Part shown: in pieces, positions 1 to 40,486 of the stretch
Layout: every line of letters starts with the position of its first letter
Position numbering within the stretch: the stretch's first letter is position 1
Origin: a virus
Taxonomy: Duplodnaviria; Heunggongvirae; Uroviricota; Caudoviricetes
Length of the DNA: 40,486 nt
Virus record (IMG/VR): IMGVR_UViG_2563366903_000009
Location: 1 to 40,486 of that record
Strand: one strand, 5' to 3'
Notes under the pieces: generated by a model
Databases searched by the model: none
What the model was told of the DNA's origin: nothing
What the model saw: only the letters and a program-made list of their open reading frames with translations
Program-made: the position numbers and the translations under genes

Positions 1-899
1 TCCCACTGCTCACGTGCTGCCCGAATTTCCTGAACTGCCCGTGATGCGGTGCCACCTGGTGCTGCTGCATGGTTTACCCCCTTGCTGACTGGTTTTACCT
101 GTGCCCTGACGTGCTGCACGTGGCGGGCAAATTTCTGCTCCCACTGAACCTGCGTGAAAACCTTCCCCTCCGCCATCCAGTAATCCCGGAATGCGGCAAG
201 CTCTGCAGGTGTAAATTCCGGCTCAGGCAGAGCCATACCCCACACTGCTGCCCGTTGTCGAAAATCCGACGACGGCTGCCAGACAGTAGTCATCGAAAAT
301 TTCCCGATCGGTTCGCTCAGGCCGTCCAGGTATTCAGGTTCGGCTGTCTGCAACGGCGCACCATGCGACTCACCGGTTGGAGCACTCTCGCGCATGCGCG
401 CGTTATGTGTGGGGTTTAATTCTGTATCTGTATCTTTATCTGTCGTGACTTGTCGTGACGGATGCGTGACACGTCGTGACTCATCGTGACAATCAGCATC
501 ATATTTCCGCAGCTTTTCGCGCTCCCGCTGCGCTCTCTTGCGCTCTGCCGGGGATTTTGCCGTTTGCGAAACGTTACCATTGTCCTCTTTCAGCACCTGA
601 CGTTTTTCCCATCCGGAAATAAGGTCACCATCCAGAACCCGCCCCTGCATTGCATGCAAAATTGAATCAATTACGTCTTCCGTCACATCAAGCGCACTTG
701 CTAAATCTTCCGTCGTGACATCAATGTGACCACGTAGTGACACGCCGTGACATGTCGTGACATTTCGTGACGCACTCACCAGAAGGTGGATATACACCGC
801 CATCACTGTTGCGATTGGCTGTCCTGAGACCCTGGCAATGGTTCGCCATTTGGGATCATTTGGCATGTCATGCCACAATCTGAGCCAGGCATTAGCCAT
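1..899 (-). CDS. Phage replication initiation protein, lambda O-like/YdaU-like (partial, runs off window start)
   Basis: Hand translation of minus strand from ATG at 899-897 (RBS GAGGTGAG upstream) gives MANAWLRLWHDMPNDPKWRTIARVSGQPIATVMAVYIHLLV... open for 299 codons to position 3. Absent from the ORF track, consistent with a run-off ORF. Two iteron clusters lie inside the coding sequence, as in lambda O. Confidence 0.55.
   Translation of the reverse strand, partial: MANAWLRLWHDMPNDPKWRTIARVSGQPIATVMAVYIHLLVSASRNVTTCHGVSLRGHIDVTTEDLASALDVTEDVIDSILHAMQGRVLDGDLISGWEKRQVLKEDNGNVSQTAKSPAERKRAQREREKLRKYDADCHDESRRVTHPSRQVTTDKDTDTELNPTHNARMRESAPTGESHGAPLQTAEPEYLDGLSEPIGKFSMTTVWQPSSDFRQRAAVWGMALPEPEFTPAELAAFRDYWMAEGKVFTQVQWEQKFARHVQHVRAQVKPVSKGVNHAAAPGGTASRAVQEIRAAREQW
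441..490. repeat. Iteron cluster A: five direct repeats with core CGTGAC at 10-11 bp spacing
   Basis: CGTGAC at 444-449, 454-459, 465-470, 475-480, 485-490; adjacent AT-rich stretch 421-440 (tctgtatctgtatctttatc). Confidence 0.6.
711..771. repeat. Iteron cluster B: six direct repeats with core GTGAC at 10-11 bp spacing
   Basis: GTGAC-containing units ending at 719, 730, 741, 751, 761, 771; same core as cluster A, about 220 bp away, inside the same ORF. Confidence 0.6.
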
Positions 900-967
900 A
901 CTCACCTCATCTGATACCGAACTTTACCCTCGAATATCCGGAAGAAATCCGGCATGAATATTGTTGG

Positions 968-1393
968 TCAATGCACGACAACAGCATTACCAGGCTGACC
1001 ACCACTGTTAGTCAGGGTGCCCCAGGCGATCGCCGCTGCGACAAAATCATCCACATCTTTCACCAGCCGATCCCTCCGTTCGACGATCTCACGGTAATAT
1101 TCAGAGCTGTGACTGCGCATACGGGCCACCAGCAGAGGCGGCATTGCCTTTTCGATCGCCGGTAACAGAGCCTGAATTTTTTCAACAGCATCAGGGGTGT
1201 CTTTATCCAGCCAACGGAAAATTTTCTGGGTATTACGAGCCAGGGCTTCCGGATGGCTGTCGTCGTACAGTTCCGGGAACGTCATTCCCAGCTCGAAATA
1301 CGCTTTGGTAATTTTCGCAGCCGGTACTTTTTCGCCGTCCGGATGCGCCCAGACATTCATCGCCATGCGGATGTGTTCATGCTTGATTTTCAT
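968..1393 (-). CDS. YdaT-like protein (gene in the cII position downstream of the Cro-like gene)
   Basis: 141-aa ORF MKIKHEHIRMAMNVWAHPDGEKVPAAKITKAYFELGMTFPELYDD...; overlaps the upstream YdaS-like gene by 17 nt, as in Rac-type ydaS-ydaT pairs. Family assignment from position and recall, not a search. Confidence 0.5.
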   Translation of the reverse strand: MKIKHEHIRMAMNVWAHPDGEKVPAAKITKAYFELGMTFPELYDDSHPEALARNTQKIFRWLDKDTPDAVEKIQALLPAIEKAMPPLLVARMRSHSSEYYREIVERRDRLVKDVDDFVAAAIAWGTLTNSGGQPGNAVVVH

Positions 1394-1658
1394 GAATCAA
1401 GCTCCTAGAAAGTGGTTGTGTTAACGTTTTGGTATCTTCCAGCTCGGGCCAAATATTCATCCAATCAAAAGGCCTTAGTTGCTGACGTGTAACTTCACCA
1501 TTACTGGCTCGCTCAATAAGGACACATAACGATGCCCCTAACACTTGACCTTTACTCAATGCTTTTCTTAGATAACCGATGCTGGTACCACACTCGCATG
1601 CAAACATACGCTGTTCATCTGACGAAAGAGAATTGAGAAATATTCTTAATTCTTCCAT
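1377..1658 (-). CDS. YdaS-family Cro-like HTH regulator
   Basis: 93-aa ORF with HTH-like segment CECGTSIGYLRKALSKGQ and C-terminal motif QQLRPFDWMNIWPEL typical of the YdaS family; divergent from the repressor gene. Confidence 0.65.
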   Translation of the reverse strand: MEELRIFLNSLSSDEQRMFACECGTSIGYLRKALSKGQVLGASLCVLIERASNGEVTRQQLRPFDWMNIWPELEDTKTLTQPLSRSLIHENQA

Positions 1659-1758
1659 AGCTACTCCTTAGTAAACACAGCAAAGAATACCCGCAGGTAA
1701 ACAAAAGTCAATACCCACAGGTTGTTTACCTTACGGTAATCGCATCTATTATTTACCT
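1659..1758. promoter_or_regulatory. Divergent repressor/Cro intergenic region with operator-like repeats
   Basis: Direct repeats ACCCGCAGGT (1689-1698) and ACCCACAGGT (1713-1722); inverted pair GGTAAACAA (1696-1704) / TTGTTTACC (1722-1730). Sits between divergent HTH genes. Confidence 0.4.
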
Positions 1759-2178
1759 ATGGACAAATATGAATTTAGACGACAGCAACTCATCAAAATT
1801 CGTGATGAGAAATGCGATGGTAAAGCGGTTAACGTGGCCAGAAAGATCGGGCGCGAGCCTTCTTATGTATCAAGAATGTTGTACCCAGAGGGGAAAAAGG
1901 GAAAAAAACGGATCGCTGATGATATGGTGGAGATTATCGAAGAGTCCTTTGGGTTACCCCGGGGATGGATGGATGGTATCGTTTCATCATCAACGAACAC
2001 AGCCTCCAGTTATGAAACAAGGGTTCTAACGCCACGACAACGTATTTTTTTAGATCTCTTAGACGAACTGCCAGAAAGTGAAGCGGATAAATTATTAAAA
2101 ACTCTTGAAGAGAAAAAACAGTATTACAATATGATCTACGAAGAAATCCGTAAAAAGAAAGCACAAAACGCATCATAG
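1759..2178 (+). CDS. Prophage repressor-like HTH protein (CI/RacR position, no peptidase domain evident)
   Basis: 139-aa ORF MDKYEFRRQQLIKIRDEKCDGKAVNVARKIGREPSYVSRMLY...; divergent from the Cro-like gene and co-oriented with the early-left genes, xis and int. Confidence 0.55.
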   Translation: MDKYEFRRQQLIKIRDEKCDGKAVNVARKIGREPSYVSRMLYPEGKKGKKRIADDMVEIIEESFGLPRGWMDGIVSSSTNTASSYETRVLTPRQRIFLDLLDELPESEADKLLKTLEEKKQYYNMIYEEIRKKKAQNAS

Positions 2179-2220
2179 CTCACCAAACAACTAGTCACCA
2201 GTTAAGACACCGCAAAAATT

Positions 2221-2257
2221 TACCCATAGGTATTTACTTTTTGAATACCTATGGGTA
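2221..2257 (+). promoter_or_regulatory. 14-bp perfect inverted repeat with 9-nt spacer, followed by a T-rich tract; candidate terminator or operator
   Basis: TACCCATAGGTATT (2221-2234) tacttttttg AATACCTATGGGTA (2244-2257), then TCCTTCTTTTCAT. Lies 43 bp after the repressor stop. Confidence 0.4.
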
Positions 2258-2442
2258 TCCTTCTTTTCATACCAACCCACCCCGCCCCACAGAATGCAGG
2301 GCAATACTTCGAGTTACCCGGCAGTGGTCAGGGGTTAAGTAGCCAGCCCGAGGCGTATGAACATGACGGCGGGAACACTTTGTATAACAGCGCAGCAGGT
2401 TTTTGTTCCGCTACCCCGGCGTTAAGGGGAAATGAGGTCAGC

Positions 2443-2595
2443 ATGGATACTATCGAGCTTGGCAACAGCGAATCTCTGGTATGCGGCGTGTTTCCCAACC
2501 AGTACGGCACGTTTACCGCGATGACGTATACCAAAAGTAAAACGTTTAAAACCGAAGCTGGCGCGCATCGCTGGTTAGCAAGAAACTCCGACTGA
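2443..2595 (+). CDS. Small early-left protein, 50 aa (YdaF-like by recall)
   Basis: ATG at 2443 preceded by GAGG (2434-2437); product MDTIELGNSESLVCGVFPNQYGTFTAMTYTKSKTFKTEAGAHRWLARNSD. The longer track ORF from 2251 has no RBS. Confidence 0.45.
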   Translation: MDTIELGNSESLVCGVFPNQYGTFTAMTYTKSKTFKTEAGAHRWLARNSD

Positions 2596-2606
2596 TGAGG
2601 TTGACG

Positions 2607-3008
2607 ATGGAATTTAAAGATTTACCAGTACCATTCCAGGAAATGGCATCGAATGTGGTTCGCTCTCAACTGGCGACTCTTGACCTGAGTACCGTAGAAA
2701 AAGAAACCATCGATACTATATCCGGTAACGTGCGTCGTGCCTTTATAGGTCTGTATGAAGAGAAGCGCCTATTCGGCGGACAGAATTCGCCTGAAAACAA
2801 GAATCAAGCAAATGATGAGAAGCTGAAACACATTATCGCCTTACTTTTGGAAGACGCAAAACGTCTACAGCAACTGGAACCAAATGCAGGCACAGAGGCC
2901 CGCATTTGGATTGCCATGAAATCACTCAAATGTGAAAGCAGTGATTATTTCAAAACAACAATTAAAACTACTCAACTTTCGGGAGAGCTACTGAAGAAAT
3001 TGCCATAA
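2607..3008 (+). CDS. Hypothetical early-left protein
   Basis: ORF 2595-3008; ATG at 2607 (MEFKDLPV...) has GAGG 7 nt upstream; abuts the previous gene. Confidence 0.5.
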   Translation: MEFKDLPVPFQEMASNVVRSQLATLDLSTVEKETIDTISGNVRRAFIGLYEEKRLFGGQNSPENKNQANDEKLKHIIALLLEDAKRLQQLEPNAGTEARIWIAMKSLKCESSDYFKTTIKTTQLSGELLKKLP

Positions 3009-3252
3009 GAGCATGGTCTTTCTCTTGTTCTGCAAGATGAGCATTAATACCTGGTATGGTTTTTTCAAATTTATCTATCTGTTGAATAACAACTTCGCGG
3101 TATACGTTTGTTTTTGTACCACCAAGCGCAGCCGTTAATGCAGAAAGCATATTTAGTATCATATCAGTACGATATGAAAAGAATCCTGATAGCTTCATCT
3201 TGTTTTTCAATAATAGATTGCAGGGCCTCAATTTGCTTTTTATCCATTTCAC
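2968..3252 (-). CDS. Hypothetical protein on opposite strand (sieB-like position); start uncertain
   Basis: Track ORF begins at GTG. An AGGAGG at 3258-3263 precedes an out-of-frame 27-codon ORF (MDKKQIEALQSIIEKQDEAIRILFISY) whose stop lies 1 nt before an in-frame ATG (MILNML..., 3162). Converges on and overlaps the previous gene by about 40 bp. Confidence 0.3.
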   Translation of the reverse strand: MKWIKSKLRPCNLLLKNKMKLSGFFSYRTDMILNMLSALTAALGGTKTNVYREVVIQQIDKFEKTIPGINAHLAEQEKDHALMAISSVALPKVE

Positions 3253-3808
3253 CCTCCTGAGGGTTGGTAATTAAGGAGTTCTCCACGGGTCAGGTGGAGT
3301 GCGTGCGCCGGACACGGGTGAGCATCCGGCACTGACAGTTTACTGAAAGGATATGTCCCTGAAAAGTCAGGGCATAACGCGAAAGCGCACGGCGAAATTG
3401 GTCTCTCTGTACGGTGTCGTTAAATTTAGTTCGACCGTGCACTTCCGGTTGTGGCACTCCGCGAAATGGCGCGGCGGTAAGTATGGCTGGGGTTTCCTCC
3501 ATTGCTCCAGAAAATGCACCGGGTTGTCAGGTTGACCATACGCTTAAGTGACAGCCCCGCCACAATACCCATGCGTAGTCTTTGGTGGCATCAGTTCTAC
3601 TCCGTGACTGCTCTGCCACCCTTTTTAAAGTGAATTTTGTGATGCGGTGAATGCGGCTATGCGCACGCGGAACAGTTAAAACCGTAAAGTGGTCTTTTAC
3701 GGGGCGTAACGGGCATCCTTCTGTATTCCGGCGTTAATTGTTAACTGGTTAACGTCACCTGGAGGCACCAGGCACTGCATCACAAAATTCATTGTTGAGG
3801 ACGCGATA

Positions 3809-3997
3809 ATGGAAACGTTATTACCAAACGTTAATACGTCTGAAGGTTGTTTTGATATTGGAGTTCTGCTCAGTAACCGGGAGTTTACTGAAGATGCCAT
3901 TAAGATGAGAAAATATGAACCTTATCTTCTCAATGATAATTCCATACTTTCCAGAATTGCCCTTCTTGAACTTGGTATTATCGGAGAACAGCAGTGA
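3809..3997 (+). CDS. Small hypothetical protein (62 aa)
   Basis: GAGGA 7 nt upstream of ATG; ATGA overlap with the next ORF suggests translational coupling; AT-rich neighbourhood. Confidence 0.45.
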   Translation: METLLPNVNTSEGCFDIGVLLSNREFTEDAIKMRKYEPYLLNDNSILSRIALLELGIIGEQQ

Positions 3998-4182
3998 CTT
4001 CAGCGTTTGCACTGATAATGACCGTTTTTCTTATAACGGGTGAGCCGCAGAATGTGATTACCGGAATTTATGACAGTAAGTCATCCTGCATTCAGGTAAG
4101 GGACGAACAAAAAATCCCCGGTGAATGCCTCCCGTTAAAAAAAGTATCGCTGTACCTGAATAACGAAACACCGGCTGGATAA
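3994..4182 (+). CDS. Small hypothetical protein with hydrophobic N-terminus (62 aa)
   Basis: Coupled to the upstream ORF; N-terminal SAFALIMTVFLITG looks like a TM or signal segment. Confidence 0.4.
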   Translation: MTSAFALIMTVFLITGEPQNVITGIYDSKSSCIQVRDEQKIPGECLPLKKVSLYLNNETPAG

Positions 4183-4274
4183 CCCGCCAGCCATATTAAC
4201 GCCATACCAACGGATTAAAAATGCCAGCAATGGCAGGAATTTGTTCATCCTTAAAATGGTTATGAGGTTTATCA

Positions 4275-6713
4275 ATGAACGCTGATAAAGAAGAAATTGC
4301 ACTATATTACGAAGCCAAAAATGACAAAGTCAGAAAACGCCTTGGGATTAAAGGTGGTTTTTACTGGCGCACAGCAAAAAAATTATCGGTTGCAATATCA
4401 CGCGGTGTTGCTGCAATGGACGATGCCGGATTTGACGAAGAGGATTTTAAAAAACCCATCCGCGTCCATTTACCCGTTGTGAATGACCTTCCACCGGAAG
4501 GTGTGTTTGATACTGAATTCTGCAACCGATACGAAAAAGGCGGAGAAGATGGTATCACAATGATATTTATAGCGCCCTCCCCCTCAGTTCAGGACAAACC
4601 AGCCAGCACTGACAATACCAACGTCAATGGCGAAGACATGGCTGAGATTGAGGATAATATGCTCCTGCCGATTTCCGGTCAGGAACTGCCCATTCGCTGG
4701 CTTGCGCAACATGGCAGCGAAAAACCGGTAACGCACGTTTCACGAGAAGAACTTCAGGCATTACATATCGCACGAGCTGAAGAACTACCGGCTGTTACTG
4801 GCCTGGCTATTTCCCACAACACAAAGCTGCTCGACCCGCTGGAGATTCGCGACCTTCACAAATTGGTACGCGACACTGACAAAGTTTTCCCTAATCCCGT
4901 TAATTCCAGTCTGGGGTTCATGACTGCTTTTTTCGAAGCATACCTGGACACTGACTATACCGATCGAGGTCTGCTGACAAAAGAGTGGATGAAAGGAAAT
5001 CGTGTTTCTCGCATCACCCGCACGGCTTCCGGTGCAAATGCCGGTGGCGGAAATAAAACCGATCGTAATCCTGACTTAGTACACACTCTCGATACTCTGG
5101 ATGTGGAGGCTGCAGCAGCCACGCTTCCGATGGATTTTAATATTTATGAAATTCCCGGGAGCGTTTATCGTCGCGCAAAAGAAATCGTCCTGAAAAAAGA
5201 AAGTCCGTTCAGGGAATGGTCCGCAGCACTTCGCGCAACCCCTGGTATCCTGGACTATTCCCGCGCAGCTATTTTTGCACTTATCCGAAGCGCCCACCCT
5301 GAGTTTTATCACTACCCGGGGCGCCTTCAGGGGTATATCAATGCCAACCTGACAGAAACTGATCACGAGAATCCCACAGCTGAAACGCTCATGGCTGCCC
5401 GGCATACACCGGAAAAAGATATCCTGGAAGAAATTAACGGCGGACTGGCTGCTGAGTGCAAAACAGAAGAAGAAAAAAATGATGAAGATAACCCGCAACC
5501 ATCTGGCGCAATGGCAGATGAACAGGCAACGGCTGAAACAATGGCAGCGGATACAGTTGAACATCATCAGGACCCGCAGCCGCTGGATGACAAGTCACAG
5601 GTAAAAGTTACCGCTGACGAAGTAAACAAAATTATGCAGGCAGCCAATATCAGCCAGCCTGACGCCGATAAGTTGCTTGCTGCCTCTCGCGGAGAATTTG
5701 TTGCAGGGATTAGCGACCCGAATGATCCGAAATGGGTAAAGGGGATTGAAACCCGCGATTCTGTAAACCAGAACCAGCAAGAATCGGAACAGAACGACCA
5801 GAAAGCGGAACAAAACAGCCCAAATGCGTTACAAAACGAGCCAGAAACGAAACAGCCTGAACCAGTGGCGCAACAGGAAGTGGAAAAAGTCTGCACCGCC
5901 TGCGGTCAGACCGGCGGCGGCAACTGCCCTGATTGTGGCGCGGTGATGGGCGACGCAACATACCAGGAAACATTCGATGAAGAGTATCAGGTTGAAGTTC
6001 AGGAAGATGATCCGGAGGAAATGGAAGGCGCTGAACATCCACACAAGGAGAATGCTGGCAGCGCTCAGGATCACGCCAGCGATAGTGAAACTGGCGAGAC
6101 GGCAGATCCCTTAATTACGGTGAACGGTCATCACGTTATCACATCCACCAGCAGGTTGTGGCACCATCTGATGATTGACCTTGAAACCATGGGAAAAAAT
6201 CCTGATGCCCCGATCATCTCAATAGGTGCAATATTTTTCGATCCGCAAACCGGAGATATGGGACCGGAATTTAGTAAGACTATCGATCTGGAAACTGCTG
6301 GCGGGGTCATTGATCGGGACACCATTAAATGGTGGCTTAAGCAATCACGCGAAGCGCAATCTGCCATTATGACCGATGAAATCCCGTTAGATGATGCACT
6401 GTTACAATTGCGGGAATTTATCGACGAAAACTCCGGTGAATTTTTTGTTCAGGTCTGGGGAAATGGAGCCAACTTCGACAACACGATTTTGCGCCGTTCA
6501 TACGAACGGCAGGGGATCCCCTGCCCGTGGAGTTACTACAACGATCGCGATGTACGCACAATCGTTGAGCTGGGGAAAGCCATAGACTTCGATGCCAGAA
6601 CTGCTACCCCATTCGAAGGTGAGCGCCATAATGCACTTGATGACGCCCGTTATCAGGCAAAATACGTTTCAGCTATCTGGCAAAAACTGATCCCGAGTCA
6701 GGCTGATTTTTAA
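4275..6713 (+). CDS. Exonuclease-like protein, 812 aa, with C-terminal DnaQ-like DEDDh 3'-5' exonuclease domain
   Basis: C-terminal motifs [29 protein letters not shown]; central acidic/Gln-rich linker and a Cys4 cluster ([16 protein letters not shown]); occupies the recE position before xis-int. Confidence 0.7.
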
Positions 6714-6784
6714 TGTTCAACCGTCGTCGGTTGCAATTGGTATTCTGCAACCGGCGTTCATCTGATGTAAGAGATAAAGAATCG

Positions 6785-7036
6785 ATGAGCGAAGTAATCA
6801 TGATCGTCTCTCCTGGCAAATGGGTATCCGAAGAGCAGTTAATTGCACTTAAAGGAATCAAAAAGGGAACGCTAAAAAAAGCCAGGGAAAAATCGTTTAT
6901 GGAAGGAAGGGAATATAAGCATGTCGCTCATGACGGTATGCCATGGGATAACAGTCCATGCTTTTACAACCTGGAAGAAATTGATCGCTGGATTGAGCGC
7001 CAGGCATCTGCAAGACCAAGACGTCATCTTGCTTGA
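6785..7036 (+). CDS. xis: Excisionase-like protein
   Basis: Small ORF immediately upstream of int (MSEVIMIVSPGKWVSEEQLIALKGIKKGTLKKAREKSFMEGREYKHV...); start chosen within track ORF 6713-7036. Confidence 0.55.
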   Translation: MSEVIMIVSPGKWVSEEQLIALKGIKKGTLKKAREKSFMEGREYKHVAHDGMPWDNSPCFYNLEEIDRWIERQASARPRRHLA

Positions 7037-7055
7037 CTAAAAGCAACACGAACCA

Positions 7056-8351
7056 ATGAGAGAAGCTGAAATGAAATATCCGACAGGCGTGGAAAACCAT
7101 GGAGGGAAATTACGTATCTGGTTTGTTTATAAAGGTGTAAGAGTCCGGGAAAATCTTGGGGTTCCTGACACAGCAAAAAACAGACGCATTGCAGGTGAGC
7201 TACGCGCCTCTGTTTGTTACGCAATAAAAACTGGCGCTTTCGACTATGCAAAACAGTTTCCCGCCTCACACAATCTGGAAAAATTTGGTGAGGCCCGACA
7301 AGATTTAACCATAAAAGAACTGGCTGAAAAATTTCTGGCACTGAAAGAAACTGAAGTCGCAAAAACGTCACTCAACACGTACCGTGCCGTCATCAAAAAT
7401 ATTCTGAGCATAATCGGTGAAAAAAATCTTGCATCATCGATTAATAAAGAAAAATTGCTGGCGGTACGTAAAGAGTTACTGACTGGATACCAGATCCCCA
7501 AAAGTAACTATATTGTTACACAACCAGGGAGATCGGCTGTTACCGTAAATAATTACATGACAAATCTTTACGCCGTGTTCCAGTTTGGTGTTGATAACGG
7601 TTATCTGGCAGACAATCCATTTAAGGGGATCTCACCATTAAAGGAGTCGAGAACCATCCCGGATCCACTTTCGCGGGAGGAGTTTATCCGCCTTATTGAC
7701 GCGTGCAGAAATCAGCAAGCCAAAAATTTATGGTGTGTTTCCGTTTATACTGGGATTCGCCCTGGTGAACTCTGTGCGCTTGGATGGGAAGATATAGATC
7801 TGAAAAATGGAACAATGATAATCAGAAGAAATCTGGCAAAAGACCGTTTTACAGTACCAAAAACACAGGCGGGAACCAATCGTGTGATTCACCTTATTAA
7901 GCCCGCAATCGACGCTCTCCGGAGTCAGATGGCACTAACGAGACTGAGCAAAGAGCATATCATCGATGTTCACCTCAGAGAATTCGGCAGAACAGAGAAA
8001 CAAAAATGTACCTTTGTTTTTCAACCTGAAGTGTCAGCGAAAGTAAAAAATTATGGTGACCATTTTACCGTTGACTCAATAAGGCAGATGTGGGACGCAG
8101 CGGTAAAGCGTGCCGGAATCCGCCATCGCAAATCGTATCAGTCGAGACACACTTATGCCTGCTGGTCGTTAACAGCAGGAGCTAACCCGGCATTCATTGC
8201 AAACCAGATGGGCCATGCAGATGCGCAAATGGTGTTTCAGGTGTACGGGAAATGGATGTCAGAAAATAATAATGCGCAGGTAACGCTGTTAAATACACAG
8301 TTAAGCGAGTTTGCCCCAACCATGCCCCATAACGAAGCAATGAAAAATTAA
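7056..8351 (+). CDS. int: Tyrosine site-specific integrase
   Basis: 431-aa ORF with phage-integrase C-terminal catalytic region (...HTYACWSLTAGANPAFIANQMGHADAQMVFQVYGKW...); last gene before the host junction. Alternative start at 7071. Confidence 0.85.
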   Translation: MREAEMKYPTGVENHGGKLRIWFVYKGVRVRENLGVPDTAKNRRIAGELRASVCYAIKTGAFDYAKQFPASHNLEKFGEARQDLTIKELAEKFLALKETEVAKTSLNTYRAVIKNILSIIGEKNLASSINKEKLLAVRKELLTGYQIPKSNYIVTQPGRSAVTVNNYMTNLYAVFQFGVDNGYLADNPFKGISPLKESRTIPDPLSREEFIRLIDACRNQQAKNLWCVSVYTGIRPGELCALGWEDIDLKNGTMIIRRNLAKDRFTVPKTQAGTNRVIHLIKPAIDALRSQMALTRLSKEHIIDVHLREFGRTEKQKCTFVFQPEVSAKVKNYGDHFTVDSIRQMWDAAVKRAGIRHRKSYQSRHTYACWSLTAGANPAFIANQMGHADAQMVFQVYGKWMSENNNAQVTLLNTQLSEFAPTMPHNEAMKN

Positions 8352-8370
8352 TTTAATATTTATCAAATAG

Positions 8371-8481
8371 TTAACACGCATGACTCTTGAAATCCATAAA
8401 TTCAAGCGCAGTGCCCAACCATCCCGATACTGCTGCTTTCACCAAATCCTTAGTACTTCTTTCGTGTTTTTCTATTATCAT
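8371..8481 (-). pseudogene. ydfJ: 5' fragment of an MFS transporter gene truncated at the prophage junction (ydfJ-like)
   Basis: Minus-strand translation MIIEKHERSTKDLVKAAVSGWLGTALEFMDFKSHAC*; the GWLGTALEFMDF segment resembles the N-terminal motif of metabolite:H+ symporters, then stops after 36 codons. Gene name inferred from K-12 gene order by recall. Confidence 0.4.
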
Positions 8482-8538
8482 AATGGTTATCTCTAAAAAA
8501 GAGGTAAGATGCGTACTACTTACTCGCCGTTATTGGTA

Positions 8539-9558
8539 TTATTCAGAAAAAGTGAGTAAGACTTTGCAGCAATGTTTTTGATCCAGTTCAAATAAACTAA
8601 TGGCATCCGCAACATGCTGGAAATCAAACGTATGGGTAATTAGTTTTTCTGGTTTAATTAACCCTTTACTTAACCAGTCGATAACGACCGGGAATTTATT
8701 TGCATTTAAGCGTGAAGAGAAAATAGAGAGTTCTTTTCCGGTAATTCCTTGCTGAATCACTTCAGACGGTTCACTGGAGAAGCCCATCAATACAATACGT
8801 GCCGCTGGAGAAGCCAGCGTTACGGCTTCTTTCAGGATTGAAGGATGACAAGCCGCATCGATAATTAATGTCGGCTTGATGCCTTTTTCAGCGAAAATCT
8901 CGCCAAGCGGTGTCTGGCTGTTATTAATCGCCCAGTCTGCCCCGCTCTCTTTCGCTTTTTCCAGTCGTTCATCAATGCGATCGGCAACAATCACATTCTT
9001 AACGTTATAGACGCCTTTTAATACCTGAACGATCGTCAGGCCGATTGGACCTGCACCGTAAACCAGAACGGTATCATTTTCAGTCGGTTGACCATGACCG
9101 GTAACGTTAGCCGCAATGGTAAAAGGTTCAATCATCACCGCATATTGATCGGCCACTGCTTCAGGAATTTTCCACGCATTTTTTGCCGGCACCACGGCAT
9201 ATTCACTGAAACCACCGTCAGCGTGCACACCTAATACAGCAAGTGTCGTACAAACGTTCGGCTTACCTATAGAGCACGGATAGCAATGCCCACAGCTGAC
9301 CACCGGATCGACAGCAACGCGTTCACCGACTCTGGCGCTTTCCACGCCGTCACCCACTGCATCAATGACGCCAAAGAATTCATGACCAATGACGCGCGGA
9401 TATTTCGCAAAAGGATTATGCCCACGGTAAATATGGCTATCTGAACCACAAATTCCGGCAAGTTTAACTTTTACTCGTACTTCACCCGCTGACGGGGTGG
9501 GTATTTCACGTTCGATAATCGACAGTTGATTCGGTTTTTCAATTAAAATGCTTTTCAT
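8539..9558 (-). CDS. rspB: Zinc-dependent alcohol dehydrogenase family protein RspB
   Basis: MKSILIEKPNQL...GICGSDSHIYRGHNPFAKYPRVIGHEFFGVI...; start set at the MKSIL methionine inside track ORF 8539-9582. Confidence 0.9.
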   Translation of the reverse strand: MKSILIEKPNQLSIIEREIPTPSAGEVRVKVKLAGICGSDSHIYRGHNPFAKYPRVIGHEFFGVIDAVGDGVESARVGERVAVDPVVSCGHCYPCSIGKPNVCTTLAVLGVHADGGFSEYAVVPAKNAWKIPEAVADQYAVMIEPFTIAANVTGHGQPTENDTVLVYGAGPIGLTIVQVLKGVYNVKNVIVADRIDERLEKAKESGADWAINNSQTPLGEIFAEKGIKPTLIIDAACHPSILKEAVTLASPAARIVLMGFSSEPSEVIQQGITGKELSIFSSRLNANKFPVVIDWLSKGLIKPEKLITHTFDFQHVADAISLFELDQKHCCKVLLTFSE

Positions 9559-9569
9559 TACCTTACTCC

Positions 9570-10784
9570 TTACCAGTTCCACAGCGTGCCATCTTCCAGA
9601 CGTGCGACTGGCAGATAAGCAGGTTCATAGGGATATTTCGCCGCCAGCTTTTCATCGAATTCGATGCCAAGACCCGGTTTTTCTCCCGGATGCATATAGC
9701 CGTTATCGAAAGTCCAGTTGTGCGGGAAGACTTCGAGCATTTGTTCGGAATAACCCATGTATTCCTGGACACCGAAATTGGGGACCCACAGATCAAAGTG
9801 CAGCGCCGCAGCCATGCAGACTGGTGACAAATCGGAAGGACCGTGTGAGCCAGTACGTACCTGATACAGCGAAGCAAAATCGGCAATCCGACACATACCG
9901 GTAATTCCGCCTGCATGGGTCAGCGTGGTGCGGATATAATCGATGAGTTGCTCTTCAATCAGTTGTTTGCAGTCCCAAATGCTGTTGAAGACTTCACCCA
10001 CCGCGATGGGTGTGACGGTATGTTGGCGAATGAGACGGAAGCATTCCTGGTTTTCCGCAGGCGTCGGGTCTTCCATCCAGAACATGCGATAATCTTCAAT
10101 GCTCTTACCAAAGCGCGCCGCTTCAATAGGCGTTAAGCGATGGTGCATGTCATGCAGCAGATGTTCATCAAAACCAAACTTGTTACGTACCGCGTCAAAC
10201 AATTTCGGCATGAAATCGAGGTATTTCTCCGTCGACCACAGCTGCTCTTCCGGCCACTGTCCTTTGGTTGCGGGTTCATAAGCCAGACCTTTACCTTTCG
10301 ACATGCCGTAGGTGGTTTTCATACCAGGGATTCCGCACTGCACGCGGATGGCTTTGAATCCCAGCTCCTGATGACGGGCATAATCATCCAGAGCTTCATC
10401 AATACTGTGACCGGTGGTATGGCAATAAACCATCACCCCTTCACGAGACGCGCCGCCGAGTAACTGGTAAAGCGGCATGTTGGCAGCTTTGGCTTTAATA
10501 TCCCACAGCGCCATATCAACCGCTGAAATGGCCGACATCGTAACCGGACCGCGACGCCAGTAAGCACCTTTATAGAAAAACTGCCAGATATCTTCGATAC
10601 GGTGTGCATCGCGACCAATAAGCTGCGGACAAAGGTGATCCTGCAAATAAGAGGCCACGGAAAGCTCACGTCCATTTAGGGTGGCATCCCCAAGGCCCGT
10701 AATACCGTCCTCAGTGGTGATTTTTAATGTGACGAAATTACGCCCCGGACAGGTAACAAAAACTTCAGCCTTTACGATCTTCAT
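9570..10784 (-). CDS. rspA: Enolase-superfamily mannonate dehydratase-like protein RspA
   Basis: [50 protein letters not shown]...; start set at MKIVK inside track ORF 9570-10817. Confidence 0.9.
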
Positions 10785-10990
10785 GTTCGATTCCTTGCAT
10801 CGCTTGTCGTGATGCATGAAATCTACGCAACTGAGCTACTACCATACAAGTATGAAGATCAAAAAAAAGCCGGAGTGATCACAAAAAAAGGCGTATATTT
10901 GCGCCGTGAATGGTTGACAAAAGATGAAATAGAATACCTTTTGTCAGCTGACACTTCCTCGTATCTTATTGATAAAATGGATTTATGTTC

Positions 10991-11317
10991 CTACGTGCGC
11001 CCCCAGCCCGCAACAATGATCAACATGCCGCAAAGCGCAATTAACGCCCCCGTCCAGTCATAAAGAGTCAGTTTCACGCCATCCACAACGCGCAGCCACA
11101 TCAAAGCCGTGCAGACATAAACGCCACCATAAGCCGCGTAAACACGCCCACTCGCCGCAGGATGCAACGTTAACAACCAGACAAACAGCGCCAGTGAAAT
11201 CCCCGCCGGAAGCAACAGCCAGATACTGGCGTTTCGCTTCAACCACAGCCAGGGCAAAAAGCATCCAATAATTTCACACAGCGCAGTAGCAAAAAATAGT
11301 AACGTTGTTTTAATCAT
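10991..11317 (-). CDS. ynfA: UPF0060 family inner membrane protein YnfA
   Basis: [49 protein letters not shown]...; hydrophobic 108-aa product. Confidence 0.85.
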
Positions 11318-11451
11318 CTTTGTCACTTATTGACATCACGTATAGTTATAGGGCGACATAATATCATCAATATAAACACCCTCCTTGAACGTTTTGCGTT
11401 CGCAGTGGATGGTGTAGAATCAGCTTTAATCATTCATACAGGGAATGAATT

Positions 11452-11793
11452 ATGAAAATCACTCTCAGCAAACGAATCGGCCTGCTCGCTTTTCTGCTGC
11501 CTTGCGCACTGGCATTGAGCACAACTGTTCATGCCGAAACTAACAAACTGGTGATTGAGTCTGGCGACAGTGCACAAAGCCGCCAGCGCGCCGCTATGGA
11601 AAAAGAGCAATGGAATGACACGCGTAATCTGCGCCAGAAAGTGAATAAACGCACTGAAAAAGAGTGGGATAAAGCCGACGCTGCTTTTGATAACCGCGAT
11701 AAATGTGAGCAAAGCGCCAACATCAATGCCTACTGGGAGCCAAATACTTTGCGCTGCCTGGACCGTCGAACTGGCCGCGTTATTATCCCCTAA
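11452..11793 (+). CDS. ynfB: Small secreted protein YnfB
   Basis: [28 protein letters not shown] signal peptide, 113 aa. Confidence 0.85.
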
Positions 11794-11827
11794 CCTGTTA
11801 TTGATTTAAGGAATGTAAGGACACGTT

Positions 11828-12388
11828 ATGCCAAGCGCCCACAGTGTTAAGCTACGCCCGCTGGAGCGTGAAGATTTACGCTATGTACATCAACTCGACA
11901 ATAACGCCAGTGTGATGCGTTACTGGTTTGAGGAACCCTACGAAGCCTTTGTTGAACTCTCTGATCTGTATGATAAGCATATTCACGATCAGAGCGAACG
12001 GCGCTTTGTGGTGGAATGTGACGGCGAAAAAGCCGGTCTGGTGGAGCTGGTGGAAATTAACCATGTTCATCGCCGCGCAGAATTTCAGATAATTATCTCC
12101 CCGGAGTATCAGGGGAAAGGTCTGGCAACCCGTGCCGCCAAATTAGCAATGGACTATGGCTTCACCGTTCTCAATCTCTATAAGCTGTATCTGATCGTTG
12201 ATAAAGAGAATGAAAAAGCGATTCACATTTACCGCAAGCTTGGCTTTACGGTTGAAGGTGAATTGATGCATGAGTTCTTTATTAATGGTCAATATCGTAA
12301 TGCCATTCGCATGTGTATATTCCAGCATCAGTATCTGGCTGAGCACAAAACACCGGGTCAGACTCTCCTGAAGCCGACCGCACAATAG
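11828..12388 (+). CDS. speG: Spermidine N1-acetyltransferase
   Basis: 186-aa GNAT-fold [44 protein letters not shown]... Confidence 0.9.
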
Positions 12389-12390
12389 TA

Positions 12391-13101
12391 TTAATAATAA
12401 TCGATCGTATTTTTGATGGTGTAAACCCGTTCGACGGCGGGTTTTACTCCTTCATCAACAATGATTAGCTGACAGTCCACCGGATTGGCGTGATTGTCAT
12501 ATTCACAGCTCTGTTTTACATTTCCAACCCGTTGATTATTCAGTAAAGTAACCGCTGTGTAATCTAATTTTTTGATCGGGTCCGTTGATGGCGTGGCGCT
12601 GACAGATAATGTTTTATCGTTACTTTTCGTGGTTTTACCCAGCGGATACCCCTGATCATCATAGCGATATTCCATCTGCATCTGTTTGCTGCTGGCTTTA
12701 ATCACGAAACCATTATCATCGGTTTCCCAACTCACCCCGGCAGAAGGTAATTCTGCTAGCTGGCATTTTCCCTGCAAACGAACTCTTTTCTCCAGCGTCT
12801 CGGCATCACGGTAATAATTGGCGTCCAGTACCAGGGCAACCACGGTATTATTTTCCAGATCCAGTAATTCGAGAGAATCAAAACAGCCTTCTTCCGACAA
12901 AGTCCCCGAAACACGTTTCGTCACTTCACCTTGCTCATCCATTAATGTCTGAGTGAAATCTTTTACGGGACCACGCAGCGGATCAAAATCGAATTCATTA
13001 GAGAAACTGGCCATCTCCGGGGTAAATGAAAGTGTTACCTCTGTGCGGTCACATCCTGTGAGTAATATCGCGAGTAAGCATGGCAGTAATTTGTATTTCA
13101 C
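12391..13101 (-). CDS. ynfC: Lipoprotein YnfC
   Basis: KYKLLPCLLAILLTGC lipobox signal; start probably the GTG preceding KYKLL, inside track ORF 12391-13137. Confidence 0.8.
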   Translation of the reverse strand: MKYKLLPCLLAILLTGCDRTEVTLSFTPEMASFSNEFDFDPLRGPVKDFTQTLMDEQGEVTKRVSGTLSEEGCFDSLELLDLENNTVVALVLDANYYRDAETLEKRVRLQGKCQLAELPSAGVSWETDDNGFVIKASSKQMQMEYRYDDQGYPLGKTTKSNDKTLSVSATPSTDPIKKLDYTAVTLLNNQRVGNVKQSCEYDNHANPVDCQLIIVDEGVKPAVERVYTIKNTIDYY

Positions 13102-13205
13102 AACAGTCACCTGAGAGTAGAGATGATTCTCAATCATAGTAGCAAATACAGTACTTTACACGTTAAATGCTATGCTTAAAGAAGTTATCTTCGCGTAAGG
13201 AGCTT

Positions 13206-13514
13206 ATGATGAAACTCTCAACCTGCTGTGCCGCGCTTCTGCTCGCCCTCGCCTCACCCACGGCACTCGCCGCGCCGGGATCCTGTGAGCGCATACAGAG
13301 CGATATATCACAGCGCATTATCAATAATGGCGTACCCGAAAACAGCTTCACGTTAAGTATTGTACCCAATGACCAGGTTGATCAGCCTGATTCCCAGGTC
13401 GTCGGGCATTGCGCTAATGATACGCATAAAATTCTCTACACCCGTACCACCAGCGGTAACGTCTCTGCTCCCGCGCAGTCTACCCAGGATAACGCGCCTG
13501 CTGAACCGCAGTAA
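13206..13514 (+). CDS. ynfD: Small secreted protein YnfD
   Basis: MMKLSTCCAALLLALASPTALA signal peptide; ATG at 13206 preceded by AGGAG. Confidence 0.8.
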   Translation: MMKLSTCCAALLLALASPTALAAPGSCERIQSDISQRIINNGVPENSFTLSIVPNDQVDQPDSQVVGHCANDTHKILYTRTTSGNVSAPAQSTQDNAPAEPQ

Positions 13515-13599
13515 CACATTATCGACTGAACGCCGGATACGACACATCCGGCGATTTGAACATACAACATAATCCCACCTTATTACTCATACCCTTCTA

Positions 13600-13613
13600 T
13601 TGATATGGATTAA
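13600..13613. promoter_or_regulatory. Candidate FNR-type site upstream of ynfE
   Basis: TTGATatggATTAA, one mismatch from TTGAT-N4-ATCAA, about 100 bp upstream of the ynfE ATG. Confidence 0.3.
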
Positions 13614-13712
13614 TAATTATTAACCCCAAATGGGTAGACTCCCTCTATTGTTAGCGCGCTAAATATTCAATATATAAACATTTATATAACGATAAAAAAC
13701 AGGGAGTGAGTT

Positions 13713-16138
13713 ATGTCCAAAAATAAACAAATGGTGGGCATCAGCCGCAGAACACTCGTTAAATCTACCGCGATAGGTTCTCTGGCGCTGGCTGCAGGCG
13801 GTTTTTCTTTGCCGTTTACCCTGCGCAGTGCAGCAGCAGCGGTACAACAGGCCAGCGAAAAAGTGGTCTGGGGTGCCTGTTCCGTCAACTGTGGTAGCCG
13901 CTGTGCACTTCGTCTGCATGTTAAAGATAATGAAGTGACCTGGGGGGAAACTGACAACACCGGCAGCGACGAGTATGGCAACCATCAGGTACGCGCCTGT
14001 TTGCGCGGTCGCTCCATCCGTCGGCGTATTAATCATCCCGATCGCCTGAATTACCCAATGAAACGCGTGGGCAAACGCGGCGAAGGCAAATTCGAACGGA
14101 TTAGCTGGGATGAAGCCCTGGATACTATCGCCAGTAGCCTGAAAAAAACCGTCAAACAATATGGCAATGAGGCTGTATATATTCAGTACTCTTCGGGGAT
14201 TGTTGGCGGCAATATGACCCGCTCTTCTCCATCAGCCTCGGCGGTCAAACGCCTGATGAACTGCTACGGCGGTTCACTAAATCAGTATGGCTCCTACAGC
14301 ACTGCGCAAATTTCCTGTGCCATGCCCTACACCTACGGCAGTAATGATGGCAACAGCACCACGGATATTGAAAACAGCAAGCTGGTCGTGATGTTTGGTA
14401 ACAACCCGGCTGAAACCCGCATGAGCGGCGGTGGCATCACTTATCTTCTTGAAAAAGCGCGCGAGAAATCGAACGCAAAAATGATTGTTATCGATCCGCG
14501 ATATACCGATACGGCTGCTGGTCGTGAAGATGAATGGCTTCCTATTCGCCCGGGCACCGATGCCGCGCTGGTTGCGGGTATTGCCTGGGTATTGATTAAC
14601 GAAAATCTCGTTGATCAACCTTTTCTCGATAAATACTGCGTCGGCTATGACGAAAAAACCTTACCCGCAGATGCACCCAAAAATGGTCACTATAAAGCCT
14701 ATATTCTTGGTGAAGGTGATGATAAAACAGCGAAAACGCCGCAGTGGGCTTCGCAAATTACAGGTATCCCGGTAGACCGTATCATCAAACTGGCGCGTGA
14801 AATTGGCACAGCAAAACCCGCTTATATCTGCCAGGGCTGGGGGCCGCAACGCCAGGCAAACGGCGAGCTGACGGCACGCGCTATTGCTATGTTGCCTATT
14901 TTGACGGGCAATGTCGGCATCAGCGGCGGAAATAGTGGTGCGCGTGAATCGACCTACACCATTACCATCGAACGCTTGCCGGTGCTGGATAATCCGGTCA
15001 AAACGTCAATCTCCTGCTTCAGCTGGACAGATGCTATCGATCATGGCCCGCAAATGACGGCAATCCGCGACGGCGTCCGGGGCAAAGATAAACTAGATGT
15101 GCCCATTAAGTTCATCTGGAACTACGCGGGAAATACCCTGGTTAATCAGCATTCTGACATCAACAAAACGCATGAAATTCTGCAGGACGAATCGAAATGC
15201 GAAATGATTGTGGTCATCGAAAACTTTATGACCTCATCGGCAAAATATACCGACATTCTGCTGCCAGACCTGATGACCGTTGAGCAGGAAGATATTATTC
15301 CTAACGACTACGCCGGTAACATGGGATATCTCATTTTCCTCCAGCCTGTCACCAGCGAAAAATTCGAACGCAAACCAATTTACTGGATCCTGAGTGAAGT
15401 CGCGAAACGTCTTGGACCTGACGTCTATCAAAAGTTCACTGAAGGTCGCACGCAGGAACATTGGTTACAACATCTGTACGCCAAAATGCTTGCCAAAGAT
15501 CCGGCATTACCGTCTTACGACGAATTAAAAAAATGGGTATCTATAAGCGTAAAGATCCCAATGGTCATTTTGTCGCCTACAAAGCATTTCGTGACGACCC
15601 CGAGGCAAATCCACTTAAAACGCCTTCCGGTAAGATTGAAATTTATTCCAGCAAGCTGGCGGAAATTGCCCGTACCTGGGAACTGGAAAAAGATGAAGTG
15701 ATAAGCCCACTGCCGGTTTATGCCTCAACCTTTGAAGGCTGGGACTCCCCTGAACGTAGTGCCTTCCCACTGCAACTGTTTGGTTTCCATTACAAATCCC
15801 GTACGCACTCGACCTACGGCAACATTGATGTCCTGAAGGCAGCCTGCCGTCAGGAAGTGTGGATCAACCCTATAGATGCACAGAAACGTGGGATTGCCAA
15901 CGGCGATATGGTGCGGGTGTTTAACCATCGTGGCGAAGTTCGGCTACCAGCCAAAGTGACACCACGCATTCTCCCTGGAGTTAGTGCTATGGGCCAGGGA
16001 GCCTGGCACGAGGCCAATATGTCTGGCGATAAAATCGACCACGGCGGCTGTGTGAATACGCTAACCACTCTGCGCCCTTCACCACTGGCGAAGGGAAACC
16101 CGCAGCACACTAATCTGGTCGAGATCGAAAAAATATAA
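13713..16138 (+). pseudogene. ynfE: DMSO-reductase-family molybdoenzyme catalytic subunit YnfE, disrupted by -1 frameshift in an A7 tract
   Basis: Track ORFs 13713-15701 and 15461-16138 together align end-to-end with the intact paralog ynfF. The frame change maps to the A run at 15527-15533 (..DELKK|MGIYKRKDPNGHFVAYKAF..). Tat-type signal and Cys cluster at the N-terminus. Confidence 0.75.
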
Positions 16139-16195
16139 CCCACTACGACCATAAATTTTGACATGACATTTTGTTTGAAAAGCAATAAGTGAGTA

Positions 16196-18622
16196 ATGAT
16201 GAAAATCCATAACACAGAGGCGCTCATGTCGGCTGAAATCAGTCGTAGAAGTCTGATGAAAACCTCCGCACTTGGCAGTCTCGCGCTGGCAAGCAGTGCT
16301 TTCACTTTGCCGTTTTCCCAAATGGTCCGAGCGGCACAGGCACCGGTAGAAGAGAAAGCGGTCTGGAGTTCCTGCACCGTTAACTGCGGGAGCCGCTGTC
16401 TGTTACGTTTGCATGTGAAAGATGACACCGTGTACTGGGTAGAGTCTGATACGACAGGTGACGACGTTTACGGTAATCATCAGGTTCGGGCATGTTTACG
16501 CGGGCGCTCTATCCGCCGACGGATGAATCATCCTGACAGGTTGAAATATCCCATGAAGCGCGTCGGCAAGCGCGGTGAAGGTAAATTTGAACGGATAAGT
16601 TGGGACGAAGCCCTGGATACCATCAGTGATAATCTTCGGCGGATCCTAAAAGATTACGGCAATGAGGCTGTACATGTTCTCTATGGAACAGGCGTAGATG
16701 GCGGAAACATCACCAACTCAAACGTCCCGTACCGTCTGATGAACTCTTGCGGTGGTTTTCTCAGTCGCTATGGCAGCTATAGTACCGCACAGATCAGTGC
16801 CGCAATGAGTTATATGTTCGGTGCCAATGATGGCAACAGCCCGGATGATATCGCCAATACGAAACTGGTCGTTATGTTCGGAAATAACCCGGCAGAAACA
16901 CGGATGAGCGGCGGTGGTGTCACTTACTACGTCGAGCAAGCCCGCGAACGTTCAAACGCACGCATGATCGTCATCGATCCACGTTATAACGACACAGCTG
17001 CCGGGCGTGAAGATGAATGGCTGCCCATTCGCCCTGGCACCGATGGCGCACTGGCCTGTGCGATTGCCTGGGTACTGATTACTGAAAACATGGTCGATCA
17101 GCCATTTCTCGACAAATATTGTGTTGGTTACGATGAAAAAACGCTGCCAGCTAACGCTCCACGTAACGCGCATTATAAAGCCTATATTCTGGGCGAAGGG
17201 ACTGACAGCATAGCTAAGACGCCGGAATGGGCAGCAAAAATCACCAGCATCCCAGCAGAAAAAATTATCCAGTTGGCACGAGAGATCGGTTCAGCAAAAC
17301 CGGCTTATATTTGTCAGGGTTGGGGGCCACAACGACATTCCAACGGCGAGCAAACGTCCCGCGCTATTGCCATGCTTTCCGTTCTCACCGGTAACGTCGG
17401 CATAAACGGCGGCAACTCAGGTGTACGCGAAGGTAGCTGGGATCTGGGGGTAGAATGGTTCCCGATGCTCGAGAATCCAGTTAAAACGCAGATTTCCGTC
17501 TTTACATGGACAGATGCCATCGACCATGGTACGGAAATGACCGCGACCCGTGATGGTGTTCGAGGAAAAGAAAAACTGGATGTCCCCATCAAGTTTTTAT
17601 GGTGCTACGCCAGTAACACATTGATCAATCAACATGGCGACATCAATCACACCCATGAGGTGCTTCAGGATGACAGCAAGTGCGAGATGATTGTTGGCAT
17701 TGACCACTTCATGACTGCCTCGGCTAAGTATTGCGATATCCTGTTACCCGACCTGATGCCAACAGAGCAAGAAGACCTTATCTCTCATGAGTCTGCCGGG
17801 AATATGGGCTATGTGATCCTCGCCCAACCCGCAACCTCAGCAAAATTTGAACGCAAACCCATCTACTGGATGCTGAGCGAAGTCGCCAAACGCTTAGGAC
17901 CAGACGTTTATCAAACCTTTACTGAAGGTCGCAGTCAGCATGAATGGATCAAATATCTCCATGCGAAAACGAAGGAACGTAACCCTGAGATGCCCGACTA
18001 CGAGGAGATGAAAACGACCGGGATCTTTAAGAAAAAATGCCCGGAAGAACACTACGTCGCTTTCCGCGCATTCCGTGAAGATCCACAGGCAAATCCGTTG
18101 AAAACACCTTCGGGGAAAATCGAAATTTATTCTGAACGACTGGCGAAGATTGCAGATACCTGGGAATTGAAAAAAGATGAAATTATTCATCCCCTTCCTG
18201 CGTATACCCCAGGTTTTGATGGCTGGGACGATCCCCTGCGGAAAACCTATCCACTGCAACTAACGGGCTTCCACTACAAAGCGCGTACCCACTCCAGCTA
18301 CGGCAATATTGATGTGTTACAGCAGGCCTGCCCACAAGAGGTGTGGATCAACCCTATTGATGCTCAGGCACGCGGTATCCGTCATGGCGATACCGTGCGG
18401 GTATTTAACAATAATGGAGAAATGCTGATTGCCGCAAAAGTGACTCCGCGTATTCTGCCTGGCGTTACCGCCATCGGGCAAGGTGCGTGGCTTAAAGCGG
18501 ATATGTTTGGTGACCGGGTCGATCACGGCGGCAGTATCAATATTCTGACCTCTCACCGCCCTTCACCGCTGGCAAAGGGAAACCCGTCGCACAGCAATCT
18601 TGTCCAGATCGAAAAGGTTTAA
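16196..18622 (+). CDS. ynfF: DMSO-reductase-family molybdoenzyme catalytic subunit YnfF
   Basis: 808-aa ORF with twin-arginine signal (SRRSLMKTSALGSLALA), Cys cluster CTVNCGSRC and molybdopterin oxidoreductase-like body; tandem paralog of ynfE. Confidence 0.9.
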   Translation: MMKIHNTEALMSAEISRRSLMKTSALGSLALASSAFTLPFSQMVRAAQAPVEEKAVWSSCTVNCGSRCLLRLHVKDDTVYWVESDTTGDDVYGNHQVRACLRGRSIRRRMNHPDRLKYPMKRVGKRGEGKFERISWDEALDTISDNLRRILKDYGNEAVHVLYGTGVDGGNITNSNVPYRLMNSCGGFLSRYGSYSTAQISAAMSYMFGANDGNSPDDIANTKLVVMFGNNPAETRMSGGGVTYYVEQARERSNARMIVIDPRYNDTAAGREDEWLPIRPGTDGALACAIAWVLITENMVDQPFLDKYCVGYDEKTLPANAPRNAHYKAYILGEGTDSIAKTPEWAAKITSIPAEKIIQLAREIGSAKPAYICQGWGPQRHSNGEQTSRAIAMLSVLTGNVGINGGNSGVREGSWDLGVEWFPMLENPVKTQISVFTWTDAIDHGTEMTATRDGVRGKEKLDVPIKFLWCYASNTLINQHGDINHTHEVLQDDSKCEMIVGIDHFMTASAKYCDILLPDLMPTEQEDLISHESAGNMGYVILAQPATSAKFERKPIYWMLSEVAKRLGPDVYQTFTEGRSQHEWIKYLHAKTKERNPEMPDYEEMKTTGIFKKKCPEEHYVAFRAFREDPQANPLKTPSGKIEIYSERLAKIADTWELKKDEIIHPLPAYTPGFDGWDDPLRKTYPLQLTGFHYKARTHSSYGNIDVLQQACPQEVWINPIDAQARGIRHGDTVRVFNNNGEMLIAAKVTPRILPGVTAIGQGAWLKADMFGDRVDHGGSINILTSHRPSPLAKGNPSHSNLVQIEKV

Positions 18623-18632
18623 GGAGTAGCCC

Positions 18633-18746
18633 ATGACCACACAATATGGATTTTTTATCGATTCCAGCCGCTGTACTGGCTGTAAAACCTGCGAACTGGC
18701 GTGCAAAGATTTTAAAGTTGGTTACGTATCGTTTAAAATCAATTAG
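18633..18746 (+). pseudogene. ynfG: 5' fragment of Fe-S subunit gene ynfG, truncated by prophage insertion
   Basis: MTTQYGFFIDSSRCTGCKTCELACKDFK (ferredoxin-type Cys motif), then unrelated sequence VGYVSFKIN* from about 18717. RBS AGGAG upstream of ATG at 18633. Confidence 0.7.
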
Positions 18747-18790
18747 ATAGCCCGTCATTTCTGCGCTCACACGTCCCAACATTGAAAAAC

Positions 18791-18824
18791 ATGCAAAGCT
18801 TTGTAAGCCGATGCAAAGCTTTGT
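18791..18824. repeat. Tandem pair of palindromic 14-mers ATGCAAAGCTTTGT, 20 bp centre-to-centre
   Basis: Copies at 18791-18804 and 18811-18824; each contains the perfect palindrome CAAAGCTTTG. Lies about 75 bp inside the prophage end. Confidence 0.45.
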
Positions 18825-18910
18825 GTGTCTCACTTTTGTCCCAATACCAATCCGAATCCACCCTTTGTCATCATTGAGAAATGGCAAGGAAGAAAAGGAT
18901 GTTACTGCAC

Positions 18911-18997
18911 GATTTGACAAATCCGCCAGAGCTATCGCATACTGACCGCACTACAACGTCAGCGGTCAACCGCACCCGATAGCTTTGCGGCTTTTTT
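18911..18997 (+). promoter_or_regulatory. Leader cassette 1 upstream of antirepressor 1: palindrome over a -35 TTGACA, then short hairpin and T6 tract
   Basis: GATTTGACAAATC (18911-18923); GCGGtcaaCCGC (18962-18973), then GCGG and TTTTTT (18992-18997). Same architecture as cassette 2. Confidence 0.4.
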
Positions 18998-19151
18998 ATG
19001 CCTGTTTACAGGTATCGCCATATCAATGGCGGGTCGAGAGAGCCTAATACAATACCCTTTCGGGAAATACGCTCCGCCGTCTGACGCGGTAGTTGAAGCC
19101 CGCCACCCCACTAAGGTGGCAGTCAATACTAAAACGTCAGGAGTCATAATT

Positions 19152-19787
19152 ATGACTAATCAACTCATCCCCGTATTCAACGGTTCTATCTCAAACCAAG
19201 CAGCCCTTCTATGCAATGCTCGCAATCTACACGCTTTCCTTGGGGTTGGTAAACGCTTTGCATCGTGGATAACAGAACGTATTGCTGAATATGGTTTCGT
19301 TGAAAATCAGGACTATATGATTGCTTCCCAAATTCGGGAAGCAAAAGGTAGAGGCGGTCACAACCGCAAGGAATACCACCTCACCCTCGACACAGCCAAA
19401 GAGCTTGCGATGGTTGAACGTAACGAAAAAGGTCGCCAGATCCGCCGCTACTTCATCGAGTGCGAAAAGAAACTTCGCAACATTCAGCCAGTACAAGCAG
19501 AACCACAGCCGCAATTCACAGCCGAGGAAATCATCCTCCTTTGCTACATGCAGCTCTGGATGGAAAAAGCCCAGGACCTCAGCAAACACCTGTATCCCAT
19601 CATGAAAGAGCTGAACTCCTCATACACGAACAAGCTGTATGACATTGCGTTTGAGACCATCTACATGGTGACGAAGAACAGAGATGCGTTACTGAGGGAG
19701 GTAACACGTCTCGACATGTCAAGTTCCGTTATCCAGCGGGCCATGCCAATGCTGAAAAGCCTGCGGGCAAGACAATTCGAGTTTTAA
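19152..19787 (+). CDS. Phage antirepressor, KilA-C-type N-terminal region with shared Ant C-terminal domain
   Basis: ATG at 19152 with AGGAG RBS; N-terminal ...GKRFASWITERIAEYGFVENQDY...EYHLTLDTAKELAMVERNEKGRQIRRYFIECEK; C-terminal ~90 aa near-identical to the second antirepressor. Confidence 0.7.
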   Translation: MTNQLIPVFNGSISNQAALLCNARNLHAFLGVGKRFASWITERIAEYGFVENQDYMIASQIREAKGRGGHNRKEYHLTLDTAKELAMVERNEKGRQIRRYFIECEKKLRNIQPVQAEPQPQFTAEEIILLCYMQLWMEKAQDLSKHLYPIMKELNSSYTNKLYDIAFETIYMVTKNRDALLREVTRLDMSSSVIQRAMPMLKSLRARQFEF

Positions 19788-19792
19788 GGCCA

Positions 19793-19891
19793 GATTTGAC
19801 AAATCCGCATTAACGGGGATATATTCCGCTCCATGGTGCTGAACACACCTTCGAAAGCGGAAACCGCGCCCGTCAGTCATGCGGATTTTTT
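19793..19891 (+). promoter_or_regulatory. Leader cassette 2 upstream of antirepressor 2: same palindrome over -35, -10 TATATT, hairpin and T6 tract
   Basis: GATTTGACAAATC (19793-19805), TTGACA-N18-TATATT (19820-19825); GCGGaaaCCGC (19857-19867), then GCGG and TTTTTT (19886-19891). Confidence 0.45.
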
Positions 19892-20041
19892 ATGTCCATT
19901 TTTCAGATATGGTCGGGTAGCGCGTATACCGAAAAACAGCCGTAAGGCTAAGGATGCGGGCCGAACTTTCGACGGTGTTCAAGTACCCGACCGCCCTGCT
20001 GAACACGGGGTGATCTGAACGAATCGAAAGGACATAAAACT

Positions 20042-20674
20042 ATGAGCACTCAACTTGTATTCCACAATGTTCAATTCCAGACCGTTCAACGAGATGGTCT
20101 ACTGTGGTTGTCTGCCCCCCAAATAGCCAGCGCGTTACAATATGCAGATCAAAGCTCGGTAACACGCATCTATGCCCGTCACGCAGATGAATTCACAAAC
20201 GGTATGACAGCCTCGGTCAAATTGACCGATCCTAAAGGGGACAAGCAAGAGACTCGCATCTTCTCATTACGCGGCGCTCACCTAATAGCGATGTTTGCTC
20301 GAACTCCAATAGCAAAAGAGTTTCGTCGCTGGGTATTGGATATTCTGGACCGTGAAGCTGAAAAAAGCGCTATACCGCCACAACCTCATATTCAGCCTCA
20401 ATTCACAGCAGAAGACATCATCCTGCTCTGCTACGTTCAACTCTGGATGGAAAAAGCACAACAACTCAGTAAACAGCTATACCCCGTCATGAGAGAACTG
20501 AACTCTGATTACTATGGAAAGCTGTTTGATCTGGCCTACGAAACTCGTCATATAACCAACCGGACTCGCGACACATTGCTCCGCGAAGCAGCAAAACTTG
20601 ATCCCGCCAACTATACGGTGCACAGGGCCAGAAGTATGCTGGCGCAACTAAGAGCAAGACAATTTGAATTCTGA
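20042..20674 (+). CDS. Phage antirepressor, Bro-N-type N-terminal domain with shared Ant C-terminal domain
   Basis: MSTQLVFHNVQFQTVQRDGLLWLSAPQIASALQY... (Bro-N-like); C-terminal QPQFTAEDIILLCYVQLWMEKAQQLSK...LRARQFEF paralogous to antirepressor 1. Confidence 0.7.
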   Translation: MSTQLVFHNVQFQTVQRDGLLWLSAPQIASALQYADQSSVTRIYARHADEFTNGMTASVKLTDPKGDKQETRIFSLRGAHLIAMFARTPIAKEFRRWVLDILDREAEKSAIPPQPHIQPQFTAEDIILLCYVQLWMEKAQQLSKQLYPVMRELNSDYYGKLFDLAYETRHITNRTRDTLLREAAKLDPANYTVHRARSMLAQLRARQFEF

Positions 20675-20678
20675 AACC

Positions 20679-20701
20679 AAAGGAGCTTCGGCTCCTTTTT
20701 T
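20679..20701 (+). terminator. Intrinsic terminator after antirepressor 2
   Basis: GGAGC ttcg GCTCC (20682-20695) followed by T6, 8 bp after the stop codon; A-run on the 5' side. Confidence 0.7.
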
Positions 20702-20721
20702 CATGCCTGAAGGAAAGGAAA

Positions 20722-20943
20722 ATGGCAGATATCATCGACAATGCCGCTGAAATCGAAGAATTGCAGCGCAATCTCTCCCTGCAAAAATACAAATCCGATA
20801 GTAATGCCCCATCTGCTACTCATTGTTGCGAGTGTGGCGATCCGATAGATGAGCGGCGACGCCAGGCTGTTCGCGGATGCCGAACTTGCGCCAGTTGCCA
20901 GCAGGATATTGAACTTATCAACAAACAGAGAGGTGTGAAGTGA
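20722..20943 (+). CDS. TraR/DksA-family C4 zinc-finger protein
   Basis: 73-aa ORF with CCECGDPIDERRRQAVRGCRTCASCQ four-Cys motif; RBS AGGAAA upstream. Confidence 0.7.
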   Translation: MADIIDNAAEIEELQRNLSLQKYKSDSNAPSATHCCECGDPIDERRRQAVRGCRTCASCQQDIELINKQRGVK

Positions 20944-21224
20944 GCATAGACACCACTATAACGATCGATACGGCCCTCAACACAGGTCTGGCGCTTCTTG
21001 GTTATTTTTACATTATGTTCTGCGCCGGGCGGTGGCTATCGCTGTTGTTACTGAAAAAATGGAATAAATGCCGTAAGCAGGATCAACGCCAGAAGGCAAT
21101 GAATGCGTTTTCCGAAGCCTTCGGGATTGACAGCATGGAGCCAGGAGGTCCAGCTCGCGTAATTAGCAGAGGTGACGTTGTAATTCTTGTATACCGGAGC
21201 GAAGAGAAAAATGAGCGAGATTAA
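20940..21224 (+). CDS. Small hypothetical membrane protein
   Basis: GTG start overlapping the TraR stop (GTGA); predicted TM segment LALLGYFYIMFCAGRWLSLLLL. Confidence 0.4.
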   Translation: MSIDTTITIDTALNTGLALLGYFYIMFCAGRWLSLLLLKKWNKCRKQDQRQKAMNAFSEAFGIDSMEPGGPARVISRGDVVILVYRSEEKNERD

Positions 21225-21909
21225 CTATCAGGTACTGCGTGAAAAGGCAGAAAAAGCAACGCGTGGTGAGTGGTCGCTCGAATATGGAGAGAACCGATTT
21301 GATGGTGATGATGCACTAATTCATCGCGAGGCTGCTGGATATATTCCCATTTGCAGAATTGAAGGAGCACATCCTGAAAGCGGTTTCGATGAAGATTTCC
21401 AAATGGAACAGCAGGCCAATGCTGAATTCATCGCCGCAGCCAATCCGGCTACCGTGCTGGCACTGCTGAATGAACGGGAAAGAAACCAGCAATACATCAA
21501 ACGCCGCGACCAAGAGAACGAGGATATTGCGCTTACTGTTGGGAAGCTGAGAGTTGAGCTTGAGGAGACAAAATCAAAACTCAACGAGCAGCGTGAGTAT
21601 TACGAAGGTGTTATCTCGGATGGAAGTAAGCGCATAGCAGAACTGGAAGCACGGGAAATAAAACCAGCCAAAGGCGAAGTTCTTGTCGTTGTATCTGGTT
21701 TTACTGGTTGCGGGAAAAGCGCCATTGCCGGGGAAATAGAAATTGCGATGAAAGCTATTGGTGTGCCGGTTCTATGGACTAATGGCGATGCGGAAAAGCG
21801 CATGACAGGAGCTGACTGGCTGACAGCGATTGAGATGTACAAACCAACAGTGCGCATCGTGGAAGTTAATGTGCCACGCGCTGCTGGCATTCGCATCAAA
21901 GGAGAGTGA
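21211..21909 (+). CDS. Ea22-like early protein
   Basis: MSEINYQVLREKAEKATRGEWSLEYGENRF... with central coiled-coil-like region; assignment by resemblance to lambdoid Ea22-type N-termini. Confidence 0.5.
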   Translation: MSEINYQVLREKAEKATRGEWSLEYGENRFDGDDALIHREAAGYIPICRIEGAHPESGFDEDFQMEQQANAEFIAAANPATVLALLNERERNQQYIKRRDQENEDIALTVGKLRVELEETKSKLNEQREYYEGVISDGSKRIAELEAREIKPAKGEVLVVVSGFTGCGKSAIAGEIEIAMKAIGVPVLWTNGDAEKRMTGADWLTAIEMYKPTVRIVEVNVPRAAGIRIKGE

Positions 21910-21910
21910 G

Positions 21911-22522
21911 ATGACCACTATTACCAATAAGAAACAGTATCCCAGCGAGCAATATCTTAATGAGCTGATCACCAACATAGAGTTTGCTGCAAGGGCACCA
22001 GTTGAAGTCGTGAGAGCAATGGCAGCAGAGCTACAGAAGCGGCGCGAAGCTGATAGTGCAGAACCTGTAAGCCAAACTTACAGGTTGCCACAAACGCAGT
22101 TTGAACAGGTTGCTGACCTCTACGAAATGCAATTTGATGACGGACGCACTTGCGCCTTTCACACTGATGCACAAAAGGCTGCGCAATGGCTTCAGGCATG
22201 CGACGGAAACAGGGTTCAGGAATACGTGAAACTGGAGCGACTGCAGAACGCGCTATCGGACAACTATCCGGTAACTCCGGATGGTTGGATAAGCTGTAGT
22301 GATCGAATGCCAGAAATGGGAGAGCGACAATACTATGTGTTAGCAGCTGACTTTAAAAACAACTACCCACCAAGCATCCCCAACACTCAGGTCGGCGTAT
22401 ATGGCGACTGGTTTAATGATGGCAATCCCACTTGGGATGACGGTGATGGCGAAGACCTGCATCTCAAAGAAGTAACCCACTGGATGCCGCTACCAGAACC
22501 GCCGAAGGAGGTACGCCAATGA
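21911..22522 (+). CDS. DUF551-domain protein
   Basis: C-terminal WISCSDRMPE...VTHWMPLPEPP signature; ATG at 21911 preceded by GGAGAG, immediately after the upstream gene stop. Confidence 0.6.
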   Translation: MTTITNKKQYPSEQYLNELITNIEFAARAPVEVVRAMAAELQKRREADSAEPVSQTYRLPQTQFEQVADLYEMQFDDGRTCAFHTDAQKAAQWLQACDGNRVQEYVKLERLQNALSDNYPVTPDGWISCSDRMPEMGERQYYVLAADFKNNYPPSIPNTQVGVYGDWFNDGNPTWDDGDGEDLHLKEVTHWMPLPEPPKEVRQ

Positions 22523-22608
22523 CCTAGCCTGAAGCATTTGCAATTGTAGTGGCTGCCATTTCGATCGCACTGATTGTTTTTGTGATTTGCCGCTGGGGGT
22601 AAAATAGT

Positions 22609-22800
22609 TCACCTGCATGGAGATTTGATGCCGGGGAATTGTGGGGGAGCATTCAAACCTCTCCCCTTCCCGGTTAAAGACTCCATTGCTTTGCGGTCAG
22701 AGAGATACATCAGCTTCATCAGCTTAATGAAACGCATAGATCCGCCATGCTTTTTCAGCAAATACGCTGCCATTTGCGCAACTTTTTCTTCATTAAACAT
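22609..22800 (-). pseudogene. Truncated Panacea-domain (DUF4065-like) gene fragment
   Basis: 63-aa ORF MFNEEKVAQMAAYLLKKHGGSMRFIKLMKLMYLSDRKAM... matches the N-terminal signature of Panacea-domain proteins but stops with only about 85 bp left before the convergent DUF551 gene. Confidence 0.4.
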
Positions 22801-22923
22801 AAATCGGCTCTCTGTCTCACATGAAATACTCTTTCTGACTATATGTTAATAGCTCCGGTTATAACAGGTTAATGTGTGTTTATTTCTTAATCAGCCCCGC
22901 ACTTCCGTACGGGGCCATTTCTG

Positions 22924-25900
22924 TTAATCCACTCCCACTTTTTTGTTGTACTCGCGGTTAAACCGATCCACGGCAATTTTCATATCCCGCTCTACCGATT
23001 TCACCATCGCCGACTGTTGCGCCAGACTGAGAGTACTGTCGGCGTAAATGGCATCACGTTGTTTACGCAAATCCTTCAGTCTCTTCCGGGTATCCTGCAT
23101 AAGCCCGTTCATCGACAATTTTCCGTTGTTCTCGTCAATGAATGCCGTTCTTTCTGCACCGGTCAGACTCTTCAGCTCTGCGTGGTACTGCGCAACCTCC
23201 GTCATCCGGTCATACATCTTCTGCTGGTCAGCATACGGCATCACCTCACCCGAAATTTTCCCCAGGAAGGGCACCTGCTGCTCCGGTATATCAATACCGT
23301 TCAGCGATTTCACCGCCGCATCTGTGGTTTTGGAAATGAAGCGCCCTGTCCCTCCGGAGATATAGTCAATCCAGAATTTCAGCGATTCCGGTGTGATATC
23401 CACCGCGCCGGGACGATACTGGCTGCCACCTGAGAACGCATTCAGCCAGGATGCAAACGCCTTGTACGCCTCAGGCGTTGAACGTCTGCCCAGCTGGCTG
23501 TCCGGTTTCGGTGTGCCAAATGGCATGTTCTCCTGGTAAATCTGCGCCCCCATGAAGTTTTCATTCATGGCAAGGTTCGCAAACGGACGCAGAATGGTCG
23601 GCGCTGCATTTTTCAGCAATGCCCCGGACAGTGTTTCCGACGTTTCACTGCCCACAGGACTGAATGCCCCCAGGATACCACCGACAACATTACCGGCAGC
23701 ACGTGAAGCAGTCAGGTCGCCCGCTGCCACACCTTCAGCAGTATGCCCGAGCAGGAAGAAAACGTTGTACCCGTAAGGCAGAGGAATACTCCAGTACTCT
23801 CCGGCCTTGCCCCCGAACACCGATTTCATAATGACGAGGTTACGCTCTTTCACATGAGACGGCACCTTGTCATACCAGTTAACCCCGTCATCATCCTCCC
23901 CCGCAACACTGCGGTTAAGCGAGCCAAGCAGATAACCCGCTCCCACAGCTGCAAGCGCGATTTTCTGCGGTACATTGAGATTCTTCCAGCGAAGGCGCTC
24001 CGGTAACGGCCCGTCGCCATTAAGATGTCCGAGCGTTCTCACCAGGTTTGCGGTCCCCTGAATGCTGGCGTTGGCAAACATATACAGCGAGTTCATCAGC
24101 GCTCCCTGCTCACCACGACGGTTAAAGTTCACCGTCATGTTTTTGGCAAGAGACGCCGCCTGCTGGCGTGACAAACCAGCATCACGGGCGTGTTTATAGG
24201 CAGAAAGACGCAGAGCGTTTTCAACCGCCCCGTTGGCATCCTCGACAAGGTTAAGGAACGAATTCCATGCACCGATACTCTGGCCTTTCCATCCGCCCTT
24301 CGCCAGCGACACAAGGCGATCCATTTCCTTCTGCTGGCCCTCAAGGTCACCCATGTTAAACCAGCCGGTTTTACCTCCGTCCTCAACAAACTCTTTCCAC
24401 ACTTTCTGCCACTGTGCGCCTTTGCCCGTGAGGGTTTTGCCACGCAGACTGGCGTACACGGCTGACATTGCAGAACGGCTGTCTTTGACTACAGCCAGGG
24501 CGGATAAGTTATCCAGCCCTTTCAGTTTACCGTCGCTCCTTCCCTGCTCCGCCTTCAGGTTCATCACCGCCGTCTGCACGTCACGGATGAAGTTACTGAC
24601 CAGAAATTCCGGGTTATACGACGTGTTCACCGTTGCCAGGAAGCGGTTAACTTTCCCCAGCGTACGGATTACGGCGTTACTGGTTTCCGGCCCCATGTTC
24701 TTCATCGCACGCATCAGGCGCGGATCATGAAGTTTAATGTAGTAAGTTTTGCCGTCCTTTTTGGTGGTGAAGTAGCGATCCGCCATCATTGCCATCGGCA
24801 CAGGGCGCTCGACAACTTCGCGAATGGTTTCACCAGTTTCCTGGTCCTTGCGCTCTGCAATCACACGCATTGTATCCGGTCTGTCATCAGTGAATACCTG
24901 CCAGTAATCCTTGTCGGGATTATCCTGTACCAGTTTCAGGAAGGCGTTACCCACTTCATTTTTGCGATTGCGGATCAGCGATTCACTCAAATCCTGTATC
25001 GCCTGAGTGGAAGGAGACTGTGCGCGGGATGCACGCCCCATGGCCTGCTTACTTTCACGCCCGCCGATGGTGAATCCCTTGCCTGTACGTGGCTGTGACA
25101 CCACACCGTCAACATCCTGCCCTTTCAGGGGGACGTAGTAACGGTAGGCTTTCTGCCAGGCATCCACCACGCCGCTCTCTTCCAGTCCTGCCTCACGGAT
25201 AATCTCACGGCGACGGGCCAGCATATCGTCAATAATCCCTGCCAGACGGTCATACTGTGCCTGTTTGCCGCTGTTACGCACACGCTGCATGATTTCCGCC
25301 GCTTCCGCGTTGGTCATCCCCGAACCGCCGTCCGGCATTTTCGGGTTGATTTTCGCAATATGCGCGTTACGTTCCGGCGCGTGACGGGCGTAGAGGTACT
25401 CATCCAGATCGGCCTGCGCAATTTTGTAGTCCGCCAGCAATTTGGCCAGCGGCTGAACGTAGCGCTCCTTCATTACGTTCAGGTCGTTTTCCGCCTTCCC
25501 GTGGAAGAGTTCTTCTGCCATATAAGCGTTGTTACTGTCGTCCACTTTGCCGCCAGTTTTACGGATATTCTCCTGAACAGCTTTCAGCACCTGGAATTTA
25601 TCCTGCATCTGGCGCACAAAACGCGATGCAATAGTCTCTTCCGGTGTCAGACTGCTGGTACGGGAGTAATACGGCCCCTTGCGAATATCCTCAGGATGTA
25701 GTATTTTAAATCCAGAAGAGCCGTTGATGGTGTTCGCCTCGGGCAATTGGAGCCCGACTGCATGAAGCCATTCAGCGGCTTTTTCTTTATTAAGATACAG
25801 CAAAGATGTATCAAGCTGATCCTGCAAAGCACTCCTTTTGTCCTTTCCATAGGCACTGGCAATTTTGTTTATCTCTGCAAATCCATCGCCTTTCACATGG

Positions 25901-28900
25901 GTATGAATTGCAACAATGACAGGATTCCCTTTTGTATCGGTCGCCTGAATTAAAGATACCAACGCATCCGATTCAGTTTTCGAACGCATAACTGCTACCG
26001 GATCTGTCAGAAGTTGAGGCAAATCAGCCAGTGTTTCCACTGACACAAAGTGTTCTCTGATCTCTGGTCTCGTAGCCTTATGCACAACAGATGCAGGCAT
26101 AACCAGTTCAAGATCTGGTGCCCCCAATGCGCGCAAAACACGAGGCGTATCCCCAACTCTGAGCATTTCCCTTCTGGAAACCGATTGTAATCCGGCAATG
26201 CGACGCACTTCTGAAGCAAACTGCTTTGCATCATAGGCGTCAGCCTTAAACGGATCAGGTTTACCACTACGGGAGTACTGAGACGATGCGCCCGCGCCAT
26301 CCTCACGCGGCGTGTAACCTTCCCGCACACGCTGGCCTAACGTACGGATGGTCTCGCGAACAAGTCTGATATCGTTCAGTTCCGTCGGCTTCAGTAACCC
26401 CGTACGACGCAGTACCCCTTTGACCAGGGCAACAACACGCTCCCATGCCGCCACGAATTTATTCGGCTGTTTCTCCGCCATATGTGCCAGAAATTCACCC
26501 GCCTGCACTTCCGGTGATTCCTTACCATAGGACGCATCAACCTTACGCCAGGCTTCACGGATGGTGGCGTTATCACTGTCGCGGGTTTTCAGCACGGTTT
26601 TGATGATCGTCTGATATTCCGCTGGCGTGACAACATGCTCCATGGCATGGTGGATAATCTCGTGACGCAACTTCTCGCGTACGGTCCGCCCGTCAGGGAT
26701 GTTATCCGCCACCAGGACAATTTCACGTTTATCCGGACGATAGAACGCGTGCACCTTGCCGTAACCGTCGAATGATTCACCCGCCAGTGCTTCAGCCTCT
26801 TTCTGTGACTTCACCACGCGGACCTTCAGGTCACTGTCCTTAATGCCACTAATCACGCCACGGGCAACCGCTTCAACCTGCGGGACCGGGCTGCCTTTGG
26901 CTTCCGCACTGCGGTTAACATCCGAAATGAGATTGCCTTCAGGTGTGCGGGTCACGCCCTTACGGGAATAAAACGCAACGCCCTTGTCCGTCTCACGGGT
27001 TTTCAGGGTGCGGAACAGGTGATCGAATGCCTCACGAATGCCACCATCCAGTTCCGCATTCGTCGGATAAGCGTAGGTGTTATCTGTGTTGTGCTCAGGT
27101 GCCTTACGGATATTGACCAGATAATCATTCTCCACGCCAGCCGTACGCGCCTTATCCTGAACATAACGCTCAAAGGCACGTGCCGCCATTTCAACATCCG
27201 TTGACCAGTACGGTTTTGAGCGCACCTCATCGAGAAGAGCTGAACGACGCGGCATGTCACTGTTTTTAATGGCCTCAATGACACCTTTAAACGCGTCGTA
27301 AACCTCCTGACGCACCGGATATTCAGCGTCAACAAACCTGCCGTCTTTAAATACGCGCTTAACACGCCTGGCTTCCGTCATAAAGTCACCACCTGACGTA
27401 ATCTTCCCGTCAGTGGAAACATCATAACGACCAAAATAATTATCCAGTGAATGGAACCATTCGTGCGCCAGCGCACCCGGTCCGTTACCTTTTGTCAGGT
27501 TGATTGCCACCTCACCCGGCTCATAGTGTGCTGCCGCCTTACCCTTACCACGGGCACCAAATGCCAGGCCAAGACGACCGTTCAGGGAAAGCGCTTTTGT
27601 CGGTACATTCAGTACTTCAGCAAGGTCATGCAGCGAGTCATAAGCCCGGTTCAAATCAGCCTGACGACGCGGACCTTCCACGTAGTTACCAAACTGCACA
27701 CCACGAAAACCAAACGCATCGCTGAACTGCTTCGGTGAGACATCACCCTTGCGGCGTTCTGGCCCGGTACGATCGCGGTTGGTGGCGTTACGCTGCTCCT
27801 CACGGGAAATCTCACGCATCTCCTTCACATGACGAACAAGCTCATCACGATGTGAATCAATGTACTTACGCGCATCACTGGCTGACTTAAAGCCACCTCT
27901 CACCCGCATTTTGTTTTTGCCGTAAGCAATAAAAATATCGCCACTGCGGGTATTCCGGTATACGTCAAAGCTGATTTTGTCATCCGGTGACGGTGCTGTT
28001 TTTTCATCACCTTTCGCCTGTGATTTTTCCTCCTGCTCTGCAAACCAGGATTTTGCCTTTGTCAGTAATTCATCCCTGCTTTCCGAGAAAAAGAGATTGC
28101 TCCCCTTATTGTCCTTATTGCGCAGTGAATAAAGTTTCCGTGGCGGATCGTAACGTTTCCCTCCTGCCGCCTGATACACACCGGATACCACCCGATAAGC
28201 AGAAGCCTTGTCTATCTGCGAGGGTGGCAGCGTGCGTAACAGTTGCCATGTGTCCGCGTAACGGGCGGGCATTCTGCCTTCCATCCACTCAGCAAGCCGT
28301 CCGGCAGTCACTTTTCCTTCCAGCATTCCCGCCACACTTGTGCGGATGCTCTTTACACTCTCCACCCACTTCACTGCATTGAGTTTCGTCTTCGCCGGAA
28401 TATCGCTACGATACAGCGCTATCATTGCCAGGGTATCAGCATCGGCACCTTCGTTCGCCAGTTTTGCGTAGTCCGGTTTCGGGAACAGTTTGCTCAGCGG
28501 TTGCGTGACATAATCCCTGTCTTCCAGCGTTTTACCCAGTGTTTCGGCAAGCTGTGCATAACGGTGTTTTGCCGCGCCCTTAATCTCCTCGCCAAAGTCT
28601 TCAATTTTTGCACCACGCGCCTGCTGGTGAGTGCTCGGTTTATCTACCGGCACCGGCACCGGCACCTCAGTATCCGGAACATCGGTTATGGTCTGGCGAT
28701 TATCCCCGGTCTGTCTGCGCGCTTCTGCCTGCTGTGCCAGTTCCGGAAGGGAGTCACGAACCATACGAGGGAGTGATTCAGGATGTGGCATATCAACCCC
28801 ACGCTGTTCAGGTGCAGGAAGTCCTTCACGCACTGGTGCTGTGGCGTTCTGCTCATCCGGTGACGGCAGACCACGACGAACCGGTTCGCTCTCCAGTATT

Positions 28901-31299
28901 TCCCCCTGGCGACCAGCGGCATTTTCCGGTGCCTGCGCACGTCCTTTCTGGAAACTCTGGCCCTTCACCTCACCGGTTGTGGTAAAACGACCACCACGTC
29001 CGGCCTGATTTTCATCCGGCGTACGCGCCACTTCTCCTGGTAACGGATATCCCTGTCCGGGATGAATATCGCCGGGAGCGGGAAGGCGTGGACGCTCAGT
29101 TAACTCCTGTGCTGTCGGACCGGCATCACCTTCAGCCATCTGTGAACGTACAAGCTCCTCTGCCGTCGGCGCGTTGCCACGGGCAAGGCGGGCCTGCACT
29201 TCTGTATCATCCCCCGTGAAACCACGGAATCGCGGGTCACGCATGAACGCGGGCTGCTCCATCGGTTCAGCATCAGCAATACGCTCTCCGTCAGCCAGGG
29301 TGTTAATGGTCTCCGTTGCCACATCTTCAGAGAACGCAGGATTATCCATTTCAACGGCATACTGATTCTCGCCTTTCTTCACTACGGACGGTTTCAGGCC
29401 GGTGGCGCTGGCATTGCGGAAAACATCGCTCCCCAGAGCACTTTTTTCATCCGTGAAATAACGGTTGTCCGGACGCACCTTTTCAATGCGTTCTGCTGGT
29501 CTGGACGCACCACTCCCGTTAATTTCAATACGAACTTCATCCGGATCGCGGAACCGCACCGTCGGGTAAATACTCCCGTCGCCATCATCCGCATTTTCCG
29601 GCTGTGGCTGTGCCTCCGGTCTGGCCTCCTGCTGAGGGCGAAGCACATCACGGATAGCCCGTAACTGCTGCTCTTCAGTATCAGTACGCCCTTCCTTCAG
29701 GCTGAGTTTTCGGTATTCCTCAAGCAGTTCAGGGCGCGGCTTCGCCTTCAGCTCATCCATCACCGCCTGTCGCTTCGCCTGTTCATCCAGTTCATTTAAC
29801 AGCTGGCTGGCGGCTTCCCGGCGATGAACGGCAGACGTGTCTCCCTCAGGTGCCATATCCGCATCAGCATACTGTTCCAGAAGTTGCTCGCGATTCATGC
29901 CCTGCATGGATTCGCGATGCTGTGCCACCGGATCAGCCGGTTCGGGTTGCGGGGCTGCTTCACCCTGCTGTACGACTTCAGCCTCACGCATGGCGGTTTC
30001 TTCTGCGGCCTGACGTTTTCCACGATATCCGGCAACCGCACCGAACGGTGCGCCCATCGCTGCACCAAGAGCGGCTCCTTCGATCGTTGCGTCAGCTACC
30101 CCCTCCCATGGTGATACATCCATTCCGGCAGTCTCACGCAACGTCATATTTTCCTGGTAACGCGAATAGCCGCCCTGCGCCGCATTAATCGTCCCCTGTT
30201 CCGTGGCATTTCTGACAATGCCGCTTTTAACGGTCTTCGCCGTGCCCCGCATCGCCAGATTAAACAACTGAGCATCGCCCAGTTTTGCCGCCATGGCATT
30301 CACAGCCAGCAATTCAGGATCGGTTGCCAGCTGCGCGCGCACCTCATCGGCAACACGCTCTTTTGCCAGATCCATTTTCTGGCGATCAGTAAGCTGTGCG
30401 TGCTGCGGATCTGCATCAATTGACAAAAACGTCTGCTGAAATTTCGGGGACTTCGCCAGCTCAGAGTAATCCGCGTTAAGAACAGAGTCTGCTGCTGCCA
30501 TTGCACTCTGCCCCTGTGCGCTGGCTGAGGAATGGGTGATCAGGCCTGCCTGGAATAAATCCGGCATTTTTTTATCGACAGCTTCTGCTGCCAGTGCGGT
30601 AGCTCTTTCCGGCTGCATCCCTGCCGCAATGTATTTTTTCTCCAGCCCGGCGGTCAGCACTTTTCGCAGAGTGACTTCACCCAGCTTTTTAGTCACACCG
30701 CCTGCAACCAGATCAGGTACAAGCGCACCAATCAGGTTTACACCCTTCGTCAGCAAGACCGCAGAATCATCATAGCCTTCACTCATTGGCGTGTTCAGCG
30801 CACGAACAGCACCCGGCGACATCTGATCTGTCAGCCATTCATCCGAGGCTTTGGCACCATCACTGACTGCCTTGCCTGTGGCCTTCAGACCTTTACCGAC
30901 AGTATCAGTCACCGCGTTTTTCCCTGTTCCATCGGGAATGTTTTTAATCGCATCTCCAACAGAAGGTGGTGCGCCCAGTTCCTTTTGCGTGGAGGAAGGC
31001 GGCATGTAAACATCCGTCATGAAAGACGACAACCCGGCAAGCGTTTTTACAGGATTATTTACAAGTGCATCACCGAGTCCACGGGCCATTTCCCCTGTTC
31101 CCCGGACGGACTGGGCGAAACCTTTACCCATTGTTGGCAATACATCGCCCAGGCTGAACGACGTGCTGTGATCAACAGCGTTCTCCGGGTTGTTGAAAAA
31201 ATCCTGCCAGTAATTTTCTCCCGGCTGCTTAATGTTCAGACTGCTGCGGTTCTGGTTACCCAATTGCGCTTCAGGGCGCTGCTCATCTGAAAAAGCCAT
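22924..31299 (-). CDS. Giant 2,791-aa protein with two HExxH zincin-like motifs; candidate virion-packaged polyvalent protein
   Basis: Single uninterrupted ORF with RBS GGAG before the ATG; HEWFH at aa 1279-1283 (27451-27465) and HEIIH at aa 1546-1550 (26650-26664); acidic/Pro-rich low-complexity region at about aa 430-850; last gene of the minus-strand block. All plus-strand ORFs inside it are antisense artefacts. Confidence 0.8.
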   Translation of the reverse strand: MAFSDEQRPEAQLGNQNRSSLNIKQPGENYWQDFFNNPENAVDHSTSFSLGDVLPTMGKGFAQSVRGTGEMARGLGDALVNNPVKTLAGLSSFMTDVYMPPSSTQKELGAPPSVGDAIKNIPDGTGKNAVTDTVGKGLKATGKAVSDGAKASDEWLTDQMSPGAVRALNTPMSEGYDDSAVLLTKGVNLIGALVPDLVAGGVTKKLGEVTLRKVLTAGLEKKYIAAGMQPERATALAAEAVDKKMPDLFQAGLITHSSASAQGQSAMAAADSVLNADYSELAKSPKFQQTFLSIDADPQHAQLTDRQKMDLAKERVADEVRAQLATDPELLAVNAMAAKLGDAQLFNLAMRGTAKTVKSGIVRNATEQGTINAAQGGYSRYQENMTLRETAGMDVSPWEGVADATIEGAALGAAMGAPFGAVAGYRGKRQAAEETAMREAEVVQQGEAAPQPEPADPVAQHRESMQGMNREQLLEQYADADMAPEGDTSAVHRREAASQLLNELDEQAKRQAVMDELKAKPRPELLEEYRKLSLKEGRTDTEEQQLRAIRDVLRPQQEARPEAQPQPENADDGDGSIYPTVRFRDPDEVRIEINGSGASRPAERIEKVRPDNRYFTDEKSALGSDVFRNASATGLKPSVVKKGENQYAVEMDNPAFSEDVATETINTLADGERIADAEPMEQPAFMRDPRFRGFTGDDTEVQARLARGNAPTAEELVRSQMAEGDAGPTAQELTERPRLPAPGDIHPGQGYPLPGEVARTPDENQAGRGGRFTTTGEVKGQSFQKGRAQAPENAAGRQGEILESEPVRRGLPSPDEQNATAPVREGLPAPEQRGVDMPHPESLPRMVRDSLPELAQQAEARRQTGDNRQTITDVPDTEVPVPVPVDKPSTHQQARGAKIEDFGEEIKGAAKHRYAQLAETLGKTLEDRDYVTQPLSKLFPKPDYAKLANEGADADTLAMIALYRSDIPAKTKLNAVKWVESVKSIRTSVAGMLEGKVTAGRLAEWMEGRMPARYADTWQLLRTLPPSQIDKASAYRVVSGVYQAAGGKRYDPPRKLYSLRNKDNKGSNLFFSESRDELLTKAKSWFAEQEEKSQAKGDEKTAPSPDDKISFDVYRNTRSGDIFIAYGKNKMRVRGGFKSASDARKYIDSHRDELVRHVKEMREISREEQRNATNRDRTGPERRKGDVSPKQFSDAFGFRGVQFGNYVEGPRRQADLNRAYDSLHDLAEVLNVPTKALSLNGRLGLAFGARGKGKAAAHYEPGEVAINLTKGNGPGALAHEWFHSLDNYFGRYDVSTDGKITSGGDFMTEARRVKRVFKDGRFVDAEYPVRQEVYDAFKGVIEAIKNSDMPRRSALLDEVRSKPYWSTDVEMAARAFERYVQDKARTAGVENDYLVNIRKAPEHNTDNTYAYPTNAELDGGIREAFDHLFRTLKTRETDKGVAFYSRKGVTRTPEGNLISDVNRSAEAKGSPVPQVEAVARGVISGIKDSDLKVRVVKSQKEAEALAGESFDGYGKVHAFYRPDKREIVLVADNIPDGRTVREKLRHEIIHHAMEHVVTPAEYQTIIKTVLKTRDSDNATIREAWRKVDASYGKESPEVQAGEFLAHMAEKQPNKFVAAWERVVALVKGVLRRTGLLKPTELNDIRLVRETIRTLGQRVREGYTPREDGAGASSQYSRSGKPDPFKADAYDAKQFASEVRRIAGLQSVSRREMLRVGDTPRVLRALGAPDLELVMPASVVHKATRPEIREHFVSVETLADLPQLLTDPVAVMRSKTESDALVSLIQATDTKGNPVIVAIHTHVKGDGFAEINKIASAYGKDKRSALQDQLDTSLLYLNKEKAAEWLHAVGLQLPEANTINGSSGFKILHPEDIRKGPYYSRTSSLTPEETIASRFVRQMQDKFQVLKAVQENIRKTGGKVDDSNNAYMAEELFHGKAENDLNVMKERYVQPLAKLLADYKIAQADLDEYLYARHAPERNAHIAKINPKMPDGGSGMTNAEAAEIMQRVRNSGKQAQYDRLAGIIDDMLARRREIIREAGLEESGVVDAWQKAYRYYVPLKGQDVDGVVSQPRTGKGFTIGGRESKQAMGRASRAQSPSTQAIQDLSESLIRNRKNEVGNAFLKLVQDNPDKDYWQVFTDDRPDTMRVIAERKDQETGETIREVVERPVPMAMMADRYFTTKKDGKTYYIKLHDPRLMRAMKNMGPETSNAVIRTLGKVNRFLATVNTSYNPEFLVSNFIRDVQTAVMNLKAEQGRSDGKLKGLDNLSALAVVKDSRSAMSAVYASLRGKTLTGKGAQWQKVWKEFVEDGGKTGWFNMGDLEGQQKEMDRLVSLAKGGWKGQSIGAWNSFLNLVEDANGAVENALRLSAYKHARDAGLSRQQAASLAKNMTVNFNRRGEQGALMNSLYMFANASIQGTANLVRTLGHLNGDGPLPERLRWKNLNVPQKIALAAVGAGYLLGSLNRSVAGEDDDGVNWYDKVPSHVKERNLVIMKSVFGGKAGEYWSIPLPYGYNVFFLLGHTAEGVAAGDLTASRAAGNVVGGILGAFSPVGSETSETLSGALLKNAAPTILRPFANLAMNENFMGAQIYQENMPFGTPKPDSQLGRRSTPEAYKAFASWLNAFSGGSQYRPGAVDITPESLKFWIDYISGGTGRFISKTTDAAVKSLNGIDIPEQQVPFLGKISGEVMPYADQQKMYDRMTEVAQYHAELKSLTGAERTAFIDENNGKLSMNGLMQDTRKRLKDLRKQRDAIYADSTLSLAQQSAMVKSVERDMKIAVDRFNREYNKKVGVD

Positions 31300-31311
31300 A
31301 CAGACTCCAGT

Positions 31312-31338
31312 AAAAAAAGCCCGACACGATGGTCGGGC
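31312..31338 (-). terminator. Intrinsic terminator between the 420-aa gene and the giant gene
   Basis: Minus-strand GCCCGAC catcgt GTCGGGC followed by TTTTTTT (plus-strand A-run 31312-31318), only about 15 nt before the giant ORF RBS. Confidence 0.7.
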
Positions 31339-31383
31339 GTAAGTGAACGAGATTAACGGTGAGTGCGTTACTGCCGCGTATTT

Positions 31384-32646
31384 TTACTTCATCCAGCCTT
31401 TGATCTTCTCGGCAGATGCGGAAGCGCTATAATCCAGCGCCTTTTCATGCTCTGCCTTTTTATCCCTGAGGTGATTCTGGTAATAAATTTCCACCTCCTT
31501 TTCACGACCAGGTTCCAGCAAAGCAGGCATATTGGCGGCAGTCGCTTTTACAAACTCCTGTTTAACCGGATCGCCCGCCGCCCACGTCTGCCACTTCTGT
31601 AAAAGCTGTTGGGTTTTCTGTTGCTGAATTTTCTGTTGATGCGGTTGTGAACCAGTCGCAGCATAATATTCATCCACCGCAGCCTGTGCATTACCGCCAT
31701 TCTTGATCGCGTCCGCCGCTACGTTGCTGGCCCCCTTCTGAAGCTCTTTCAGAGAAAGTCCCTGCTGCTTCGGCATAAAATAACCATAATTTTTCGATAT
31801 CTCTGCAAATTTGCTGCGATCCCTGACCTGAGCGATAGCCTTATCAACGGGTATCGCCAGCACGGTTTGATCATCAGGGTGCGCACTGCCGTATTCTGTT
31901 ACAGGTTTATGCGCGGTGGAGCCATCGCTGTATGTGAGATCAAGGCCAATAAGTACGTACCCTTCCTGCTGCGCCGGTACGATACTGCCAATCCTGGCCT
32001 CTTTTATCGTTTTTTCCCCGGTTGAATCAGGCATGCCAATACGCTGTTGTAGTTCCGGGGCAAACACGCCGGAAAGCACATCGAGATTTTCCGGGGTATT
32101 CAGCGAAGCAATCGCCCTGTCCGGCTTATCATCAAAGATTTTCTGCAGGTTGTTCACGGCCTGACCCGCTTTCGCAGCATAGCCTACCGTTGACATCATC
32201 TTAAGCGGATTGGCGTCCGATAATTTACCGAACAGATGAGAAGCCGCATCATGGTCACCCGCATCAATCGCTTTTCCCAGCGCCGCCATCACAGGCTGAT
32301 CGCGCGCCAGCATATCGTTATACTCAAGCCGTCGCTGGTTGTATTTCTGCAACTGGAGTCGTTGCTGTTCCATCCCCAGCGACGCATTCCGGTAATTCTG
32401 GTTGGCGTTAAACTCCCTTTCCTGCAGTGTGTAATTGCGGTCATCAACTTTGGCTCTGTAATCAAAGTTCCGCTGATCAACGTCTTTATTATGTTCAAAC
32501 TGAGACTGCGCAAATTCAAAATCGCGCTCGTTATTTTTCTGTTGCTGAGCAAGCTGTGCTTCTCGCAAACCAAGCTCCTTACGACGGGTCATTGCCTGGT
32601 CAACAGTGCTGAATCCGGCAAGTAACCCCTGTGCAAATCCGCTCAT
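31384..32646 (-). CDS. Hypothetical 420-aa protein, Gln/Asn-rich with coiled-coil-like segments (possible virion internal protein)
   Basis: Complete ORF in the same operon orientation; no motif recognised. Confidence 0.55.
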   Translation of the reverse strand: MSGFAQGLLAGFSTVDQAMTRRKELGLREAQLAQQQKNNERDFEFAQSQFEHNKDVDQRNFDYRAKVDDRNYTLQEREFNANQNYRNASLGMEQQRLQLQKYNQRRLEYNDMLARDQPVMAALGKAIDAGDHDAASHLFGKLSDANPLKMMSTVGYAAKAGQAVNNLQKIFDDKPDRAIASLNTPENLDVLSGVFAPELQQRIGMPDSTGEKTIKEARIGSIVPAQQEGYVLIGLDLTYSDGSTAHKPVTEYGSAHPDDQTVLAIPVDKAIAQVRDRSKFAEISKNYGYFMPKQQGLSLKELQKGASNVAADAIKNGGNAQAAVDEYYAATGSQPHQQKIQQQKTQQLLQKWQTWAAGDPVKQEFVKATAANMPALLEPGREKEVEIYYQNHLRDKKAEHEKALDYSASASAEKIKGWMK

Positions 32647-32656
32647 TCACCACTCC

Positions 32657-32908
32657 TTAAAACAAAGAACCAGCAATGCCGCCAATTACTGCACCAGCAA
32701 CAGCGCCAACAGGACCACCAACGGATGCGCCAATAGCCGCCCCCGTACCAATGCCCGTACCGATATTCTGCTTGTTCTGCGCTTTCTGCTGCGCCGCCAT
32801 CTGTTTGTTCGCAGCCTCAATTTCTTCACGTCGTCGGTCTGCGTCACTTATTCCCTGTAATGCCTCACGCCGTGACTGATTCGCAATATCCAGTAAACCG
32901 TATCCCAT
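32657..32908 (-). CDS. Small glycine-zipper membrane protein (83 aa)
   Basis: C-terminal GTGIGTGAAIGASVGGPVGAVAGAVIGGIAGSLF; polar N-terminal half. Confidence 0.55.
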   Translation of the reverse strand: MGYGLLDIANQSRREALQGISDADRRREEIEAANKQMAAQQKAQNKQNIGTGIGTGAAIGASVGGPVGAVAGAVIGGIAGSLF

Positions 32909-32917
32909 ATTTCCTCC

Positions 32918-33370
32918 TTACGCTGACACCAGTTGTCCGCCAACACTCAGTTGCTGTCTTGCAGGTGCAGAAGCCCCCGTCAGTATGTTCATCTGACGAT
33001 CCTGCTCTGCTTCACGGATACCATTTTTCGCGCCAGCAATTGCCAGGGCATTACGTAACCCCAGCGTATTACTGTTGGGATTATCAGGTCGGTTAACGCC
33101 ATATCGTGCCATCTGGTTATCCTGCGCCATCTGCGCTGTACGGAGACTGGAAGTGGCAAGGCCGCCCACCCGGGCAAGCTGTGCATTCATCAGGCTGTTG
33201 TTCTCGCCAAGGTCAGCCAGCCTTGCTACACGGGGTAAATATCTGGTGCGCCAGTCGTCGTATTGCTGGCGGGTCAGCGCTGCGGATGTCTGCCAGTCCC
33301 CCTGAGGGCGGGCTGCTCCGGTATAACCGTATCTCGCAAGTGTTTCGTATTTACCGTACTCCATAATCAC
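32918..33370 (-). CDS. Hypothetical 150-aa protein
   Basis: ATGA-coupled to the upstream 218-aa ORF (33367-33370). Confidence 0.5.
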   Translation of the reverse strand: MIMEYGKYETLARYGYTGAARPQGDWQTSAALTRQQYDDWRTRYLPRVARLADLGENNSLMNAQLARVGGLATSSLRTAQMAQDNQMARYGVNRPDNPNSNTLGLRNALAIAGAKNGIREAEQDRQMNILTGASAPARQQLSVGGQLVSA

Positions 33371-34023
33371 AGTCTCCAGTTCTGAGCCTGATGCTGAATG
33401 GCATTAGCGCCGGTGCCAGGTGTTTTAGCACCGCCACTTCCTCCGCTACCACCAGCCTTATGCATCGCATATGCACCTACCGCACCCAAACCAGCGCCAA
33501 CAAGAGAGGCTCGCCCCTGCTGTTTCGTAAACGCCGCCTGTGCATCCGATTTGGCTTTTGCCAGACTGCTGTCAGCCAGGGAGTTAAAACTCTGTAACGC
33601 ATCTGCCTTCTGACCGGAACCGAGAGCCGCAACATCCTGTAGCCCGGCAATATATTTATCTGCCTGCGATACCTGCCCCCGTGTGGTCGTGTCAATCTGC
33701 CCGATCACCTGGTCGCTTTGATTTGCATCCATTACTGCATTAAAACGACCACTGGATGGGTCAACGCCGGACTGAGCAAGATTACCCGCCAGCTCCCTTC
33801 GCGCTTCACCAAACTGTTTCTGATACCCAAGATTTGTTGTGCCTGCGATATTTTCGTACTGCTGCTCACTGTTAAGGTCATCGACCTTTTTCATGAAGTT
33901 ATCTTCTGCCGGACGGAGAATATTTTTGTAATCCTGCCACCCTTTCCAGGCCACCTCTTCCTGTGCTATTTGCGCTGCTGTTGGTTTTACTTTGGTATCA
34001 CCACCACCTTTACTTCCGCCCAT
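33367..34023 (-). CDS. Hypothetical 218-aa protein with Gly-rich termini
   Basis: MGGSKGGGDTKVK... and ...GGSGGSGGAKTPGTGANA; RBS-like GGAGC upstream. Confidence 0.5.
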   Translation of the reverse strand: MGGSKGGGDTKVKPTAAQIAQEEVAWKGWQDYKNILRPAEDNFMKKVDDLNSEQQYENIAGTTNLGYQKQFGEARRELAGNLAQSGVDPSSGRFNAVMDANQSDQVIGQIDTTTRGQVSQADKYIAGLQDVAALGSGQKADALQSFNSLADSSLAKAKSDAQAAFTKQQGRASLVGAGLGAVGAYAMHKAGGSGGSGGAKTPGTGANAIQHQAQNWRL

Positions 34024-34116
34024 AATGGCTCCTCAGATAACAAAAAACCCTGCCGGAGCAGGGTCAGAATGTGAATTGCAATGTGGGTTTACGCTCGATG
34101 ATGAATACAGTGGCAG

Positions 34117-34494
34117 TCAGACCGCTATCCTGAACACCATGAAGCCATCCTCATCATCCGGCATTCGCTCAAAGCCCAGACGTTTTCCCAGCCGGATAAA
34201 TCCCCGCCTTGCCGTGTGGAATTCAGCCCAGCGTCCGCCAGCCAGACGGGTTAATGTCTTCACCTCCGGCAGATAACGCTCAACACCGGCACACCCCGTA
34301 CACACACCCAGCAACACCAGAACATAAGGGATACCGTCGTCACTGAGCACAGAACGCAGCACCAGAAAACCATCCGGTGCCTCAAAGCAAAACGCCTGCT
34401 TTTTAAGGCAGGCGTCTTTAACTTCATTCATAAATTCAGGGTTGCGGGAATTTCTCACAACACGCTGCATATACCGGAGAATTCTGTCGTCCAT
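34117..34494 (-). CDS. Hypothetical 125-aa protein
   Basis: Start chosen at MDDRIL (GGTGAG RBS) inside track ORF 34117-34518. Confidence 0.45.
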   Translation of the reverse strand: MDDRILRYMQRVVRNSRNPEFMNEVKDACLKKQAFCFEAPDGFLVLRSVLSDDGIPYVLVLLGVCTGCAGVERYLPEVKTLTRLAGGRWAEFHTARRGFIRLGKRLGFERMPDDEDGFMVFRIAV

Positions 34495-34574
34495 TCTCTC
34501 ACCTGAAACGGGTGCCATATCGGCTGAACCTCAGCAACCAGTTGACGGGGACTTTCGTCCCCGTCGCGGTTTTC

Positions 34575-34715
34575 CTACTGCTTACACTGTAAGAACGCCG
34601 CAAACTCCGCTCCCCACAAATTCAGCCGGAACTCACACAACGAGCCGTGTAACATCCAGATGGTGAAGATTACCGTCATACAAATTGTGACGGTGATGAG
34701 CGATTTTTGCGACAT
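34575..34715 (-). CDS. Hok/Gef-family type I toxin-like small membrane peptide (46 aa)
   Basis: Hand translation MSQKSLITVTICMTVIFTIWMLHGSLCEFRLNLWGAEFAAFLQCKQ*; N-terminal TM plus SLCE-x-R...E-x-AAF motif characteristic of Hok/Gef; AGGAGG 8 nt upstream of ATG (34730-34725). Below the 60-aa track cutoff. Stable hairpin GACGGGGAC tttc GTCCCCGTC (34544-34565) just past the stop. Confidence 0.65.
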   Translation of the reverse strand: MSQKSLITVTICMTVIFTIWMLHGSLCEFRLNLWGAEFAAFLQCKQ

Positions 34716-34898
34716 AGCGCTTGCCTCCTGAGTGGAGAGGCGCTAACCTTCTACTTGCTTAAGGTATGATGGTTAGGGCCTCGGGTTAAACAAAATGTTT
34801 GACTCGGGGCCTTTCCACATCAGGCCTTCAGGTTCACCTTCCAGCCATCAGCCGAAAGGCACCCGCGCATAATCTACGATTTTTGCCCTGCACGGGCA

Positions 34899-34925
34899 AC
34901 AAAAAACCCGCCATCACAGCGGGTT
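34899..34925 (-). terminator. Intrinsic terminator after the Lom-family gene
   Basis: Minus-strand AACCCGC tgtgatg GCGGGTT followed by TTTTGTTG, 22 bp after the stop codon. Confidence 0.65.
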
Positions 34926-34947
34926 ATGACATGTTGTCGGATACAGA

Positions 34948-35679
34948 TCAGAATTTCAGGCCAATACCTACAACAACCCCGCTCGTGCGCCAGTCACCAG
35001 ATCCGGAGCTTTCATAAGTGACGTCCATAGCAACACTTTCATTCAGGTTAAATTGTGCACCAGCAGCCCATGCAAGTGCTGTTTTTTTCGTACTGTTGCT
35101 TTCAGAAAATCCACCGGTACTGTTAATGTTGTCCTTAATTTTCAGGTCAGCGGTAACTTTAGCTACGCCCATACCAGCCATTGCATACACACTGAGGTAT
35201 TCGTTAAACCGCCACGAAGGACCCGCTAACAGGCTCCAGTAATTCGCTCTGATATCTGTTCTTCCTGAAGCTGCCGGATTTTTAACCTCTCTGGATTCAT
35301 CTCCTGGGTTAACATCAATAAATGCCTGCGCATTAGTCATAGAACGCGCCCATGTAAAAGATGTTATAACACCAATCTCATCCGTTATCTCATAACGATA
35401 CCTGATGCTCATCCCCTGAGGAGATTTGCCTTTGCCATCATGCCCCCGGACAGAAGCATCTGCATATTCGCCTGAATTGAAGTAGTGTCTGTTTGTAAAA
35501 CGGTTAAAAGTATCAAGATTATAAAGACTTAAATCCTTAACAAAATTGTTCAGTCCAGAGAGCTGAAGATGAGCGTATTCGAAAGAAACTGTACTGTCAC
35601 CTTGTGCTGCACAGGCAGGGGCTGCTACAAAACTCATCACAAAAGTTGTGCACGCAAAAATAATTCTGGTATGTTTCAT
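34948..35679 (-). CDS. lom: Ail/Lom/OmpX-family outer-membrane beta-barrel protein (moron)
   Basis: Signal peptide MKHTRIIFACTTFVMSFVAAPACA, alternating beta-strand pattern, C-terminal ...VGIGLKF; AT-rich upstream region and own terminator. Confidence 0.8.
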   Translation of the reverse strand: MKHTRIIFACTTFVMSFVAAPACAAQGDSTVSFEYAHLQLSGLNNFVKDLSLYNLDTFNRFTNRHYFNSGEYADASVRGHDGKGKSPQGMSIRYRYEITDEIGVITSFTWARSMTNAQAFIDVNPGDESREVKNPAASGRTDIRANYWSLLAGPSWRFNEYLSVYAMAGMGVAKVTADLKIKDNINSTGGFSESNSTKKTALAWAAGAQFNLNESVAMDVTYESSGSGDWRTSGVVVGIGLKF

Positions 35680-35765
35680 TTTTAGACTTTTCCTATAATA
35701 AAATAACCCCGTATTATCTAAGATGAATTTAGTTTTATTACTTAATATTCATACTGACAGGCATA

Positions 35766-36392
35766 TCAGTTATACATTGATGAATTAATGACCAACACTT
35801 TATCTATATACGGCTTCCGAATATCCCATGTTGCACGACCGGAATAATGCTCACAGGAATATATTTTATTTCCTGTAGCACCAGTGGATGTGGTGTAAAT
35901 CGGTCGGTCATAAGGTGTTCGTTTCCAGTTATAATATCCAACCAGTGCAGGCATAATTGCGCATGGATATCCAAGGTCCTTCTCAAACTTGATATCAACT
36001 GGTATTAACTTCGCGTCAAGCAGCATCATTTCGCCATGGTAAATCATCTCACCCGACGGGTTATACATGGCGATACCATACTCAGAAGGTTGAGTAACCA
36101 TATTCGCAAAAGCATAAACAGTCGTAACACCGGGATTCGTTCCCCTGACAATTTGATGAAGCCTTAAGGCATGATATCCATCAATTTGTTCATGCGTGTA
36201 CATAACATCGGCCTTTTTCTCTGTTCTGATAAAGAAAAAACAACTTTTTCCTGACGGGATTGACGTTTTAAAAAAAGCCTTCTCAGTCGCCGGAATAGTT
36301 CCCTTATTGATCAGACACTGAGGCGTAAACCCCGGGCTTATCCACAAGCTGCCATCTGGTTTCGTAATGCTTAAACCATACATACAACTCAC
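35766..36392 (-). CDS. Hypothetical 208-aa protein between the tail protein and the Lom-family gene
   Basis: ATGA-coupled to the upstream 93-aa ORF; N-terminus YGLSITKPDGSLWISPGF loosely resembles the partner's YGFAIYNRNNVNVTGVL. Confidence 0.5.
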   Translation of the reverse strand: MSCMYGLSITKPDGSLWISPGFTPQCLINKGTIPATEKAFFKTSIPSGKSCFFFIRTEKKADVMYTHEQIDGYHALRLHQIVRGTNPGVTTVYAFANMVTQPSEYGIAMYNPSGEMIYHGEMMLLDAKLIPVDIKFEKDLGYPCAIMPALVGYYNWKRTPYDRPIYTTSTGATGNKIYSCEHYSGRATWDIRKPYIDKVLVINSSMYN

Positions 36393-36670
36393 CCCCAGAA
36401 TGTATAAATATATGACCCCATCCCCTGCTCAAGATTCGACCATGTCACCGTATTGCCATTAATGGTTATCTTCGGTACTTTCCGGTCCTTAAATACATTA
36501 TTCCACGGAAATAATGAACAGACTGCCTGTAATGTTTTCCCTTCTGGTTTATTCGTATACGTTTTTGATCCCGACTCCGCCGTAAACCTGTCCAGGAAAA
36601 ATATGGGAGTAAGCACGCCCGTAACATTAACATTGTTTCTGTTGTATATTGCAAAACCATATTCTGCCAA
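36389..36670 (-). CDS. Hypothetical 93-aa protein
   Basis: Follows the J-like gene after 14 bp; coupled to the downstream 208-aa ORF. Confidence 0.45.
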   Translation of the reverse strand: MAEYGFAIYNRNNVNVTGVLTPIFFLDRFTAESGSKTYTNKPEGKTLQAVCSLFPWNNVFKDRKVPKITINGNTVTWSNLEQGMGSYIYTFWG

Positions 36671-36684
36671 TGTCAGCCTCCGGC

Positions 36685-37962
36685 TCAGCTTAACCTGCCT
36701 ATGCGAACAGCCAGGCGTCCGTTCTGGTCATAAACTTCAATTTTATCATTGCGGATCACCAGCCCAACATTCTGATTAGAGTAACGAATTGTCAGTTGCC
36801 CCTGCGACGTAACACTAAAAAGGCCACCAATATTCAGGTTACCCTGAGAATCAACCTGAAAGTTCCCGTTCTGAATAACAGCACTCCGGATAACAGGCGA
36901 CGTGATACTTACCCCGGCTTTTACTTCATCTGCCACAACCTTCCGCGACACCAGTGTTTCAATCACCGCGTCATAAATCATCGCTTTGGGAATAACAACT
37001 TTTCCACCAGAGACCGCAAACGGATAGGCGGTGTTATCCGGATTATTCGGGTCAAAGACAAACAGCTGTGACGCAGAAATTGCAACCTGGCTTACCGGCT
37101 TCCCTTCACCATCTTTTCCTGCAACAATTCCGATCCCCGCAGTAATTCCCTCAACACCGGTCTTTTTTGACCACATGGCCAGGAAAGCTTCACCGCCTTC
37201 TTTATCCACCTTAGTGATGCGCTCATTTACCTTATTAAGCTCTTCACTGGTTGACTTATTCATCCCCGTAACACGGGTATCAATACCACCGATAGTTTTC
37301 AGTGTTTCTTCCCTGAGATTACCCACAACTTCCGTCGTCTCGATTGCCGCGTCCTTTACTGCCTGCCCCTGAGCATTCTTTATTTCCTTACGCAGCTCTT
37401 CCACCACCGGTGACTTTGCAGCCTCCTCCTTGATCTGGTCAATAATGGCCTGAACGCTTATCTGGGTTTGTGCGGGAGTGCCTTTTACCGCGTTCCATGG
37501 CCCTTTCACTCCCGCTGCATTAACAAAGCGTATCCAGTAGAATCCCGACCAGCCCGGATCAACCGGATCAACCGGATCACCGTAAACCTGCCCCGGCGTC
37601 GTGGCAACCAGCACCGCATCCGAAAGGTCATCCTCCGTACCCCGCCAGATTTCAGTCAGTGAATGACCGCGATAATTCGGCATATCCCATTCAAGCAGTA
37701 CCGAGCCAAATCCCCCTGTAGCCTTAAAATTCTGCGGCTTCGATGGGAAATCAACGACCATCAGGGAACTGTCAATCTCGATCCCCGGATTCAGGGCGTA
37801 TGCGGCACCTCCTGAAGCCCGGCGACGGGCAAGCTTCAGACCGACCAGCTCTTCACGGGTTACAAAAGCATGACGACCATCGCCACGTTGTCCTGTCCCT
37901 ATCTCCATATTTTCCACAACCGCAGATAAATCCTTTCCTGCGCGCCACGGTTTTTTTGTCAT
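36685..37962 (-). CDS. Tail fiber / host-specificity protein, lambda J C-terminal-like
   Basis: Segment ...AMWSKKTGVEGITAGIGIVAGKDGEGKPVSQVAISASQLFVFDPNNPDNTAYPFAVSGG... parallels the lambda J region ...[52 protein letters not shown]... (recalled); fibronectin-III-like stretch upstream. Confidence 0.6.
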   Translation of the reverse strand: MTKKPWRAGKDLSAVVENMEIGTGQRGDGRHAFVTREELVGLKLARRRASGGAAYALNPGIEIDSSLMVVDFPSKPQNFKATGGFGSVLLEWDMPNYRGHSLTEIWRGTEDDLSDAVLVATTPGQVYGDPVDPVDPGWSGFYWIRFVNAAGVKGPWNAVKGTPAQTQISVQAIIDQIKEEAAKSPVVEELRKEIKNAQGQAVKDAAIETTEVVGNLREETLKTIGGIDTRVTGMNKSTSEELNKVNERITKVDKEGGEAFLAMWSKKTGVEGITAGIGIVAGKDGEGKPVSQVAISASQLFVFDPNNPDNTAYPFAVSGGKVVIPKAMIYDAVIETLVSRKVVADEVKAGVSITSPVIRSAVIQNGNFQVDSQGNLNIGGLFSVTSQGQLTIRYSNQNVGLVIRNDKIEVYDQNGRLAVRIGRLS

Positions 37963-39584
37963 ACCGGCAGCTCCGACATCGATGTACTGAGTGTGATACG
38001 TTCAACCTGACCAAAACCAGAAACCAGCATCTGCCAGTTTTGCCCGGTTGCAGCAGGTAACCTCACAACGCGTCCTGAAAAGCTTCCTGGTGCAAGGTGA
38101 ATCACCGGCACATCATCAGCCAGCACAGTAATTCCCACCCGCTCTGGCGTCGGAGACTTCACCCTGAGACAGGAAAAAGAGGTTCTTTCCGGAAGGGAAA
38201 ATACCTTTGAATGCCATCTGATTGTCGACGGCAAACTCCCTCCGGCAATCGCAGACATGTTTTGTCCTGATACCACCCGCATAACATCGTTAACCAGGTC
38301 AACACATGCGCAGTCAAACGGCGTACTGAGGTACCGGATATCCATGTTCGCCGGGCTGAAGACAAACACATCCTGCTTACCATCCGGTTTCGTGTAACAG
38401 GCAATGTATTCACCACGCCAGGGATAAGCCACAATGGAGGCCGGATTAAACTGACTCTGCCACTGTTCCGGTGAAATAATCTGTTCCGTCGCCAGAGCGG
38501 CATTACCGTTTGCATCAACAGACACCAGGCCATTTGTTCCTGCATACAGCACAAAGCCCTCCATCGCCACCATACTTCTTCGGCTCAGGCATGCCTGCAT
38601 GGAAGGAATTCTGGAGCCAGAAATTGTGGAAGGCGATACACCACTGAACAGATAAGGCTCACCCTTTGTCGCCACCACCAGTGATGTTCCGAGCGGACAG
38701 ATAGCCACAATATCTTCTGCCGTCGTGTGACGATTCACTTCCGGCCATGCATACGGCAGATACGCTTCCGAAAACATCACTTCATTACCGGCAAATCCGG
38801 CGGCAATACCATTCGCCATCAGGCAAAGGCCTGTCATATTCTCCGGCGGCGGCAGGTAATCCCATGTCGCCAGCGAAGGTCCAAGATTTTTCGCCGGTAT
38901 TTTATCCGTGTAACTGAGCACGGATACATCCAGTTCAGCCACGAGTAAAAAATCGGCTTCTCCTCCCCCTGATGCAGAACGATAAATACGACGACGTTTA
39001 ATACTGGCATTCTGCAATGGCACCGGAGCCAGCGTCAGTTGTACCGCAGTTCCCGGAGTACGGAGTGTTACCTCCAGAGACGCCGGACCTGGCGGACCTT
39101 CTTCACCATAATCTGAGACAAAGGTTTCCGTATAAAACCGGGTTTCATCATCATTCGGGTTATCATCAGAAACATCACCGCCCTGCTGAACAGTACAGAC
39201 AGGAGCTGTCGTCGGCGCGGGGATCCCCAGACGATACGATGATGTCGGGTGATTCCCGTCCCCTTTTGTGGCAATGGTCGCATCCGTCACTTTAGGAAAA
39301 CGCCCGTCAGTGTAGTAAATACGCCCGTGGGGGTCCTGAGCGATCGGACTGCGGATCACATCCACCACATCCGGCCATGCAAACCAGAAATCGTCACGGT
39401 AATGAAAAATTGTTTTTGGCTTAATTGTGAATGTTTTCTCAACCCCGGATATCTGACGTTCTGGTGTAATAACACCAAACCGGAAATGGCAGTCCTCCGC
39501 CAGTACAGCGGAATGCTCGGGCAGCATGGATGTCACAACGCGCGGCATCATCCCACGCATCGTGGTGATATCGATATAGGGCAT
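37959..39584 (-). CDS. Hypothetical tail-associated protein (about 541 aa)
   Basis: ATGA-coupled to the J-like gene; start chosen at MPYIDITTMRG (AAGGA 7 nt upstream) inside track ORF 37959-39662. Confidence 0.5.
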   Translation of the reverse strand: MPYIDITTMRGMMPRVVTSMLPEHSAVLAEDCHFRFGVITPERQISGVEKTFTIKPKTIFHYRDDFWFAWPDVVDVIRSPIAQDPHGRIYYTDGRFPKVTDATIATKGDGNHPTSSYRLGIPAPTTAPVCTVQQGGDVSDDNPNDDETRFYTETFVSDYGEEGPPGPASLEVTLRTPGTAVQLTLAPVPLQNASIKRRRIYRSASGGGEADFLLVAELDVSVLSYTDKIPAKNLGPSLATWDYLPPPENMTGLCLMANGIAAGFAGNEVMFSEAYLPYAWPEVNRHTTAEDIVAICPLGTSLVVATKGEPYLFSGVSPSTISGSRIPSMQACLSRRSMVAMEGFVLYAGTNGLVSVDANGNAALATEQIISPEQWQSQFNPASIVAYPWRGEYIACYTKPDGKQDVFVFSPANMDIRYLSTPFDCACVDLVNDVMRVVSGQNMSAIAGGSLPSTIRWHSKVFSLPERTSFSCLRVKSPTPERVGITVLADDVPVIHLAPGSFSGRVVRLPAATGQNWQMLVSGFGQVERITLSTSMSELPV

Positions 39585-39740
39585 AGAAATTCCTTTGACT
39601 GCTTCAGGCTTAAAAATCAGGGGATTTATGATGGAATTCGCTAAAATCGCGATCGGTATCACTGCAACAGAGTGTTGCTATGATATTCTGGACAAGACGT
39701 AACAACTCACTAATTGTTATCAAACGTCTTTCTTCTGGTC

Positions 39741-39766
39741 GGGGAGCATGTTGCTCCCCTTTTTTT
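39741..39766 (+). terminator. Plus-strand intrinsic terminator inside the minus-strand late block
   Basis: GGGGAGCA tgt TGCTCCCC (39741-39759) followed by T7 (39760-39766). In the minus orientation the stem is preceded, not followed, by the homopolymer. Confidence 0.55.
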
Positions 39767-39947
39767 ACTGCATTACCACCGCAGCTGTAGCAACAAGAGC
39801 CAGCACACCACCAAGCCACACAAACAGCATGAAGCACATTGCACCTGTGGTGTAACGTTTTCTTCCGATTGTCCGGCATCTCTCTTTATTCATCATCTGC
39901 ACCTTCTGAACTATCAGAAGATTCTGCGCATCCGGCAGGACCGCCAT
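39765..39947 (-). CDS. Small membrane peptide (43-60 aa) with basic N-terminus and C-terminal TM
   Basis: ...MMNKERCRTIGRKRYTTGAMCFMLFVWLGGVLALVATAAVVMQ*; likely start at 39896 (AAGGTG 3 nt upstream); stop overlaps the T-run of the plus-strand terminator. Confidence 0.45.
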   Translation of the reverse strand: MAVLPDAQNLLIVQKVQMMNKERCRTIGRKRYTTGAMCFMLFVWLGGVLALVATAAVVMQ

Positions 39948-40417
39948 CAGGCACCAACAAGCCGTCTGACACTCACACCATACAGTCCGTTTTTTGCCAT
40001 TCCCGTATACAGAAAGGTATTCACCGTCTTTGTGTTAATACCCATCTCACTGGCAAGGCGGCAGGGTCTCGACTGGCGGTAGACATAACCGAACATCACC
40101 ACCATCTCTGACATCGTCAGCGGGCGGGCAGCACTGTTATACGTCCAGACGCCGTTGTGTATGGCATCACTTATCTGCTCATCATCACGGAGCAACTCCG
40201 CATCCAGTTGCAGAAAATGACGCCCCTGGAACATGCAGCGCATCAGTCTGCCCAGCAACGTATCACAGATTATCAGCCAGGATTCGTCAAAGTCCGGGAT
40301 ATAACGGCGGTTCTCCGGCAGGAAAAACTCCCTCGCCAGTATCACACTGTGTTCCTTCAGTAACGCCTGCAGACCATACTCCAGATAGCGATTCCTGGTA
40401 GCCAGAATCACCTTCAT
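39947..40417 (-). CDS. LuxR/GerE-type HTH transcriptional regulator
   Basis: C-terminal LTMSEMVVMFGYVYRQSRPCRLASEMGINTKTVNTFLYTGMAKNGL fits the LuxR-type HTH pattern; start chosen at MKVILATRN (AGGAAGG RBS) inside track ORF 39947-40447. Confidence 0.6.
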   Translation of the reverse strand: MKVILATRNRYLEYGLQALLKEHSVILAREFFLPENRRYIPDFDESWLIICDTLLGRLMRCMFQGRHFLQLDAELLRDDEQISDAIHNGVWTYNSAARPLTMSEMVVMFGYVYRQSRPCRLASEMGINTKTVNTFLYTGMAKNGLYGVSVRRLVGA

Positions 40418-40486
40418 CGCAGCACCTTCCTGTTTTTTATGCCCCATGAAAAACGGCAGACCAGAGTCCTGCGCCTGCCGTCATAC

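Follow-up and report, generated by a model that had tools for sequence, protein, structure and literature searches.

The orf-156/orf-60 gene pair of an eib prophage as the probable downstream part of a three-gene adhesin cassette, with a predicted antisense RNA ending at its 3' edge

The last segment of the window (the whole stretch of 40,486 nt of viral DNA that was analysed) corresponds, as judged by sequence comparison, to the orf-156/orf-60 gene pair of eib prophages, a locus already annotated in GenBank. We interpret it as the downstream two-thirds of a three-gene cargo cassette (eib, which codes for a trimeric autotransporter adhesin, then orf-156 and orf-60) found in the late/tail regions of E. 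coli prophages, and put the probability of this explanation as a whole at roughly 0.55. The cassette would be carried here by a 933W-like short-tailed prophage, directly upstream of an L0124-like virion gene. Its 3' edge would be marked by a hairpin and T-run acting as an outward-facing, one-directional terminator that stops any incoming convergent transcript, namely the dinI mRNA in lambda-like prophages and an antisense RNA of ~290 nt in the 933W-like backbone. An earlier note made from the DNA sequence had described a LuxR-type regulator, a small membrane peptide and an opposite-strand terminator at the head of the tail block; all three features are real, and the placement is borne out by the next minus-strand gene, which is of the L0124/ECs1232 virion type (Table 1).

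Table 1. Features of the cassette and its border, in window coordinates.
Feature	Position	Strand	Evidence
L0124/ECs1232-type virion gene, 541 aa; likely cis target of the antisense RNA	37959..39584	-	PHROG 511 (internal virion protein)
Extended -10 promoter element TGgTGTAAT (putative), inside the L0124-like gene on the antisense strand	39462..39470	+	sequence
Predicted cis-antisense RNA, ~290 nt, likely Hfq-binding	39477..39766	+	EDL933 start mapping, Sakai Hfq-CRAC, terminator
Intrinsic terminator: 8-bp G+C-rich stem, 3-nt loop, T7	39741..39766	+	sequence, terminator scan, fold
orf-60 core, 43-aa peptide: basic N-terminus, C-terminal hydrophobic helix	39765..39896	-	PHROG 9340, homologue alignment
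orf-156, 156 aa: truncated receiver-like N-terminal domain and divergent LuxR/GerE-type helix-turn-helix C-terminal domain (predicted)	39947..40417	-	
orf-156 Shine-Dalgarno AGGAAGGTG, 5 nt before ATG 40417	40423..40431	-	read from sequence
eib intrinsic terminator: stem-loop ACGGCAG...CTGCCGT then TTTTC	40453..40481	-	AF151675 stem_loop annotation, locus 1233-1261

Comparison of positions 39500-40486 with known sequences revealed 98.1% identity over 987 nt to prophage P-EibD (GenBank AF151675, 2000), with the same neighbouring genes; P-EibD, PhiR12_3 and GER2 all share 98.1-98.4% identity and the gene order with the present locus. The AF151675 record names the regulator gene orf-156 and the peptide gene orf-60 and gives no function for either. 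In P-EibD, orf-156D and orf-60D stand in the same order of eib, stem-loop, orf-156, orf-60 and L0124-like gene, so that the two loci are of one type without material difference, and orf-156A/C and orf-60A/C of P-EibA and P-EibC (E. coli ECOR-9) are further named counterparts. Neither gene is mentioned in the literature searched, which included recent Eib papers (the original Sandt & Hill papers lie outside that set). The adhesin gene is located off the window; its presence upstream is deduced from PhiR12_3 and strain G1/2, and its stop codon should fall ~20 nt past the window end at 40486. The inner part of the stem-loop annotated as the eib terminator was also picked up by our terminator scan. 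The prophage contexts examined were 933W-like tails, lambda-like ends close to btsSR, the ydf region and the trp region, and P-EibA/C; in all of them a gene with a YadA anchor, an ORF-156 homologue and the peptide gene co-occur, the peptide gene in prophages always lying 3' of the other two. As for the gene on the other side of the border, deletion of ECs1232 abolishes plaque formation and lysogenisation of Sp5 (PMC5155283).

The strong opposite-strand terminator described previously, with its T-run over the peptide stop, was recovered by the terminator scan and can be read directly from the sequence. The hairpin GGGGAGCA-TGT-TGCTCCCC spans 39741-39759 with eight pairs, six of them G-C, and the T7 run at 39760-39766 on the plus strand reaches into the TAA that ends the peptide frame (39767-39765 on the minus strand). 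Of four terminator-like sites in 39300-40486 (shuffles, 1.2 +/- 1.0) this is the strongest; it combines a G+C-rich stem-loop with a directly following run of at least five T on the plus strand, where termination is predicted. Read on the minus strand, GACCAGAAGAAAG comes after the hairpin and contains no U-tract, so that the terminator is one-directional. In five of six contexts a hairpin stands beside the peptide stop, always with the T-run on the opposite strand, and its apical stem has undergone compensatory changes: among the variants GGGGAGCA/TGCTCCCC, GGGGAGT/ACTCCCC, GGGGAGCT/AGCTCCCC and GGGGAGCTG/CAGCTCCCC, pairing is kept via changes on both sides. The terminator is not obligatory for the cassette: P-EibA/C lack the hairpin, and the gene after that for the peptide is the autotransporter gene eaa.

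The putative promoter element inside the L0124-like gene sits exactly 7 nt upstream of the position matching the EDL933 antisense start 1374386(-). This start, taken from a Cappable-seq data set in which antisense starts are very numerous, maps to window position 39477 on 100% identical sequence and was seen in three of eight conditions, all of them stationary-phase (LB, M9 and acid). Since the scan found no other plus-strand terminator in 39477-39741, the RNA is predicted to run to the hairpin, and its ~290 nt lie antisense to the 5' leader of the L0124-like gene, its ribosome-binding site and codons 1-36. In the 3' module of the RNA, a U-rich linker joins a stem-loop (39694-39730) to the terminator with U7, which is the architecture of Hfq-dependent RNAs, and the fold z-scores range from -3.4 to -5.5. 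Published Hfq-CRAC data from strain Sakai list 81,206, 6,030, 70,478, 146,246 and 3,140 reads for the ECs1231-ECs1232 intergenic region on that strand only, which places it 27th of all intergenic regions and makes it comparable with the AsxR region. The meaning of the strand columns is not stated by the authors of the table and was deduced from known RNAs within it: Spot42, SsrA, CyaR, MicA and the Q-stx2A stretch with the PR' transcript share one column, and RyhB, SroC, OxyS and AsxR share the second. The reads cluster between the two genes, as the flanking ECs1230 and ECs1231 are absent from the top-100 CDS table; they are not assignable to an exact RNA, and a second EDL933 start on the same strand could contribute to them. 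This second start, 1374077(-), was seen in seven of eight conditions and lies in 933W/Sp5 22 nt past the T-run, with its -35 element TTGCTC in the hairpin arm. Its -10 element is TATCAT in Sp5 versus TACCAC here, the key last T being lost.

These transcript data stem from EHEC prophages with a decayed cassette, and for the prophage studied here the RNA is a prediction. Three parts of the EHEC allele are identical or nearly identical to the present sequence, namely the promoter, the terminator and the initial ~190 nt of the RNA, whose body (39666-39740) differs (~60-65% identical). Taken with the EDL933 start and the Hfq-CRAC reads, it is most likely that a plus-strand RNA ends at the hairpin, as the earlier note had proposed; the accompanying suggestion that it is antisense to the peptide gene is not supported, since transcription towards a 3' end at 39766 proceeds from lower coordinates and the RNA shares with that gene only the stop codon. 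The antisense RNA that the hairpin most likely stops would be directed against the next virion gene and not against the peptide. The RNA would start at the extended -10 promoter (TSS ~39477) and probably be bound by Hfq, while the terminator would keep antisense transcription out of the cassette. As no minus-strand terminator follows orf-60, cargo transcripts are expected to read through into the virion genes, and in the lysogen the RNA may damp virion-gene expression from such transcripts.

The closest relatives in kind are the Hfq-binding sRNAs from moron sites of EHEC (AsxR, AgvB and the EcOnc series; Tree et al., 2014, PMC4104026), which likewise lie in lambdoid late regions at a cargo-insertion site, convergent to the late operon, and share with the homologous antisense RNA a U-tract terminator and cross-linking to Hfq in Sakai. 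The ~290-nt RNA is not in the named list of that study and has no Rfam family: searches at gathering thresholds over the whole window and at permissive thresholds over 39300-40486 returned nothing credible in the region. In contrast to the moron-site sRNAs, which measure 51-60 nt, it is much longer and is fully antisense to the start region of a virion gene, which makes a cis mode of action the simplest reading. The Pas, AsxR and AgvB families themselves were ruled out, as they occupy different loci near Q and the lysis genes. Within the window, the predicted trans interactions of the 3' module with the starts of orf-156, orf-60 and L0124 (-12.4, -19.0 and -8.8 kcal/mol) were not above background (-17.1 +/- 3.9).

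This lack of trans-complementarity is also what would be expected if the hairpin were a passive boundary, a terminator belonging to some convergent host-side gene (dinI, for instance) and brought in with the cassette, and if the plus-strand RNA were functionless pervasive antisense transcription. Homology to the lambda-like cassettes begins inside the hairpin (query 255, window 39754), and in lambda-like prophages the hairpin lies 9-20 nt past the convergent dinI stop; the spacer 39588-39740 of the present locus holds no dinI remnant at the DNA or protein level. The abundance of antisense starts in the Cappable-seq data, the detection of the 39477 counterpart in a minority of conditions and the divergence of the RNA body between alleles all fit such a passive origin. 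On the other hand, the hairpin and the U-rich stretch preceding it are kept in 178 phage records, and 351 of 5,426 complete E. coli genomes contain the Sp5-type allele; this retention extends to cases in which the genes of the cassette have decayed. The Hfq-CRAC rank and the Hfq-type construction of the RNA 3' end also speak against a functionless transcript, and we regard a purely passive boundary as rather unlikely, if with several observations in its favour.

Turning to the genes of the cassette, the longest minus-strand frame for the regulator (39947-40447) comprises 166 aa. We place the true start at ATG 40417, yielding 156 aa, because the homologue alignment, the match to PHROG 6585 and the GenBank annotation agree on it. 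That the promoter of the regulator is not visible, as noted earlier, follows from the position of the eib terminator stem-loop, which leaves only ~30 nt in front of orf-156; a sigma-70 consensus scan of 39300-40486, of a kind that does not cover the extended -10 type, found no site on either strand. Expression of orf-156 is probably achieved by read-through from eib or by late transcription.

The assignment of ORF-156 to the LuxR/GerE type stands in part. The protein has no match at E<=1 in Pfam or NCBIfam, the Pfam GerE model (PF00196) included, and a HMMER profile search against 1.84 billion representatives retrieved 37 proteins at E<=0.001, mostly short fragments; this low number of matches, rather than their identities, suggests that no HMMER link leads to the large LuxR family. 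Structure-based and profile-profile comparisons point in the other direction. In the AlphaFold2 model the C-terminal helices 102-112, 118-124, 129-142 and 150-155 form a predicted four-helix bundle with a helix-turn-helix in GerE/NarL register, with moderate support: pLDDT is 63-75 in the C-terminal domain and lowest in the helix-turn-helix part. The best 15 Foldseek matches comprise FixJ, RcsB, VpsT, EvgA and NarL (E 1.3e-3 to 4e-2). Against the PDB, the family profile matched only VqmA and GerE, and the best four profile matches are all LuxR-class DNA-binding proteins. Alignment of the family with GerE by hhalign gave 82.8% probability over 42 columns, using a GerE sequence that is consistent with the aligned part of the PDB profile match, while no meaningful alignment was obtained with full-length NarL. 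The alignment with the LuxR class covers the recognition helices (L-x2-E-M-G-I-x2-K-T-V-x2).

Together, the predicted fold and the weak profile matches suggest that ORF-156 is a very divergent, putative regulator of the NarL/FixJ-LuxR class. With the NarL/FixJ family and its phosphorylation-independent relatives (RcsB, VpsT, EvgA, FixJ, DevR) it shares the predicted two-domain plan of a receiver-like alpha/beta domain followed by a four-helix helix-turn-helix domain. It differs from the family in being ~50 residues shorter, with a truncated receiver, and in scoring under all the curated sequence thresholds; where NarL/FixJ receivers have an acidic pair after strand 1, it has T7-R8-N9, whereas Asp52 is kept. 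In line with the model, ORF-156 is probably phosphorylation-independent. By its sequence distribution the family appears limited to E. coli mobile elements.

Alternatively, ORF-156 might not bind DNA at all and be a structural look-alike, for example a receiver-fold protein-protein adaptor, with the peptide serving Eib biogenesis or surface display. Dedicated helpers of trimeric autotransporters do exist, and the strict linkage of orf-156 and the peptide gene to YadA-like adhesin genes would suit such a role, as would the missing Pfam, NCBIfam and HMMER connections and the low model confidence in precisely the helix-turn-helix part. We nevertheless consider an adaptor improbable, given that 15 of the 15 best Foldseek and four of the four best PDB profile matches are LuxR-class DNA-binding proteins and that the aligned segment includes the recognition helices. 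In addition, ORF-156 has neither a signal peptide nor a membrane segment, and P0031, which is 55% identical to it, occurs as a solitary gene in a chromosomal island without adhesin or peptide.

The small peptide with a basic N-terminus and a hydrophobic C-terminal stretch proved to be as first described: the 43-aa sequence MMNKERCRTIGRKRYTTGAMCFMLFVWLGGVLALVATAAVVMQ matches PHROG 9340 at 9.6e-30, and its ~24 C-terminal residues are hydrophobic. The 60-aa version of the gene is an open frame reaching upstream to ATG 39947, where it overlaps the orf-156 stop (TGATG), and its N-terminal extension is not conserved in the homologue alignment. The 43-aa frame has a Shine-Dalgarno sequence of its own (GAAGGTG, ~5 nt upstream) and starts 50 nt past the orf-156 stop; in homologues the start overlaps that stop (ATGA or TGATG). 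Across 15 pairwise comparisons, the 31-codon core shows pS of 0.43-0.78 versus pN of 0.04-0.22, and this purifying selection marks orf-60 as a genuine membrane peptide of 41-43 aa, of tail-anchored type by sequence and under strong constraint. In the libraries searched, it matched no Pfam or NCBIfam family and no PADLOC-type toxin family. The peptide would be translated from the same mRNA as ORF-156, with stop and start codons abutting or overlapping, and may partner the regulator or the adhesin rather than act as a toxin.

The toxin reading had been raised earlier in the form of a type I toxin-antitoxin-like module, in which the hydrophobic peptide is a membrane toxin repressed by an overlapping plus-strand RNA. 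A small (<60 aa), conserved peptide that is basic at one end and hydrophobic at the other would qualify, and type I systems are known whose convergent RNAs overlap at their 3' ends (fst/RNAII and txpA/ratA, for example); there, too, a small hydrophobic peptide gene meets a convergent RNA at a shared hairpin. The peptide mRNA lacks a terminator of its own, so that a 3' extension of it would be fully complementary to the ~290-nt RNA; the second plus-strand start of 933W/Sp5 would send an RNA antisense into the orf-60/orf-156 remnants, and a weak plus-strand terminator-like site lies inside orf-60 (39839-39855). However, the module is poorly supported because the implied ~290-nt RNA touches only the stop codon of the peptide and covers the L0124-like start instead, and the second promoter is degraded at its -10 element here. 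Unlike in fst/RNAII and txpA/ratA, the hairpin terminates one strand only, and the convergent partner is not conserved, being dinI, a gene for a CxxCxxCC protein or, in P-EibA/C, none; it follows that no antitoxin RNA overlapping the toxin mRNA is co-inherited. The peptide gene further sits in an operon behind a regulator, with no promoter-like site in the 39300-40486 scan and no long folded leader, matches no known toxin family in the libraries searched, and has decayed in Stx phages, where the hairpin and the RNA persist. With several of its defining features failing, a type I module is very improbable.

Eib adhesins enable commensal and Shiga-toxin-producing E. coli to bind immunoglobulin, resist serum and adhere in a chain-like manner, and their expression is conditional: growth under static conditions, oxygen and the IbrAB island all play a part. 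Direct candidates for this conditional regulation are ORF-156, as a cryptic LuxR-class protein, and orf-60, as a membrane peptide under selection. A wider proposal, which we offer as quite speculative and doubtful as a whole, is that the two form a dedicated, horizontally mobile control unit for Eib-type adhesins. In this unit, the phage would supply ORF-156 as a LuxR-class factor that needs no phosphorylation and perhaps assists a host NarL/FixJ regulator such as RcsB, and the membrane peptide translated along with it would gate its activity. At the border, the antisense RNA with Hfq bound to it would shield the virion genes of the lysogen from transcription of the cargo. The predicted antisense RNA, which spans the start of an essential virion gene, appears abundant in published Hfq data, where it is unnamed, and its sequence recurs among Stx phages, in hundreds of genomes; phage production, or the insulation of prophage cargo from late genes, may depend in part on it. 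These results fill an annotation gap and leave current concepts in place.

A small plus-strand ORF at 39628-39702 (24 aa, Shine-Dalgarno AGGGGA) was considered as the gene served by the terminator and is probably non-coding: in the Sp5 allele (18 aa) conservation is lost at the C-terminus, and the Sakai RIBOseq small-gene tables have no entry at its coordinates. The E. coli safA-ydeO pair likewise combines a single-pass peptide of <70 aa with a transcription factor in one operon, an analogy only, as gene order and regulator class differ from orf-156/orf-60 and there is no sequence similarity. Outside the window, conserved operator-like blocks, TGTATACA and GGAATATCC, lie upstream of eib genes; a search of the window for these boxes found them absent from the orf-156/orf-60 region, and the blocks in front of eib would be candidate targets of ORF-156.

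The regulator gene, the peptide gene and the opposite-strand terminator described in the earlier note can all be read in the window sequence, with the regulator ORF measuring 156 aa (start 40417) rather than the 166 aa of the longest frame (start 40447). The locus itself is already known, its ORFs having been in GenBank since 2000: in a megablast search of phage records, 39500-40486 matches over its full length, at 98.1-98.4% identity, Escherichia phages PhiR12_3, PhiR5_2 and GER2 as well as AF151675, the prophage P-EibD of E. coli ECOR-9. The gene order in AF151675 (orf-191D, stem-loop, eibD, stem-loop, orf-156D, orf-60D, L0124-like gene) recurs in PhiR12_3 and on the G1/2 chromosome; there the NCBI pipeline annotates both small genes as 'hypothetical protein'. 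The window ends about 20 nt short of the stop codon of eib, which encodes an immunoglobulin-binding trimeric autotransporter, so that the region of the regulator promoter, not visible according to the earlier note, is the 3' end of eib and its terminator. ORF-156 and ORF-60 (the peptide) are not mentioned in the literature searched, a set outside the original P-Eib prophage papers, nor discussed in recent Eib papers. On the other side of the cassette, the L0124-like gene falls in PHROG 511 ('internal virion protein') and is homologous to ECs1232 of the Stx2 phage Sp5, deletion of which abolished plaque formation and lysogenisation (PMC5155283).

Features of the locus and of related loci (L-numbers are compared loci with their own coordinates)
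Feature	Location	Strand	Remarks
Stem-loop with short U-run	40453-40481	minus	read from sequence
Shine-Dalgarno AGGAAGGTG	between stem-loop 40453-40481 and ATG 40417	minus	strong
orf-156	ATG 40417 to 39947	minus	
Peptide gene, stop codon	39767-39765	minus	TAA
Spacer	between peptide stop and next gene	minus-strand reading	180 nt
L0124-like gene	start 39584	minus	541 aa
Stem-loop GGGGAGCA-TGT-TGCTCCCC	39741-39759	plus	
T7 after the stem-loop	39760-39766	plus	
Cassette, 933W-like tail regions	window, L018-L020		
Cassette, lambda-like prophage ends	L013-L016		adjoining btsSR
Cassette, lambda-like prophage ends	L021; L022		ydf region; trp region
Cassette, PhiR12_1			
Cassette, P-EibA and P-EibC			next gene eaa autotransporter
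Decayed cassette remnants	L005 2640-3101; L017; L003 4211-4357		Sakai Sp5; 933W; phi296
eib-upstream regions (off-window)	L001 2815-3190; L007 7356-7760; L008 8714-9085; L013 4385-4770; L018 2880-3272; L021 2600-2980		

In every prophage context recovered, a YadA-anchor (Eib-like) gene is followed by an ORF-156 homologue and then by the peptide gene, a linkage across prophage types that adds to the GenBank record. In P-EibA and P-EibC, eaaA/eaaC, a classical autotransporter gene of 1335 aa, follows 92 nt after orf-60 with no terminator between (L007 1341-5348; L008 2366-6373), which places regulator and peptide between two surface-protein genes. The cassette is decayed in most Stx phages, with the hairpin left intact: in Sp5 and 933W the regulator gene is reduced to an N-terminal (ECs1230/L0123) and a C-terminal (33 aa) fragment and the peptide gene to its last codons, and in phi296-type phages there remain a cor-like lipoprotein gene and a peptide remnant with a frame shift. 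P0031, an ORF-156 homologue of 55% identity (L009-L012 6001-6495), is on its own, with neither adhesin nor peptide gene; it sits in a chromosomal island next to hpaBC, with PerC-family genes downstream and, on its upstream side, about 1.1 kb in which no genes are called.

Judged by sequence, ORF-156 is a narrow orphan family. It has no Pfam or NCBIfam match at E<=1 and falls into PHROG family 6585, where no function is assigned; a search of 5.8 billion proteins gave 44 clusters, none with a Pfam domain and all source names given being E. coli 'hypothetical protein', and its profile returned only 37 proteins from 1.84 billion cluster representatives. Against PDB sequences, a 21-member profile found only LuxR-class matches (VqmA three times, and GerE; E 0.06-0.2), whose alignments cover L-T-x-S-E ... 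E-M-G-I-x-x-K-T-V, the helix-turn-helix. Comparison with GerE using hhalign gave 82.8% probability over 42 columns, and the AlphaFold2 model (pLDDT 77, pTM 0.72) combines an N-terminal beta-alpha domain (strands 2-6, 24-27, 47-51, 67-72) with four C-terminal helices. These three independent weak signals agree on a LuxR-class protein, a predicted fold that adds to the GenBank record; as ORF-156 lies below the curated family threshold, formal membership is unproven. The receiver-like part is short and carries T7-R8-N9 in place of the acidic pair, and Asp52 is nearly invariant in the homologue alignment. We conclude that ORF-156 would act like a phosphorylation-independent LuxR-class regulator.

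The peptide matches the 43-residue family PHROG 9340 with residues 18-60 of its 60-aa frame. When 22 homologues are aligned, R/K-K/R-Y-T-T/A-G-A-M-C-F-M-L-F-V-W-L-G-G hardly varies, while the part of the frame ahead of the MMNK start differs between homologues or is missing, and some of them start with MKQAN..., MSSSGN... or MEQEK... at the corresponding place, which points to a true product of 41-43 aa; GAAGGTG stands 5 nt ahead of its ATG at 39896. Over the 31-codon core in six divergent loci, pS was 0.43-0.78 versus a pN of 0.04-0.22, a clear sign of purifying selection on the protein sequence, and the GenBank record thus gains what appears to be a selected 43-aa product. Its start abuts or overlaps the regulator stop (ATGA in L021-L023; an open frame up to a TGATG overlap in the window), suggesting that both proteins are co-translated from one mRNA.

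Of four terminator-like sites found in 39300-40486, versus 1.2 +/- 1.0 in shuffles, the hairpin at 39741-39766 ranks first, and the last two T of its tail with the next A are the complement of the peptide stop codon. In minus-strand reading, an A-run precedes the hairpin and GACCAGAAGAAAG follows it, so only plus-strand transcripts can be terminated. A short A-run and hairpin follow the peptide stop in five of the six contexts (the hairpin is absent from P-EibA/C), with the T-run always opposite to the peptide strand. The base GGGGAG/CTCCCC is constant and the upper stem varies on both sides (CA/TG, T/A, CT/AG, CTG/CAG), the pattern of a one-directional terminator conserved by compensation. 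In lambda-like prophages it lies 9-20 nt past the stop of the convergent dinI and is evidently the dinI terminator. The window is homologous to the lambda-like cassettes from a point within the hairpin onwards, and to Stx phages over a stretch that extends from the L0124 gene across spacer and hairpin and enters the peptide remnant. Position, orientation and these homology limits together mark the hairpin as an outward-facing 3' border of the cassette that would stop incoming convergent transcription.

A plus-strand RNA ending near 39766, as the earlier note proposed, is likely, but it arrives from the left, reaches only the peptide stop codon, and is antisense not to the peptide gene but to the start region of the L0124-like gene. 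In the EHEC strain EDL933, Cappable-seq recorded an antisense start at 1374386(-) in stationary-phase cultures (LB, M9 and acid), within gene 6945 (1374279-1375904), the L0124 homologue (PMC10469882, Table S6). Since EDL933 1374364 corresponds to position 2440 of L005 (Sp5), and L005 coordinates equal those of the window minus 37059 in 100% identical sequence, this start falls at window 39477, exactly 7 nt past TGTAAT with TGg before it, an extended -10 element (39462-39470, plus). The terminator scan of 39300-40486 found no other plus-strand terminator between 39477 and 39741, and an RNA of about 290 nt (39477 to ~39766) is expected. It would be complementary to the first 36 codons, ribosome-binding site and leader of the L0124-like gene, and its predicted 3' end (stem-loop, U-rich linker, terminator) is the usual Hfq-binding module.

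In strain Sakai, ECs1231...ECs1232 ranks 27 among Hfq-cross-linked intergenic regions. Its reads in five samples (81,206, 6,030, 70,478, 146,246 and 3,140) all stand in a single strand column, with none in the opposite one (Tree et al., 2014, PMC4104026, Table S1B). The flanking ECs1230 and ECs1231 are missing from the top-100 CDS table, so that the signal concentrates in the spacer. The authors do not include this RNA among those they name (PMC4104026), we suspect because its peak lies <100 bp from an annotated CDS. The late genes of Sp5 lie on the forward strand. Spot42, SsrA, CyaR, MicA and ChiX, which we take to be forward-strand RNAs, and the Q-to-stx2A stretch, presumably the forward-strand PR' transcript, stand in the 'anti-sense' column of the intergenic table, and RyhB, SroC, OxyS and AsxR, which we take to be reverse-strand RNAs, in its 'sense' column. 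'Sense' would therefore denote the reverse genome strand, and the Hfq reads would lie opposite the late genes, on the strand equivalent to the window plus strand. Start and Hfq binding were both shown in homologous prophages only; at 39666-39740 the window allele differs from Sp5/933W and is 96-97% like other Stx phages. Beyond the GenBank record, the terminator is reassigned to an antisense RNA, unnamed and probably Hfq-bound, that would overlie an essential virion gene.

The spacer holds two further features. A second extended -10-like element, TGcTATGAT (39676-39684, plus), in its allele-specific part would yield a candidate RNA of about 75 nt (~39691-39766) with the shape usual for small RNAs (39693-39767 has a fold z-score of -5.0). 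A 24-aa plus-strand ORF at 39628-39702 (MMEFAKIAIGITATECCYDILDKT) with an AGGGGA Shine-Dalgarno lies within the predicted antisense RNA; in the Sp5 allele the product differs and has 18 aa, the listed RIBOseq small genes include none at the matching Sakai coordinates, and the ORF is probably non-coding.

That peptide and plus-strand RNA instead form a type I toxin-antitoxin-like module, as had been proposed, is very improbable, given that the convergent partner varies between contexts, the peptide gene sits in an operon, the peptide matches no known family, toxin or other, in Pfam or NCBIfam, and hairpin and RNA persist in phages whose peptide gene has decayed. Prophages of the same types have genes of Hok/Gef, a known type I toxin family, at other sites in their tail regions, either after lom or in the interval from J to the side tail fibre gene (L013 1424-1564, L014 1665-1805, L018 10007-10126), so these phages already carry classical type I toxin genes.

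A second EDL933 start, 1374077(-), was recorded in 7/8 conditions (PMC10469882). In 933W and Sp5 it lies 22 nt past the T-run with its -35, TTGCTC, in the 3' arm of the hairpin (window 39751-39787, plus), and the resulting RNA would enter the cassette in antisense orientation. The -10 reads TATCAT in Sp5 versus TACCAC in the window; overlapping terminator and promoter could make a stop-and-restart point in some alleles.

Each element of the locus belongs to a familiar kind. ORF-156 may bind DNA and control adhesin or other cargo genes and, because only ~30 nt separate the eib terminator from its start, might be made by read-through of that terminator or from late transcripts; the peptide may work with it at the inner membrane. 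The terminator would protect the cassette from antisense transcription, and the antisense RNA would repress the L0124-like gene on lysogen transcripts leaving the terminator-less cassette. The locus would gain greater weight only if regulator and peptide form a dedicated control unit of the Eib adhesin, or if phage production is under the control of the RNA.

The upstream regions of seven eib-like genes, which come from prophages of different context, share invariant blocks: a perfect palindrome, TGTATACA, ~25-33 nt ahead of the ATG, a CRP-like site TGTGA-N6-TCACA, and a GGAATATCCTCATG-like block that loosely resembles the RcsAB box. ORF-156 or regulators of the host might use them as operators; a search of the window region treated here found none. 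Elsewhere in the window, a DicF RNA match at 3570-3621 (plus; 58.9 bits versus the Rfam gathering threshold of 48) may be part of a separate prophage segment at the left. Two Rfam sRNA-Xcc1 matches about 0.9 kb apart, 19028-19112 and 19911-20000 (plus), score 53.0 and 67.7 bits versus a threshold of 53, and a single 2791-aa ORF (22924-31299, minus) occupies the distal end of the minus-strand block after the virion genes.
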